DNA of 64,000 bases from an uncultured Chloroflexia bacterium. GTDB lineage: Bacteria > Chloroflexota > Limnocylindria > Limnocylindrales > CSP1-4. The notes below the pieces were generated by a model. It worked only from the letters and a program-made list of their open reading frames with translations, ran no database searches and was not told the DNA's origin. The position numbers and the translations under genes are program-made. The stretch lies in contig CAVXSS010000001.1 in assembly GCA_963764515.1 (NCBI GenBank), positions 911,373-975,372 of the forward strand. The letters run 5' to 3'. This document shows, in pieces, positions 1 to 64,000 of the stretch. Each line of letters starts with the position of its first letter. The first letter of the stretch is position 1.

Positions 1-165
1 CAGCCGGCGATCCAGACTGGCGTCATCCGAACGGGTGATTTGGCGATCAGAACGCGTGGACGTGCACCGTTTCGGCGATCGGAAACCGATCGTCGTGTAC
101 GTCGGGGCGTCCGGGGCTGTCGGCCATCCAGCTGCGTCGCCGTTGCAGCGCCAGTCTGATCGGTG

Positions 166-948
166 TCAGGACCAGATCTTCGGCTGTCGGATCGATGGTT
201 GTCCGTGTTGGATTGCGACCGGAGGTTGGTGACGGTCGCCCCCAAGAAGATCCGACAGGCCCGGCCCTGGTCTCCGCTCGCTGGGGACGAGTTCGATCGC
301 ACCGATCCGAAGCGCGGAAGCGACGGCCTCGGCGCGGTTCCGGGCGCCGAGCTTCGCGTAGGTGTGAGCCAGGTGGGTCTTCACCGTGTTCTTGGACACA
401 AAGATCTGCCGGGCAATCTCATCGGTCTTGAGACCTGCCGCTGCCAGGGTCAGCACCTCGAGCTCACGGGTCGTCATCGGGTCGAGCTCGGAGTCATGTG
501 TTAGCGGCGGTCTTGTGTCCGCGACCTTCGCGGCCGCTCGGAGTCCGAACGCCACGATCGCCACCAGTGCGCCTTCGAGCAGGTACAGGGCCATTCGGAT
601 GAGGTGTGCAGGGTCCGATAACCACGGGTGTCCCCGCAGCGGCACGAGGAGCCCGGCACCGAGTGCGCAAAGGCCCAGCGTGAGCAGTCCCGCCGAGAAG
701 CCGAGTCCGAGTGAAACCGCCATCACCGGCAGGAGGAGCAGGAGAAACGCGCCGCCGCCGGGCAGGATATCCGCCGTCGAGTCGACAAGACCGACAGCAA
801 CGAACGCCGTTGCGACCGGGAGACCGAAGCGCAGGCTGCCAGCCTGAGGGGACGCGAGTACAAGGCGGGCCACCGCTCGGTGTGTGGCTGATCGCACCAT
901 GCGGGCGTTGGGGACGAACACCCATAGAAGGTTAGGTGGGCCCGCCAT
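166..948 (-). CDS. Membrane-tethered LuxR-family transcriptional regulator (N-terminal multi-TM domain, C-terminal LuxR HTH)
   Basis: C-terminal LuxR HTH (MTTRELEVLTLAAAGLKTDEIARQIFVSKNTVKTHLAHTYAKLGARNR), preceded by about 4 hydrophobic segments resembling DUF4118. No receiver domain. Start uncertain (ATG at 948 or 900). Confidence 0.8.
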   Translation of the reverse strand: MAGPPNLLWVFVPNARMVRSATHRAVARLVLASPQAGSLRFGLPVATAFVAVGLVDSTADILPGGGAFLLLLLPVMAVSLGLGFSAGLLTLGLCALGAGLLVPLRGHPWLSDPAHLIRMALYLLEGALVAIVAFGLRAAAKVADTRPPLTHDSELDPMTTRELEVLTLAAAGLKTDEIARQIFVSKNTVKTHLAHTYAKLGARNRAEAVASALRIGAIELVPSERRPGPGLSDLLGGDRHQPPVAIQHGQPSIRQPKIWS

Positions 949-1257
949 GGCTGTCCACCCAGTCACCCTCGCGGCCCAGATCCGGCGCCCATATCGACCT
1001 GAATCACCCGAAGGGATGACGACCTCACCGTACAAGTTGGGCACGGTAGCAGTCCGTGCGAGCGCGTCCCTGTGCCGGCGGGAGATGGAGGCGCCTATGG
1101 ATACGACCGGCCCTGCTCATTCGAGCCCATACCCGATCATGCGGCTGGCGCGCGTCGTCCCCGAGGAGATGGCCAGCGCTGGCGAGCCTGTGTCGTGGCT
1201 GGCGACGCGGGCCGACGTGCCCCCTGATGTCACCTCTCGCGCACAGGGCTATTGATC

Positions 1258-2154
1258 ATGCGAGCAGTTCTGTTCGAGCGATCCGGTCCCGCGAGTGGGC
1301 TGGTCCTCCGCGACGTTCCGGACCCGACGCCGGAACCGGGCGAGGTGCTCGTCCGAATCCACGCGACGACGGTGACCCAGGGCGATGTCGTACTGCGCAC
1401 GATGCCGGCGTTGCTCGCGCGCCTGTTCCGGATCCGCCGCAAGCGGGTGCTGGGCCACGAGTACGCCGGGGTCGTCGCGGCGATCGGCGCGGACGAGTCC
1501 CACTACCGGCCCGGTGACCGGGTCTTCGGCACGACGACGGGTCTGACATCCGGGGCGCACGCCGAGGCCATCTGCGTCCCGGGGGATGGCGTCATCGCTG
1601 AGATCCCGAACGGCATGAGTTACGAGGAAGTCGCGCCGATCCCGATCGGGTCGTTGACCGCGCTGACGTTGCTCCGTCGTGGCGGCGCCGACCAAGGCGC
1701 GGGCCGGCGGATCCTCGTCTACGGAGCGTCCGGAAGTGTCGGCAGTTACGCGGTGCAACTCGGCGTGCAGCTCGGTGCCCGCGTGACCGGGGTGTCCAGC
1801 ACCGCCAATCTGGACCTCGTACGGTCGCTCGGCGCAGAGCGAGTGATCGACTACACACGAGACGTTGTCCCCGCGGACGCTGGCCGGTTCGACGTGATCG
1901 TCGATGCCGTCGGCAACGGGGCGGCGGGGCGCGCCAAGCGCCTGCTCGCTCCAGGGGGGCGCTTCGTGTCGGTTCGCTCACGCACGAGCGAGAGCGTCGC
2001 CGATCTCTGGCACATCCGCGACCTGCTCGAATCGGGTTCGCTGCGAGCCGTGATCGATCGAACCTACCCGCTCGAGGCCATTCGCGAGGCACACGAATAC
2101 GTCGAGCATGAGCACAAGAAGGGCAATGTGGTGATAACCGTCAGGCCCGACTGA
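1258..2154 (+). CDS. MDR-family NAD(P)-dependent oxidoreductase (alcohol dehydrogenase/quinone reductase-like)
   Basis: GroES-like N-terminus (PEPGEVLVRIHATTV, LGHEYAG), Rossmann motif YGASGSVG, C-terminal KGNVV. Confidence 0.9.
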   Translation: MRAVLFERSGPASGLVLRDVPDPTPEPGEVLVRIHATTVTQGDVVLRTMPALLARLFRIRRKRVLGHEYAGVVAAIGADESHYRPGDRVFGTTTGLTSGAHAEAICVPGDGVIAEIPNGMSYEEVAPIPIGSLTALTLLRRGGADQGAGRRILVYGASGSVGSYAVQLGVQLGARVTGVSSTANLDLVRSLGAERVIDYTRDVVPADAGRFDVIVDAVGNGAAGRAKRLLAPGGRFVSVRSRTSESVADLWHIRDLLESGSLRAVIDRTYPLEAIREAHEYVEHEHKKGNVVITVRPD

Positions 2155-2287
2155 GCCTTTGCGCCCCTGAGCCAACGCCCGAGGTTGGCATGGATCGTGG
2201 GGGATTGGCCATGGCGGCGCGCCCAGACCATTGGGGTGACCTGGGGGCGTAGGCCGATTCGCGCCCCAGATTCGACCAGCCCACCCT

Positions 2288-3202
2288 CTACGCGACCGCC
2301 CAGAGCTCCGATAGCACCTCGGCCTGCTCGAGCACGAGCTCCGTCGCCCGGGCCTGCTTGCCGGGCGGGTAGCGGAGCTGGGCGCGCACGTTGTCGCGGA
2401 CCGTCCAGTCGATGGTCACGTTGGCCCGGACCTGCTCGGTCAGCTCCCGTGCGATGGCCAGGAGCTCGGGCTCGCCCAGCACCGCGACTGCGCTGTCGTT
2501 GGCCTCGAGCGCGCCGTAGAAGGCGAGCTCGTCATCGGTGAGGCCGAGCGCCTCGCCGCGGGCCGACGCCTGGCGGATGTCGCGGGCGAGGGCGATCAGC
2601 TCCTCGATCACCAGGGCCGTTTCGATCGCCCGGTTCTGGTAGCGGCGGAGCGCCTGCTCGAGGAGGTCGGCGAAGGAGCGCGCCTGGACGACGTTCCGCC
2701 GGCTGCGGGACTTGATCTCTCCCGCCAGCAGCTTGCGCAGCAGCTCGACCGCCACGTTGCGTTGCGGGAGTGCCCGGACGTCGGCGAGGAACTCGTCGGA
2801 CAGGATCGAGATGTCCGGCTTGCGCAGGCCGGCCGCGGCGAAGATGTCGATGACCTCGTCCGACACGATCGCCTGGCTCACGATCTGGCGGATCGCGTGG
2901 TCGAGCTGCTCGTCGGTCTTCCTTTCGCCCGCGACGCTCTTGGCGTGCACCGCACGGACGGCCTGGTAGAAGCCGACGTCGTCGCGGATCGCGAGCGCTT
3001 CGTCGGCCGGCACGGACAGGGCGAACGCGGCCGAGAGCTCGGTCACGGCCTGGAGCAGCCGCGGCTTGCCGTCCTCTTGCGCGAGGATGTGCTCCTGCGC
3101 GGCCGGGAGCTGGGCGAGCCGCTCCTCGGCATCCCCGGTCACCCAGGCGCGGTGGTCGAAGCCGTGGAACAGGCCGGCACAGATCTCGTGCTTCTCGAGC
3201 AT
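2288..3202 (-). pseudogene. hsdR: Orphan C-terminal fragment (DUF3387-like) of type I restriction endonuclease subunit R
   Basis: [41 protein letters not shown] and IDWTVR are typical of the HsdR C-terminus. The nuclease and helicase domains are absent, the segment normally between RAQLR and YPP appears deleted, and no hsdM/hsdS is nearby. Confidence 0.75.
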
Positions 3203-3235
3203 CCCCGAGGGCACGGCCCAAGCGGACGACTGGAC

Positions 3236-3805
3236 CTAACCCTGAACGAGCTTCGTGACGAATCCGTCGAGCCAGGTCTTGTCGGCCCCCTGCCCGAGGG
3301 CCCACTGATAGGCAAGGACGGTGGTCGAGAACGCGTCACCGAGACCGCTCTGCTTGTACAGGAGGTAGTCCTGCCAGATGACATTCCCGCACGCATCTGG
3401 CTGGATACCTGGCTGAACGCCTCCACAGTCGGCGAGATTCTGGTCGATCAGGTTCCACCGAGGGACGGTGCTCTCGAACTCCGGATGCCCGTCATAGAGT
3501 GCGTTCTCGGCCGCCGTCAGCGTGTTCCACGCGACCGTGGTCCGCTTCGAGGCGAAGACTTCCGAGAGCGGCTTGATCGCGAGGCTTGGTGACGGGACAG
3601 CTGAGGTTGGTGACGGGCTAGCAGTGGGTACCGATGTTGGCGTCGACGCCGCCGTTGGCCCTATCGTCGGGGACGGACTCGGCGACGCCGCAGCGATGGA
3701 CGCCACAGTGGAGGGCGACGCGGAGGGAGCACTCGCCGGAGTCGACCCACAGCCAGCGAGGACGAATGCGACGGCGAGGACTGCCGTACTACGCGCGAGG
3801 ATCAC
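3236..3805 (-). CDS. Hypothetical lipoprotein with Ser/Pro/Thr-rich linker
   Basis: GTG start at 3805, lipobox LAGC, PST-rich linker, then a small helical domain with two Cys. Confidence 0.7.
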   Translation of the reverse strand: MILARSTAVLAVAFVLAGCGSTPASAPSASPSTVASIAAASPSPSPTIGPTAASTPTSVPTASPSPTSAVPSPSLAIKPLSEVFASKRTTVAWNTLTAAENALYDGHPEFESTVPRWNLIDQNLADCGGVQPGIQPDACGNVIWQDYLLYKQSGLGDAFSTTVLAYQWALGQGADKTWLDGFVTKLVQG

Positions 3806-3997
3806 AGGACCACCCCTCGACGAATCATCCCCCCGCAACGACTCTTGATTGGGAACCAAACCTGGGCCGAGTGTTGGACGCTCCTGGGGCCACCAATGGT
3901 TCGCCTCGGGTGGATCAATTGCGCGGTCGACGAAGGCGTTGCCCTTCGGGGCGACCAGGAGGAGTCTTGGTTCTGGGACGCGATTTCGTTCCACCCG

Positions 3998-4003
3998 TAT
4001 AGT
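3998..4003 (+). promoter_or_regulatory. Putative -10 box (TATAGT) for a leaderless transcript of the copper operon
   Basis: TATAGT lies 7 nt upstream of ATG 4011, which has no SD. Confidence 0.55.
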
Positions 4004-4010
4004 CCGCGCC

Positions 4011-4649
4011 ATGACGTGGCGCCGGCTCGAGTTCCTGACGATGGTCCTCGTAAGCCTCGTCGTAGCCCACAACGTCGTGTTCCTGCTCGCCTATGGTCCG
4101 GGGGCAGACGACGCCTTGGCGCACACGGGACACGGCGAAGAGTGGCAGATGGCGGTTGCCATTGTGCTTTTCGCGGGCGCATGCCTACTCGGGATCACAC
4201 TCTGGCGGCTTCGTCAGCTTGGGCTCCTGACTCGCAATCTCGAAGCCCATGGACACGGGCTCATTCCCAGATCCTCACCGTTCGGGCACGACCTCATCAA
4301 CCTCTGGGCGCGCCTGAGCTCCGTTACCGCACTGGCACTTGTCGTCCAGGAGAACATCGAGCACCTGCAGGCCAACCTGCCCCTACCCGGCCTGACCGTG
4401 CTTGGCTCGAGCGAGTATCCAGACGCGCTGCTCGTCATCGTCGGTATCGCGCTGGCGGTCGCCCTGGTTGCTTCCCTCATTCGATGGCGCCATGCAGTCC
4501 TGATCGCCCGTCTGGCGGCCGCCATCGTTCGGCTGCGCCTGCGACCTGAGGGTCGCCCTCGACGGCCCACTGGACCCGATCTGCGGCCTGGCGCGATCCT
4601 GGGCCGCTCGCTCGCCGTCCGGGGCCCGCCCGTCCTGCCCGTCGCCTAG
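4011..4649 (+). CDS. His-containing multi-pass membrane protein with C-terminal RGPP motif (candidate ribosome-arrest regulatory uORF)
   Basis: About 4 TM segments. His/acidic motifs VAHN, LAHTGH and QENIEH. Basic Pro-rich tail ending RSLAVRGPPVLPVA. First gene of the copper-related operon. Confidence 0.75.
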   Translation: MTWRRLEFLTMVLVSLVVAHNVVFLLAYGPGADDALAHTGHGEEWQMAVAIVLFAGACLLGITLWRLRQLGLLTRNLEAHGHGLIPRSSPFGHDLINLWARLSSVTALALVVQENIEHLQANLPLPGLTVLGSSEYPDALLVIVGIALAVALVASLIRWRHAVLIARLAAAIVRLRLRPEGRPRRPTGPDLRPGAILGRSLAVRGPPVLPVA

Positions 4650-4757
4650 TCCCCGGCACACCACCGCGGTCGACCTCCATGGCCTGGAAGTGCCCCCTGT
4701 GGTGCGCTGCCCCGGTCTTCACGCCCTGGAGCCGGGGGTGTCCATACAGGCAGGAGG
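4631..4757 (+). promoter_or_regulatory. Candidate SD-sequestering mRNA structure between the RGPP gene and the next gene
   Basis: 4631-4642 (CGTCCTGCCCGT) can pair with 4746-4757 (ACAGGCAGGAGG, includes the SD) at 10 of 12 positions. Inner stem CCCCGGC 4651-4657 / GCCGGGG 4731-4737. A second anti-SD, ACCTCC, is at 4673-4678. Confidence 0.5.
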
Positions 4758-4764
4758 TTCCACT

Positions 4765-5493
4765 GTGGTTTCCCGAAGGCGGCTGTGTGCCGTCTCGATC
4801 GCGAGTGCCGGGCTGCTCGCACTGGTCACTACCGGCACCGCGGCCGCTCACGCCGTCGAGCATGCTGGCCCCTACACGATCGAGATCGGCTGGCAGCACG
4901 AGCCGACCTATGTCGGCGAGTCCAACGGCGTCCAGGTCATCGTCACTGATGCCGACAACAAGCCGGTCGTCGACCTCACGGCCGATGATCTCAAGGTGGT
5001 CGTGTCGACCGGCGACGAGCAGAGCCAGGAGCTCACCTTCGACCCCGGCTTTGACCCGGAAGAGATGCAGGGCAATCTCGGCGAGTACGACGCAGCGATC
5101 ATGCCCACCGCGCCCGGCGACTATACGTTCCACGTCACAGGCAGTATCCACGGCACCCCGGTGGACCTGACGGTGGCGTCTGGTGACGAGACGTTCAACA
5201 CGGTCGTCGGGACGAGCGACATCCAGTTCCCGACTACCCTTCCCACCCTCGCCGAGATCGCGACCAGGCTCGATCAGATCGACAGTCGGATTGCGAACGC
5301 ACAGGCGCCGTCCGGTCCGACACAGGCGTCGTTGGACGCCGTAGCGGCCGCAGCGTCTGACGCCCAGGCTGCTGCCGACAGGGCGCTTACGATCGCGGGA
5401 GGCATCGCGATCGTCGGGCTGCTGGTGGGTGCGGCAGGCCTGCTCCTGGCGATCCGGGCCACCCGAGCGTCCCGAACCCCACCTTCCGGATGA
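4765..5493 (+). CDS. Secreted, C-terminally anchored hypothetical protein, mature N-terminal His (candidate Cu-binding)
   Basis: SD AGGAGG before GTG 4765. Signal peptide ending AAA-H (HAVEH), Ig-like core, helical stalk, C-terminal TM plus basic tail. Confidence 0.75.
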   Translation: MVSRRRLCAVSIASAGLLALVTTGTAAAHAVEHAGPYTIEIGWQHEPTYVGESNGVQVIVTDADNKPVVDLTADDLKVVVSTGDEQSQELTFDPGFDPEEMQGNLGEYDAAIMPTAPGDYTFHVTGSIHGTPVDLTVASGDETFNTVVGTSDIQFPTTLPTLAEIATRLDQIDSRIANAQAPSGPTQASLDAVAAAASDAQAAADRALTIAGGIAIVGLLVGAAGLLLAIRATRASRTPPSG

Positions 5494-7469
5494 GCTTGCG
5501 GCGCATCGCCCGCCTCTCGGCGATCCCCGCGATCCTCCTCGGGGGAGCTCTGTTGCTCCCCCGAGGCGTCGTCGCGCACGCCCTCCTTCAGTCATCGGAG
5601 CCGGCGTCCGGGAGCACCGTCGCCGCGGCGCCGTCGGTCGCCGTGATGTCGTTCGGCGAGGCACCCGATCCCAAGCTGAGCTCCGCCCAGGTGCTCGACT
5701 CATCGGGTCGCAACGTCGCCAGCGGTCCAGCCGTCGCCGTGCCGGGTCATCCCGATCAGCTCCAGGTCCCGCTCGGGACGTTGCCGGACGGCGTGTACAC
5801 GGTGGCATGGCGGACCGTATCTACGGTGGACGGGCACACGGTCGCTGGCTCGTTCGCGTTCGGCGTCGGGGTTTCACCCGGTTCGGCAGCCACGGCGACT
5901 GGCGCGACCACGGTAACGAGCTCGTCGGCGTCGCCCGCCGCGACGGTGACGCGCTTCCTCTTCTACGCGGGCCTGATCCTCCTTTTCGGGGCGGGGCTGT
6001 TCGGATCGGTCATCCAACCCGCGCCTCCTCGTTCGATCTTGGTGCTCGCCGCGATCGGCTGGCTAGTCTCCGCAGTCGGCGCCTTCGGTGTCGTGCTGGT
6101 TCAGGCCCTCGACACGGGCGCGGACCTCCCCACATTCCTCCGCAGCGGCGTGGGCCGCGGCGCGGTCATGCGGCTCGCCATCGCCGCGGCCGGCGGGCTT
6201 GCGGTCGCCGTGCTCGCGGCCCGCCGCGGCCATCCCGCCCGCTGGGCCTACGGCGTCGTGGCCGCGGCCGGAGCTGCCGGCATGCTCGTCGATGTCCTCA
6301 ACGGCCATGCCAACGCGAGCGGCGTGACGCTGGTCCAGGTCGGCCTCCAATGGCTGCATATCCTGGCGGTGGGGGTCTGGTTCGGCGGGCTGACGGCCTT
6401 GCTGATCGGCATCCGCGGCTCGCCGGATGCGAGCAAGGCGAGCGCCGCGTGGCGGTTCCGGCGGCTTGCGACGGTCGCCCTGGCGACGGTCGCGATCACG
6501 GGTGCTGTGCGGGCCGTGCAGGAGGTGGGCTCGCTCGATGCCTTCCTCACGACCGACTACGGCCTCGTCCTCGTCGTCAAGAGCTCGGTGCTGCTGCTGC
6601 TCGTCGGGCTGGGCGCGGTGAACCACTTCATGGGGGTCCCGGCAGCGATCCGCAGCCTGCGCGTCCTACGCCGCGTCGGACGGATGGAGGTGGCGTTGGC
6701 CGCGGTCGTCCTGGTTGCCACCGGCCTGCTCGTGAACCTCGTGCCGCCCTCATCGGTGGCGGCGGCCGCGACTCCCCCGCCGTCGCCAGTCACGGCCAGC
6801 GGCAGCGACTTTGGCACCACCGTTCGCGTCAAGCTCGTGGTCACCCCCGGGACGCCCGGGATCAACAGCTTCGAGGTGGCGGTCGTCGACTACGACACCG
6901 GTGAGCCCGTCTCCGCGACGTCGGTGCAGCTCCGGTTCACGTCCGCCTCGTCTTCGGGAATCGGCGGCTCGACGCTGCACCTCGAGCAGCGCGATGTCGG
7001 CGACTTCGAGGCGTCGGGCGGCAACCTCTCGCTCGATGGCATCTGGAAGGTCACCGCCGTGGTCGCCGCGCAAACGGCGACGGTCGAGGTTCCGCTCCCG
7101 ATCGCGACCCAGGTCGCAGAGGTCCAAGTCGACTCGATACCGACGACCGGCGCTCCGACGATCCATACCGCCCACCTGCCGGGTGGCACGACACTTCAGG
7201 TGTACCTCGACCCTGGCAGCCCCGGACCGAACGAGCTCCACTCGACGTTCTTTGACGCGTCGGGTAACGAGCTGCCGGTGCAGACCGCGACCTATCTGCT
7301 CGAGCCGGCAAGCGGACCGGCCGCCGTCGTGGTCCCGCGCCAGTTGGAGCCAGGCCACTTCATCACCGACCTCCAGGTCGCCGGGGACACCCTTGGCGCC
7401 GACGTGGCCGGGCCGTCACCAGACGGCACGATGCTCCACGCCCACTTCGACATCCCCATCCAGCCGTGA
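5490..7469 (+). CDS. CopC-CopD fusion copper resistance/uptake protein (YcnJ/CutJ-like) with extra C-terminal Ig-like domains
   Basis: CopC signature: His after the signal peptide (AHALLQSSEP) and YTVAWRTVSTVDGH. CopD TM region with GHANASG and WLHILAVGVWFGGL. Two C-terminal YtkA-like domains. Confidence 0.9.
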   Translation: MSLRRIARLSAIPAILLGGALLLPRGVVAHALLQSSEPASGSTVAAAPSVAVMSFGEAPDPKLSSAQVLDSSGRNVASGPAVAVPGHPDQLQVPLGTLPDGVYTVAWRTVSTVDGHTVAGSFAFGVGVSPGSAATATGATTVTSSSASPAATVTRFLFYAGLILLFGAGLFGSVIQPAPPRSILVLAAIGWLVSAVGAFGVVLVQALDTGADLPTFLRSGVGRGAVMRLAIAAAGGLAVAVLAARRGHPARWAYGVVAAAGAAGMLVDVLNGHANASGVTLVQVGLQWLHILAVGVWFGGLTALLIGIRGSPDASKASAAWRFRRLATVALATVAITGAVRAVQEVGSLDAFLTTDYGLVLVVKSSVLLLLVGLGAVNHFMGVPAAIRSLRVLRRVGRMEVALAAVVLVATGLLVNLVPPSSVAAAATPPPSPVTASGSDFGTTVRVKLVVTPGTPGINSFEVAVVDYDTGEPVSATSVQLRFTSASSSGIGGSTLHLEQRDVGDFEASGGNLSLDGIWKVTAVVAAQTATVEVPLPIATQVAEVQVDSIPTTGAPTIHTAHLPGGTTLQVYLDPGSPGPNELHSTFFDASGNELPVQTATYLLEPASGPAAVVVPRQLEPGHFITDLQVAGDTLGADVAGPSPDGTMLHAHFDIPIQP

Positions 7470-7476
7470 GGCCGTC

Positions 7477-7968
7477 ATGAGTCAACGCCGCCCCTCCTGT
7501 GCCAGCTCCCTGACGTTGCTCTTGATGGCCGTGTCAATGGCCGTCGCCGCATGCGGCGGCTCCCCGGCCGCACCATCGTCGAACGTCGGGCCGTCGGCGA
7601 GCGTGGAGGCATCCGGCGGGGTCAAACCGGGGTCGGCCACGCCCGCGGGTCGGCCATCGTCGCCCGCAGTGGTCAAGATCGACCAGCCCACGTCCGGCGC
7701 TACGGTCAAGGGATCGACCGTGCACATCGTGCTCTCGCTCACCGGCGCCACGATCGTGGCTGCGACGACCATGAACATCCGGCCCGACGAGGGTCACGTG
7801 CATCTGTATGTCGATAACGTGCTTGTCTCAATGAACTACGCGCTCGAGGAGGACTTGCCCGTCCACGCAGGCACCTACGTGATCAAGGCTGAATTCGTCG
7901 CCTCCGACCATGCCCCGTTCAACCCCCGGGTGTGGTCGCAGGAAGTGTTCTTTACGGTCACCCAGTGA
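7477..7968 (+). CDS. His-triad lipoprotein (DUF4399-like Ig domain)
   Basis: Lipobox VAAC, PST linker, GHVHLYVD and DHAP motifs. Confidence 0.7.
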   Translation: MSQRRPSCASSLTLLLMAVSMAVAACGGSPAAPSSNVGPSASVEASGGVKPGSATPAGRPSSPAVVKIDQPTSGATVKGSTVHIVLSLTGATIVAATTMNIRPDEGHVHLYVDNVLVSMNYALEEDLPVHAGTYVIKAEFVASDHAPFNPRVWSQEVFFTVTQ

Positions 7969-8732
7969 GTGTCGGGCGGGCGGGCGTCGGATCGCTGATG
8001 GCTGGGCTGGCCGTCATCGCGATGGTCCAACTGCTGATGCCTGTCCGCCAGCCGCCCGTCTACGACGGCGTGGTCGTGGAAGAGCCGTACCGCTTCGCGA
8101 ATCCGGCCGGAACCGAGGCCGGCAACCCCACTTCGTACACGGGCAGCGAGCCGGTCACTGGCACCCAGAGTCCCGCCTTTGCGGCGACCACGGGCGAGAG
8201 CCCGCCGCAGGCCCAGGTGATCGCGCAGACAGGTGCGTTCGCGATCACGGGCGACATCACCGAGCTGCGCGTCTCGATCACCCCGGCGGCACCGGATCCA
8301 CCCGACTCGGTGACCGGCAACGCGTACCGATTCGACGTCACCAAGCCCGATGGGACGGCGGTCACGATCCAAGACAGTTCGTTCGTGACGCTTGTGCTCC
8401 GGGCTCCCACCGGCACCACCGACGTCACGATCGTGAGGCTCGATGGCGGGGCATGGCAGCCCGTGCCGACGATGAGCAGCGGCCAGCCGGACGCCTATCT
8501 CGCAAACGTCGACGCGCTGGGGGTGTTGGCGATCCACGGGACGCCAGCCTCCACGGCAATCGAACCGAGCCCGTGGGCCAAGGTCATCGGGATCGTCATG
8601 GCGGCCCTGTTCGTCGTGGTGGCGGGCTCGCTGCTCTGGCCGCGCCGGCACCCACGCTCGCCGACGGCCGATGGTCAGCCCAGGACCGCCAGCCGCAAAC
8701 GCAGCCGCTCACGCCGAGATACCCGTCGATGA
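7965..8732 (+). CDS. Hypothetical membrane-anchored surface protein, paralog A
   Basis: GTGA overlap with the upstream stop. N-terminal hydrophobic segment, PPVYDG..EPY, PQAQV, GNAYRF, C-terminal TM plus basic tail. Clear paralog of 10802-11659. Confidence 0.75.
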   Translation: MSVGRAGVGSLMAGLAVIAMVQLLMPVRQPPVYDGVVVEEPYRFANPAGTEAGNPTSYTGSEPVTGTQSPAFAATTGESPPQAQVIAQTGAFAITGDITELRVSITPAAPDPPDSVTGNAYRFDVTKPDGTAVTIQDSSFVTLVLRAPTGTTDVTIVRLDGGAWQPVPTMSSGQPDAYLANVDALGVLAIHGTPASTAIEPSPWAKVIGIVMAALFVVVAGSLLWPRRHPRSPTADGQPRTASRKRSRSRRDTRR

Positions 8733-8778
8733 GGCGACGGACCGCCTCTCACCTGCACCCAACGCAAATGAGGACGCC

Positions 8779-10224
8779 ATGACACGCACGCTGCATCGAT
8801 CAGGCACGCTGTCCGTCGCCGCCCTGGCGCTGTCACTGGCTGGCTGCGCCGCGGTGCCCACCAGCTCGCCGTCGGGACCCTCGGCCGAGCCGATCCGGAT
8901 CGGAGCCGTGTTTCCGCTCCAGGGCACGGCCGGGCTGCTTGCGCAGGATGAGCTCGCAGGGGTTCGCATCGCCGCCCAGTTGGTCAACGCAGACGGTGGG
9001 GTGAGCGGGCGACCGATCGAGCTCGATGTTCGCGACCTCGAGAGCCGCCAGGACGCGCCATCGGTGATGACCGAGCTCGCCAGCGACGGTGTCACCGTCG
9101 TCGTGGGCGCGTATGCCTCGGATCTGTCGATAACGGCGAGTGCAGCGGCCAACGCCGCCGGTCTCGTCTACTGGGAGTCCGGCGCGGTTGCGGACCGGCT
9201 GACCGGGCGCGGGCTGCCGCTCGTGTTCCGCGTCGGCGCGAGTGGGTCAAACCTGGGCGACAACTCGGCGACGTTCGCGGCGAGTGAACTTGCGCCTCGA
9301 CTCGGAAAGGCCGCCTCCGATCTCAGGCTGGCGATCGTCAGCGCTCAGGACGACTACGCGACGTCGGTGGCAGGTGCGGCTGCCGCGACCGCGCAAGAGG
9401 CGGGCGTGCAGATCGTGGCTCGCGAGACGTACGACCTGTCCGCTCCCGACTGGACGCCCGTGATGGCTGCGCTCGCGGCAGCGGCCCCGGACGTGGTCAT
9501 CCTCGCGTCACATATCCCGGACGGTGTTTCGTTCCGGCGTGCAATGATCGCGGCCAACCTCCACGTCGGGGCCCTCATCGGCTCGACGATGGCCGAATGC
9601 GACCCCGACTTCGCGGGCGCGCTGGGGCAGGACGCGATCGGCATCTTCGCCTCCGATCGCCCGACCGCCGGCTTCCAGCCAACGGCCCTGGGGTTCGACG
9701 CCCGTGCGATCTACGACCGCTTTGCCGCCGCGTGGGCGGCCGTTGAGCCCACGCTCAGCGCCGGGTCGACCGGCGAGCCATCGCTGCCTGCGACGAGCGA
9801 CGGCTCGGGGCCGTATCCGAACTCGGGTGACGAGGCTGGCGGAGCCTATGGCGGCGGAGCCTACAGTGGCAGTTCCTCCGGCTACACGATCGGCGGGCCC
9901 GCCGAGGACGTTTCGGCCGCGGCGTCGGAGGAGGCGCTGGCCGGGTTCTCGGCCGGATGGGCGCTGTTCCACGATGTGCTGCCATCGGTCTCGATACCAA
10001 TCGACGCGCAGGGCGTGGCGGCAGCCGCTCGCATGGTCGACCTCCCGGTCGGCTCGCTGCCCAGTGGCGCCGGTCTCCGCTTCAGCACCGATCCCGCCAC
10101 GCTGGGCCAGAACACCCTCGCCGCGGCTGTGATTTGGCAGTGGCAGGCCGTGCGTCAGTACGCGTTCGTCTGGCCGGCGACGTATGCGACCGGCGCGATC
10201 AGTCTCGTGCCCCTCGCGCCATGA
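8779..10224 (+). CDS. Orphan periplasmic-binding-protein type 1 (LivJ-like) lipoprotein
   Basis: Lipobox LAGC, IRIGAVFPLQG, VVVGAYAS. Gly/Ser/Tyr-rich insertion near the C-terminus. No adjacent permease or ATPase. Confidence 0.8.
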   Translation: MTRTLHRSGTLSVAALALSLAGCAAVPTSSPSGPSAEPIRIGAVFPLQGTAGLLAQDELAGVRIAAQLVNADGGVSGRPIELDVRDLESRQDAPSVMTELASDGVTVVVGAYASDLSITASAAANAAGLVYWESGAVADRLTGRGLPLVFRVGASGSNLGDNSATFAASELAPRLGKAASDLRLAIVSAQDDYATSVAGAAAATAQEAGVQIVARETYDLSAPDWTPVMAALAAAAPDVVILASHIPDGVSFRRAMIAANLHVGALIGSTMAECDPDFAGALGQDAIGIFASDRPTAGFQPTALGFDARAIYDRFAAAWAAVEPTLSAGSTGEPSLPATSDGSGPYPNSGDEAGGAYGGGAYSGSSSGYTIGGPAEDVSAAASEEALAGFSAGWALFHDVLPSVSIPIDAQGVAAAARMVDLPVGSLPSGAGLRFSTDPATLGQNTLAAAVIWQWQAVRQYAFVWPATYATGAISLVPLAP

Positions 10225-10805
10225 CGACGATCGTCCTCACAGGACGGCCGTTTGCGCGGCCGGTGCTCCTGGTTCTGGGGCTGACGGCGGTCGTCCTGGC
10301 CCGCTGGGCCGTCGCCGTCAACCTGGTCGCGGACCCCATTCTCGTCGGCCTCGCGTTCGGGGCCGGGTTGGTCGTGCTGGCGACAGCGGCAGGTTCGACG
10401 GCACGCTGGCCCAGTGTGGGTCCTGTAGCGGCTGGCATGGCCGGTGGCGCGGTCCTGGTGGTCGTGGCCCTGGTTGCGGCAGGAGGGACCGGCGCGCCGA
10501 ACGCCTTGCCTGCCATTCCGTTCGTGCCCTGGGCGGTCGCGACCGTGCTCGTCGCGACCGGCGAGGAGGCCGTTCTTCGCGGCGTCCTCTTCGACGCCAT
10601 CGGTGAGCGGCGCGGCGCGGTCAGCGCGATCATCGTCACCAGCGCGTGTTTCGCCCTGATGCACGTGCCCCTCTACGGCTGGCACGTGGTGCCGCTCGAC
10701 TTTGGGGTCGGGCTGTGGCTTGCCGGCCTGCGCCTGCTTACGGGCGGGATCGCCGCGCCTGCCCTCGCGCACGCTATCGCCGATCTCGCGACCTACTGGC
10801 TGTGA
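10221..10805 (+). CDS. CPBP-family intramembrane glutamic endopeptidase (type II CAAX protease/Abi)
   Basis: All three CPBP motifs are present: EExxxR (GEEAVLRG), FxxxH (FALMH) and HxxxB (AHAIAD). ATGA overlap. Confidence 0.9.
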   Translation: MTTIVLTGRPFARPVLLVLGLTAVVLARWAVAVNLVADPILVGLAFGAGLVVLATAAGSTARWPSVGPVAAGMAGGAVLVVVALVAAGGTGAPNALPAIPFVPWAVATVLVATGEEAVLRGVLFDAIGERRGAVSAIIVTSACFALMHVPLYGWHVVPLDFGVGLWLAGLRLLTGGIAAPALAHAIADLATYWL

Positions 10806-11659
10806 AGTCGACGCACCGCATCGCGTTCGCGTCACTCGCCTGGGGCCTGTTCATCATCGCGATCACCCAGGTCGTCGCGCCGCACGGCGGGCCACCCCTC
10901 TACGACGGGGTCATGCCGCTCGAGCCGTACCTATGGGCCGATCCGCCGCCCGACCACCCGGGCGGAGCCCAGGGGGCCTCCGGGACCGTCACGGTGGCGT
11001 CTGGCAAGAGTGACCTGATGGCCGTCGCCACACCGGAGCTGTCCCCACAGGCGCAGGTGTTCGCGGTGCCGGGTGCGCTCACGCTGCCGCGGGGGGCGAC
11101 CTCGGTCAAGGTAGCGATCACGCCCATCGCGCCCACAGCCGATCCGCCCACGGGATACATCGACGGCAACGTATACCGATTCTCCGTTACGGATCAGGCC
11201 GGCCACCCAGTCACTGCCAATGCCTCTCAGCGCGTAAGCATCGTGCTCCGGTCGGCGGATCCCACCCTCGCCGACGCCCAGATCGCACGGTTCGACGGTG
11301 AAGCGTGGCGGCCACTGACGACGTCGCCCCCCGACATGCCGGGGGGCGGGTTCCTCGCGGTCGTCACCGAGTTCGGCGACTTCGCCGTGGTTGCAAACGG
11401 GGTCAGCCCATACCCGACGCCGCCTACGGACGGCTCGACGGTGCCCGCCGAGCCGTCCGCAACGGCAGGAGCGAGCGCGCCACGACCGTCCGCCACTCCA
11501 GCGCCGAACGCGACCAGTGCGTCTACGGGCGGTCCAGGCCTCGACCCGGTCGCCATCGCCATCGTGGTGGTCGCCGTCGGCGGCGTGATCGCGGTCGCGG
11601 CAAGGAGCCGCAGACGCCGACGAAGCCGGCCATATCGCGGAGCCCGCCGCGTTCGGTAG
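10802..11659 (+). CDS. Hypothetical membrane-anchored surface protein, paralog B
   Basis: GTGA overlap. PPLYDG..EPY, PQAQV, GNVYRF, PST linker, C-terminal TM followed by RSRRRRRSR. Confidence 0.75.
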   Translation: MKSTHRIAFASLAWGLFIIAITQVVAPHGGPPLYDGVMPLEPYLWADPPPDHPGGAQGASGTVTVASGKSDLMAVATPELSPQAQVFAVPGALTLPRGATSVKVAITPIAPTADPPTGYIDGNVYRFSVTDQAGHPVTANASQRVSIVLRSADPTLADAQIARFDGEAWRPLTTSPPDMPGGGFLAVVTEFGDFAVVANGVSPYPTPPTDGSTVPAEPSATAGASAPRPSATPAPNATSASTGGPGLDPVAIAIVVVAVGGVIAVAARSRRRRRSRPYRGARRVR

Positions 11660-11698
11660 ACATTCCCCACAGGCGTAGCACCGCGGGCGAATAGACCG

Positions 11699-12013
11699 AT
11701 GCGCCCGTCCCAATCACGCTCATCGCGATGTCGACGAGCGTGCATTCAAGCGCCACCAGCGTCAACGGCCGCATGCCACGATGGCAGCCGCTGCACCGAA
11801 CACGCTCGACAGCCTAACCGCAGCAGGCACAACGCCCTGTACAGCGCGCGGACCTGGCAGCGACTCAGCGCTCGCGTCCTCCGCGCCTTGCGAGGCCCAC
11901 ACGGCAACTCGTGCCCTAGACCAGTTCGTCAGTGTGAGCGTCGGCCAACCTCGGTTGGTACTCCGTGTCGCCGTCGTGACGGGCCAGAGCCACTCAACGT
12001 GCCGAGCGCCTGA
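11699..12013 (+). pseudogene. Decayed phage-type HNH endonuclease N-terminal remnant
   Basis: CHDGSRCTEHARQPNRSRHNALYSARTWQRLSARVLRALRGPHGNSCP resembles the N-terminus of phage packaging-associated HNH proteins. No DH...H/N catalytic core follows. Confidence 0.45.
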
Positions 12014-12469
12014 CGGTGCCGCCGCCATGGATCGCCGAAGTGCCGGAGGGCGTTCCCTTCGCGCGACCCACGTCCCTGCCGGCGGACGGACTGGCCGCCC
12101 TGCGCATGCTACGACTCGGGCCCGCGATCCTTGGTCGACGATCGCGAGTCGACGAGCGATATCGGGACACGTCCCCCTGCCGCATGACCCCATGACGAGG
12201 CTCGCTGAGTGCATGCGTCGGCCATCGCCGGGTCGAAGACGCGAGACGACGACCTGACCGCAGCGTGGGTGCGGGCGTGTGAGCACCCCCGGCACGCGGC
12301 GGCTACGCAGCGACCGTCTTGTCTCCCATCACCCCGGCTCCGGGTCCCGGCGCCACGATCCGGCTGCTCGAGAACTCCCGCTCGCGATACCGCGCGGTGG
12401 CTCTCCGTTCGTCACCGCATGACGGAGAGACCGCATCGTCCCTGGCCGAACACCGCCGGGTCGCGCAGA

Positions 12470-13345
12470 TCACGATGCCCCATCAAGCCCGAGGAGCCGA
12501 GCGGCCGTTCCCTTGAGGATCCGGGGCCGTACGTCGTCAGGGATGTCGAGCTCGCCAAAGTCCGCGAGCCAGCGGTCGGGCGTGATCAGGGGATAGTCCG
12601 AACCGAACATCACCTTGTCCGCGAGGAGGGTGCCTGCATAGCGCACCAGCTGCGGTGAGAAGTGCCGGGGCAGCCAGCCGGACAGATCCATGTACACGTT
12701 GGGCTTGTGCAGGGCGACCGCCAGTGCCTCGTCCTGCCACGGAAACGACGGGTGCGCCAGGATGATCGGCATCCCGGGGAAGTCCGCCGCGACATCGTCG
12801 AGGTACATCGGATCGGCGAACTTGAGACGGATGCCCCCGCCTCCCGGCAGCCCGGCGCCGATGCCGCTGTATCCGGTGTGGAAGATCACGGGGAGCCCGG
12901 AGCCCTCGATCACCTCGTACAGCGGGTAGGCGAGACGATCGTTCGGAACGAACGCCTGCAGGTTCGGGTGGAGCTTGAATCCGCGAGCGCCCTCCGCGAT
13001 GAGGCGCGCCGCCTCCTCGACGGCGACAGCGCCACGGCCAGGATCGACGCTCACGAACGGGATGAGGACGTCGGAGTTGTCGCGGGCCGCGTCGAGCACC
13101 TCGTCGTTCGAGACAGGTGCGACGCCGGTCGTCCGCTCCGCATCGACCGTGAACAGCACGGCGGCCATCGACCGCACCCGGTAATAGGCCGCCGTCTCGG
13201 CGGCGGACGGGAGATCCGGCTCACGGCGGAAGTAGGCGTTCGCGCCTGCGCGAAGCGTCGGGCCGAGCCCGTCATGCCCCGAGGACGAGATCTCGAGGTG
13301 CACGTGCATATCGATCGCCGACACGCTGTCGATGGCAATCGCCAT
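12470..13345 (-). CDS. Amidohydrolase-2 family, 4-hydroxyphenyl-beta-ketoacyl-CoA hydrolase-like (CouO/PhdC-like)
   Basis: IDMHVH, AAYYR..MAAVLFTVDAE, FHTG, LAHP, FGSDYP. Clustered with MarR, CoA ligase, crotonase and SDR. Confidence 0.8.
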   Translation of the reverse strand: MAIAIDSVSAIDMHVHLEISSSGHDGLGPTLRAGANAYFRREPDLPSAAETAAYYRVRSMAAVLFTVDAERTTGVAPVSNDEVLDAARDNSDVLIPFVSVDPGRGAVAVEEAARLIAEGARGFKLHPNLQAFVPNDRLAYPLYEVIEGSGLPVIFHTGYSGIGAGLPGGGGIRLKFADPMYLDDVAADFPGMPIILAHPSFPWQDEALAVALHKPNVYMDLSGWLPRHFSPQLVRYAGTLLADKVMFGSDYPLITPDRWLADFGELDIPDDVRPRILKGTAARLLGLDGAS

Positions 13346-13355
13346 AGGTCATTTA

Positions 13356-13372
13356 TATCAACTCGGTTGATA
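13356..13372. promoter_or_regulatory. Palindromic operator TATCAAC-N3-GTTGATA, candidate MarR (CouR-like) site
   Basis: Perfect 7 bp inverted repeat in the 63 bp divergent gap between the amidohydrolase and MarR genes. Confidence 0.65.
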
Positions 13373-13408
13373 CGCTGACAAGTCGGTGACGGCCTGCATA
13401 ATTGGCCG

Positions 13409-13888
13409 ATGACCTCACCCGAGCGTGTCATCCCTCCCGCCGAGGGCACACCGCCGGCGTCCCCGAGAGTGAGCTACCTGGTGGCACGGCTTGACCGGCT
13501 GCTGCGCCTGTGGCTGGCAGACGCGTTGGCACCACTCGAGGTCAGCCTCCCGGAATACACGGCGATGAGCATCCTTGGTCGTCGCTCCGGCCTCACCAAC
13601 GCCCAGCTCGCGCGGCGAACGTACGTCAGCCCACAGGCCATGCAGCAGATCACGGAGGGGCTGATCGAACGCGGATTGATCTCGAGAGTCCCCGACCACA
13701 GCCGCGGGCGCGTTCTTCCCGCAACCCTGACCGATGCCGGCCTCGAACTCCTGGCACGGTGCGACGACGCGGTCGACGCTCTGGAAGAACAGATGATGCA
13801 CAACCTCCGCCCGGGCGCCCGCCATGCCTTCATCGAGTCGCTGCTCGACTGCATCGGAGGGCTCCGACCGCCGACCGCCGTCAGATGA
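13409..13888 (+). CDS. MarR-family transcriptional regulator (CouR/FerC-like context)
   Basis: Winged-helix MarR pattern (LTNAQLARRTYVSPQAM..LIERGLISR..LTDAG). Confidence 0.9.
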   Translation: MTSPERVIPPAEGTPPASPRVSYLVARLDRLLRLWLADALAPLEVSLPEYTAMSILGRRSGLTNAQLARRTYVSPQAMQQITEGLIERGLISRVPDHSRGRVLPATLTDAGLELLARCDDAVDALEEQMMHNLRPGARHAFIESLLDCIGGLRPPTAVR

Positions 13889-13922
13889 TTGACATCGCCA
13901 AATGGTATCAAGTAGCTTGCGA
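13889..13922 (+). promoter_or_regulatory. sigma70-type promoter overlapped by a second MarR-like operator
   Basis: TTGACA (13889-13894), N18, TAGCTT (13913-13918), 7 nt before ATG 13926. Imperfect TATCAAG-N3-CTTGCGA (13906-13922) resembles the 13356 operator. Confidence 0.6.
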
Positions 13923-13925
13923 ACG

Positions 13926-15773
13926 ATGGCCGATCCGATGCGCCTGTTCGCGAACGTCTCGGTGTCCCTCGAAACGCGGCCCGACGGGTCGATGCTGTTC
14001 AGGTCCAACCATGCGCTGCCGGCCATGGACCGCTGCGTCGGCGATTGGCTGGAGCGCTGGGCTGACGAGGATCCAGCACGCCCGTTCCTGATGGAGCGCG
14101 ACCCGGACGGGACGGGCTGGCTGCCTCTCTCGTTCGGCGAGGCGCGCGACCGCGTCCATTCGATCGCCACGTGGCTGCTCGGCCAGGACGTGTCCGGCGA
14201 GCGTCCGATCGTCGTGCTCTCGGGAAACTCGGTGCGGCACGCGCTCCTGGCGCTGGCAGCGATGCATGTCGGCGTGCCCGTCTGTCCTGTCTCGACGGGC
14301 TGGTCCCTGCTGGCCGAGGATCACCGGAAGCTGGGGGCGGCGCTGACGCTCCTCAAGCCGGGTCTGATCTACGTCGAGGATGTCAACCGCTACGGCACGG
14401 CGGTGGTCGATACGCTCGACGTGCACGACGGCCTTGTCGTGGCCGGCGCGGGAGCCCACGGCACCATCGTGGACTTCACGGAGCTAGAGGGACAGACGGA
14501 CGAGGCCGCCGTGCGGGCCGCCTTCACCGGGGTCACCCACGACACCGTGGCCAAACTGCTGTTCACGTCCGGATCGGTCGGTGCGCCGAAGGCCGTGATC
14601 ACGACGCAGCGGATGCTGGTGTCGAACATGGCGGCCAAGGGGTTGCTGTGGACCTTCATCACCGATGAGCCGCCCGTCTTCCTGGACTGGCTGCCGTGGA
14701 GCCATACGTTCGCCGGCAACCAGACCATGGACATGGTCCTCAAGTTCGGCGGGACCTTGTACATCGATACCGGGCGACCCACGCCCGAACTCTTCGAGGA
14801 GACCGTCCGCAACATCCATACGGTGTCGCCGACTATCTACTCGACGGTGCCCCGCGTCTACGAGCTGCTCCTGCCAAGGCTCCGCAACGATGCGGAGCTG
14901 CGAGCGAGCTTCTTCTGCCGCCTGCGCCTGATGCACTACGCGGGCTCGACGCTGGCGGATCACCTCTTCAGCGAACTCCGCACGATCGCCCGGGATTCTG
15001 TGGCGTGGCCCATCCCGCTGGTGTCTTCGTGGGGCTCGACCGAGACGGCGCCGATGGCCACCGACTGTCACTTCGAGGTCGAGGAGGCGGGCAACATCGG
15101 GGTCCCGATCCCGGGAACAGAGTTGAAGCTCGTGCCGACCTCGGACAGACTCGAGGTCCGGGTCCGCGGGCCGAACGTGACGCCCGGCTACTGGAAAGCG
15201 CCCGAGACGACAGCGGATGCCTTCGATGAGGAGCACTACTACCGCATCGGCGACGCCGTCGCATGGGTCGACACCGAGCGCCCAGAGGCCGGCCTTCGTT
15301 TCGACGGCCGGGTGTCCGAGGACTTCAAGCTGACGACCGGGACGTGGGTCCGTGTCGGTGCGATGAAGGCCCGGGCCATCGCCGCCCTGTCACCGGTCGC
15401 ATCGGATGTCGTCGTTGCCGGGGCGGGACGGGAAACGGCCGGCCTGCTCATCTTCCCGGACCCGGCAGGGTGTCGGCTGATCGCTGACATGTCCCCCGAC
15501 AGACCGCTGGACGTCGTCGTCCAGCAGCCGGCCATCCGACGCCACATCGAGCAGGCGATGCGCCAGATGTCCGCCGCGGCGGGTTCGTCCATGTACCCGA
15601 CTCGATGTCTGCTGCTCAGCGACCCGCCATCCCGCGCGGACGGCGAGATCACCGACAAGGGGTACATCAATCAGCGAACGGTCCTGGCCCGTCGCGCCGA
15701 CCTGGTGACCGCGCTGTTCGCCGACGCGCCCCCCGAAGCCGTCATCTGCCTCCAGCCGAGGACCGCGCCATGA
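13926..15773 (+). CDS. fcs: Feruloyl/hydroxycinnamoyl-CoA synthetase (AMP-binding family)
   Basis: AMP-binding motifs LFTSGSVGAPKAV, WGSTET, RGPNVTPGYW, FDGRVSEDFKLTTGTWV and GEITDKGYINQ, typical of the ~600 aa Fcs subfamily. Confidence 0.85.
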   Translation: MADPMRLFANVSVSLETRPDGSMLFRSNHALPAMDRCVGDWLERWADEDPARPFLMERDPDGTGWLPLSFGEARDRVHSIATWLLGQDVSGERPIVVLSGNSVRHALLALAAMHVGVPVCPVSTGWSLLAEDHRKLGAALTLLKPGLIYVEDVNRYGTAVVDTLDVHDGLVVAGAGAHGTIVDFTELEGQTDEAAVRAAFTGVTHDTVAKLLFTSGSVGAPKAVITTQRMLVSNMAAKGLLWTFITDEPPVFLDWLPWSHTFAGNQTMDMVLKFGGTLYIDTGRPTPELFEETVRNIHTVSPTIYSTVPRVYELLLPRLRNDAELRASFFCRLRLMHYAGSTLADHLFSELRTIARDSVAWPIPLVSSWGSTETAPMATDCHFEVEEAGNIGVPIPGTELKLVPTSDRLEVRVRGPNVTPGYWKAPETTADAFDEEHYYRIGDAVAWVDTERPEAGLRFDGRVSEDFKLTTGTWVRVGAMKARAIAALSPVASDVVVAGAGRETAGLLIFPDPAGCRLIADMSPDRPLDVVVQQPAIRRHIEQAMRQMSAAAGSSMYPTRCLLLSDPPSRADGEITDKGYINQRTVLARRADLVTALFADAPPEAVICLQPRTAP

Positions 15774-16558
15774 CCGTCCCCCTCGTCGAGCTGGAGCTCG
15801 ACGGCCAAGTCGCCACGCTCACGCTAGCCAGACCCGAGAAGCACAACGCCATCAACGACGACCTGCTCGCCGACCTCGAGGCTGCGCTCCTCGCCCTGCC
15901 GACGGGCACTCGGGCCATCCTGCTCGCAGGACAGGGCGAGCACTTCTGTGCGGGGCTGGACCTGACGGAGCTCGAGGAGCGGACGCCGCCCCAGGTCCTC
16001 GCTCACTCCCAGTCGTGGCAGCGCGTCTTCACCCGCGTCCAGCTCGGCGGGATCCCCGTGATCGCGGCGCTGCACGGTGGGGTGATCGGTGGCGGGTTGG
16101 AGCTCGCCGCGGCGACCCACATCCGCGTGGCGGAGCCCGACACCTTCTTCCAGCTGCCCGAGGGCCGCCACGGGATCTTCGTCGGGGGTGGCGCCAGCGT
16201 CCGGGTGGCGAGGATCATCGGAACCGGCCGGATGTGCGAGATGATGCTGACGAACCGCCGCCTGGATGTCGAGGAAGGCTACGCCTTAGGACTCGTGCAC
16301 TACCGGGTCGGCGTGGGCGGATCCATGGAGGTGGCCCGGCGCCTCGCCGAGAGCGTTACCGAGAACGCTCCGACGAGCAACTTTGCGATCACCACGGCAC
16401 TAACCCGGATCGGCAACATGGCGAGCGACGACGGCATGCTCGTCGAGTCGCTGACGGCGGCCCTGACGTCCACCGACGACGAATCCCGCGATCGGATCCA
16501 CGCGTTCCTCCGGGAGCGCAAGCGCCACGACGATACGCGCGAGCCAGGGTTGCCATGA
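15770..16558 (+). CDS. Enoyl-CoA hydratase/isomerase (crotonase family)
   Basis: HFCAGLDL, GGGLELA, FQLPE. ATGA overlap with fcs. Confidence 0.9.
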   Translation: MTVPLVELELDGQVATLTLARPEKHNAINDDLLADLEAALLALPTGTRAILLAGQGEHFCAGLDLTELEERTPPQVLAHSQSWQRVFTRVQLGGIPVIAALHGGVIGGGLELAAATHIRVAEPDTFFQLPEGRHGIFVGGGASVRVARIIGTGRMCEMMLTNRRLDVEEGYALGLVHYRVGVGGSMEVARRLAESVTENAPTSNFAITTALTRIGNMASDDGMLVESLTAALTSTDDESRDRIHAFLRERKRHDDTREPGLP

Positions 16559-17307
16559 GGATCGAGGGGTCCACCTTCATCGTCACCGGCGGCGCATCCG
16601 GGCTCGGCGCTGCCACCGTTCGCGCGCTGCTCGACCGTGGGGCGAGCGTCGGCGTTGCCGACCTCGCCGATGCGGACGTCGACGCGCCGTCCGGTAGCCT
16701 GTACCAGCGTGCGGACATCCGTGACGAGAAGAAGGTCGGCGAGTTGCTCGCGACCGTCCGCGACCGGTTCGGCCGGCTCGACGGGCTCGTGAACTGCGCG
16801 GGGATCGGTGTCTCGGCCCGGGTGCTGGGACGCGACCAGGTCCACCCGCTCGCCCTGTTCCAGCGCTGCGTCGAGACCAATCTCGTGGGCACGTTCAACG
16901 TCATCAGGCTGGCTGCCGCGGCGATGGCGGAAACCGAACCCCGCGGTGACGGTGAGCGGGGCGTCATCGTGAACACGGCGTCCATCGCCGCATACGACGG
17001 TCAGATCGGGCAGGCAGCGTACGCCGCATCGAAGGGCGGGATCGTCTCGATGACGTTGCCGCTGGCGAGGGAGTTCGCCCGGATCGGCGTGCGGGTCGTG
17101 ACGGTGGCGCCCGGGCTGTTCGCAACACCGATGCTGGCCCAGCTCCCTGCCGACGTGCAGCAGGCGCTCGGCGACTCGGTGCCGTTTCCGCGACGCCTGG
17201 GCGAGCCGCGGGAGTTCGCATCGCTCGTCTGTCACGTGATCGAGAACCCGATGATCAACGGCGAGACGATCCGCCTCGACGGCGCGATCCGTCTGCCGCC
17301 GCGCTGA
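16555..17307 (+). CDS. SDR-family 3-hydroxyacyl-CoA dehydrogenase (HSD10-like)
   Basis: TGGASGLG, NCAGIG, YAASKGG, NGETIRLDGAIR. Confidence 0.9.
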   Translation: MRIEGSTFIVTGGASGLGAATVRALLDRGASVGVADLADADVDAPSGSLYQRADIRDEKKVGELLATVRDRFGRLDGLVNCAGIGVSARVLGRDQVHPLALFQRCVETNLVGTFNVIRLAAAAMAETEPRGDGERGVIVNTASIAAYDGQIGQAAYAASKGGIVSMTLPLAREFARIGVRVVTVAPGLFATPMLAQLPADVQQALGDSVPFPRRLGEPREFASLVCHVIENPMINGETIRLDGAIRLPPR

Positions 17308-17590
17308 CGGCGACGCGGGAGAGCCGATGAGCGGGAGCTACGCCGGGGCGGGACGGGGCGGCGCAGGCCTGCTGCCGGATGACTCAGGTGTCGATGACGC
17401 GCCATCGTCTTGTCGCGCGCCGACAGGCAAGCAGTCCTTCACTTGATAGCAGCAACGAGTTCTGGCAGGGTGTCGCGCACGAACCGATGACTGCGAAATC
17501 TGACGCGTCCCGCGATCGAGTCCCGCCCCAGCTGATGGGCCACGGGACGTGCGCGCGCCACGGTTCGCCCGTGTGCGGCGACCCTCCACC

Positions 17591-18376
17591 GTGAGCGGCA
17601 ACAACCGGGACTCCGGTCGCTCCGTCCTCAGCAAGGGCTTTGCCATCCTCGATGCGCTGCGCGCCGCGGAGACCGGATTGACGAGACCGCAACTGGCCCG
17701 TCGCACGGGTCTGCCGATGACCACCGTGCTCCGCATCGCTACCGAGATGCGTGAGATGCGCGCCCTTGAACTCGATGATCAAGGGACGTATCAGCTCGGT
17801 GCGTGGCTGTGGGAACTTGGGACCTTGGCTGTCGGCCGCTCGACTCTGCGCGAGATCGCCCTGCCGTACATGCAGGACCTGTACGAGGCGACGCACGAGA
17901 ACGTGCAGCTCGCGGTCCGCGACGGGCACGACGCCCTGATCGTCGACCGGATCCGCGGGCCAAAGTCTGTCCCGATCGTGACTCGTCCGGGCGGCCGGTT
18001 GCCGTTGCACGCGACCGGAGTCGGCAAGGCGATCCTCGCCTACGAACCGGCGCCGTTCATCGAGGAGCTCATCTCGTGTGGCCTTCCTCGGATGACCCCG
18101 TTCACGATCACCGATCCGGATGTCCTGCGCCGCGATCTGGCCCAGGTCCGCATCCGTGGCTATTCGGTGACGAAGGACGAGATGACCATCGGGGCAGTCT
18201 CCGTGGGAGCGGCGATCTTCGGGCCGGACGACCAGGTCGTAGGCGCCGTCTCGACCGTGGTCGCGACGAAGGGGGCAAGTCCGACCGCACTGGCGCCTGC
18301 CGTACGGGCCGTCGCGCGCGGGCTGACGCGACGCGTCGGCCCGCTTCGGAACGACGGCCACCTCGGGGTACGCTAG
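17591..18376 (+). CDS. IclR-family regulator (PcaR/PobR-like)
   Basis: N-terminal HTH and C-terminal GxRLPLHATGVGKAILA. Directly upstream of pcaH-pobA. Confidence 0.9.
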   Translation: MSGNNRDSGRSVLSKGFAILDALRAAETGLTRPQLARRTGLPMTTVLRIATEMREMRALELDDQGTYQLGAWLWELGTLAVGRSTLREIALPYMQDLYEATHENVQLAVRDGHDALIVDRIRGPKSVPIVTRPGGRLPLHATGVGKAILAYEPAPFIEELISCGLPRMTPFTITDPDVLRRDLAQVRIRGYSVTKDEMTIGAVSVGAAIFGPDDQVVGAVSTVVATKGASPTALAPAVRAVARGLTRRVGPLRNDGHLGVR

Positions 18377-18390
18377 AAGCTGGCTCGAAT

Positions 18391-18405
18391 GTCCGTTCAG
18401 TGGAC
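18391..18405 (+). promoter_or_regulatory. Candidate IclR operator upstream of pcaH (GTCCGTTCAGTGGAC)
   Basis: 15 bp imperfect palindrome matching the site upstream of pcaG in the same gene-relative orientation. Confidence 0.6.
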
Positions 18406-18489
18406 TGTGACCTTGTAACGTGCAGGAGCGGGTCGCTAGCGTTCGAGTGACCCACCCAAACCGAGCACGTTGTCTGGAGTGCACGCGAC

Positions 18490-19218
18490 GTGGCGATTCG
18501 ACCCGATGCGAGAAGTGGATCCGCCGAACGCCTGCTCTCCGTCGACCCCCCGCTCCTCTACCCTCCCTACGCCTCGACGGTGCTCCGAGCACCGAGCCGC
18601 ACCTTTGGTCTCGTGCCGAGGGGAGCCACGGAGTTGACCGGTCCGGTCTTCGGCGCGAGTCGAGTACGGGAGAGCGACGCTGACCTGACACGGCAACACG
18701 ACGGGGAACCCCAGGGCGAACGGATCATCGTGTGGGGGCGGGTGACCGACTCGGACGGTCGGCCGGTGCCCGCAACCCTGATCGAGGCGTGGCAGGCGAA
18801 TGCGGGCGGTCGCTACGCGCACGAGTGGGACGATCACCCCGCCCCACTCGATCCGAACTTCACGGGACTCGGGCGCTGTCTGACCGGCGAGGATGGCCTC
18901 TTCAAGTTCGTCACGATCAAGCCCGGCGCCTATCCATGGCGGAACCACCCGAACGCCTGGCGGCCGGCCCATATCCACTTCTCACTGTTCGGTCAAGCCT
19001 TCGTCCAGCGCCTGGTCACGCAGATGTACTTTCCCGGCGATCCACTCCTGCCGTTCGACCCGATCTACAACTCGGTGCCGAGCGTGCGCGGACGCGAACG
19101 ACTCATCTCCAAGATCGATCTCGAGCAGACGGTCCCCGAGTGGGCGCTGGCCTACAAGTTCGACATCGTGCTGCGGGGTCGGGGGGCGACGCCTTTCGAG
19201 AGCGAACCCGATGACTGA
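18490..19218 (+). CDS. pcaH: Protocatechuate 3,4-dioxygenase beta subunit
   Basis: WQANAGGRY, TIKPGAYPWRNHPNAWRPAHIHFS (Fe ligands Tyr/His). Confidence 0.95.
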   Translation: MAIRPDARSGSAERLLSVDPPLLYPPYASTVLRAPSRTFGLVPRGATELTGPVFGASRVRESDADLTRQHDGEPQGERIIVWGRVTDSDGRPVPATLIEAWQANAGGRYAHEWDDHPAPLDPNFTGLGRCLTGEDGLFKFVTIKPGAYPWRNHPNAWRPAHIHFSLFGQAFVQRLVTQMYFPGDPLLPFDPIYNSVPSVRGRERLISKIDLEQTVPEWALAYKFDIVLRGRGATPFESEPDD

Positions 19219-19221
19219 CGG

Positions 19222-20403
19222 GTGAGTGCGACGCGTGTCCAGGCGGGGATCATCGGGGCCGGGCCGGCTGGGCTTTTCCTCTCCCATCTCCTCCACCTCT
19301 CAGGCATCGAGTCGATCGTCCTGGAGAGCCGCTCGCGCGACCATGTCGAGCATCGGGTCAGGGCGGGCGTCCTCGAGCAAGGCACGGTCGACCTCATGCG
19401 CGACGTCGGCCTGTCGGAACGGATGGACCGTGAGGGCCTCGTCCATACGGGTATCGAACTCCGCTTCGCCGGGAGGAGCCACCGCATCGCCATGGCCGAC
19501 CTGGCCGGCGGGCGGTCGATCACCATCTACGGCCAGCAGGAGGTCGTGAAGGACCTCATCGCGATACGCCTCGCGGCCGGAGCCGACATCAGGTTCGAGG
19601 TCGAGGACGTACAGGTGCACGCGATCGACGGGGATCATCCGTCGATCACGTTTCGCGAGGACGGCCGTGAGGAACGACTCGAGTGTGACTTCATCGTCGG
19701 TTGCGATGGCTTTCACGGGGTCGCGCGCAGGTCGGTCCCGGACGGCGTCCTGACCGAGTACCACCACGAGTTCCCGTTCGCCTGGCTCGGGATCCTCGTT
19801 GCTGCGCCACCGTCGACCGACGAGCTGATCTACGCACGTCACGACCTGGGCTTCGCCCTTCACAGCATGCGGTCACCGTCCATCGGCCGGCTGTACATCC
19901 AGGTCGACCCCACGGCGCAGATCGAGGATTGGCCGGACGCTCGCATCTGGGAGCAACTCCACCTCCGCCTTGCATACGACGGCTGGTCGCTCGAAGAGGG
20001 ACCGGTCATCGAGAAGGGCATCGCCCAGATGCGCAGCTTCGTCGTCGAGCCGATGCAGTACGGCAGGCTCTTCCTCGCCGGTGACGCCGCCCACATCGTC
20101 CCGGCGACGGGCGCGAAGGGCCTGAACCTCGCCGTCCACGATGTATTCGTGCTCTCGCGCGCGCTCGCCGAGTGGTATGCGACGGGATCAGGTGACCAGC
20201 TCGATGACTATTCGGCGACATGTCTGCGGCGCGTCTGGCGCGCCCAGGACTTCTCGAACTACATGAGCTCCATGCTCCACCGCTACCCGGGCGACGATCC
20301 GTTCCGCGATCGCCTGCAGCTCGCTCGGCTGGAAACCCTCACCGTCTCGACCGGGGCGGCCCAGGCGCTGGCCGTCAACTACACGGGACTACCGCTCGTC
20401 TGA
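19222..20403 (+). CDS. pobA: 4-hydroxybenzoate 3-monooxygenase
   Basis: GAGPAGL, RVRAGVLEQG, CDGFHG, LAGDAAHIVPATGAKGLNLA. Confidence 0.92.
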   Translation: MSATRVQAGIIGAGPAGLFLSHLLHLSGIESIVLESRSRDHVEHRVRAGVLEQGTVDLMRDVGLSERMDREGLVHTGIELRFAGRSHRIAMADLAGGRSITIYGQQEVVKDLIAIRLAAGADIRFEVEDVQVHAIDGDHPSITFREDGREERLECDFIVGCDGFHGVARRSVPDGVLTEYHHEFPFAWLGILVAAPPSTDELIYARHDLGFALHSMRSPSIGRLYIQVDPTAQIEDWPDARIWEQLHLRLAYDGWSLEEGPVIEKGIAQMRSFVVEPMQYGRLFLAGDAAHIVPATGAKGLNLAVHDVFVLSRALAEWYATGSGDQLDDYSATCLRRVWRAQDFSNYMSSMLHRYPGDDPFRDRLQLARLETLTVSTGAAQALAVNYTGLPLV

Positions 20404-20793
20404 GTCTGCGTCACCGATGTCAGCAAGGGTCCGCTGCGCGATCGCGAAGGCGGCATTGCCGGCGGGCACGCCCGCATAGACCGACACGTGCAGCAACACC
20501 TCGGCGATCTCGTCGGGAGTCAGGCCGTTGCGAACGGCCGCGCGCACGTGCATCGCGATCTCGCCCTCCGCTCGCATGGCCGTGAGGGCGGCGAGCGTGA
20601 TCATCGATCGGGTGCGGCGGTCCAGACCCGGACGCGCCCAGACGTCTCCCCACGCTGCTCGCGTGATGTACTCCTGGAAGGGCTCGGTGAAGGCGTCGGT
20701 CAGGGCGATCGCACGGTCGACATGGGCCTCGCCCAGCACCTCTCGCCGAACACGCATGCCGCGCTGGTAGCGGTCGTCGTCAGGTGGCGTCAT
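20389..20793 (-). CDS. pcaC: 4-carboxymuconolactone decarboxylase
   Basis: GMRVRREVLGEAHVDRA, FQEYITRAAWGDVWARPGLDRRTRSMIT. Confidence 0.93.
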   Translation of the reverse strand: MTPPDDDRYQRGMRVRREVLGEAHVDRAIALTDAFTEPFQEYITRAAWGDVWARPGLDRRTRSMITLAALTAMRAEGEIAMHVRAAVRNGLTPDEIAEVLLHVSVYAGVPAGNAAFAIAQRTLADIGDADSDER

Positions 20794-21559
20794 CAGTCCT
20801 GCCTCCTAGGTGCGCCCGGATGGCTGCTGTCACCGCGTCGGCGGCTTCGACGTTGGCAAGGTGCGCCACCCCTTCGATCACGGTCACCCTGGCCGAGACC
20901 ATCGCGGCAGCGATGCCTTCCGCTGCTTCGAGCGGGGCGGCGGGATCGTCCTCGCCGACCAGCAGAAGCGTCGGCGCCGCGATCCGGCCCAATCCCGGGC
21001 GCAGGTCCATCGCAGCGATGGCGTCGCAGCATGCTGCGTACCCCTCCGCAGGCGTGGCCGCGAGCATGTCGCGGATCTGTCGCGCGATCGCTGGCTGCCG
21101 CTGTCGATAGCCCCAGCGTTCGACGACGAGGTCGCTGACTGCCGCGGTGCCACCGGTGCGAACGCGTCGGGCGCGATCGCTCCAGGCCTCAGGCGCGGCA
21201 GGGGCGGCCACGACGCACGCCGCCACGAGACGCTGGACGCGACGCGGCGCCAGTGCCGCCATGGAGAGACCGACCATCCCCCCGAGAGACAGACCGCAGA
21301 CGGATGCCCGCTCGATGTCGAGCCTGCCGAGCAGGGCCAGCACGTCGTCGGCGAGGTCCTCGATCGAGTACGGACCCGAGAGCACTGGGGACAGACCATG
21401 ACCGCGCAAGTCGACCGCGACCAGCCGGAAGTCTCGACTGAGCGGCGCGACCTGCGGCGACCACATCTCGAGCGAGGTGCCGATCGCGTGAAGGAGGACG
21501 ACCGTCTCGGCGCCGGGCCTGCCCGTCACTTCGCAGTGGAGCGAAACGGGCTCGCTCAC
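20780..21559 (-). CDS. pcaD: 3-oxoadipate enol-lactonase
   Basis: Alpha/beta hydrolase with GLSLGG, EGYAACC and HLANVE. pca context. Confidence 0.9.
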   Translation of the reverse strand: MSEPVSLHCEVTGRPGAETVVLLHAIGTSLEMWSPQVAPLSRDFRLVAVDLRGHGLSPVLSGPYSIEDLADDVLALLGRLDIERASVCGLSLGGMVGLSMAALAPRRVQRLVAACVVAAPAAPEAWSDRARRVRTGGTAAVSDLVVERWGYRQRQPAIARQIRDMLAATPAEGYAACCDAIAAMDLRPGLGRIAAPTLLLVGEDDPAAPLEAAEGIAAAMVSARVTVIEGVAHLANVEAADAVTAAIRAHLGGRTDDAT

Positions 21560-22689
21560 GTTCGCCGCAGGCGGCCATCGAGGATGGCGTCGACCAGCAC
21601 GGCGGCGGCTCCGTTGTCCGGATCGGCTGATCCGAGGTTCCGGGACATCCGGTCTGGATGGATGACCAGATGCTCAAGGCTGTCCCGGAGCCATGCCGCC
21701 GCCGAACCGATCTCGGCGAGCAGCTGACGGAGCGGGAGCCACTCGGCCTGCCAGGCCCCAGCGGCTCGCTCGTGTTCCTGCGGCATCGCAGCGAGCAGCG
21801 TGGCTGCCAACCCGCTCGCCCTCCGAGTGCATGCCAGGACCGTGATCGCCGCGATCGGGTTGTGTTTGTGCGGCATCGCCGAGGAGGCGCCTCGGCCGCT
21901 GGCGCCCTCCTCGACCTCGCCGACCTCGGTCTGTGCCAGTAGCACGATGTCGGTCGCTGGTTTCGCGAGGGCCCCTGCACTGACCCCGAGCGAGGCCGCA
22001 AGATCGCCGATCCTGGTGCGCTCGGAATGCCATGGCGCGACGGGAGCCACCAGCTCAAGACGCTCGGCGAAGACTTCGACGATGCGGAAGCCGTGGATGC
22101 CGTAGGACGCCAAGGTCCCGGACGGTCCTCCCAGCTGCACCGCCAGGCCGGACTGGCGGATCCGATGGAGATGGTCCGAGGCATGATCGAGGCCCATCGC
22201 CCAATCGGCGGCCTTGAGGCCGAACGTGGTCGGTACGGCCTGCTGCAAGAGCGTGCGACCGATGATCGGCGTGTCTCGGTATCGCTGCGCGAAGGCAGCG
22301 GCCGTGCCCGCGGCTGCGTCGAGATCGACGAGGATCGCATCCAGCGATGATCGGGCGACGAGCATCGAGGCGGTGTCGATGATGTCCTGACTCGTCGCTC
22401 CGAAATGCACCGAGCGAGAGACCTCGGGCCCGACCGCAGCCCGGAGGCGCGCGATCAACGGTATGACTGGTGTGCCGGATTCGCCGGCCTCCGACGCGAT
22501 CGCTTCGACATCGATTGTCAGCCCGGATGCCGCCACCGCGATCCGGTCCGCATGCTCGCCAGGTATCAGGCCCACCTGTGCGCAGGCAGCGGCCAGGGCC
22601 ACCTCCACGTCCAGCATCCCCCGGAGCCACGCCGTGTCGGAGGCGGTCTGGGCGGCGCGACCGCGCGCCCACACCCATCCAGTCGTCAC
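21556..22689 (-). CDS. pcaB: 3-carboxy-cis,cis-muconate cycloisomerase
   Basis: Fumarase superfamily motifs HFGATSQDIIDT, GRTLLQQA, SSAMPHKHNP. Short form. Confidence 0.92.
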   Translation of the reverse strand: MTTGWVWARGRAAQTASDTAWLRGMLDVEVALAAACAQVGLIPGEHADRIAVAASGLTIDVEAIASEAGESGTPVIPLIARLRAAVGPEVSRSVHFGATSQDIIDTASMLVARSSLDAILVDLDAAAGTAAAFAQRYRDTPIIGRTLLQQAVPTTFGLKAADWAMGLDHASDHLHRIRQSGLAVQLGGPSGTLASYGIHGFRIVEVFAERLELVAPVAPWHSERTRIGDLAASLGVSAGALAKPATDIVLLAQTEVGEVEEGASGRGASSAMPHKHNPIAAITVLACTRRASGLAATLLAAMPQEHERAAGAWQAEWLPLRQLLAEIGSAAAWLRDSLEHLVIHPDRMSRNLGSADPDNGAAAVLVDAILDGRLRRT

Positions 22690-22698
22690 GCGGGCGGC

Positions 22699-23247
22699 TC
22701 AGAGATCGAAGAAGGCCGTCTGGCCCTCGCCCTGAAGGCGGATGTCAAAGCGATAGCCATCCTGTGATCGACTGGCGACCATCGTGCTGCGGGCCGGCTC
22801 CGGGATCGAGGCCAGGACCGGATCATCCTCGTTCGTGGCCTCATCGGGAAAGTACAACCGCGTGACCACCGGGCGCAGCAGCCCGCGCATGAAAACCGCG
22901 ACGGCGATGTACGGCGCCGCGGGTGCACCATCGGGTCCCGAAACGGCGGCCGGCTTGACCGTCCGGATCGCATACGCGCCCGCATCGTCGGTCGGACAAC
23001 GAGCGAAGCCGCGGAACGGTGCGTCGCGATCATCGGGAAACGTTCCGTCAGCGTCCGCCTGCCAGGTCTCCACCATCGCATCGGGGATCGGGTCGCCTGC
23101 CCCGTCGCTGACGACGCCTCGGATCCAGATCGCTCCGACGTGATCGGGGCCGACGGCGAAGGGGCCATCGGGCCAGGGCAAGGCGATGGCGAAAAACGGA
23201 CCGACCGTCTGTGAAGGTGTCGGAAGCAGGTCGGTGCGAGGTTCCAC
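22699..23247 (-). CDS. pcaG: Protocatechuate 3,4-dioxygenase alpha subunit
   Basis: TPSQTVGPFF, WQADADG, FDIRLQGEGQTAFFDL. Confidence 0.95.
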   Translation of the reverse strand: MEPRTDLLPTPSQTVGPFFAIALPWPDGPFAVGPDHVGAIWIRGVVSDGAGDPIPDAMVETWQADADGTFPDDRDAPFRGFARCPTDDAGAYAIRTVKPAAVSGPDGAPAAPYIAVAVFMRGLLRPVVTRLYFPDEATNEDDPVLASIPEPARSTMVASRSQDGYRFDIRLQGEGQTAFFDL

Positions 23248-23315
23248 GCAGCCTCCCGAGCGATCTCTTGGGCGCCCGAACCGTACGGTCGCCGTTACCT
23301 ACCGGCAAGTATCGC

Positions 23316-23330
23316 GTCCACTGGGTGGAC
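23316..23330 (-). promoter_or_regulatory. Candidate IclR operator upstream of pcaG (GTCCA-N5-TGGAC)
   Basis: Perfect 5 bp-arm palindrome. Its sense-strand read, GTCCACCCAGTGGAC, matches 18391-18405 at 12 of 15 positions. Confidence 0.6.
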
Positions 23331-23499
23331 AGAGTCCTTGCTTTCGCCTGCGGCGCTTCCATACGGTCGAAAACGACCACCGCCGATGGGCCAATCGGCA
23401 CTTGCGCTGCGTACGGTACTCGCGGACGCCCACGGGTGTCGACGCAGCACGAGGCGTCCGATACCAAGTCGCCCGGCGGGCTCGAGGAGGAATGCATCG

Positions 23500-24891
23500 A
23501 TGTCCGACCCAGAGGTGCACGAAGAGCGGCTGCTACCGAGAAGGTCCGTGCTCAAGGCTGCGGCCCTGGGGGCGGCGGCCACCGGCGTTGCCGCGTTCCT
23601 GGCGGCCTGCGGCGTCAAGACGTCCAGCCCTAGCGCAGGAGCCTCGGCCGCGGCCGGAGCCTCGGCCGGTGCGAGTACAGGCCCCAGCGTCGTTCCATCC
23701 GCTGAGGCGATCCCCTTCAAGATCGGCTTCATCAGCCCGCAGACCGGCCCGGCAGCAGGGTTCGGCGAGCCGGATCCCTACATCATCGGCCTCGTCCAGC
23801 AGAAGCTGAACCAAGGCTTCCAGGCCGGCGGGAAGAACTACGCGATCACGATCATCCAGAAGGACGGGCAGTCGGATCCGGCGAAGGCAGCCCAGGTCGC
23901 GAACGACATGATCAACAGCGACAAGGTCGACATGATCCTCGCGACGTCCACCCCCGAAAACAACAACCCGGTCGCCGATGCGGCCGAGGCCGCCGGCGTA
24001 CCGTTGATCGCAAGCGTCGAGCCGTGGGAAGCGTTCTTCTTCGCGCGACAGAAGGACCCGGCCAAGCCGGTTCCCTTCAAGTTCACCTACCTCTTCTCCT
24101 TCGGCGTCGACGAGTTCGCCGAGACCTACATCTCGATGTGGGACGACATCCCGACCAACAAGAAGGTTGGCGTGATGTGGCCGAACGACGCCGACGGGAA
24201 CGCGATCCGCGCGGCACTGCGGCCCCAGCTGGAGAAGGCCGGATACACGATCGTCGACCCCGGCGCCTACGAGGACGGCACCAACGACTACTCCGCGCAG
24301 ATCGCGAAGTTCAAGCAGGAGAACTGCCAGATCTTCAACACGTTTCCGCTGCCACCCGACTTCGCGACCTTCTGGAAGCAGGCCGCGCAGCAGGGCTACG
24401 TCCCGAAGATCGCGCAGATCGCCAAGACCGGGTTGTTCCCCTCGCAGATCGAGGCCCTCGGGGACCTCGGGCTCGGCCTCGCGAGCGCTGCCTACTGGAC
24501 GCCCACGTTCCCCTACTCGTCGTTGTTCCTCGGGACCTCGTCGGCTGACCTCGCGAGCGGTTACACGGCGAGCACGGGTCGGCAGTGGAACCAGGACCTG
24601 GGTACCACGACGGCGTTGTTCGATGCAGCGACGAGTGCCATCGCGGCCGCGACCGACCCCAAGGACAAGGCTGCGCTCGCGGCCGCCATCGGCAAGCTGA
24701 ACATCACGTCCACGATCGGCAAGATCGACTTCACGAGCGGCCCGTTCCCGAACATCGCACCGTCCCCGATCATCGGCGGGCAGTGGGTCACCGATCCGAC
24801 CGGCAAGTTCAAGGTCGACTTCCTGATCGTCGAGAACGCGACCGATCCGAATATCCCGATCGCCGCAAAACTCACCCCGTATCGCTCCTAG
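23500..24891 (+). CDS. ABC transporter substrate-binding protein (LivJ-like fold), Tat-type lipoprotein signal
   Basis: SD GAGGAGG, RRSVLK twin-arginine motif, FLAAC, KIGFISPQTGPAAGFG. Confidence 0.88.
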   Translation: MSDPEVHEERLLPRRSVLKAAALGAAATGVAAFLAACGVKTSSPSAGASAAAGASAGASTGPSVVPSAEAIPFKIGFISPQTGPAAGFGEPDPYIIGLVQQKLNQGFQAGGKNYAITIIQKDGQSDPAKAAQVANDMINSDKVDMILATSTPENNNPVADAAEAAGVPLIASVEPWEAFFFARQKDPAKPVPFKFTYLFSFGVDEFAETYISMWDDIPTNKKVGVMWPNDADGNAIRAALRPQLEKAGYTIVDPGAYEDGTNDYSAQIAKFKQENCQIFNTFPLPPDFATFWKQAAQQGYVPKIAQIAKTGLFPSQIEALGDLGLGLASAAYWTPTFPYSSLFLGTSSADLASGYTASTGRQWNQDLGTTTALFDAATSAIAAATDPKDKAALAAAIGKLNITSTIGKIDFTSGPFPNIAPSPIIGGQWVTDPTGKFKVDFLIVENATDPNIPIAAKLTPYRS

Positions 24892-24906
24892 AGTCGCCGG
24901 GACTCG

Positions 24907-25653
24907 GTGACCAACCAGCCTCCGTCAAACGCGGAACCGCTCCTCGCGGGCCGCTCGATCCACAAGCGGTTCGGACAACTCGTCGTCCTCGACGACGTCG
25001 ACTTCGCGCTCGGACCGGGGACCGCGGTCGGGATCGTGGGGCCGAATGGCGCCGGCAAGACGACTCTGCTCGACATCCTTGCCGGCGCCCAGGACCCGAC
25101 GAGCGGGACGATCACCTTCCGGGGGGCGGACGTGACGCTCGCCGGCGCCGCCAGGCGGTCTCGTATGGGTATCGCTCGCACACATCAGGTCCCGCGACCG
25201 TTCTCTAACATGACCGTATTCGAGAACGTGTACGTCGGCGCGACGGCAGCGGGCGGGGTGCGAGGAAAGGCCGCATATGAGCGGTCGATCTCCGCGCTCG
25301 ACGCCACTGGACTGCTGCCGGTCGCGAACCGCCAGACCGGCTCACTCGGGCTGTTGCATCGAAAGCGCCTCGAGCTCGCTCGAGCACTGGCCGTCGGACC
25401 GGATGTCCTTCTGCTCGACGAGATCGGTGGTGGCCTGACCGACGCCGAGGCGGAAGAACTTCTCGAGGTCATCCGTCAGCTGCGCGCCGGCGGACTCACG
25501 ATCGTGTGGATCGAGCACATCGTCCACATCCTCGTTCGGGGCGTCGATCGGCTGATCTGCATGGACTCGGGTCGCGTCATCGCGGACGGACGACCCGACG
25601 AGGTGCTGCGCGACGCTCGCGTCATCGACGCCTATCTCGGACGCCGCGAGTGA
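24907..25653 (+). CDS. ABC transporter ATP-binding protein (LivG-like)
   Basis: Walker A GPNGAGKT, LLLDE, HIVH. Confidence 0.9.
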   Translation: MTNQPPSNAEPLLAGRSIHKRFGQLVVLDDVDFALGPGTAVGIVGPNGAGKTTLLDILAGAQDPTSGTITFRGADVTLAGAARRSRMGIARTHQVPRPFSNMTVFENVYVGATAAGGVRGKAAYERSISALDATGLLPVANRQTGSLGLLHRKRLELARALAVGPDVLLLDEIGGGLTDAEAEELLEVIRQLRAGGLTIVWIEHIVHILVRGVDRLICMDSGRVIADGRPDEVLRDARVIDAYLGRRE

Positions 25654-26369
25654 GTCTTCTCGAAGTCGACCGATTGACCGCGCGCCACGGCGCGCTGACT
25701 GCCGTACGGGAGGTCTCCCTCGAGATCCCCGAAGGCTCGACCCTGGCCCTGGTCGGGGCGAACGGGGCCGGCAAGACGACGTTGCTGCGCACTCTCGCCG
25801 GGGCTCACCCGGTGGCGGAAGGCACGGTTCGCTTCGACGGGCAGGACATCTCCGGGCTACGGGCGTACAAGCGCGTCGGGCTGGGGATCGCACTGGTCCC
25901 GGAGGGTCGTCAGCTGTTCGCCGACATGACTGTCGAGCAGAACCTGCGCGTCGCTGGCGGACGCGGACGGACCGGCTCATGGACCGTCGACACCGTGTTC
26001 GACGCATTCCCCCTGCTGCGCCCACTGGCCAGGTCACGTGCTTCGAGCTTGTCCGGTGGCGAACAACAGGCGACGGCGATCGGGCGGGCGCTGATGGCAA
26101 ATCCTCGTCTGCTCCTCCTGGACGAAGTGTCGTTGGGCCTCGCTCCCGTTGCCGTCGAATTGGTCTATCAGACCCTTGCCGGTCTCCTCGCGACCAAGAC
26201 GGCGACCGTCCTGCTGGTCGAGCAGGACCTGCGCCGCGCGATGTCGGTGGCTGACTCGATCGTGTGCATGCTCGAGGGCCGCGTCGTCCTGTCGGGCAAA
26301 TCGAGCGAGTTCGACCGCGACCAGATCACCGCCGCATATTTCGGCCTCGCCCGCGGAGCGGTGGCGTGA
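25650..26369 (+). CDS. ABC transporter ATP-binding protein (LivF-like)
   Basis: GANGAGKT, LSGGEQQ, LLLDE. GTGA overlap. Confidence 0.9.
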   Translation: MSLLEVDRLTARHGALTAVREVSLEIPEGSTLALVGANGAGKTTLLRTLAGAHPVAEGTVRFDGQDISGLRAYKRVGLGIALVPEGRQLFADMTVEQNLRVAGGRGRTGSWTVDTVFDAFPLLRPLARSRASSLSGGEQQATAIGRALMANPRLLLLDEVSLGLAPVAVELVYQTLAGLLATKTATVLLVEQDLRRAMSVADSIVCMLEGRVVLSGKSSEFDRDQITAAYFGLARGAVA

Positions 26370-27235
26370 TCTGGGTCAACGCCGTCATCCAGGGCATCCT
26401 GCTCGGCGGGCTGTACGCGCTGTTCGCCTGCGGTCTGTCGCTCATGTACGGCGTCATGCGCATCGTGAACCTGGCGCACGGGGATCTGGCCGTCGTCGGC
26501 GCCTACCTCGTGCTCGTCCTGTCGACCGCTACTGGCATCACCCCTTGGCTCACGATGCCACTCGCAGTGGTCGCCATGGCGCTGCTGGGCTATGTGCTGC
26601 AGCGCACGCTGCTGGACCGGAGCCTGCGCGCCGGGCCGCTGACCCCGTTACTGACGACCTTTGGCCTGGCGATCGTCATCCAGAACCTCCTGCTCCAGAT
26701 CTTCACCGCGGACTCGAGATCGCTGGACGCCGGAGCACTCACGACGGCAAGCTGGCAGATCACCAACGAGATCAGCATCCCTGTCTTCGGCTTGGTCGTG
26801 TTCGGCACGGCCGTGGCGATCCTCGGCGGTCTGCAGCTCTTTCTGAACAGGACGTCGCCGGGTCAGGCCATGCGCGCGACCGCCCAGGATCCCGACACGG
26901 CCGAACTCATCGGGATCGATGCGCGGCACTACTACGGCCTGGCGACGGCCATCGCTCTTGCCACCGTGACGGTCGCTGGGACCTTCTTCGGGATGCGCTC
27001 CAGCTTCTCCCCGTCATCCGGGCCGACCCAGCTGATCTTCGCCTTCGAGGCCGTCGTGATCGGCGGGATAGGATCGCTGTGGGGCACCCTGGTCGGCGGG
27101 ATCGTGCTCGGCGTCGCGCAGACCATCGGTGCACAGATCAATCCCCAGGCGTCGATCCTCGCAGGCAACCTGGTCTTCCTCGCGGTCCTGATCATCCGGA
27201 ATAGCCGCTCGGTCGTGGCGAGGGTCACGCAATGA
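26366..27235 (+). CDS. ABC transporter permease (LivH-like)
   Basis: GLSLMYGVMRIVNLAHG, MRATAQD, VVIGGIGS. Confidence 0.9.
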   Translation: MIWVNAVIQGILLGGLYALFACGLSLMYGVMRIVNLAHGDLAVVGAYLVLVLSTATGITPWLTMPLAVVAMALLGYVLQRTLLDRSLRAGPLTPLLTTFGLAIVIQNLLLQIFTADSRSLDAGALTTASWQITNEISIPVFGLVVFGTAVAILGGLQLFLNRTSPGQAMRATAQDPDTAELIGIDARHYYGLATAIALATVTVAGTFFGMRSSFSPSSGPTQLIFAFEAVVIGGIGSLWGTLVGGIVLGVAQTIGAQINPQASILAGNLVFLAVLIIRNSRSVVARVTQ

Positions 27236-28284
27236 GGACCATGCCGGATGTCCGGGTCGAGCGCTGGACCCGGGGCTCCGCCACTCGCACCGCGATCGTG
27301 GGGCTGATGATCCTCGCCCTGTTCGTGGTGCCGACGGTGTTCGAGTCGGACGTCACCCAGAAGCTGACCGGCCTTTGGGTCCTGGTGCTGATGGCCACCA
27401 TGTGGAACGCGCTTGCCGGCTACGGCGGGCTTGTTTCGGTCGGCCAGCAGGCCTTCATCGGCGTCGGCGCATACGCGACGATCTACCTCACGCACGCCGG
27501 CGTCGACGGTTACCTGGCGATGGCCATCGCCGTGCTGATCAGCGGCGTCATCGCCTTCGGCGTGTCGTTCGTCGTCCTCAGGCTTCGCGGCGGCGAGTTC
27601 GCCATCGCGATGTGGGTCATCGCCGAGGTCTTCCGCCAGCTGGTTTCGTTCGACAAGTCCGTCGGGGGTGGCACCGGGATCTCGTTGACGGCCCTGTCGG
27701 CGTATGGCCCCGACTACATGCGCGCGTTCAGCTACTGGTGGACGCTCGGAGCCGCCGTCTTCGGCCTCATCGTCCTGTTCGTCCTGCTCCGTTCACGAAG
27801 TGGAGCGGCGCTCCAGGCGATCCGCGACGATGAGGGGGCGGCCACGTCTCTCGGCGTCCGGGTCCTGGCCAACAAACGCCTGATCTTCGTCCTCACCAGT
27901 GCAGGTTGCGGCGCCGCGGGCGCCGGGATCCTGGCGAACACGCTGTTCATCCAGCCCAACACGATCTTCTCGGTCCAGTGGACGGCGATGATGATCTTCA
28001 TGGTCCTCGTCGGAGGGCTGGGCACCTTCGAGGGACCGATCATCGGCGCGCTCATCCTCTTCGGTCTCCAGGACCAGTTCGGCGACGGCGGCGTCTGGTA
28101 CTTCGTCGGCCTCGGCACCGCCGCGATCCTCTTCGCCCTGTTCCTGCCCCGCGGGATCTGGGGGACCCTCACGGATCGCTTCCACATCCCCCTTGCCCCG
28201 ATCGGCTACTGGGTGCGCGGCAACCTGACCGCCCCTCGGATAACCGACGGTCCTGCCGGTCCGTCCGAGGAGGTGTCCCCGTGA
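27232..28284 (+). CDS. ABC transporter permease (LivM-like)
   Basis: GYGGLVSVGQQAFIGVG, AIRDDE, LVGGLGT. Confidence 0.9.
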   Translation: MRTMPDVRVERWTRGSATRTAIVGLMILALFVVPTVFESDVTQKLTGLWVLVLMATMWNALAGYGGLVSVGQQAFIGVGAYATIYLTHAGVDGYLAMAIAVLISGVIAFGVSFVVLRLRGGEFAIAMWVIAEVFRQLVSFDKSVGGGTGISLTALSAYGPDYMRAFSYWWTLGAAVFGLIVLFVLLRSRSGAALQAIRDDEGAATSLGVRVLANKRLIFVLTSAGCGAAGAGILANTLFIQPNTIFSVQWTAMMIFMVLVGGLGTFEGPIIGALILFGLQDQFGDGGVWYFVGLGTAAILFALFLPRGIWGTLTDRFHIPLAPIGYWVRGNLTAPRITDGPAGPSEEVSP

Positions 28285-29038
28285 AAGCCAACGCGGCGGT
28301 CGTCGAAGAGAAGGGCGGGTCATTCGCGATCCGGAAGTGGAGATCGGCGACCTGCGGCCCGATGAGCTGTTGGTGCGCATCCAGGCTACGGGGGTCTGTC
28401 ACACCGACGTCGTGGTGCGGGACCAGTGGTACCCAGTTCCTCTGCCGGCGGTCTTCGGGCACGAGGGCGGCGGACTTGTCGAACGCGTGGGCTCGGCCGT
28501 CGCGGGATTCGCGCCCGGCGACCGCGTCAGCCTCAGCTTCAACTCCTGCAGCGACTGTCGGTACTGTCTCGCCGGCCGGCCCCCGTACTGTGCCGACTTC
28601 TTCGGTCGCAACGTCGGATCGAGCCGGCCCGACGGAAGCTCCCCGATCTCGCGCAACGGCGACCCGATCCATGGGAACTACTTCGGCCAGTCGAGCTTCG
28701 CAACGTCCGCCGTCGCAAACGTGCGCAGTGCCGTGAAACTCACCGAGGACATTCCCTTCGAGGTGGTCGCGCCGTTCGGCTGCGGGATCCAGACCGGCGC
28801 CGGATCGGTGCTGAACTCGCTGCGGCCACCCGCCGGAAGCAGCATCGCGGTGGTCCGTGGGCTCGTCGAAGGGGACAGCATTCCCCAGTTGTTCATCCCG
28901 CGCCTCGTGGGGTTGTGGCGCCAGGGCAAGTTCCCGGTGGATCGGGTCGTCAGCACGTACGATTTCGACGCCATCGATCAAGCCGTCCACGACGCAGAAA
29001 CGGGCTCGGTCATCAAGCCCGTCCTGCTCATGTCCTAG
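28281..29038 (+). pseudogene. Zinc-dependent aryl-alcohol dehydrogenase pseudogene (frameshift plus large internal deletion)
   Basis: MKANAAVVEEKGGSFAIR shifts frame near 28330 into EVEIGDLRPDELLVRIQATGVCHTD. GHEG and the Cys cluster are present. SSIAV joins directly to VRGLVEGDS, so the GxGxxG Rossmann region is missing. Confidence 0.85.
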
Positions 29039-29052
29039 AAGGGAGACACGTC

Positions 29053-30531
29053 ATGTCCGTGGCCGAGCGCAAGAAGCTGGCGCATCACGACCTGTCCATC
29101 GGAGGTTCCCGGGTGCCGGCGTCGGGCGGTCGCACCTTCGACATCTCCAGTCCCTACACGGAGGAAAGGATCGGCACCGTCGCAGCGGGCAGTCGGGAGG
29201 ATGCTCGCACCGCAATCGAGACGGCAGCAGCAGCGTTTCCGAACTGGGCGGCGACTCCGCCTGTCGCCCGGCAGCGCATCTTCCTTGCCGCCGCCGACGC
29301 TCTCGAGCACCGACGCGACGACGTCGTTGCGATGCTCGCGAACGAGACCGGCTGTACGTTCGGGTTCGCCATGTTCCAGATGGGCTTCGTGCCCGGCCTG
29401 TTCCGCCAGGCGGCGGGTCTCGCGTACCACCCGACAGGGCAGGTCATCCCGTCCGACGTGCCTGGGACATTCGCGATGGGCATCCGCCATCCCGTCGGTG
29501 TCGTGGCCGCGATCGCGCCCTGGAATGCCGCGCTCATCCTCTCGGCGCGGTCGATCGCCGCACCTCTGGTTGCCGGGAACAGTGTCGTGCTGAAGCCATC
29601 GCCCGATTCGCCGGTCGTGGGCGGCCTGTTGTGGGCGGAGATCTTCGAGGAAGCCGGGCTCCCAGCCGGTGTCCTGAACGTCGTCACGCATGCCCATGGC
29701 GACGGGTCGAAGATCGGGGACGAATTCGCCGAGAACCCGAAGGTCAGACGGATCAACTTCACCGGCTCATCGGCCGTCGGTCGCCGCATCGCCGAGTCCG
29801 CCGGCCGCAATCTCAAGCGAGTCGTGCTCGAGCTGGGTGGACACAACCCGCTCCTTGTCCTGCGCGACGCGGATCTAGACTACGCCGTCGACGCCGCGAC
29901 GTTCGGCGCCTTCCTCCATCAGGGTCAGATCTGCATGTCGACGCGGAGGATCATCGTCGAGCAGCCGATCGCCGCGAAGTTCGAGAAGCGGATGGCTGCC
30001 AAGGTGGCCGGACTCAAGCAGGGCGACCCGCTGGAGATGGATACGATCATCGGCCCGCTCATCAACCGCGAGGCACTCGATCAGGTGTCCAGCCGCGTCA
30101 ATGACGCGGTGAAGGCCGGTGCGCGCCTCGTGACTGGTGGAACGTCCAAAGGCCTCGTGTACGCCGCGACGCTCCTGGCGGAGGTTCCCGAAGACAGCGA
30201 CCTCCTCCGACATGAGACGTTCGGACCGGTGGCTGCCCTCGAGGTCGTGGCCGACGCGGACGCCGGTGTCGAGCGCGCGAATGCCACGTCGTACGGCCTT
30301 TCGGCTGGGATCATCACGACTGACGCGGACAAGGGATTGGCGCTCGCGAGCCGCATAGAGGCCGGCATCGTCCACATCAACGACCAGACGGTGGGCGACG
30401 AACCGCAGATGCCGTTCGGCGGGGTCAAGGACAGTGGCTGGGGCCGCTTCGGCGGCGCGGTCGCTCTTGACGAGTTCTCAGAACTCAAGTGGGTCACGGT
30501 CACCAGCGGCAGCCATCCGTACCCGTTCTGA
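29053..30531 (+). CDS. Aromatic aldehyde dehydrogenase (vanillin/benzaldehyde dehydrogenase-like)
   Basis: IAPWN, FTGS, LELGG, HQGQICMS (catalytic Cys), PFGGVKDSGWGRFGG. Confidence 0.88.
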   Translation: MSVAERKKLAHHDLSIGGSRVPASGGRTFDISSPYTEERIGTVAAGSREDARTAIETAAAAFPNWAATPPVARQRIFLAAADALEHRRDDVVAMLANETGCTFGFAMFQMGFVPGLFRQAAGLAYHPTGQVIPSDVPGTFAMGIRHPVGVVAAIAPWNAALILSARSIAAPLVAGNSVVLKPSPDSPVVGGLLWAEIFEEAGLPAGVLNVVTHAHGDGSKIGDEFAENPKVRRINFTGSSAVGRRIAESAGRNLKRVVLELGGHNPLLVLRDADLDYAVDAATFGAFLHQGQICMSTRRIIVEQPIAAKFEKRMAAKVAGLKQGDPLEMDTIIGPLINREALDQVSSRVNDAVKAGARLVTGGTSKGLVYAATLLAEVPEDSDLLRHETFGPVAALEVVADADAGVERANATSYGLSAGIITTDADKGLALASRIEAGIVHINDQTVGDEPQMPFGGVKDSGWGRFGGAVALDEFSELKWVTVTSGSHPYPF

Positions 30532-30641
30532 TCGTCCACGCAAAGGTCTCCGTAGACGTCGGAGGAGCGGCCGATCAGGATGCCACCACCACGGTTCGAT
30601 ACGTGTCCTCGAGCCGACCGGTCGCGCGATGAGGTAGGTAC

Positions 30642-30656
30642 GGTCGGGGCGAGAGG
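30642..30656. repeat. 15 bp direct repeat of the tRNA-Pro(CGG) 3' end (att-like site)
   Basis: GGTCGGGGCGAGAGG at 30642-30656 is identical to 34988-35002. Confidence 0.7.
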
Positions 30657-30787
30657 GATAGCCCCGCCACCACCGACCTTCCGGTGACGATGCGGCTCGC
30701 CGAGCCCGCCGGAGCCCTTCGAGCTGGTCCGCAGCGCGTGACGCGACGGTCGTCCCCGCCGGACGCGCGACCGACCGCGAGGTCGGC

Positions 30788-30976
30788 GTGGTTGCGGCTG
30801 TCCTGGTCGCCGGGTCCGAGAAGGCCGCCGCCCACCGTCTGGGCCTATCGCACTCGACCGTGAAGCACCACCTGGCCAACGCACGCTCCAAGGTGGGCGC
30901 GGAGACGACGGCGCAGCTCGTGTGGATCCTCGCGCCGCGTCTGCCCGAGCCCCGTGGCAGAGCCGGGCCTAACTAA
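30788..30976 (+). CDS. Small solo LuxR-type HTH protein
   Basis: GSEKAAAHRLGLSHSTVKHHLANARSKVG is an HTH pattern. The 5' end is uncertain and may be frameshifted. Confidence 0.55.
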   Translation: MVAAVLVAGSEKAAAHRLGLSHSTVKHHLANARSKVGAETTAQLVWILAPRLPEPRGRAGPN

Positions 30977-31150
30977 TACTTCATGATCCTGGATGCCGGC
31001 TCCGGCCTTGTAGTTGATCCGCAGCCTTGACCTCGGGCTGCCGCCCGTGTGTCCTGGACGCCGACTTGATTGAACCGAATCGCATTCGGAGTCGGTCTTA
31101 GGAGCATGAAGATCCAGGAGGCAGGTCCCACCCACGGGGAGGCTCCAACC

Positions 31151-32392
31151 GTGAATCGCGCGATCTGCGCATTCGCCACCGTCCTGGCGATCATCGTCGG
31201 CGCATGCGGGACATCGGCCGGATCGTCTGACAACGGCCCTCGAATCACGCCCGGCGTCCCGAGCACCCCCGGAGCGAGTTCGACCTCGACCGCATCGCCG
31301 ACCGCATCGGAGCCGGCGCCGTACGGCCTGGGCCGCTTCCCGGCGCCGCCGACGGACGCCCTGCCAAGGGAGACCGCCTCAGCCCTGCAGGCCATCCTCG
31401 ATCGGGCGGCTTCCAACCTGCCCGGAGTCAGCGCGACGGTCATCGTCGCGGGTCGCGGGACGTGGTCGGGCGCAGCCGGGACGGCCGACGACGCGCACGC
31501 CGTCGCGGTCGACTCCTCGTTCGGCATCGCCAGCTTGACCAAGACCGTGATCGCGGCCGAGATCATGCTCCTCGCCGACCACGGGAAGCTGGCGCTGTCG
31601 GACCCGGTGTCGGCACACCTCCCCGCGGACTTCACCTTCGACACGAACGGCGCGACCATCGGGAATTTGCTGGCCATGGAGAGCGGCATCCCGGACCCGG
31701 CTCTCGACAATACCGACTACGCCGCTGACCTGATGCGTAACTGGAGCGTGCGGGAGGTCCTGGCCACGGTTCCGGCGGGTCGATCGAAGCCGGGAGACCA
31801 CTTCGTCTACGAGGACGCCAACTACATGCTCCTGGGGATGGTCGTCGCCCAGGCGACCGGCCAGACCACTGCGGCCGCATTGCGGTCAGGCGTGCTCGCT
31901 GACCCACGGTTCGCCGCGATGGTCTACCAGCCCGAGGAGAAGCCGAGTGGTCCGCTCGCATTGCCGCACGTCCATGGCCAACTGCGACCCGACATCTTCG
32001 CCCGCGGGGGTGGCTATCTGCCGTCGAAGGCTGAGGCCAGCGAGGGGAATGGCTCAGGCTGCATGGCCAGCGACTCAGGCACTCTCGCCCTCTGGGGCTA
32101 TCAGCTCTTCGGCGGGGCGATCGTGTCGGCGCAGGCGGTTCGGACGATGACCGACTTCGTGAACGGCGACTTGGGACCCTATGGAATGGGTGTCTTCGAC
32201 CAGACCAGGCTGGCCAACGGCTATTACGCAGCGACGGTCGGCAACGGGGGTTGGGACGACGGTGGCTACTCGTCCGTGCTGAGCGTGCTCCCGGGCCAGG
32301 GGATCGCCATTGCCGTCCTGACCAACGAGACCGGCGACCCCAGGCAGCTCGTCATGCCGCTGGCCCAGCAGATGGCGGCCTTGCTCCGATGA
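31151..32392 (+). CDS. Serine hydrolase (beta-lactamase class C/PBP-like) lipoprotein
   Basis: SD GGAGG, lipobox IVGAC, SxxK (FGIASLTKT). Second motif reads YEDANY. Confidence 0.85.
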   Translation: MNRAICAFATVLAIIVGACGTSAGSSDNGPRITPGVPSTPGASSTSTASPTASEPAPYGLGRFPAPPTDALPRETASALQAILDRAASNLPGVSATVIVAGRGTWSGAAGTADDAHAVAVDSSFGIASLTKTVIAAEIMLLADHGKLALSDPVSAHLPADFTFDTNGATIGNLLAMESGIPDPALDNTDYAADLMRNWSVREVLATVPAGRSKPGDHFVYEDANYMLLGMVVAQATGQTTAAALRSGVLADPRFAAMVYQPEEKPSGPLALPHVHGQLRPDIFARGGGYLPSKAEASEGNGSGCMASDSGTLALWGYQLFGGAIVSAQAVRTMTDFVNGDLGPYGMGVFDQTRLANGYYAATVGNGGWDDGGYSSVLSVLPGQGIAIAVLTNETGDPRQLVMPLAQQMAALLR

Positions 32393-32937
32393 CGCGCCCG
32401 GACCTCGTCGAGCGAGCCCGACGCGGCGATCGCGAGGCGTTCGCCGAGTTGGCCGCCCTCGAGATCGATCGCCTCCACGCGACTGCGACCCTGATCCTGC
32501 GCGATGTGGACCTGGCACAGGACGCGGTGCAGGAGACCCTGATCCGCTGCTGGCGGCAGCTCCCGAACCTGCGGGACGTGGCGACCTTCGATGGCTGGCT
32601 GTATCGCATCCTCGTCCGCACCGCCGCCGACGAAGCGTCGAAACGCCGCCGGTTCCGGGCCAACGTCAAGACGCTGTTCATCGAGCCGAGCGACAACGGC
32701 GCCAACGACCTCGCCGACCGGGAGCTCCTGGAGCGCGCCTTCGCGCGACTCAGCCTCGAGCACCGGGCCGTCGTCGTGCTGCGCCACTACGCCGACCTGC
32801 CATTAGCGGACGTGGCGCACGCGCTGGGGATCCCGCTCGGCACGGCCAAGTCGCGCTACCACTACGCGATGGCCGAGCTGCGGACCGCCATCGAAGCCGA
32901 GGGCCGACTGGTGACAGCCGCGGAGGGTCGAGCATGA
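32389..32937 (+). CDS. ECF RNA polymerase sigma factor
   Basis: Region 2 (AQDAVQETLIRCW, FDGWLYRILV) and region 4 HTH (LGIPLGTAKSRYHYA). Confidence 0.92.
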   Translation: MTRPDLVERARRGDREAFAELAALEIDRLHATATLILRDVDLAQDAVQETLIRCWRQLPNLRDVATFDGWLYRILVRTAADEASKRRRFRANVKTLFIEPSDNGANDLADRELLERAFARLSLEHRAVVVLRHYADLPLADVAHALGIPLGTAKSRYHYAMAELRTAIEAEGRLVTAAEGRA

Positions 32938-34160
32938 ACACCGATCGCGTCATCAGCGACTGGCTGCGGAGCGCCGCGCCGCCGCGCGCACCGAAGACGC
33001 TCCTCAACGCGACGCTCGAGCGCGTCGCCACCGTCCCCCAGGACCATCCGTGGGCAGCGAGGGTTCGCGTCCTGAGCGGACGTCGCGCGGACCCGCGCCT
33101 GCTGCTCGCAGCCGCCGTCGTCGGCGGGACCGCCATCCTGGGGTCGCTGTTCGTAGGCGGAGGAGGCCCACAGCGAGGTCCATCGAGCATCGTGCCCTCG
33201 GTGGGGCTTGGCGCCCTGGCGTACGCGACGAACGGGAGCACCTTCCTCGTGGGGACTGAGCGAGAACACCCAGACGCGGTCGAGATCGCGGCGAACGGGA
33301 CGGGCGGCCTCAGCTACTGGGCACCGGCGTGGTCGCGGGACGGGCGATACCTCATGTTCGCGGGGGCACCGCAGGGTGATGGGCCAAGCCGGATTTTCGT
33401 CGTCGACCCGCAAGGGCGACAGGTCAGCTCATTCCCCGGGTGGCTGCCTAGCTGGTCGCCTGACTCGAGCAAGGTTGCCGCCTGGGACGACCCCTTCAAG
33501 ACCGTCGGGATCTGGTCGGTCGACGGCCGCCGAGTCTCGACCGTGCCCTTCCCGACGGGCGTGACCCTGCCCGGCGACTCGACGCCGACCTTCACCGGCG
33601 ACGGGCAAGCCCTGTACTTCGTCCTGAGCCGCGTGAACTCCGAGCCGCAAGCAGTCCCGATCGATGGATCGGCGCCCCATGAGTTGAGCCCGATCACGAC
33701 CGCCGGAAACCCGGTCTTCTCGAACGACGGCAGTCAGGTCGCACTTCCTGCGGCGGACGGACTCTACGTGGCTCGAGGAGACGGCTCCGCCCCGCGCCTC
33801 ATCGCGCATCTGGCCACCGGCCGCTTCTACGACGCCGTTTGGTCGAAACTCGACGACCGAATCGCCGTCGCATGGACGGGTGCCGGTCAATACGAATCGC
33901 TGGCGGTGATCGACGTTGCGTCCGGTCGGACGGTGATCGTCTGGGAGTCGGCGCCGGGTGATCGCATTCATCCCATCCGGTGGGCGCCTGACGGCCGGTC
34001 GATCCTCATGAGTTCGGGCTCGCGCCTGTATCGCGTGGTCGTCAGCGATGAGGCGACGACGAACCCAACTTTCGCGGCGGAGGTCCTGTTCGAGGATCCC
34101 TCCCACGATGCCTTCACCGATCTGGCCGCCGACTGGCAATGGATCGCCGGCGGGGGTTGA
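32934..34160 (+). CDS. Putative anti-sigma-like membrane protein with TolB/PD40 beta-propeller
   Basis: ATGA overlap with the ECF gene, short cytoplasmic N-terminus, one TM, repeated PAWSRDG/PSWSPD/PVFSNDG/RWAPDG motifs. Confidence 0.7.
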   Translation: MNTDRVISDWLRSAAPPRAPKTLLNATLERVATVPQDHPWAARVRVLSGRRADPRLLLAAAVVGGTAILGSLFVGGGGPQRGPSSIVPSVGLGALAYATNGSTFLVGTEREHPDAVEIAANGTGGLSYWAPAWSRDGRYLMFAGAPQGDGPSRIFVVDPQGRQVSSFPGWLPSWSPDSSKVAAWDDPFKTVGIWSVDGRRVSTVPFPTGVTLPGDSTPTFTGDGQALYFVLSRVNSEPQAVPIDGSAPHELSPITTAGNPVFSNDGSQVALPAADGLYVARGDGSAPRLIAHLATGRFYDAVWSKLDDRIAVAWTGAGQYESLAVIDVASGRTVIVWESAPGDRIHPIRWAPDGRSILMSSGSRLYRVVVSDEATTNPTFAAEVLFEDPSHDAFTDLAADWQWIAGGG

Positions 34161-34508
34161 TGGTGCCGTCCGGACAGCTGGCGCCCAACCTGCCGCGCCG
34201 TCGCCCCGGTTGTCTCGAGTCCCTCCTGTCAGACCACAACCGCCCGACGGCGAGAAACGCAGCCACGAACTCGAGGCGTTCGAGCCGGGCGAGCTCGCGC
34301 GGGCGGCCGCCTGGGCCCTGACTCTCCTCAAGGAGAGGGTCATGACGCGCGGTAGCAGTCGGGCGACAGGCATGGCCCAAACGGCCAACTAGAAACCACG
34401 GCCCACGGCCCGCACCCTTGAGGGCATGACGGCGCGCTGGTCAGATCCACACCGACTCCCGGGTCCCCCCACCGGGTACGTCCGCGCCGTCGACCCCGCA
34501 GGTGCGCG

Positions 34509-34634
34509 GTGAGCGGACTGGAGCTCGTCCTCGCCTTCCTCGCGGGCGTCGGCATGGGCGTCGCCCTCGACCGCTGGCTGCTGCCGACCCTCGTCGATGC
34601 GTGGATCGACCGACTACGCCGGCGTGCGCGATGA
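34509..34634 (+). CDS. 41 aa single-TM protein (phage-like)
   Basis: MSGLELVLAFLAGVGMGVALDRWLLPTLVDAWIDRLRRRAR. Overlaps the next ORF. Not in the ORF track (<60 aa). Confidence 0.5.
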   Translation: MSGLELVLAFLAGVGMGVALDRWLLPTLVDAWIDRLRRRAR

Positions 34635-34854
34635 GCGTCGTGACGATGCGCCAAACCGCCGCCGGACCGACGACTACGCCTCGGCCTGGATCGGGTCCGC
34701 GGCCGCGCTCACGATCGTCCTCGTCGTGCTCCTCATCCTCGACGTCGCCGTGCCCGGCTATGACGTGTCGCCGGGGACCCTCCTGCCCCTCCTCGGCGCG
34801 ATCCTCGCGCTCCTGGGCCTCGATGCCTCTGCCTTCTGGAAGGGCGTGAGATGA
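34624..34854 (+). CDS. Small two-TM protein, holin-like
   Basis: Charged N-terminus, two hydrophobic segments, basic C-terminus. Tightly packed next to the tRNA att site. Confidence 0.45.
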   Translation: MRDERRDDAPNRRRTDDYASAWIGSAAALTIVLVVLLILDVAVPGYDVSPGTLLPLLGAILALLGLDASAFWKGVR

Positions 34855-34973
34855 CGACGGTCACGGCGCTTCTGACGAACAAGGCGTACGGCTTCCCCAC
34901 TCGGGGAGCCAAGCGCCGGGTGAAGGGGCGCGAGGCTGGGACGCGGCCTTCGGGGCCGGCGTCGTCCGCGTGA
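34851..34973 (+). pseudogene. Truncated ORF start abutting the tRNA 3' end
   Basis: ATGA-coupled to the two-TM gene. Only 40 aa (MTTVTALLTNKAYGFPTRG...) before a stop 14 bp from the tRNA end. Confidence 0.3.
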
Positions 34974-34986
34974 AAGAAGGTCAGTC

Positions 34987-35063
<77 letters not shown>

Positions 35064-35094
35064 ACCGAGGGTGCCCGTTGTACAGGGCTTGCGG

Positions 35095-35103
35095 ATGATA
35101 GCA
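35095..35103 (-). promoter_or_regulatory. Extended -10 (TGCTATCAT) for tRNA-Pro(CGG)
   Basis: TGn-TATCAT on the minus strand about 32 nt upstream of the tRNA. Confidence 0.5.
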
Positions 35104-35414
35104 AAGCTACCCTGACCCGGCGCAGGACCCGCCCGGAGCACCGGGGCGGCGACGGCGCCCGTATCTAGGTGACCAAGGTCGCATCGCGGCCGGGACCTCC
35201 GCGACCCTGACCCGGTCGCACGCCTGTGTAAGGTCGCAGACAGCGGCGTCGGGGGGAATCTGGCGCCGCTTCTCCATGTCCCCGACGTCCCGCTCCGCAC
35301 GCCGCCGGCCCTGGGACGGGATGAAACCGCCATTCGGCGCCACGACGTACCGTTGATGAGGGACCGTCGCCAGGTGGCGTCACCGACGGGACCGCGTCGG
35401 ACAGGAGGACCAGC

Positions 35415-36020
35415 ATGGCATCAAGGCCAACCGGATCGGTCGTTCGGCTGGCTGCCGCCGCGTCAGCCATCCTGCTTCTCGCCGCCGCATGCACCACGGG
35501 CAGTGGCGCCTCGACAGCCCCGAGTACGGCCGCCCCAGCGGGCTCGACCGCCTCGGCCGCGCCCGTCGCCTCACCCGCATCGGCCAAGCCGGGCGGCGGC
35601 AAGTACGGGAGCGGGGACGACACCGGGGACGAGTACGGGAGCGGGGCGACGTCGACGCCGGCGGCGTCGAAGACTGCCGGCGCCGAGGTCCACGAGGTCG
35701 GCGTCGCCAGCGGGGCGGACGGCGACCATCTGACCGGCGCGGGTGGCCGGACGCTGTACGTCTTCGGCAACGACTCGGCGAATACGAGCACGTGCGAAGC
35801 CGCCTGCACCACGACGTGGCCCCCGTTCACGATCGCCGCCGACGACCAGCTCAAGGCGGGCGCCGGCGTCACCGGCAAGCTGACGACGTTCGCCCGTAGC
35901 GACGGTTCGATGCAGGTGGCCTACGACGGATCGCCCCTCTACTACTACGCCGCCGACAAAGCCGCGGGTGATACGAACGGGCAGGGCGTCGGGGACGTCT
36001 GGTTCATCGCGCAGCCGTAG
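35415..36020 (+). CDS. Lipoprotein with COG4315/Lipoprotein_15 repeats
   Basis: SD AGGAGG, LAAAC, GRTLYVF..C...C...WPP and YDGSPLYYYAAD..GDTNGQG..WF. Confidence 0.85.
   Translation: MASRPTGSVVRLAAAASAILLLAAACTTGSGASTAPSTAAPAGSTASAAPVASPASAKPGGGKYGSGDDTGDEYGSGATSTPAASKTAGAEVHEVGVASGADGDHLTGAGGRTLYVFGNDSANTSTCEAACTTTWPPFTIAADDQLKAGAGVTGKLTTFARSDGSMQVAYDGSPLYYYAADKAAGDTNGQGVGDVWFIAQP
35602..35646 (+). repeat. 15 bp direct repeat within the lipoprotein linker
   Basis: AGTACGGGAGCGGGG at 35602 and 35632, encoding YGSG twice. Confidence 0.7.
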
Positions 36021-36036
36021 CACGGCATCCATCACG

Positions 36037-36066
36037 GGGCGGCGGCGCGCGGGAGGGCCGCCGCCC
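36037..36066. terminator. GC-rich hairpin between convergent genes
   Basis: GGGCGGCGGC/GCCGCCGCCC, a 10 bp perfect stem. Confidence 0.55.
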
Positions 36067-36072
36067 TGCTTC

Positions 36073-37368
36073 CTAGTCGCTGAGGCCCGCCTCGTGGGCG
36101 GCGTTGGATCGCGCCCGTTGGTCGGCATGGATCGGCAACGTGCCGAGCGCCGCCAGCAGGAAGGCGAAGGCCATCAGCCCGAAGACGATCGGCACGCCTG
36201 ATGCTTCGCCGGCGATGTCGATCACGACGCCGTAGGCCGCCACCCACAGTGAGCCGACCCCGAAGGCCATCGTGAAGTAGAGCGCATAGGACGCATCGCG
36301 GAGCGACGGTGGCGAGATGTCGGCCAGGAGAGCCTGGAGCTGTGGGCTCTCCGCGAAGCTGAAGAGGCCCATCAGCACGATCCCGACCCACAACCAGACC
36401 AGCGACGAACCGGCCAGCAGGAAGATGGCGAACCCGAGCGCGCCGCCCAGGTACACCCCGACGATGATCGGCTTGCGCCCGACCCTGTCCGAGAGCCAGC
36501 CGGCGATCAAGGGCACCGGCACCGAGAACACGATCAGGGCGCCGTACATGAACCCGGCCGTTGCCTCGTCCAGCCCGATGACCTTGGACAGGTAGATGAG
36601 GGCGAACAGGTTGACGACGCCGAGGCCCCGCCCGCCTCCGCCAAGGGCCGAGGTCAGGTACAGCCATCGCAGGTCGCTGTCGCGCAGGATCTGTCCGAAC
36701 GCGGAGCGCACGCTGCCCCCGGCCAGCGCCGCAGCCCGGTCCGTGCCGCGTTCGCGGACGAAGAGCAGGATCGCGACCGCGATCGCGATCGCCGGGAGGC
36801 CGAAGATCAGCGAGGCTCCCCGCCAGCCGAACGCCGCGATGAGCGGAACACCGAGCAGCGCAACGACGACGGTGCCGACGTTGCCGCCGGCGATGTGCGC
36901 ACTGATGGCAAAACCGCGCCGCTCCGGTGGGAACTGCTCGGCGAGCAGGCCGTTGCCGACCGGATGCTGGGGTGATCCGCCGATCCGCCACAGGATGTTG
37001 GGGATCGCGAACGTGGTGAAGTCGATCGCCATGGCCTGGATCGCGATTCCCCCACCGAACAGGATCCCGCCGATGCCGAGCAGGTTCCGGCGCGACACGA
37101 CGCGCGTGAGCGCGGCGAAGCTGAGCTGCACGAGGCCCGACGAGAACGAGCCGATGGCCGCCAGGAACGCGACCGCTTCCACGCCGACGCCGAACTCGTC
37201 GATGATCTTCAGGAAGACCAATGGCAGGACCACGGCCTGGGCGTGGTTGACGGCGTGGGCGACCGACAGGAGGCCAAGCGACCGCATCGGGTGGATGTCG
37301 GCGGCGGTCGCCGACGCATCGGGCGTCGTCAGCTCAGGGGTCGCTCCCACGTCGATATCCTGACGCAT
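36073..37368 (-). CDS. MFS transporter
   Basis: About 12 TM segments, AHAVNH, GWLSDRVGRK motif. Confidence 0.88.
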   Translation of the reverse strand: MRQDIDVGATPELTTPDASATAADIHPMRSLGLLSVAHAVNHAQAVVLPLVFLKIIDEFGVGVEAVAFLAAIGSFSSGLVQLSFAALTRVVSRRNLLGIGGILFGGGIAIQAMAIDFTTFAIPNILWRIGGSPQHPVGNGLLAEQFPPERRGFAISAHIAGGNVGTVVVALLGVPLIAAFGWRGASLIFGLPAIAIAVAILLFVRERGTDRAAALAGGSVRSAFGQILRDSDLRWLYLTSALGGGGRGLGVVNLFALIYLSKVIGLDEATAGFMYGALIVFSVPVPLIAGWLSDRVGRKPIIVGVYLGGALGFAIFLLAGSSLVWLWVGIVLMGLFSFAESPQLQALLADISPPSLRDASYALYFTMAFGVGSLWVAAYGVVIDIAGEASGVPIVFGLMAFAFLLAALGTLPIHADQRARSNAAHEAGLSD

Positions 37369-37457
37369 CGGTGACCTGTCCCGGACGGCCCGGTGCGCAC
37401 GCCGCGTTCCGCCGCCGATCCCCGGCCGCAGCCCGGCACGGATCGAGAGCGCGGAAC

Positions 37458-38813
37458 CTAGAACTGGTCGAGGTAGCGGTCGACCTCCCAGTCGGAGACC
37501 TGCGTGCGGTAGTCGTCCCACTCGGCACGCTTCGCCGCGATGTAGTGGCTGAAGACGTGGTCACCGAGGGCGTCGCGGATGACGTCGTCGGACTCCAGCT
37601 CGTCGAGCGCGTCGCCGAGCGTTCCCGGCAGCTCCTTGATGCCCTTGGACGCGATCGTGCTCGCGTCCATCTCGAACAGCGACTCCTCGACTGGATCGGC
37701 GAGAGGCATCTCCTTCTCGACCCCGTCGAGCCCTGCGGCGATCATCGCCGCGAAGGCGAGGTACGTGTTGGAGGACGGGTCGGGGCAACGGACCTCGCAG
37801 CGGGTCCCTTCGATCGACTTGCCGGGCGAGACCATCGGCACGCGGATGAGCGCGGACCGGTTGGTGCGCCCCCAGGTCAGGTAGGTCGGGGCCTCGTAGC
37901 CCGGCACGAGCCGCTTGTACGAGTTCACCAAAGGTGCAAGGACCGCGATCATGCCGCGCGCATGGCTCAAGATCCCGGCCATGTACGAGCGCGCGACGTC
38001 GGACAGCCCGTAGGGGTTCGACGCGTCCGCGAAGGCGTTGCGCTGTTCCGCGATCGAATACAGGCTCTGGTGGGTGTGCATGCCCGAGCCGTTGATCCCG
38101 TGGATGGGCTTGGGCATGAACGTTGCGTACAACCCGTGCTGCTGGGCGATCGCCTTCAGCGCGAACTTGAACGTCACCGCGTTGTCCGCGGTCCGCAGCG
38201 CGTCGGAGTACTCGAAGTCGATCTCGTGCTGGCCTTCAGCCACCTCGTGGTGAGCCGCCTCGACCCGGATCCCGAAGGCCTCCAGTGCGTCGACCATGTC
38301 CTGGCGGATCTCCTGGGCGAGATCGGTGGAGAAATCGAAGTAGCCCGCCTGGTCGTGGGGCAGCGGCTCGATGCCACCGTCCTCTCCGCGCCGGAACAGG
38401 AAGAACTCCAGCTCGGGGCCCGTGTTCACGACGTACCCCATGGCCTTGGCCCGTTCAACCTGACGGCGCAGGACGAAGCGGGGATCGCCGACGAACGGCT
38501 CGCCGCGCGGCGTGAACACGTCGCAGATGACCCGGGCGGTGCCGCGCGGACCCGCGCCGGGCTGCCATGGGATCTCGGCGAAGGTGCTCATGTCGGGCAT
38601 CAGGTACTGGTCGCTCTCGGCGATCCGTGTGAAGCCCTCGATCGATGATCCGTCGAACCACGTGCCGTGCTTGACCGATCCCTCGAGCTGGTGGATCGGG
38701 ATCGTCACCGCCTTGACGTGGCCGATGATGTCCGTGAACTGGAGCTGGATGAACCGGATCCCGCTCGTCTTGGCGACTTCGATCCTCGCGAGCGCTTTGG
38801 TGTCGTCGGCCAC
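37458..38813 (-). CDS. glnA: Glutamine synthetase type I
   Basis: SD GGAGG, FDGSSIEGF, HHEVAEGQHEI, FMPKP..NGSGMH, RLVPGYEAP, EVRCPD. Confidence 0.93.
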   Translation of the reverse strand: MADDTKALARIEVAKTSGIRFIQLQFTDIIGHVKAVTIPIHQLEGSVKHGTWFDGSSIEGFTRIAESDQYLMPDMSTFAEIPWQPGAGPRGTARVICDVFTPRGEPFVGDPRFVLRRQVERAKAMGYVVNTGPELEFFLFRRGEDGGIEPLPHDQAGYFDFSTDLAQEIRQDMVDALEAFGIRVEAAHHEVAEGQHEIDFEYSDALRTADNAVTFKFALKAIAQQHGLYATFMPKPIHGINGSGMHTHQSLYSIAEQRNAFADASNPYGLSDVARSYMAGILSHARGMIAVLAPLVNSYKRLVPGYEAPTYLTWGRTNRSALIRVPMVSPGKSIEGTRCEVRCPDPSSNTYLAFAAMIAAGLDGVEKEMPLADPVEESLFEMDASTIASKGIKELPGTLGDALDELESDDVIRDALGDHVFSHYIAAKRAEWDDYRTQVSDWEVDRYLDQF

Positions 38814-38864
38814 GGCTATGCCTCCTGGGCATGGGGGTTGGGACGGACGTCGCGGCACAAGGAT

Positions 38865-38896
38865 ACGCCCGGCCGGGGGAACCCAAGGCCGGGCGT
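38865..38896. terminator. Stable hairpin in the GSIII-GSI intergenic region
   Basis: ACGCCCGGCC/GGCCGGGCGT, a 10 bp perfect stem with no clear U-tract. Confidence 0.4.
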
Positions 38897-38944
38897 TCGG
38901 GCGTTTCAGGCGGTCAGGTCAGGTCCCTTGTCGGACCTCGACCA

Positions 38945-41089
<2,145 letters not shown>

Positions 41090-41232
41090 GGCTCTCCTGT
41101 CGGGTGCATGGCGGCGCTGGGGGTGGCTGTCGGCTCTCCTCGGACGGCGCGCCGAAACGGGCCGTCCCCACTTCCTCCGTCACGGTACCAGCGGGCCAGG
41201 TTGCGGTTCAGCACCAGTGGCCCCGCCTCATC

Positions 41233-41251
41233 GTTGTGCATTGCGCACAAC
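41233..41251. promoter_or_regulatory. Inverted repeat GTTGTGC-N5-GCACAAC upstream of GSIII
   Basis: Perfect 7 bp arms about 145 nt upstream of the GSIII start. Confidence 0.4.
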
Positions 41252-41273
41252 CCTTGCGGCCGGTGCTCGACGG

Positions 41274-42653
41274 TCAGGTCGACCGGCGAGCGGCGACGAG
41301 ATCGTCCAACAGCCGGCCGAACTCCCGTTCCACGTCGACATACCGGTCGGACCGCCAGACGATACCAAGCCTGCCATCGCTCGTCAGGCGGGTCCAGACA
41401 CGGCGCCGGGGCAGGTAGAAGCTGATCGTGATGCCCGCGATCAGGCTGGCGAAGGCGAGCCAGACGATGCCCTGGCCCGGATCGTGTTTCGCGATGAGGA
41501 GCGTGTAGTCGCTGAAGTCCGTCAGCATGATCGTGATGCCGAGCTCGTCCGATACCCGGGTGTCCCCCCTCGCCAGCGTCGTCGCCGCGTAGCTCTCGGT
41601 GATCGGGCTGCCATCGTCGGGGTTCGTGCCGGTCACGCGGTAGGGCAGGACCACGACCTCCCCGACACCATCGGGCGTCTTGTCGAGCAACAGCTGGAGG
41701 CCGATGTCGCGACCCGGTACCGGCAGGATGCCGTAGGGCAGCCCGTCCGCGGCGTCGGTCATCGGCACGGCACCGTCCCACAACGGCTTGCCGTCCGCGT
41801 CGAGGACGACCAGATGCGGTGCCGGCCCAAAGCCGTTCTGGTGGAACGTGTACCCGGCGACCGACAGCGGATCGTTGACCCGGATCGTCTTGCGCGCGAT
41901 CTCGCGCCCGTCCTGGTAGACCGCAAGGTCGGTCGTGAAGTCGGACGCCTGGCCGGTGTCGAACCCGGGCGCCTCGAAGTCGAGGTTCTTCACGAGCAGC
42001 AGCCCGGGCGTGCCGATCGGCTGGACGGTGAGCGACTCGCCCTCGGGAACCACGAGCCCCTGCTCGTCACCCAGTCGGGAGGTGACGGCGGCCGCGACCA
42101 GGAACAGGACCAGCCCGGTATGGGTCAGGAGCGTCGCCATCTTCGTGTACTGGTGACGGTCGCCGTAGAGATAGAGGTGTCCATCGTCGGCGCCCGCCTC
42201 GCGAACCTTGAAGCCGTTCCGGCGCAGCACCCGGCGGATGCCTTCGGCCGGCACGCCGGTCATCTCGGCGCGATCGGGGAGACGCGGATCGAAGAAGGGT
42301 TCGGGCTGGGCGACGCGGATCTCGGACACGCCGCGCCACAGCCGGGGCGTCCGGTCCAGCGTGCAGACGACGATGGAGATGACCAGGATCGTCAGCCCAG
42401 CGCTGAACCACACCGAGCGGAAGATCGAGAAGACGCTCAGGCGCTCGAGGACGTCGACGAGGCCGGCACCCAGCAACTGGTCATAACGAGCGTGGATGGC
42501 GTCCATGGCGCTCGCGTAGTCGCCCGCGGAGCGGAACGCGAAATCCGGCAACTGGCGGATCGTCATCCCCACGACGGCGAGGAGGGCCAGGACGATGATC
42601 TGCGCGACGGCGAAGTCGACCGAGGTCAGCAGGCGCCACAGCCCCATCCCCAC
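41274..42653 (-). CDS. resB: Cytochrome c biogenesis protein ResB/CcsB (system II)
   Basis: LTS..FA, QLP, IFRSVWF, LTHTGLVLFL, KTIRVNDPL, HDPG..IVW. The true start may be at 42719. Confidence 0.88.
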   Translation of the reverse strand: MGMGLWRLLTSVDFAVAQIIVLALLAVVGMTIRQLPDFAFRSAGDYASAMDAIHARYDQLLGAGLVDVLERLSVFSIFRSVWFSAGLTILVISIVVCTLDRTPRLWRGVSEIRVAQPEPFFDPRLPDRAEMTGVPAEGIRRVLRRNGFKVREAGADDGHLYLYGDRHQYTKMATLLTHTGLVLFLVAAAVTSRLGDEQGLVVPEGESLTVQPIGTPGLLLVKNLDFEAPGFDTGQASDFTTDLAVYQDGREIARKTIRVNDPLSVAGYTFHQNGFGPAPHLVVLDADGKPLWDGAVPMTDAADGLPYGILPVPGRDIGLQLLLDKTPDGVGEVVVLPYRVTGTNPDDGSPITESYAATTLARGDTRVSDELGITIMLTDFSDYTLLIAKHDPGQGIVWLAFASLIAGITISFYLPRRRVWTRLTSDGRLGIVWRSDRYVDVEREFGRLLDDLVAARRST

Positions 42654-42728
42654 GCGGGCCAGGGCATTCGGGCCGATCGGGCGGGTCGAGGCGGCCGGGA
42701 CGACGGCCGGTGTCGCGATGTCGGGCTC

Positions 42729-44030
42729 CTAGACGACGGCTGAGGTCGCTGTCGGGTGGCCGCCGGCCGCCGCGTCCGAGGCGCTGCCACCGCCACGATG
42801 TTCGGCCGCGGCAACGCTCGCCGCAGCCAACGCGGCCGACAGATCGGCCTCGAGGTCCTCGATGTCCTCCAGCCCGACGGAGACCCGCAGCAGGCCGGGC
42901 GTGATGCCGGCCTCGAGCAGCTGCGCCTCGGAGAGCTGGCGTTGGGACGTCGAGGGCGGATGGACGACCATCGTGTGGACACTCCCCAGCGACGCCGTGA
43001 GCTCCGGAAGGCTGAGGTGATCGATGATCGCGCGTCCGGCCTCGCGGCCACCCTCGACCTCGAACGCGAGCATGCCACCGCCGGCACCGGCTCGGAACTG
43101 GCGCTGCGCGACCGCGTGCTGCGGATGGCTGGGGAGGCCTGGGTACAGCACGCTGCGCACGCCGGGCTGACGTTCGAGCCAGCCAGCGAGTGCCGCCGCA
43201 CTCTGGCTGTGCCGTTCGGCCCGGACGGCCAGCGTCAGGATCCCGCGCAGGACCAGGAACGCATCGAACGGCCCGAGCGTGGCGCCGGTCTCGATCTGGA
43301 CTCGCTCGACCTCGGAGACAAGCGTCCTGGGACCGGCCACGACCCCGGCGATGAGATCGCTGTGGCCGCCAAGGAACTTGGTCGCCGACTCGACGACGAG
43401 ATCGGCCCCGAAGTCCAGCGGTCGGCAGACGTACGGGCACGCGAACGTGTTGTCGACGACGTACGTGGCACCGTGCCGGTGGGCCAGCTCGGACAGCGCG
43501 GCGTGGTCGCTGACGAACGTCGTCGGGTTCGCGATCGTTTCCGCGTAGAGGACGCGGGTCGGTTTCGCGGCGAGCGCGGCGCTGACCGCGTCGAGATCGG
43601 TCATGTCGACGATCTCGATGTCGACGCCGAAGCCGCCGAAGGTCCCGAGCAGCTGCGCCCTCGTGGAGCCATAGGTCGAGATGGGCCCGACGATCCGGTC
43701 GCCAGCGCGGACCAGCGATGCCAACGCCGCATAGATGGCGCCCATGCCGGAGGCGAGGGAGATGCCGGCCTCGCCGCCCGCCAGTTCCGCGTACGCCGAA
43801 CCGAGGGCGCTCGTCGTGGGGTTGGAGATCCGGCTGTATGCGAAGCCGGCCCGCGGGTCGCCCGCCACACGCCCGAGCTCGTCCGCGTCGGCCGAGGCGA
43901 ACGTCGCCGTCTGGTAGATCGGGACACTCGTCGGCCGCTGTCCCGGCTGCGGGAGGCGCGATGCCGCCCGGATGGCCCGGGTGGAGAAGCCGCGGGCACT
44001 CGACGGCGGCCGCGTCTCAGGGTCGTTCAC
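42729..44030 (-). CDS. Cys/Met metabolism PLP-dependent enzyme (cystathionine gamma-synthase/lyase family)
   Basis: YSRISNPT, ETIANP, VDNTFA, ESATKFLGGHSD, LRVSVGLED. Confidence 0.92.
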   Translation of the reverse strand: MNDPETRPPSSARGFSTRAIRAASRLPQPGQRPTSVPIYQTATFASADADELGRVAGDPRAGFAYSRISNPTTSALGSAYAELAGGEAGISLASGMGAIYAALASLVRAGDRIVGPISTYGSTRAQLLGTFGGFGVDIEIVDMTDLDAVSAALAAKPTRVLYAETIANPTTFVSDHAALSELAHRHGATYVVDNTFACPYVCRPLDFGADLVVESATKFLGGHSDLIAGVVAGPRTLVSEVERVQIETGATLGPFDAFLVLRGILTLAVRAERHSQSAAALAGWLERQPGVRSVLYPGLPSHPQHAVAQRQFRAGAGGGMLAFEVEGGREAGRAIIDHLSLPELTASLGSVHTMVVHPPSTSQRQLSEAQLLEAGITPGLLRVSVGLEDIEDLEADLSAALAAASVAAAEHRGGGSASDAAAGGHPTATSAVV

Positions 44031-44069
44031 GGCTCGGATGCTACACCGGACCCACCGCGAGAGGTCCCC

Positions 44070-45311
44070 TCAGGCGCGCTCGATCGACACCGGGATGCCG
44101 GTGACCCGGTCCTTGCCGGCACGTTTGGACGCATACATCGCGCCATCGGCGCTGATCATCAGCTCGTCGACGGTGCGGCCGTCGTCGGGGAAACTCACCA
44201 CGCCGACCGACAACGACGGTTGCGGGCCGCCTGGCGGCAGGCCCAGCGGCATGCTGCGGACGCCGAGGCGGATCTTCTCGGCCAGGACGAAGGCCCCGGT
44301 CGGGTCCGTCTCGGGGAGGAGCACGACGAACTCGTCGCCGCCATAGCGAGCCGCCGTGTCAAGGCGCCGGACCCCGGAGGTAACGACCTCGCCGAGGCCG
44401 CGCAGGACGCGATCGCCGTAGAAGTGGCCGAACCGGTCGTTGACGGCCTTCAGCTCGTCGAGATCCATCATCAGCAGGCAGAAGCCGCGACCCGACCGGG
44501 CGGATCGAGTGATCTCGCGCTCGATGGCGGCGAAGAAGAACGTCCGGTTGAACAGCCCCGTCAGCGGGTCGATGGTCGAGAGACGGATGGCCGCGTCGCG
44601 CGTCCGACGTTGCTCGCGGGCGATGACCATCGCCACGTAGGCCAGCAGGATGAGGGCCATCAGGTCGACCCCGATGATCGCCTCCGCGCTCGGCCCGATC
44701 GTGCCAGACGGCGAGCCCGCGAGCACTCCGGTGAGGAAGCCCAGGGCCGCCACGACGGTCAGACCGACCGTGACCGCCGACGTCACGACGAGAGCGGCGC
44801 CCGCGACGATGAGCGGGAACGTGAAGAAGAACGGGCTCTGGACGCCGCCAGTCAGCGCAACGAGGAAGGTCGCCGCCGTGAGGGCGACGGAGCCTTCCAC
44901 CACGAACCGCCCGGGGCCGAGCGCATCCGAGGGCAGCAGATCGTGCACGACGACGACGAACAAGCCCGTCACCGCGAGCAGCACGAGGACCGCCGCCTGG
45001 GTGGCCGGCCACAACCCGCTGACCGCGACGATGGTGGCGGTCGCCATCAGGAAGACCCAGCTCACGATGCGGACGACGCGGTCGTAGGCCGGTCGAGCGT
45101 CCGGGTCCGTGGGATCGTCGATGAGGCCGCCGACCACGGCGTCCTCCGCCGCTCGAGGATCGACGGGCTCGGCAGGGATCGCACCGCTCTGCCGCCGCAC
45201 GCGACCCGCGAAGGTCGGGGCGATGAGCGCGGCCATCAGCAGGAGGTTGGCGACGACCGCCACCACGATGAGGCCCAGGACCGCCTCGACTGGCAACGCC
45301 GCGACTCCCAC
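44070..45311 (-). CDS. Membrane-bound diguanylate cyclase
   Basis: Multi-TM N-terminus, DPLTGLFN, RYGGDEF with an intact RxxD I-site. Confidence 0.9.
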   Translation of the reverse strand: MGVAALPVEAVLGLIVVAVVANLLLMAALIAPTFAGRVRRQSGAIPAEPVDPRAAEDAVVGGLIDDPTDPDARPAYDRVVRIVSWVFLMATATIVAVSGLWPATQAAVLVLLAVTGLFVVVVHDLLPSDALGPGRFVVEGSVALTAATFLVALTGGVQSPFFFTFPLIVAGAALVVTSAVTVGLTVVAALGFLTGVLAGSPSGTIGPSAEAIIGVDLMALILLAYVAMVIAREQRRTRDAAIRLSTIDPLTGLFNRTFFFAAIEREITRSARSGRGFCLLMMDLDELKAVNDRFGHFYGDRVLRGLGEVVTSGVRRLDTAARYGGDEFVVLLPETDPTGAFVLAEKIRLGVRSMPLGLPPGGPQPSLSVGVVSFPDDGRTVDELMISADGAMYASKRAGKDRVTGIPVSIERA

Positions 45312-45432
45312 TATCCACCCAGGGCGTCGCTCGACGCGCGCCCGTCACCCGCCATGTTAGCCGCTCCCCTGGCCCGTTCTGCGATGCGACTCGGACGCTG
45401 GTGCGGCTGCGCACCGATGTCAGAGGTCGTGC

Positions 45433-45933
45433 CTAGCGCGCTCCCCACTGGTAGGTCTGCTTCACCAGGCGAAGGTAGACGAAGGTCTCGGTCTCGCGGA
45501 CCCCATCGATGGCGCGCAGCCGCTCTGCCAGGAAGCGCAGGAGCGCCTCGTTATCTTCGCAGACGGTCTCGATCAGGAGGTCATAGGTGCCGGCGGTGAT
45601 GACCACGTAGTCGACCTCCGGCATCGCCGCGAGCTCCTCGGCGACGGCGACGAGTCGGTCGCTCTCGCATCGGACGCCGACCATCGCCATCTGGTGGAAG
45701 CCGAGCTTGAGTGGGTCGGTCACGCCGACGACCTGGAGGATGCCCCGCTCGATCAGGCGGTTGGTCCGCGCGCGGACGGCGGCCTCGGACACCCCGAGCT
45801 CGAGCGCGATCTGGGTGAACGGTCGGCGGCCATCGGCCTGAAGGTGTTCGATGATGCGCTTGTCGAGTGCGGAGACCTCCTCCTGACGCCCGGCGGCTGG
45901 TCGGGGCCGGTCAGCGCGTCCCGAGGCGGTCAT
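45433..45933 (-). CDS. Lrp/AsnC-family regulator
   Basis: LDKRIIEHLQADGRRPFTQIA..GVSEAAVRAR, GTYDLL. Confidence 0.92.
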   Translation of the reverse strand: MTASGRADRPRPAAGRQEEVSALDKRIIEHLQADGRRPFTQIALELGVSEAAVRARTNRLIERGILQVVGVTDPLKLGFHQMAMVGVRCESDRLVAVAEELAAMPEVDYVVITAGTYDLLIETVCEDNEALLRFLAERLRAIDGVRETETFVYLRLVKQTYQWGAR

Positions 45934-45952
45934 GGCGCTCGCGTCTCCGTGG

Positions 45953-46564
45953 TCATGGCGCCGGCGTCTCCTTGCTGGCACTCGTTGCGGTCGATCGGTC
46001 CGGCATCGCCACCGGGACGATCGTGCGGGCCTTCATCGGCGAGAGGAGTGGATCGAGGACCTCCACGAGCGAGGTGAGCGCCGCCATCTCGCGAGCGTCC
46101 GGCTTCGTTGGGCGCACGCCGGTGGTCGTGGGACCCCATTGGATCAGGATATTGAGCCCGATGAACGCGATCGGCGGCTCGCCCTGGGCCGGCTTCGCGC
46201 CATCCTTCCAGCGCGTGGCCTTGGCCAGCGCCTTGCCCGAACTGTACTCGCTCACGATCAGGGGCCAGTCCAGGTAGGTCGCGTTGATGCGCCTGACGGG
46301 CTCACCACCCGCACGGCCCGATCCGGCGTTGTTGGCCTTGATCTTGAGCCCGGCCTTGTTCAGGGCCGCGAAGACCACATCCACGGCCGCCGGATCGGTC
46401 AGGTGGACCGGGGCTGGGCTGGGCGAGGCGGTCGGGACCGGGGTCGGGGGACGCGGTGAGGGAGACGGCGCTTCTCCGCCGCACGCCGACGCCAGCGCAC
46501 AAGCGATGACCAGGAGTGCGAGCGATCGGCGTCGCCCATGAGGCGAACGATTCGAATCTCGCAT
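45953..46564 (-). CDS. Hypothetical lipoprotein
   Basis: Lipobox ASAC, Pro-rich linker, globular C-terminal domain. Confidence 0.7.
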   Translation of the reverse strand: MRDSNRSPHGRRRSLALLVIACALASACGGEAPSPSPRPPTPVPTASPSPAPVHLTDPAAVDVVFAALNKAGLKIKANNAGSGRAGGEPVRRINATYLDWPLIVSEYSSGKALAKATRWKDGAKPAQGEPPIAFIGLNILIQWGPTTTGVRPTKPDAREMAALTSLVEVLDPLLSPMKARTIVPVAMPDRSTATSASKETPAP

Positions 46565-46634
46565 GGCAAGCACACGCTAGCACGCGGTTCGTGCTGCGCG
46601 TCCCCTGACAATTCTCCCACTCACGGCGGTCCGG

Positions 46635-47558
46635 TCAGCCGCGATCGAGCTCCCGGAGCACGAGTGCGGCCGCACCGATGGACTCGAGGGTGATGGGATC
46701 GAGCACGAGTTGCACGTGCGAGATTCCAGCTCTCGCGAACGCTCGCAGCGCTTCGGCGACGTCATCGGGCGCCCCCTCGAGCGGAGGCACGGCGTCGTTG
46801 GCCCCATCGCCCTGGATCCGGCCCGTGCCACCGTGCAGACGCATGAGGACCGCGACCGTTCGGGCGATGTCGTCCGGGTCGCGGCCGACGTCGCGACAGG
46901 CCTCGTCGACGACGTCCCGGAGCCGGGCCACGCCATCGGGCCGGTTGCCGATGTCGGCGAACCAGGAGTTCCAGGCGTCCACATACGGCGTCGTCAGGCG
47001 CAGCATCCGGGGGCCGTTGGACCCGATGAGCAGCGGCGGCCCGTCCGGTCGCGGCCCGCGCGGCAGCAGTTCGCAGTCCCGCGCCTGATAGAAGCGCCCG
47101 TCGAAGTCGATGGCGCCATCGCGCAGCAGGGTCCGGATGATCGTGAACGCCTCCTCGAACCGATCGACGCGGTGGTCGAAGGGGAATCCGAACGCCCGGA
47201 ACTCCGTCTCGTTCCAGCCCGCTCCCAGGCCGAGGACGAAACGGCCGGAGCTGATCTCGTCGATCGTCGCGGCCTGCTTGGCGAGGAGCGCCGGGTTGTG
47301 GAAGTTGGTACAGGCGACCAGCGGCCCGAACTCCACCCGCGAGGTCACCGCGGCGACGCCGGCCATAAGGGTCCACGCCTCCCACGGGCCGCGGGGCGGG
47401 CGGTCATCCCAGCGGTAGAGCAGGTGTTCGCCGAGCCAGATCGAATCGAAGCCGAGGCCCTCGATGGCGCGGATCATGTCCAGCAGCTCGGGCCAGCGAA
47501 CGTCACGCTCGACCTCGGGGAGCTGGACCCCGACCTTGAGCGGCCGGCCGGTGATCAC
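46635..47558 (-). CDS. LLM-class (luciferase-like) flavin/F420-dependent oxidoreductase
   Basis: GFDSIWLGEH, ISSGRFVLGLGAGW, PPLLIG. Confidence 0.88.
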   Translation of the reverse strand: MITGRPLKVGVQLPEVERDVRWPELLDMIRAIEGLGFDSIWLGEHLLYRWDDRPPRGPWEAWTLMAGVAAVTSRVEFGPLVACTNFHNPALLAKQAATIDEISSGRFVLGLGAGWNETEFRAFGFPFDHRVDRFEEAFTIIRTLLRDGAIDFDGRFYQARDCELLPRGPRPDGPPLLIGSNGPRMLRLTTPYVDAWNSWFADIGNRPDGVARLRDVVDEACRDVGRDPDDIARTVAVLMRLHGGTGRIQGDGANDAVPPLEGAPDDVAEALRAFARAGISHVQLVLDPITLESIGAAALVLRELDRG

Positions 47559-47562
47559 CGGG

Positions 47563-48615
47563 TCAGGCGCGTTCGGCGACCGCGCTGGCGATGGCGCGAA
47601 GGTGCTCGGGCGTGCTCCCGCAACAGCCGCCGACGATCGTCGCGCCGGCGTCGCGCATCGCCAGGACCTGGGCGGCCATCGTCTCGGGATCGGCGCGATA
47701 GACCGCCCGCATGTCGACGAGCTCGGGCATCCCGGCGTTCGACTTGGCGACAAGGACGACGTCGGGCGCGGTCTCGTGCATCCTTGCGATGACCGGGATG
47801 AGCTCATCCGGGCCGTTCCCGCAGTTGCCGCCCACGGCATCGGCGCCCCAGGCGGACAGGGCTGCGACAGCCTCCTCGGGGGAGACGCCCATCATCGTGT
47901 GGCCGCGCGTGTCGAACGTCATCGTGGCCACGAGGGCGATGCCGGGTGCGGCCCGCCTGACGCCTTCGATCGCCGCCCTGGCCTCCGAGAGGTCGGACAT
48001 GGTCTCGATCCAGATGAGGTCCACGCCACCGGCCACGAGGGACGCCGCCTGCTCGCGGAAGACGTCAACGGCTTCGTCGTACGGCAGCGACCCGAGCGGT
48101 TCGACGATCTCGCCCGACGGGCCGATGTCGCCGGCGACGAGGGCGCCCCCACCCGCGGCCTCGACCTCCGCTCGGAGCAGGATCGCGGCCGTCCGGTTGA
48201 GGTCGTCGACGCGATCGGCGAGCCCATGCAGCCCGAGCCGAAGGCGATTCCCGCCGAACGTGTTCGTCATGAGGATCTGCGATCCCGCGTCGAGGTAGCC
48301 GCGGTGGATCCGGCGGATGACCTCGGGCTGCGTGAGGTTCCAGACCTCGGGCGGGTCGCCGAACTGCAGACCTGCCCCGAAGAGCATCGTCCCCATCGCC
48401 CCGTCGGCGACGACCGGGCTCCCGCGACCGAGCAGCTCGCGGAACCGGGCGCTCTCCGCACCGCCATCGAGGGCGAGACGGGTCTCGCGGTCGGGAAACG
48501 CCGCCTGGTCGACGAACGCGGCCTGCCCGGGCGATCGGTGCCCGTTCCCGTTCGAATCGCCTGTGGCGGCGGCCTCCAGCCGTCGCGCCCGGGTGCCCCG
48601 TCGGATGCCGTCCAT
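47563..48615 (-). CDS. Stand-alone homocysteine S-methyltransferase family protein (MetH Hcy-domain/BHMT-like)
   Basis: ADGAMGT, TNTFG, AGDIGPSG, IETM, GGNC and GGCCG zinc ligands. Confidence 0.88.
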   Translation of the reverse strand: MDGIRRGTRARRLEAAATGDSNGNGHRSPGQAAFVDQAAFPDRETRLALDGGAESARFRELLGRGSPVVADGAMGTMLFGAGLQFGDPPEVWNLTQPEVIRRIHRGYLDAGSQILMTNTFGGNRLRLGLHGLADRVDDLNRTAAILLRAEVEAAGGGALVAGDIGPSGEIVEPLGSLPYDEAVDVFREQAASLVAGGVDLIWIETMSDLSEARAAIEGVRRAAPGIALVATMTFDTRGHTMMGVSPEEAVAALSAWGADAVGGNCGNGPDELIPVIARMHETAPDVVLVAKSNAGMPELVDMRAVYRADPETMAAQVLAMRDAGATIVGGCCGSTPEHLRAIASAVAERA

Positions 48616-48671
48616 GGTGTCCCCATGATAGTCGTTGACAGCGACCCGGCCCCTCCCCCACCCTTCGCCCG

Positions 48672-48737
48672 ATGCATGACATCGACGCGCCGATGATCGC
48701 GACCACCGCGCAGCAGCAGCCCTGGAGGGCTCGCTGA
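48672..48737 (+). promoter_or_regulatory. Candidate leader peptide (MHDIDAP-MIATTAQQQPWRAR) with three tandem Gln codons
   Basis: In-frame ATGs at 48672 and 48693, CAG CAG CAG at 48711-48719, TGA at 48735. Lies upstream of a terminator-like hairpin and lysE. Confidence 0.5.
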
Positions 48738-48782
48738 CCTGACGCGCTGCGCCCGCCCGGGTGCCACCGAACAGGTACCCCG

Positions 48783-48819
48783 ACCGCCCTCAGCCAGCGA
48801 CGCTGAGGGCGGTTTCCTT
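48783..48819 (+). terminator. Attenuator-type terminator hairpin upstream of lysE
   Basis: ACCGCCCTCAGC/GCTGAGGGCGGT, a 12 bp perfect stem followed by TTCCTT, just before the lysE SD. Confidence 0.65.
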
Positions 48820-48835
48820 GTAGATGGAGGACGGC

Positions 48836-49453
48836 ATGGACCCCGCGCTCCTGGTGAGGGGCTTCGCTCTCGGCTTCGTGATCGCCGCCGGGGTCGGGCC
48901 GATCTCCCTGCTCGTGATCCGCCGCACGCTTGCGGAGGGGCGGGTCGTCGGGCTGGCGTCCGGGTTCGGTGTCGCGACGGCCGATGCGACGTATGGCGGG
49001 ATCGCCGCGTTCGGGCTGTCGGCGATCACCGAGGTGCTCGTGGGCAGCAGGCGCCTGCTGGGACTGGTCGGCGGCCTCTTCCTGCTCTGGCTCGCCTGGA
49101 ACGCCATGCGGTCGCGCCCGAGCACCGAGCCCCGCGTCGGTACACGGCGCGGAGGGCTCGCCGGCGCCTATCTCTCCATCCTTGGCCTGACGCTGGCCAA
49201 CCCGATGACCATCCTCTCGTTCGCGGCGCTCTTCGCCGGCTCCGGCATGACCGGCTCGAACGCCGCCGAGTCTGCGCTCATCACGGCGGGTGTCTTCGCC
49301 GGCTCGAGCGCGTGGTGGGTGGTCCTGACGAGCGCCATCGCGATCCTTCGGACACGGGTGACGCCGCGCTGGCTGCGGGCGGTCAGCGTCCTCTCCGGCC
49401 TGACGATCGGCGTCCTGGCGGTCGTGTCCATCCTGGCGGCGGTCCAAGGCTGA
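48836..49453 (+). CDS. LysE/ArgO-family amino-acid exporter
   Basis: SD GGAGG, GPISLL, G..TAD..YG, TLANP. Confidence 0.9.
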   Translation: MDPALLVRGFALGFVIAAGVGPISLLVIRRTLAEGRVVGLASGFGVATADATYGGIAAFGLSAITEVLVGSRRLLGLVGGLFLLWLAWNAMRSRPSTEPRVGTRRGGLAGAYLSILGLTLANPMTILSFAALFAGSGMTGSNAAESALITAGVFAGSSAWWVVLTSAIAILRTRVTPRWLRAVSVLSGLTIGVLAVVSILAAVQG

Positions 49454-49615
49454 CGGCGGACGAGGCCATCCTGATCATCTCAGGCTCGAGGCCCATCCGG
49501 GAACGGGTGCTGATGACGGCCCCATAGGGGCCGCACATCGGTGTCGATGATCGTTTCGGGGGGTACTACCGCCTGATATCGGACCCGCGCACGCGGCGTC
49601 TACGATCGGGTCCGC

Positions 49616-51532
49616 ATGAGACCCCTTCGAAACGCGCCGCTCGGGCGAGCGACCGCGAACCCCCGTGCGGACCCGTGGTCGCGACCGCCGGGCCAGGCAC
49701 GCTCGGCCATCCACGACCTCGGCCGCCACATGCCTCGCCTCTTCGGGGGGGCGATGTTCCTCGGGATCGGCCAGTTCATCGTCGGGGTCATCCTCCGTGA
49801 GCCGACGCTGATGGCTGCCGCGGTCCTGAGTGCTGCGTTCGGCCTCATGGTCATCGCGGTCGGCCGCCTGCTCCAGATGGGCCGTGACCAGTGGGCGAGC
49901 TCGCTCCTGGCCACCGGGGTGTTCGGCACGGGGCTCGTGGCGGCGATCCTGATCCCTGGGGCCGGCGCCACGCCGGCGATGCTGCCGATCCTGTCGGTGG
50001 TCCTGCTCCTGCCGGGCCGCAACCGACGCGTCATCGTCGCCATCCTGGCCGTGGCGATCGCCGGCAGTGGACTCGTACTCCTGTTGGGCAACGCGCCACA
50101 CCCTTTCCCGGCGCTGCGAGAGCCGATCGGGTCCGCATTCGAGGCGGCCACGCTGCTCGTCGTGGCCTTGCTGGTCCTGGGCGCCCTGGCCGACTTCGCC
50201 TTCCAGGCCCAGGAATCGCTCGATGGCTTGCGGGAGGCCATGCGATCGCAGGACGCCGTGTTCAGGGAGCGCAGCGCCATCATGGCTTCCCTCGGCAAGC
50301 TCGAGCGCCGCGACACGATCAAGGCCACCGCGGAGCTGATCGTTGACGCGCTCATGAAGCTGCCCGACATCGATCTGGCCGGGGTCCTGGCGTGTCGGGA
50401 CGACGGCGTCGAGATCCTGGCCGTGACCGGGCCGCCCGGCTTCCCCATGCATCAGGGCGACCGGGTGCCTGGAGCGCGCGCCCGGCACCTGCTCGACCGG
50501 ATGGTCGGCGGTCCGTGGGCCGAGCGCTGGACCAATGACCCGACGTACGAGCGCTACGGGGACGCGTTCACGGCGACCGGGATCAAGGGCCAGGCCTTTG
50601 CGCCGTTCTTCGACGGTGGCGTCCTGATCGGCGCCATCGCGATCGGCACCCTGTCAGACGCGCATGCTGAGCACCTCATCGCCGAGCTTCCGGCTGTCGC
50701 CGAGTTCGCGGCGACGGCTTCGCTCCTTCTGGCGCCGCTGCTGACCGAGCGACACGAGACGGCAGCCGCACGCGACGCCATCGAGGAGATCATCCAGTCC
50801 GGCGGGTATCGCCCGGTCTTCCAGCCGATCGTCGAGCTCGGGAGCGGCCGGACATTCGGGTTCGAGGCTCTCACGCGATTCGCGGATGGTCGGCGGCCGG
50901 ACCTCGTCTTCGAGGCCGCGGCTCGCGCGGGCCTCGGGCTGGAGCTCGAGCTCCGAACGCTCGAGGCGGCCATCCGCAGCTCGCACGATCTTCCGATCGG
51001 GACCTGGCTGAGCCTGAACGTCTCGCCCAGGCTCGTGGTCGAGGCCACCGGCCTGGCCCGCGTGCTCGGAGATCGCGATCGACCGCTCGTCCTCGAGATC
51101 ACCGAGCACGTCGCAATCGACGACTACCGCGCGGTGCGATCGGCGATCGACCGGCTCGGCGCCGACGTTCGGGTGGCGGTCGACGACGCCGGTGCGGGCA
51201 TCGCGAACTTCAGCCACCTCGTCGAGCTCCGGCCGCGGCTCGTCAAGGTCGATGCCAGCCTGATCCGCGACCTGGACACGGACCTCGCGAGGCAGGCCGT
51301 GGTGGTCGGCCTCGTGCACTTCGCGGCAAAGGCGGGCTGTGAGGTCATCGCCGAGGGGATCGAGACCGAGGCCGAGCGGGCGACCGCCCAGGCGCTCGGC
51401 GTCACACTCGGGCAGGGGTTCCTGATCGCGCGTCCAGCGCCGGTCGAGGACTTCATCGGATCGGCGACCGTGATGGCGGCGCCCCGCGCGAAGCGGGCGG
51501 CCCGGAGCCGGTCCAGGATGCCCGCCCTCTGA
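49616..51532 (+). CDS. Membrane EAL-domain c-di-GMP phosphodiesterase with GAF-like domain
   Basis: TM N-terminus, FQPIV, GFEALTR, LEITE, VDDAGAG, IAEGIET. Confidence 0.88.
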   Translation: MRPLRNAPLGRATANPRADPWSRPPGQARSAIHDLGRHMPRLFGGAMFLGIGQFIVGVILREPTLMAAAVLSAAFGLMVIAVGRLLQMGRDQWASSLLATGVFGTGLVAAILIPGAGATPAMLPILSVVLLLPGRNRRVIVAILAVAIAGSGLVLLLGNAPHPFPALREPIGSAFEAATLLVVALLVLGALADFAFQAQESLDGLREAMRSQDAVFRERSAIMASLGKLERRDTIKATAELIVDALMKLPDIDLAGVLACRDDGVEILAVTGPPGFPMHQGDRVPGARARHLLDRMVGGPWAERWTNDPTYERYGDAFTATGIKGQAFAPFFDGGVLIGAIAIGTLSDAHAEHLIAELPAVAEFAATASLLLAPLLTERHETAAARDAIEEIIQSGGYRPVFQPIVELGSGRTFGFEALTRFADGRRPDLVFEAAARAGLGLELELRTLEAAIRSSHDLPIGTWLSLNVSPRLVVEATGLARVLGDRDRPLVLEITEHVAIDDYRAVRSAIDRLGADVRVAVDDAGAGIANFSHLVELRPRLVKVDASLIRDLDTDLARQAVVVGLVHFAAKAGCEVIAEGIETEAERATAQALGVTLGQGFLIARPAPVEDFIGSATVMAAPRAKRAARSRSRMPAL

Positions 51533-51599
51533 GGGCAGCCGGATCGACCGCGGGCCGACCGCGATAGGCCGAAGACCGGCCGCGACTCCCTGCTTGCGA

Positions 51600-53417
51600 C
51601 TACAGGCCGATGACCTGGTTGCGCCCGGCCCGCTTGGCCTGCGACAGCCAGACATCTGCCTGGGACAGACCGGCTGACGTGCTCCGGTCCGCGCCGAGCT
51701 CCGCACAGCCCGCGGACACGGTGACCTGGATCCGCATGCCGGTTCCGACATCGATCGACGAGCGCTCCAGCGTGGCGCGGATGTCCTCGGCGATCCGGAT
51801 GGCGTCGGTCGAGGCGACGCCCTCGAGGACCGCCACGAATTCCTCGCCACCGTATCGCGCGACGAGGTCATGCTCGCGGAATTGATCGGTGAGCAGTTCC
51901 GAGAAGAAGCGCAGGACCGTGTCGCCCACCTGGTGCCCATGATCGTTGTTGACCTCGCCGAAGTGGTCGAGGTCGAAGATGATCACCGACACCGGCGGCC
52001 GCTCCTCGACTGGCAGGCGGCTCCAGCGTCCCTCGAGACGCTCGACTTCGGCATCGAAGAAGCGGCGGTTGTGGAGGCCGGTCAGCGGATCGCGGATGGT
52101 CCGCTCGCTGAGGGCCTCGTTGCGATGCTCGAGGACGCGCTGGCGCATCGCCCTGCGGTCCTCGCTGCGCTTCCGATCGGTGATGTCCCGGGCAACCCCG
52201 TAGACGACAGACAGGTCTGGCGTCGTGTGGGACATCCATTCGAGCCAGCGGTAGCTCCCATCGCGGTGCCGAAGGCAATTCTGGAAGCCGATGCTGACCT
52301 CGCCGTGCTCGTGCAAGCGTCGCAGTTCCGCGACGGTTCGCTCGAGGTCGTCGGGGTGGACGATATCGATGAACGGACGCCCGACGAGCCCACCGGCCGG
52401 ATACCCGAGCACGGTCTCCCAGGCCCGGTTGACCCGGCGGTAGCGTCCGTCCGAGCCGATCACGGACAACATGTCGAGCGACAGTTCGAAGAACCGGTCC
52501 CGCTCGATCTCGAGGGCGTCGCGCTTCGCCTCCAGTTCGCTCACCCAGCGAGCCGAGCGAAGGATCGCGATGACGCCGAGTGCCAGGATCCCGACGAGCA
52601 TGAGCGACGTGCCGAAGCTCGTGTCAAAGATGCCGAGCCGTTGTCCCTCCAGCCTCAGCCACGACATCACCACCGGGATCACGACCGACACCGCGAGCAG
52701 TCGCCGCAACAGGACCATCGTCGGCGAGCGGCCGGCCAGCAGGAGGAACGGGTTCGCCGGTCCGAGCAGCCCGAGGACGCCCAGCGAGAGGATCCCCATC
52801 GCGATGGCGGTGGTGAGGGCCATCTGCGTGTAGCCGGAGAGGATCGCGGGCGTCGTGGCCCCGAACACGAACTCGAAGACGTACAGGAGCGAGGTGGCCA
52901 GCGCGATGCCGGACAGCGAGATGGCAGTCCGCCGCGACCTCGGGGCGGCGAGGGCCGCGACGGCGAGCAGGATGAAGCAGATCGACGTCAGCGGCGACAT
53001 CCGTCCGGGCACGACCGTGCCGACCGCTCCGGCGGGATCCGCGAAGGCCAGCTGGTCGATGCCGAAGTCGATGCCGGTGACGTACTCCACCCCGGTCGCC
53101 AGCGCGATCGCCGCGGCCCCACCGATCAGGACGAACCCGATCGACCGACCCCGGGAGACGACCGTGCCACGGGACAGGAGGGCGGTGCCCCCGCCCATCA
53201 GGACGAAGCAGATGGCCGTGTTGGCTTTCATCGTGAGCAGTCCCGGGAGCATCGATTTGAGCACGTCGATGCCCAGGACCCAGCCGACCAGCGCGAGGAT
53301 CCCGATCGCGGCCGCCGCGGTCGCGGCCAACGTGGGCACACGGGACGTGCCCACGCGCCATGACCGGAGCCACGTCCAGACAGGACCGCTTCGAGCGGCC
53401 AGGCTTGGGGCGGTCAT
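51600..53417 (-). CDS. Membrane PAS-GGDEF diguanylate cyclase
   Basis: Multi-TM sensor, PAS (VHPDD), DPLTGLHN, RYGGEEF with REHD I-site. Start uncertain (53417 or upstream). Confidence 0.88.
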   Translation of the reverse strand: MTAPSLAARSGPVWTWLRSWRVGTSRVPTLAATAAAAIGILALVGWVLGIDVLKSMLPGLLTMKANTAICFVLMGGGTALLSRGTVVSRGRSIGFVLIGGAAAIALATGVEYVTGIDFGIDQLAFADPAGAVGTVVPGRMSPLTSICFILLAVAALAAPRSRRTAISLSGIALATSLLYVFEFVFGATTPAILSGYTQMALTTAIAMGILSLGVLGLLGPANPFLLLAGRSPTMVLLRRLLAVSVVIPVVMSWLRLEGQRLGIFDTSFGTSLMLVGILALGVIAILRSARWVSELEAKRDALEIERDRFFELSLDMLSVIGSDGRYRRVNRAWETVLGYPAGGLVGRPFIDIVHPDDLERTVAELRRLHEHGEVSIGFQNCLRHRDGSYRWLEWMSHTTPDLSVVYGVARDITDRKRSEDRRAMRQRVLEHRNEALSERTIRDPLTGLHNRRFFDAEVERLEGRWSRLPVEERPPVSVIIFDLDHFGEVNNDHGHQVGDTVLRFFSELLTDQFREHDLVARYGGEEFVAVLEGVASTDAIRIAEDIRATLERSSIDVGTGMRIQVTVSAGCAELGADRSTSAGLSQADVWLSQAKRAGRNQVIGL

Positions 53418-53553
53418 TCGGGCGAAGGGTGCCGGCGATGCGGTTGATGGGACATTCGCGCGGAGCGTGGCATGCGCGGGGGTGCCGGTTAACCCCCCTA
53501 AAGTCCCCAGATTCGACACTGACGACAGACAGTCCGTGTCAGTCAGTGCACAG

Positions 53554-53991
53554 TCAGCCCAGGAACGGAGACGGCTTTCCTGACTCCGCGTACGCCTTGA
53601 GCGCCCCCACGATCCGGCCCCACGTGTAGTTCACGCGTGCGTATTCCTCCGCCGGGAAGGCGTCGCCCCAGCTGTCGTGACGGAAGGCCACGGCCGTCCC
53701 GCTGCCCGACGGCGCGGGCAAGAGCGACCAGGTGACGGTCGTGCCGGCCCACTGCGGGAAGTCACCGAGACATGACCATCGGATGGTCCGCCCCGGTTCC
53801 AGTGTGTCGATCCGCATCCGCAGGTCCACCGGGGCGGCCGGGAAGCCGAAACGGGCGATCGACCCGACGACCGGCTCGATGTCGCAGTCGGACGTCCAGA
53901 AGGCGGCCTCGCCGGGCTTCGTCGTGATGGCCTCGTAGATCGTCTGCGCGTCGGCAGCCACATCCACGGTGTGGAGCATCGGTCCGTTCAT
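53554..53991 (-). CDS. SRPBCC (START-like) domain protein
   Basis: SD AGGAGG, IYEAITT..G..FW, LEPGRTIRWSC, W..IVGALKAYAESG. Confidence 0.85.
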   Translation of the reverse strand: MNGPMLHTVDVAADAQTIYEAITTKPGEAAFWTSDCDIEPVVGSIARFGFPAAPVDLRMRIDTLEPGRTIRWSCLGDFPQWAGTTVTWSLLPAPSGSGTAVAFRHDSWGDAFPAEEYARVNYTWGRIVGALKAYAESGKPSPFLG

Positions 53992-53993
53992 CG

Positions 53994-54197
53994 TCAACCT
54001 CCTGCAGATTTGGGTGTTCCCCGGCCCGGGGCATCCGCCTCGAGCTGTTCCCGGAGGTGTCGCAGATCGGCCTCCAGGCTCCGTTTGATCTGGCGACTCA
54101 CGATCGGCTGCGCGAGACGCATGAGCACGCCATACCCGCCGGTGACCCGCAGGCTGACCCGTGAGCCGGATGGATCTGGTTCGACGCCATAGGTCAC
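53994..54197 (-). pseudogene. C-terminal fragment of a second SRPBCC/polyketide-cyclase-like protein
   Basis: TYGVEPDPSGSRVSL..LAQPIVSRQIKRSLEADLRHLREQLE resembles an SRPBCC C-terminal helix. The N-terminal half is absent. Confidence 0.5.
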
Positions 54198-54258
54198 GCG
54201 CCATCATCGTGGTGCGAGCCGTCATTCGATCGTCACGCGCCGCAATCAGGGTTGAGCC

Positions 54259-54918
54259 GTGCCAGACAGAACGCGTTGGCGAACCGGACCTCTGTCCTTC
54301 GTGCAGGTCGCATTGCTCATGGCCGTGGTGCTGGCTGCCTGTACGCCTGCCAGCGCGATCAGAACGCCCGTCACCGCCGACGCGACGGCCACTCCGCCCG
54401 CTCCCTCGCCCGTGGCCAGCGCGGCGGACGCGCCTGGGACGCCGACCGCCGCGCCGGTCGCTGCGATGACTCAGCCGTGGGCCACGGCACCGGTGGTCGA
54501 TGTTCGGACGGGCGAGACGTTCCGGATCGCTGACATCGTCGCCGAGGGCACCGTCGTGATCGTCGAGACGATGGCGATCTGGTGCCCGAACTGCCAGCGG
54601 CAGGGCACCGAGGTGCAGGCGGCCCTGGCCGAGCTCGGGCCGGCGACCAGGGTCACCTACGTGGTCCTCGACGTCGATCTTCACGAGGACGCCACCGCTC
54701 TGGCCGCCTACCAGACGCAGAACCGGTTCGACGGCAAGTACGCGATCGCCGGGATCCCGGTGGCACGTGCTCTGGCCGAGGAGTTCGGAGCGAACATGCT
54801 CAACCCGCCGCTCACGCCGATCGTCATCGTCGGGACCGATGGTATCGGGACGCTGACGGCCTACGGAGCCAAGAGCTCCGAACAGATCGTCATGCTCGTC
54901 CGGGATGCCGGGGCCTAG
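54259..54918 (+). CDS. Thioredoxin-fold redoxin lipoprotein (TlpA/ResA-like)
   Basis: LAAC, PST linker, WCPNC active site, PPLTP. Start uncertain. Confidence 0.8.
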   Translation: MPDRTRWRTGPLSFVQVALLMAVVLAACTPASAIRTPVTADATATPPAPSPVASAADAPGTPTAAPVAAMTQPWATAPVVDVRTGETFRIADIVAEGTVVIVETMAIWCPNCQRQGTEVQAALAELGPATRVTYVVLDVDLHEDATALAAYQTQNRFDGKYAIAGIPVARALAEEFGANMLNPPLTPIVIVGTDGIGTLTAYGAKSSEQIVMLVRDAGA

Positions 54919-55594
54919 CCTGGAAGGTTTGTGGCTCGCATTCACCTTGGGGCTCGCAAGCGCGAGCAGTCCTTGCTTATTGCCGCTCTACCCGGCATTC
55001 ATCGCTTATCTCGGGGCGAACGCCCAGGTCCTCGAAGGCCGCCGGGCGACCGGAGTCCTCGGGCTGATCGTCCTCGCCGGGGTCCTCACGACGATGACGC
55101 TGGCGAGCCTCGTCCTCGTCGCCGTCGCCATCCCGACGAGCCGGCTGCTCGTCTACGTGACCCCGCTCGTCGATGGGCTACTCATCGCTCTTGGGGCTCT
55201 GCTCATCGTCGGGCGCAACCCGTTCTACCGGCTGCCAGCGGTCCGGGTTCCGGTCCTTGCCAACCCGTTCGGGCAGGCATACGTGTATGGCGTCCTGCTC
55301 GGTCCACTCGCGTTCCCGTGCGCCGGACCGTTCCTGGTCTCGCTGCTGGCCATCTCCGTGGGCATCGCCGACGCGGCTGGCCGGCTCTCGACGTTCCTCG
55401 TCTTCGGCCTGGGCTTCGGGCTGCCCCTGGTGCTGCTTTCGGTGCTGGCTGCCTCGGGCGGCCAGGCAGTGATCCAGTCGCTCGTCGCACGCCACCGCTG
55501 GATCGAGGTCGGCTCCGGCGCGCTGCTCATCGGCGCCGCGACCTTCGACCTCGTCGACAAGTGGGACTCGATCCGGCTGACGCTCGGTCTCTGA
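54905..55594 (+). CDS. ccdA: CcdA/DsbD transmembrane electron-transfer protein
   Basis: SPCLLPLYPAF and FPCAGP conserved Cys-Pro motifs, 6 TM segments. Confidence 0.88.
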   Translation: MPGPSLEGLWLAFTLGLASASSPCLLPLYPAFIAYLGANAQVLEGRRATGVLGLIVLAGVLTTMTLASLVLVAVAIPTSRLLVYVTPLVDGLLIALGALLIVGRNPFYRLPAVRVPVLANPFGQAYVYGVLLGPLAFPCAGPFLVSLLAISVGIADAAGRLSTFLVFGLGFGLPLVLLSVLAASGGQAVIQSLVARHRWIEVGSGALLIGAATFDLVDKWDSIRLTLGL

Positions 55595-55644
55595 TCAAGG
55601 CCCCGTCCATCGAAAGGTGAATGGCGCGTCGACGGGCATAGCCC

Positions 55645-56106
55645 CTACGGTTCGACCTCATGCGGTATCTCGACAGACCCATCCGGACCTCGTCCGCCAT
55701 TGACGTACGCGTTCGCGAGGGCTGCGCGGCTGGGCAGTTCGGTCTTGACCAGGATCCGGTGGACGTGCTCCTTGACCGTCGAGACCTGCACCCCAAGGCG
55801 TCCGGCGATCTCCTTGTTCGCCAGGCCCGCGGCGACCAGGCCAGCGACCTCGAACTCTCGTGGCGTGAGCGCGGCGAGGGCCGGGGAGGGCCGTGGTCCG
55901 ATCGGCACCCGGAAGATGAGGAGCGGCATGCCGAGATCAGCACTCGCTTCGTAGTCGACCGTCAGCCCCGCGTCGCCTGGCGCCGCGTCGTGGACGCCAA
56001 GGATCGCCCGGCGTGGAAGGGTCGGGGCAGGACGACCAGCGTCACGAACCGCGTCACGAAGTCGGAGCAGGTCTTCGCGTCGGAGCCGGCCCGGATCACG
56101 TCCCAT
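55645..56106 (-). CDS. LuxR-family HTH regulator without receiver domain
   Basis: LTPREFEVAGLVAAGLANKEIAGRLGVQVSTVKEHVHRIL. Divergent from the NTF2-like gene. Confidence 0.75.
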   Translation of the reverse strand: MGRDPGRLRREDLLRLRDAVRDAGRPAPTLPRRAILGVHDAAPGDAGLTVDYEASADLGMPLLIFRVPIGPRPSPALAALTPREFEVAGLVAAGLANKEIAGRLGVQVSTVKEHVHRILVKTELPSRAALANAYVNGGRGPDGSVEIPHEVEP

Positions 56107-56144
56107 GTCGGGACTGTAGCAACTGCGATGGAGGAGGTACGGAC

Positions 56145-56513
56145 ATGAGCGTGCGCAGCGAGCGTGGGATCGTCGAGGGGTACTACCGAGCCATGGAGGC
56201 GGGCTCGAAGGAACAGATGGACGGGTTGTTCACCGAGGACGCGGTCTACTCGGAGCCATTCTCGAAGGGCGGATCGCCGACGACGCACGAGGGCCGAGAC
56301 GCGATCGTCGGCTGGCTCGCGGCGTCGTTCGAACAAGGGAACAAGGGCGTGACCATCACCCTCGACCGGTTGGACGTCGATGGGAACGCCATCCTCGCCG
56401 AGTGGACATGCGTCGGGCCGATGCTGCCGGGTCCCATGAAAGGCCACGATCGGTACCAGGTGAGGGACGGCCGCATCGCCAGTCTGGAGACGAGGCTGGG
56501 TCCCGCAGACTGA
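56145..56513 (+). CDS. NTF2/SnoaL-like protein
   Basis: SD GGAGGAGG, YYRAME, LFTEDAVY.EP, GRDAI, VRDGRIA. Confidence 0.85.
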   Translation: MSVRSERGIVEGYYRAMEAGSKEQMDGLFTEDAVYSEPFSKGGSPTTHEGRDAIVGWLAASFEQGNKGVTITLDRLDVDGNAILAEWTCVGPMLPGPMKGHDRYQVRDGRIASLETRLGPAD

Positions 56514-56708
56514 GCGGTCGTGACCCGTTCACCGGGCTGTGACGGCGTCTCGTCCAGAAGACGGGGCAATGGCGGAAGCGGCAGCTAATGCGTCCGTGTC
56601 GCCCGCTCCCGTACAGCGTCGCGCGCGGCCAACATTGGCGCGAGGCACGATCTCGGTGAGGAGGAACCCCGGGGTCAGTCGACCATCTCGGGGCGGCGGC
56701 GAACGCGT

Positions 56709-56784
56709 TGGTCGGGGAGGTGGGACTCGAACCCACGATCTCGTGCTCCCAAAGCACGTGCGTTGCCGACTACGCTACTCCCCG
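56709..56784 (-). tRNA. tRNA-Pro (anticodon TGG)
   Basis: CGGGGAG acceptor stem, anticodon arm CGTGC-TT-TGG-GA-GCACG, GGTTCGAGTCC T-arm, encoded CCA. 76 nt. Confidence 0.97.
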
Positions 56785-56795
56785 GCGGCCGCCCC

Positions 56796-56801
56796 ATCAT
56801 A
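56796..56801 (-). promoter_or_regulatory. -10 box (TATGAT) for tRNA-Pro(TGG)
   Basis: TATGAT on the minus strand 11 nt upstream of the tRNA 5' end. Confidence 0.5.
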
Positions 56802-56921
56802 CGGCCAACCTCGGACGGCCTGATCAACCACCGCACGAGACAGCCCCGGACCGTCCCTCTCGGTACGCAACGCCACCAGACGGCACCTGCCATAGACTCG
56901 GGACATGCACGGTGGCGTGGG

Positions 56922-57629
56922 ATGGGTCCGCTCAAGCGACTGACCCGGCGGCCTGGGCCGGCGTCCACGGTGAACCCGCGCTCGCAGGCCCATCCGGCGC
57001 CGACGAGCCCGACCACAGCGCCGCCGTCGCCTCCCGGGGGCACCGCGGGCCCCGCCAACGCGGACGCGGCGCCCGGGGCGACGCCCGAGCTTCCAGAGAC
57101 ACCGGCCTCCGCGTCGACCGCCGGCGGCGCTGGCAGCATGGGCATCGCGCCGGCGGGCCGCACCCACGCATGGACGGCCGAGGACCAGCCCTACGATCGA
57201 CTCGACTGCCCGAGCTGCGGGACGGTGTTCCGCGACCTCCCCGATGCCGAGGCCCCTTGCCCGGCCTGCAACGCGATGATCCACGTCCTGATCTGTCCGG
57301 AAGGTGTCCGGCACCTGCTGACGGCCACGGACCGCGCCACGTTCGACGACGACTGGGATGCCCTTCACGCGCGACGAAGACGAGAGGAGGCGCGGCGGCG
57401 GAACCTGGAGGCGTTGCGCGCTCGGCGCGCCATGCTGGACTCGTACATCGAGCTCGGGGTCCGCCTCGTCGAGCTGCACAACGCACCAGACGCGTGTCCC
57501 GCCTGCGTGGCCGCGGCCGCCCATCCCTACCGGCCACGAGCCGCTCCGACATTGCCGATCGCCGGATGCGCGCACGACATCTGTCGGTGCCTGTACGCGC
57601 CGGCGAGACCGTCCGCGGCGCACCGCTGA
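56922..57629 (+). CDS. Hypothetical Cys-rich metal-binding protein
   Basis: Disordered Pro/Ala N-terminus, zinc-ribbon CPSC..CPAC, helical region, C-terminal CPAC...LPIAGCAHDICRC. Confidence 0.65.
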   Translation: MGPLKRLTRRPGPASTVNPRSQAHPAPTSPTTAPPSPPGGTAGPANADAAPGATPELPETPASASTAGGAGSMGIAPAGRTHAWTAEDQPYDRLDCPSCGTVFRDLPDAEAPCPACNAMIHVLICPEGVRHLLTATDRATFDDDWDALHARRRREEARRRNLEALRARRAMLDSYIELGVRLVELHNAPDACPACVAAAAHPYRPRAAPTLPIAGCAHDICRCLYAPARPSAAHR

Positions 57630-57801
57630 CACCCCCGCGTCACGGTCCCGGGGCACGACCCGTCACAGACCAAGACGCCGGGCGATCACTGGCAGGCTGA
57701 TCGATCGTCCGGCGTCTCCACGTCACCAAGGCCGCACGGGCGCTAGACTCCGGGGCGGCTGCTGGGCGACGGACGCCCCCCCAACGAGGATCTCAGCCCG
57801 A

Positions 57802-59169
57802 GTGCATGCCCGCAGGATCCGGCCTGACACCGGACCCACCGACCGTCGCCGCCTCCTGGCGGCCGGCCTGTCGGCTGTCCTCCCGGGGCTCGGCCAGGCG
57901 TTCAACCGCCGCCGCCGGCTCGCCCTCTGGTTCGTCATCCCCTCCCTGCTCCTGCTGGCCATCGGCCTGGTCGTGCTCCGCCTCCAATCGCCCGCGAGAC
58001 TCGCCGCCTGGGCCATCGCGCCGTCAGTGTTGAGCGCGCTCCTCCTCCTCAACCTCGTGGTGCTGGCCTGGCGCCTGGTGGCCACGGGCCAGGCGTTCCT
58101 CGACACGGGGCGACCCGGGCCGACGGGCCGCCTGGGGTTCGTGGGCATCGCGCTCATCGCCCTCGTGGTGACCGTCCCGCATCTCCTCGTGTGGCAATAC
58201 GGAACGCTCGCGGGCGACATGTTCAAGAGCATCTTCGGCGGCCAGGTCCTGAGCGCGACCGGCCCGGACGCGACCCCGCTCCCCGCCCTGACCGAGCGAG
58301 TCAATGTCCTCCTGCTCGGGGTCGATGCCACCGACACGCGTACCGAGACCCTGACCGACACGATGATCGTCGCCTCCCTCGACCCGGTCGGACACACCGT
58401 CTCCATGGCCTCGGTGCCGCGCGATCTCGTCAACGTCCCTCTCGGCACCGGCGACGTCTTCGGGCCGAAGCTCAACTCGCTGATGTCGTACGCGGACCGC
58501 CACCCCGACGAGTTCCCCAAGGGCGGGGTCCGGACACTCGAGGACGCGGTCGGGGCCTTGCTCGGCATCGACATCCAGTACTACGCGCGTGTCGACTTCG
58601 ACGGATTCGTCGCGATGGTCGACGCGGTCGGGGGCGTGGACGTCGACGTCAAGAAGAAGGTCCGTGCCCCCCGCTACGACGGTTTCGCCCTCGGATCCAC
58701 GGGATTCATCGTCAAGAAGGGCCGACACCATTTCTCAGGCGCCGAGGCCCTCGCCTACGCGCGGATCCGCAAAGGCCCCGGCGAGAGCGACTTCACGCGG
58801 GCCGATCGCCAGCAGCAGATCCTCGTCGCGCTGCGCGACAAGGTGACGAGCGGCGGCAGCATCCTGTTCGCGCTGCCGGCGCTGCTCAAGGCGGTCGGCG
58901 ACACCGTCAAGACGGACATCCCGGTCGATCGGCTCCCCGAATTCGCCGCGATCATGGATGAGATGGGTGGCCATGACTCGGTGGTGCGGGCGGTCCTCGG
59001 TCATCCGCTCGTGGACGCCAAGCAGACCCGCTATGGGGCCTCGCAGGTGCCGAACCTCAAGAAGATCCGGGCGGTAGCGGCCATGCTCTTCCCGGCGCCC
59101 GGGACGCCGCCGACCCCCTGGCCGACGCCAACCCCGACGAAGACCCCCAAACCGACCCCGACTTCCTGA
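57802..59169 (+). CDS. LCP (LytR-CpsA-Psr) family protein
   Basis: TM N-terminus, VNVLLLGVD, TDTMIVASL, SVPRD, EALAYARIRK, SDFTRADRQQ. Confidence 0.92.
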   Translation: MHARRIRPDTGPTDRRRLLAAGLSAVLPGLGQAFNRRRRLALWFVIPSLLLLAIGLVVLRLQSPARLAAWAIAPSVLSALLLLNLVVLAWRLVATGQAFLDTGRPGPTGRLGFVGIALIALVVTVPHLLVWQYGTLAGDMFKSIFGGQVLSATGPDATPLPALTERVNVLLLGVDATDTRTETLTDTMIVASLDPVGHTVSMASVPRDLVNVPLGTGDVFGPKLNSLMSYADRHPDEFPKGGVRTLEDAVGALLGIDIQYYARVDFDGFVAMVDAVGGVDVDVKKKVRAPRYDGFALGSTGFIVKKGRHHFSGAEALAYARIRKGPGESDFTRADRQQQILVALRDKVTSGGSILFALPALLKAVGDTVKTDIPVDRLPEFAAIMDEMGGHDSVVRAVLGHPLVDAKQTRYGASQVPNLKKIRAVAAMLFPAPGTPPTPWPTPTPTKTPKPTPTS

Positions 59170-59170
59170 G

Positions 59171-59746
59171 TCAGCGGTCGGGCGCGTCCGACCAGCGCGA
59201 GACCGGCGGGGTCCACGCCGCGAACCGTGCCAGGAGTGCGTCCAGGTCTCGATCGACCGCGACGAGCGTCCGGTGGTGTGGCGCGATGAAGCCCTCCGCG
59301 ACGGCGCGGTCGAGCCACGAGAGGAGCCCGTCCCAGTAGCCGTCCGGGCCGAGGAGCCCGATCGGCTTGGCGTGGAGGTCGAGTTGAGCCCACGAGGCCA
59401 CCTCGGTGAGCTCCTCGAGCGTCCCGAACCCACCGGGCAAGGCGATGAAGCCGCCAGCCAGCCGGGCCATCATGGCCTTGCGTTGGTGGAGGGTGTGCAC
59501 GACCCGCAGGTTCGTGACACCCGGATGCGCCAGCTCGCGATCGACGAGGCGGCGGGGGATGACGCCGATGACCTCACCGCCCGCATCGAGCGCGGCGTCC
59601 GCCACGGCGCCCATCAATCCGACCCGCCCGCCGCCATAGACCACGCCGATCCCGCGTCGGGCCAGGCCGGTGCCGACCTGACGGGCGAGCGCCGCGAACG
59701 CGGGGTCGCGTCCCGCGCTCGCGCCGCAGAAGACACACAGGCGCAT
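59171..59746 (-). CDS. LOG-family nucleotide 5'-monophosphate nucleosidase (TIGR00730-like)
   Basis: CVFCGAS, VYGGGRVGLMG, PGGFGTLEE. Confidence 0.92.
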   Translation of the reverse strand: MRLCVFCGASAGRDPAFAALARQVGTGLARRGIGVVYGGGRVGLMGAVADAALDAGGEVIGVIPRRLVDRELAHPGVTNLRVVHTLHQRKAMMARLAGGFIALPGGFGTLEELTEVASWAQLDLHAKPIGLLGPDGYWDGLLSWLDRAVAEGFIAPHHRTLVAVDRDLDALLARFAAWTPPVSRWSDAPDR

Positions 59747-59754
59747 CGGTGGCC

Positions 59755-60402
59755 CTAGAACCCGAGCGCTCGCAGGCGGGGGGCCATCCGCCCCGCCGCG
59801 CGCGCCCGATGCGAGATGGCGTGCTTCTCCGCCGGCGTCCAGAGACCGAGCGTCCGCCCCCCCGGCGGCTCCGTCGCCGGTTCGAAGATGGGGTCGTAGC
59901 CGAATCCGCCGGTCCCGCGTGGCGCGGTGGCGATCCGGCCGCGACACGTGCCACGCGCCAGGATCACCTCCAGGCCGCCGCGGGGACCCGCCCGGTCCGG
60001 GAGCGCGAGGGCGAGGACGCACACGTACCGTGCCCCACGCCTCTCGGGCGGGAGTCCGTCGAGAGCGGACAGGAGCTTGCGGTTGTTGTCCTCGTCGGTC
60101 GCGTCTTCGCCCGCATAGCGCCGGGTCCGGACACCCGGCCTCCCGTCGAGCGCATCGACCTCGATGCCCGAATCGTCGGCGAGGGTTGGCAGGCCGCTGG
60201 CGCGCGTGCCAAAGCGGGCTTTCAGCGCGGCGTTGGACTCGAAGGTCGTCCCGTCCTCTTCCGGGTCGCCCTGGACCCCCACCTCGTCGAGCGAGACGAG
60301 CTTGGTCCCTTCGAGGTCGAGCAGTTCGCGCAGTTCGCGCAGCTTGTGGATCGAGCGGGTCGCGACGAGCAGACGCCTCTGCTGGGCCGCCCGACGGGTC
60401 AC
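59755..60402 (-). CDS. rdgB: Non-canonical purine NTP pyrophosphatase (HAM1)
   Basis: [38 protein letters not shown]. Confidence 0.93.
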
Positions 60403-61133
60403 CGCTTGACGGTGGCGAGGGTCGCGGCCTGGGCCTCGAACAGGCGGGCGAGGCCGTCGTCGGCGAGGTCGATCAGGTCGTTCGCGGCGGCACGGTCGAA
60501 CGGCTTGCCTTCGGCCGTTCCCTGGAGCTCGACGTACGCCCGGGCATCGGTCCCGACCACGTTGAAGTCCACGTCGGCACGCGAATCCTCCGAGTAGTCG
60601 AGGTCGAGCAGCGACGCGCCATCGACGATGCCGACGGACACGGCGGCGACCTTCGCGACCAGGTACCGATCCATGCCGTACGTGATCAGCGCCGCCGCCA
60701 GGGCGACATAGCCGCCGGTGATCGACGCGCAGCGCGTCCCGCCGTCGGCCTGGAGGACGTCGCAGTCCACGGTGATCGTGCGCTCACCCAGCTTCGCGAG
60801 GTCGACGACACCGCGCAGCGACCGGCCGATGAGCCGCTGGATCTCGTGGGTCCGCCCGCCGATCCGGCCCTTCGCGGATTCACGGTCCGTGCGCTCGGCG
60901 GTGGCTCGCGGGAGCATGGAGTACTCGGCCGTCACCCAACCCGTTCCCTTGCCGCGCAGATGCGGCGGAACGCGGTCGGCGATGGTCGCCGCGCACAGCA
61001 CCTGGGTGTCGCCCATCTTCACCAGGCAGGAGCCCTCCGCCCACTTCTGGACCCCGAGCGTGAAACTGATCGGACGAAGGTCGCGCGGTCCGCGGCCGTC
61101 CGCGCGGACCGCCAGCCGGTTCCCGATGGTCAT
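60399..61133 (-). CDS. rph: Ribonuclease PH
   Basis: [50 protein letters not shown]. Confidence 0.96.
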
Positions 61134-62302
61134 CGTGTCGCCTCCTCGGCCTTGGCCGCATCCCATAGTGCATCGAGCGCCGGGAAGTCGAGGTCCCGCA
61201 GGGCGACGCCCCTGGCGGCAGCCTGCCGTTCCACGCTGCCGAATCGCCGGCGGAACTTCGCGTTCGCCGCGCGCATGGCCGCCTCGGCGTCCACGCCCCG
61301 CTTTCGGGCCACGTTCACGAGCACGAAGAGCAGGTCGCCGAATTCCTCGGCCCAGCCAGCCTCGTCGCCGGCATCCTGCGCGCCCCGCAGCTCGTTCGTC
61401 TCCTCGACCACCTTGTCCAGGACGCCCTCGAGCGACGGCCAGTCGTAGCCGAGGTGTGCGGCACGCTCCTGCATCTCCCGACTCGTCGCGAGGCCGGGCA
61501 GCGAGGGACTGATCCCGTCGAGTGCGCTCCTCGTGTCGGGCGTCTCGCCCGCATCGGCTCGCTCGGCGGCCTTGATCCGTTCCCACTGGCGGTTGACGTC
61601 GGACGCCGTCCTGGCCTCCGCCTCACCGAAGACGTGCGGGTGGCGGCGGATGATCTTCGTCGCGAGCGCCGCCTGGACGTCGGTCAGGTCGAAGACGCCC
61701 GCCTCGGCCGCCAGCTGCGCGTGGAGCACGATCTGGAGGAGCAGGTCGCCCAGCTCGTCGGCCAGATCGGGCGTCGCGCCGCCCTCGAGGGCGTCGTACA
61801 CCTCGTACGCCTCCTCGAGCAGGTGATTCCTGAGCGAGGCATGCGTTTGCTCGCGGTCCCACGGGCAGCCGTCGGGCTGGCGCAGTCGATCGCTGATCCA
61901 GGGCATCGCCCAGGGCCCCGCGATGGCGGCCTCGGGCGCGACGGGCGCCAGGTACAGCGGCGCCGCGAGATCCTCGGTGGTGAGCGCCCCGACCGTGGTG
62001 CCCGCCTCGGCCCCGAACCGGCCGACGGCGTGGTCCGCCGGGTAGAGGCGAGCGAGCAACGTCAGGGGCTGGCGACCGAGCGGCGCGTGCCGTCCCGGCA
62101 GGGCCGGGATCGGATCGGGCGGGCCGTCCATGACGGGACCCGCTGCGCCGGCCGCGCGCAGGGCCGCCAGCGGGACGAGCAGGAGCGGCCGCGATGCCTC
62201 CACGGGCGTCGCGACCAGCCGCTCCGAGGCGACGATCTGGATGCCGGCAGCCGCGTCCAGCCGCCAGCGCAGTCGCGCCTCGGCCAGGAGCGCGTCGAGC
62301 AC
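61130..62302 (-). CDS. mazG: Nucleoside triphosphate pyrophosphohydrolase MazG with N-terminal extension
   Basis: [48 protein letters not shown]. Confidence 0.92.
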
Positions 62303-62315
62303 GCGGTCGCTCCGC

Positions 62316-64000
62316 TTATCCGCCGGCGGCGCCGGTCAGGGTTGGATCCCGTTCGATGATGACGGCACTCTTCTTGGCGGTGTACCAGTTCGTGAAGGCC
62401 GAGGACTTGATCTCCTCCAGCTGCCGGCCCTCGGGTGTCCGGACCTCCTCCTTGAAGACCTTGAACAGGTATTCGCCGTCGCCTGCGATGGCCACGACGT
62501 CACTGGTCTTGCCGACCGGCGTCGCGAAGATCGCCGTCGACAGCTGCTCCTGGAGCTGGTCCTTCGCCACCCAGCCGAGGTCGCCGCCACGGCCGGCCGT
62601 ATCCGCCTCCGAGTTGTCTCGCGCCAGGATCGCGAAGTCGGAGCCGGCGTCCACCTTGGTCTTGAGACCCTTGAGCCACGCGTCGTCGGTCGGGCGGTAC
62701 ATGATCTGGATGACGTGCCAGCCGAAGGCCGACTTGACCGGCTCGAGGATGTCACCGGGCTGGAGCCCCGGTTTGACGATCGCCGCAAGGAAGTCGCTGT
62801 CGACCGTGGTCATGCTCGCGTCGAAGTACGGGAGTTTGCCGCCGGTCCCCGTGACGCCGCGCGCCGTCTCCTCGTCGCTCTCGGCCCGGGCGATGGAATC
62901 GAACAGGGTCGGATCGGCCTTCACCTTCTCGTACGTCGCGCGGGCCTCGGCCTCGGCGGCGGCCCACGCCGGGTCGTCGGCCGGGAGCGCGGCCGCACCC
63001 TGCGGGTCGTCCTTCGGCGAGTAGAGGATGTGGCGGCTCTTGACCGAATCGGCGGGGGGCTCGGTCTGCGGCTCCTGGATGTAGATCTCGCTGACCTGGC
63101 GCTGCGGACCGGGCTTGATGGCGTCGGCGACGATCTTGTCGTCGAGCTTCTGGTGGATGACGTCGCCGGTGACGACCTCCCGGTACTTGGCCAGGTCGAT
63201 CTTGTTGTCCTGGAGCTTCGAGGTGTACGCGGCGTCGACGGTCTCCGGGGCGATCTCCGTCACGCGACCGATCCGGAACGTGCCGTCGGAACCCTCGATC
63301 ACCGCCGTGGGCGTGTCGCTGGGCGCCGCGAAGAGCGCATCGAGGAAGGCCTGGTCGAGCTGGCCATCGTCCTTCTGGAGCCAGCCGAGGTCGCCGGCCT
63401 GCGGTGCCGTCGACGTGTCAGTCGATGCCGTCTTGGCGATCTCGTCCCACGCCTTGCCGGCTTGCAGATCCTGCAATGCGCTGTCGGCCTTCGCCTTCGC
63501 GGCCGCCTTCTCGGCCGCCGTCGGTTCGACGGCACCCGGATCGGTCACGGGCGCGACTTCGATGACCCACGCGTGACGGGACTCCGGGGTCGTGGCCTCG
63601 GTGGTCAGGCGGGCATCGATGTCCGCGTCGTTGACCGTGATCCCCTCCTCCGTCGCGAGCTTCGCCTGGAGCTTCGTATCGATGAGCCGCTCGAGGGCGA
63701 TCGCGGCAAGCTGTTGCTGCTGCTGGGCGACGATCTGCAGCTGCGTCTGCGACTGCGTGTCCGAGAGGTGACCCGCGGCGGTCTGCGTCCGGATGCGGCT
63801 CTCAGCCTCGCGGAGTCGCCAAGCCTCGATCGTGTAGCGATCGAGGAACTCGTCCTTGGTGATGGACTGCCCATCGACACTGCCGACCGACGCGAGGTGG
63901 TCGTTGTACCAGGTCAGCCCGGCGGCGATGATGAGGATGAGGACGGCGACGGCGACGACCAGGCTGAAGCCGAGGTTCGTGTAGAAGTTGCGTCGGTCCT
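62316..64000 (-). CDS. PrsA/SurA-like peptidyl-prolyl isomerase with two PpiC domains (5'-partial)
   Basis: The frame is open to the window edge. N-terminal TM, SurA-like helices, AGDLGW, SRHIL, FGWHVI, GGDLGW. Confidence 0.88.
   Translation of the reverse strand, partial: DRRNFYTNLGFSLVVAVAVLILIIAAGLTWYNDHLASVGSVDGQSITKDEFLDRYTIEAWRLREAESRIRTQTAAGHLSDTQSQTQLQIVAQQQQQLAAIALERLIDTKLQAKLATEEGITVNDADIDARLTTEATTPESRHAWVIEVAPVTDPGAVEPTAAEKAAAKAKADSALQDLQAGKAWDEIAKTASTDTSTAPQAGDLGWLQKDDGQLDQAFLDALFAAPSDTPTAVIEGSDGTFRIGRVTEIAPETVDAAYTSKLQDNKIDLAKYREVVTGDVIHQKLDDKIVADAIKPGPQRQVSEIYIQEPQTEPPADSVKSRHILYSPKDDPQGAAALPADDPAWAAAEAEARATYEKVKADPTLFDSIARAESDEETARGVTGTGGKLPYFDASMTTVDSDFLAAIVKPGLQPGDILEPVKSAFGWHVIQIMYRPTDDAWLKGLKTKVDAGSDFAILARDNSEADTAGRGGDLGWVAKDQLQEQLSTAIFATPVGKTSDVVAIAGDGEYLFKVFKEEVRTPEGRQLEEIKSSAFTNWYTAKKSAVIIERDPTLTGAAGG

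Follow-up and report, generated by a model that had tools for sequence, protein, structure and literature searches.

A candidate glutamine-codon attenuator ahead of a LysE/RhtB-family exporter gene in Limnocylindria-type Chloroflexota

The window analysed here, a 64-kb stretch of DNA, carries ahead of its LysE/RhtB-family exporter gene (lysE) what is probably a ribosome-mediated attenuator of the trp type, in which glutamine codons of an apparently leaderless 21-codon reading frame (sORF) would serve as the sensor. This assignment is built on the comparison of sequences, and every property of trp-type attenuators that sequences can test was found. That the element is a real regulatory element maintained by selection is, in our judgement, very likely. 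The first-pass annotation of this DNA had proposed ribosome-mediated attenuation from the window alone, and the proposal gained support from relatives: the sORF is conserved, the terminator covaries at four base pairs and the preceding hairpin (P1) at two, and the potential of segment 2 to pair with segment 3 is present in every leader that was folded. The anatomy of the element, its conservation, the maintenance of its reading frame, its pairing potentials and their covariation were observed directly.

The lysE locus and the distribution of the element

The protein encoded by lysE scored 71 bits with PF01810 (cut-off 25.6) over residues 16–197, which makes it a full-length member of this domain family; the curated models for the RhtB family, LysE, RhtC and LeuE gave only sub-threshold matches. 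The leader lies in a divergent intergenic region of 220 nt (Table 1), in a window of about 70% G+C. The closest relatives of the window are MAGs labelled Chloroflexia, Limnocylindria or Limnocylindrales. The synteny of the locus is conserved: in 19 of the approximately 30 closest loci, lysE lies next to homocysteine methyltransferase and luciferase-like monooxygenase (LLM) genes of divergent orientation. Synteny was scored by tblastn with the neighbour proteins of the window; clustering of raw ORFs proved too noisy at 70% G+C.

Table 1. Features of the lysE locus and its leader region, in positions of the window
Feature	Position	Strand	Remarks
Luciferase-like monooxygenase (LLM) gene			beyond the homocysteine methyltransferase gene
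Stand-alone homocysteine S-methyltransferase domain protein	47563-48615	opposite	PF02574; upstream of lysE
-35 hexamer TTGACA, putative leader/lysE promoter	48635-48640	+	TTGAC(A) in 54/54 distinct leaders
-10-like hexamer CACCCT, putative promoter element	48659-48664	+	A2 and T6 kept; 18-nt spacer
Leader sORF, 21 codons	48672-48737	+	MHDIDAPMIATTAQQQPWRAR, then stop; start, frame and stop kept in relatives
Proposed control codons CAG CAG CAG (Gln x3)	48711-48719	+	Q-Q in 53/54 leaders, Q-N-Q in one
Segment 1 (CAGCAGCCC), 5' arm of P1	48714-48722	+	columns 44-51 pair with 56-64
Segment 2	48725-48736	+	P1 3' arm (48727-48736) and antiterminator 5' strand (GAGGGC 48725-48730, UCG 48731-48733)
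Leader stop TGA	48735-48737	+	within the end of segment 2; from the sequence of the window
P2 hairpin GCGCCC-GCCC-GGGUGC, tip of the antiterminator	48749-48764	+	columns 79-84 pair with 90-95
Segment 3	48779-48794	+	antiterminator 3' strand (CGA..GCCCUC), also terminator 5' arm
Segment 4 and U tract	48802-48819	+	terminator 3' arm 48802-48814, then UUUCCUU
lysE Shine-Dalgarno GGAGGA	48826-48831	+	3' of the terminator, not sequestered; lysE ATG at 48836
lysE, LysE/RhtB-type translocator, proposed regulated gene	48836-49453	+	205 aa; PF01810, E = 1e-19

A homology search with the LysE protein returned 80 loci, the 30 closest of which were examined. The same upstream element was present in 23 of these 30 and absent from seven (L002, L005, L018, L020, L022, L027 and L029). 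In the deletion variants (L022, L029, L002 and others), the whole module is gone rather than pieces of it; in L022, the promoter remains, together with no more than the 3' half of the terminator. A search pattern derived from the core of the element, CAGCARNNGCCCNNNNGGGCNNNNTCGANCTGA, matched 40 soil metagenome contigs, and in each of the 38 that extend far enough downstream, a lysE orthologue follows 120–135 nt further on. With a covariance model, a single significant match was obtained in the 64-kb window, namely the element itself. The element is thus dedicated to lysE. The model also matched divergent copies ahead of lysE orthologues of about 50% identity (L035 and L052); a match of the model, R1, in L037 fell within the coding region of a transporter and was rejected as spurious. 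Owing to a clade that is misaligned in the terminator, RNAalifold found just 10 consensus pairs in the larger alignment, so that R1 works mostly as a sequence profile. After the removal of duplicates, the collection comprised 54 distinct leaders from Limnocylindria-type Chloroflexota. The tie to two glutamine synthetase genes about 8 kb away, at which the first-pass annotation had hinted, found no support, as the element goes with lysE and not with any glutamine synthetase gene in the 3-kb flanks.

The mean pairwise nucleotide identity among 20 genomes varies strongly along the region. It reaches 52% in the sORF ahead of the Gln codons, 81% from the Gln codons through the stop, 72% in the P2 region, 56% in the linker, 78% in the terminator and 32% in the tail up to lysE, compared with 74% in the lysE coding sequence. 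The block from the Gln codons to the stop and the terminator are thus more conserved than the coding sequence of the gene that follows, which indicates selection beyond chance. The Rfam covariance models, run on the leader region at E <= 10, gave no relevant match, and nothing relevant was found at the gathering score upstream of lysE in 40 loci of distant lysE homologues. A cobalamin riboswitch seen in L036 is encoded on the other strand, about 2.4 kb downstream of lysE.

Putative promoter, leader reading frame and glutamine codons

The putative promoter is well kept among the 54 distinct leaders. The -10-like hexamer is CACCCT in 43 of them and NANNNT in the rest, and the spacer between the two hexamers measures 17 or 18 nt in 53/54. 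The start codon of the sORF (ATG or GTG) follows 5–10 nt past the -10 hexamer, most often at 7 nt, as in the window, and no Shine-Dalgarno sequence precedes it in any of the 54. As the gap between the -10 hexamer and the start codon leaves no space for such a sequence, the start would lie at the 5' end of the transcript or within a few nucleotides of it. Judging from this spacing, the leader sORF is probably leaderless. A scan for consensus sigma-70 promoters did not call the leader promoter in the window, its -10 box being too degenerate. A search for the leader sequence in public RNA runs yielded no match; it was encountered in soil DNA metagenomes only.

The reading frame with three CAG codons that had been annotated at 48672 lies at just these coordinates and encodes the peptide given in Table 1. 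When ATG and GTG were sought in all frames 27–37 nt past the -35 box, 53/53 leaders had one that shares the frame of the Gln codons, and the only extra start out of frame was the second ATG of the window's ATGCATG. The distance from the start to the Gln codons falls into six length classes (24/27, 30, 33, 36, 39 and 54 nt), which points to several independent indels, all of them frame-keeping, in a stretch nearly without sequence conservation; the leaders of L117 and L112 were lengthened by 15-nt tandem repeats. At the other end, a stop codon occurs 15–33 nt after the first Gln codon in every leader. It is usually the TGA of CCTGA, is replaced by TAG in L023, and is a TAA right after QQGP in L092. 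The frame in the leader of the window has been shifted by the loss of 1 nt, which also made a new TGA at the same spot. The upholding of start, frame and stop across the length classes and through this indel supports the view that the sORF is under selection as a translated frame. The first-pass annotation had proposed to align the lysE upstream regions of relatives for the ORF, its Gln codons and covarying stems. This alignment upheld the proposal, with start, frame, Gln pair and stop present in 53–54 leaders and the stems covarying as described below.

The Gln pair is written CAGCAG in 47 leaders, CAGCAA in six and CAG-AAC-CAA in one; among the Q-Q leaders, the sole variation is the synonymous change of CAG to CAA. 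The metagenome pattern demanded CAGCAR, hence the set unbiased for Gln codons consists of the 26 leaders found by lysE homology or by the covariance model, and in this set Q-Q occurs in 25 and Q-N-Q in one. Two sequence groups of leaders, A and B, behave differently at the RNA level. In group A, CAG CAG is partly paired in P1, so that part of the codon conservation could be due to the RNA; there, the change of CAG to CAA turns the G45-C63 pair of P1 into an A.C mismatch. In group B (L025, L026, L035, L039, L052 and L055), the Gln codons lie mostly in an internal loop outside the stem, yet they still read CAG CAG (CAG). As in trp-type leaders, the Gln codons are clustered at or just before segment 1 (53/54 leaders), and in the window they begin 14 nt 5' of GAGGGC. 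The third codon counted from the start of the Gln pair is free (Q/R/G/E/P/W/V), and the peptide N-terminal of the pair is unconserved in sequence and in length. Arginine codons (CGG/AGG/CGC) were considered as control codons and rejected, since the position following the Gln pair is variable and the remaining ones fall within segment 2 or past it. A caveat is that with two to three codons, and these for a common amino acid, the sensor is thin.

Hairpins, alternative pairings and the predicted switch

The pairings that had been proposed for the window were found at the stated coordinates. In P1, segment 1 and the segment 2 strand GGGCTCGCTG form 9 bp and leave a single C bulged, at -13.6 kcal/mol, and the complementarity of GAGGGC to GCCCTC (48786-48791) was borne out. 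The terminator-like hairpin annotated just before the lysE Shine-Dalgarno sequence spans 48782-48814, with 13 pairs and -26.5 kcal/mol, and is followed by a short tract rich in U; its perfect core of G-C and A-U pairs comprises 11 pairs (48784-48794/48802-48812). The whole intergenic RNA folds with an energy better than that of shuffled sequences (z = -2.47). A simple terminator scanner did not call the window hairpin, because the U tract is too interrupted, the UUUCCUU of the window being weak. Across the leaders, the terminator is a hairpin of 11–13 bp, and in the relatives the U run has 3–6 U, as in intrinsic terminators.

In the 20-genome alignment, 99.5% of the cells of the 11-pair terminator helix are paired, and four of its pairs covary; at one of them, 10 sequences have G-C and the other 10 have A-U. 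P1 comprises eight pairs and a bulge, with 88% of cells paired and two covarying pairs, and P2 six pairs, with 96.7% of cells paired. When P1, P2 and the terminator were taken together, none of 500 shuffles matched the observed covariation score. In the antiterminator, columns 53-65 (segment 2) pair with columns 110-125 (segment 3), and P2 forms the tip. The cells of this helix are paired in 92.8% of cases, compared with at most 55% when the partner is slid by one to three columns. As this helix is nearly invariant, covariation in it is weak; the single apparent compensatory change, AGG to CGG with the T lost from CCCTCGG, amounts in essence to one event at the level of a clade, and L081 departs from it. 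The potential for the mutually exclusive pairings, 1:2 and 3:4 on one side and 2:3 on the other, is thus kept, while their covariation falls from strong in 3:4 through moderate in 1:2 to almost none in 2:3.

The leaders were also folded with everything masked through the P1 loop and with segment 4 omitted. Segment 2 then sat on segment 3 in the minimum free energy structure of 20/20 group A and 6/6 group B leaders, at -26 to -41 kcal/mol. In the window, the structure contained GAGGGC:GCCCUC and UCG:CGA and reached -32.7 kcal/mol. In group B, P1 takes the form CCCUCG-NN(N)-CGAGGG with a covarying outer helix (GCCAG:CUGGC versus GCCGG:CCGGC). The lysE Shine-Dalgarno sequence lies outside all conserved helices; the predicted output structure is the terminator, and not the unmasking of a ribosome binding site. 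Once segment 4 is present, the terminator is thermodynamically favoured, and therefore the choice between the structures must be kinetic, as it is in trp attenuation.

From this architecture we infer the transcription start, the termination event, the coupling of translation to transcription and the charging of Gln-tRNA as the signal, and the following course may be proposed. Transcription would begin at the sORF ATG or a few nucleotides from it, and the ribosome would trail the polymerase. When Gln-tRNA(Gln) is plentiful, the ribosome would reach the TGA and occlude segment 2, or P1 would re-form upon its release; segments 3 and 4 could then make the terminator, and transcription would end ahead of lysE. 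When Gln-tRNA(Gln) is scarce, a ribosome stalled with CAG in its A site would cover segment 1 and leave segment 2 free. The freed GAGGGC and UCG would catch the newly made segment 3 at once, P2 forming the tip; the antiterminator thus produced would block the terminator, and lysE would be transcribed. In the complete lack of translation, P1 and the terminator would both form, which corresponds to the off state. Ribosome footprints of textbook size fit this course. A ribosome stalled with CAG in the A site would cover the RNA to about 48723-48727, that is the whole of segment 1 and not GAGGGC..UCG, and a ribosome standing on the TGA would cover segment 2 and thus favour the terminator. A stop codon within segment 2 belongs to the geometry of trp-type leaders.

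The polarity of the proposed switch is unexpected, since low Gln-tRNA would turn an exporter on. One tentative idea, which we rate as rather unlikely, is that the leader acts as a sensor of effect: a shortage of Gln-tRNA(Gln) would report a block of glutamine synthesis or of tRNA-dependent amidation, and the LysE/RhtB-type carrier would expel the culprit. The culprit could be a glutamine or methionine antimetabolite from soil, or homoserine or threonine accumulated to levels that inhibit nitrogen assimilation. Alternatively, import of a nitrogen-rich amino acid by this LysE-family protein would restore the classical logic of starvation.

Alternative explanations, significance and comparison with known systems

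The same translation-dependent switch might respond to a signal other than glutamine, such as a ribosome-targeting compound, translation stress or a small molecule sensed together with the nascent chain, after the model of the erm/mef/bmrB leaders, TnaC and SpeFL. An exporter as the target suits induction by a toxic compound better than it suits starvation, and drug-dependent stalling on the leaders of exporter and resistance genes is established (mef/mel, PMC4335068). The nearly invariant Pro, Arg and Ala that follow the Gln pair in the 54 leaders would also fit a stalling peptide. However, the codons of Pro at +3 (CCC) and Arg at +5 (AGG or CGG) contain both strands of the P1 core CCC:GGG, and RNA pairing therefore accounts for these residues. 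Antitermination moreover needs a stop at or before the Gln codons, where the chain is unconserved (52% nucleotide identity, variable length), and a stall further on would cover segment 2 and favour termination. No conserved exit-tunnel residues of the TnaC or SpeFL type were seen at the inducing stall site, and the C-terminus appears dispensable, as L092 stops directly after QQGP and the end of the window peptide differs. The ligand-dependent arrest peptide that the first-pass annotation had left as an alternative is thus disfavoured, and stalling in response to a signal other than glutamine as a whole seems quite unlikely.

It is also conceivable that a riboswitch or a protein-binding leader selects between antiterminator and terminator independently of translation, the sORF being incidental. 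Open frames come easily at 70% G+C, and several unpaired stretches are well conserved, for instance GACCUGAUGCGC and CCGACCAC around P2 and the CAGCAG loop of group B. This reading is at odds with the behaviour of the sORF: start, frame and stop survived a frameshifting indel as well as the changes in length across six classes or more, the Gln codons change only synonymously, and the 5' third of the RNA, for all its lack of sequence conservation, always holds an open frame from its predicted 5' end. Nor does the RNA match any Rfam model, even at E <= 10. We therefore hold a translation-independent RNA to be highly unlikely. Still harder to believe is that the region exerts no conditional regulation, its hairpins merely stabilising or insulating the 5' end or setting a fixed low read-through, or that the sORF encodes a functional small protein. 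Some orthologous lysE loci indeed do without the element, but three exclusive pairings that precisely overlap the codon positions are difficult to explain otherwise, and the sequence of the peptide varies too much for that of a functional micro-protein. An attenuator of the trp type with glutamine control codons thus remains the preferred reading.

The amino acids for which classical attenuation has mainly been described are Trp, His, Phe, Leu, Thr and Ile/Val, with Cys or Pro variants, and to our knowledge nearly all cases concern biosynthetic operons in cultivated members of the Proteobacteria, Firmicutes and Actinobacteria. If the proposal is true, it would add a leader that reads glutamine, a target that is an exporter, the combination of a leaderless sensor ORF with an intrinsic terminator, and a host group of uncultured soil Limnocylindria. 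In most bacteria, Gln-tRNA is made by the amidation of Glu-tRNA(Gln). Should this lineage also amidate Glu-tRNA(Gln), the signal would integrate the nitrogen status at the ribosome, a route of nitrogen sensing not described so far. Under the effect-sensor idea, the logic of the element would resemble ribosome-sensed antibiotic resistance carried over to amino-acid metabolism. With 54 sequences and a clear structure, the element is defined well enough for a new RNA family and offers a compact test case, and the leader provides a handle on the substrate of this LysE subfamily.

Like trpL, hisL, pheL, leuL, thrL and ilvL, the leader has a short ORF in which codons for a single amino acid stand in tandem just 5' of segment 1 or in it. 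The choice between 1:2 plus 3:4 and 2:3, the stop at segment 2 and the intrinsic terminator before the structural gene also correspond to the classical attenuators. As there are only two to three control codons, trpL is the closest of the classical leaders. The differences lie in the use of Gln codons, in the target, which is an exporter and not a biosynthetic or charging gene, and in the occurrence in Chloroflexota. In addition, the sORF has no Shine-Dalgarno sequence and is apparently leaderless, and the antiterminator has P2 as an additional hairpin at its tip. The element has no sequence similarity to the leader families of Rfam and is a member of none of them. We know of no described attenuator with Gln control codons. 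Literature searches for one, and for a leader peptide of a LysE gene, found neither; together with the Rfam search, they agree with the earlier statement that no well-described Gln-sensing attenuator on an amino-acid exporter was known.

Control of transporter genes by leader translation is known in other forms. In the proline-codon leaders mgtL and mgtP of Salmonella (mgtA, mgtCBR; PMC3641672), a leader ORF likewise controls elongation into a transporter gene. These leaders differ in being long, in responding to several signals (Mg2+, ATP, Pro) and in acting through Rho or other stem-loops, and further in their Shine-Dalgarno-led ORF, their codons and the transporter families concerned. In mef(E)/mel, ermK and bmrB-bmrCD (PMC4335068), leader translation and a choice between terminator and antiterminator control an exporter, as proposed here; those systems need a conserved stalling peptide and an antibiotic, whereas here the peptide before the stall site is unconserved. 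The probably leaderless sORF finds its counterpart in the mycobacterial "Cys ribulon", in which leaderless polycysteine sORFs are reported to sense the amino acid by ribosome stalling (Canestrari et al., 10.1101/834739); leaderless sORFs as sensors of amino acids are established in mycobacteria. The mycobacterial sORFs resemble the present element, with its apparently leaderless first cistron, in the clustered codons of one amino acid and the high-G+C organism. They are reported to act by masking of the ribosome binding site (10.1101/834739); the element described here combines a terminator hairpin and U run with a free lysE Shine-Dalgarno sequence and an exporter as its target.

Variation in the leader peptide and loss of the leader

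The N-terminal part of the leader sORF is not conserved, and in two related loci (L117 and L112) it is extended by 15-nt tandem repeats encoding ATARL units, with the reading frame preserved in every case. At the other end of the peptide, L092 carries a TAA codon directly after the QQGP stretch, which starts at the conserved Gln pair; the peptide is thereby shortened by five codons, while the RNA 3' of this early stop is otherwise intact. A natural deletion variant is represented by L022, in which the TTGACA-CACCCT promoter is retained, the sORF, P1, P2 and segment 3 (the 5' arm of the terminator) are missing, and only the 3' arm and the U run of the terminator are left. Orthologous lysE genes devoid of the leader were found in L029, L002 and L020.

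Positions of the features discussed, in the window and in related loci
Feature	Location	Strand
Stand-alone homocysteine S-methyltransferase gene, luciferase-like monooxygenase (LLM) gene behind	window 46635-48615	-
-10-like TATCAT	window 48626-48631	-
Leader deletion variant	L022:2830-3000	
Possibly leaderless lysE start	L029:2960-3003	
Truncated leader	L105:1560-1707	
ATARL repeat expansions	L117:30-130; L112:3458-3515	
Early TAA	L092:2367-2505	-

Contigs of doubtful origin

The leader in L105 stops after P2 and is followed by an apparent tRNA gene on the opposite strand; this locus is either rearranged or part of a chimeric metagenome contig. The 3-kb contig DASPHN010000223.1 (L010), binned as Candidatus Saccharimonadales, is probably mis-binned, as its leader is identical to that of the soil contig L103 and its lysE is Limnocylindria-like.

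Divergent genes and putative leaderless starts

In the comparison of the window with loci L001-L029, 19 of the approximately 30 closest loci have the methyltransferase and LLM gene pair oriented divergently to lysE, and in several others the LLM gene is adjacent without the methyltransferase. Since only 19 nt separate the methyltransferase ATG (48615) from the leader -35 box in the window, the two predicted promoters must overlap back to back. The TATCAT motif lies 9 nt upstream of this ATG, and its placement makes a near-leaderless start possible for the methyltransferase gene; alternatively, a candidate SD for this gene is GGGGA, located 4 nt ahead of the start codon. In L029, lysE may itself be leaderless, because a CATCAT hexamer precedes its ATG by 8 nt and the start codon of the divergent gene is 24 nt away. 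This is a hint at frequent use of leaderless mRNAs in this lineage.
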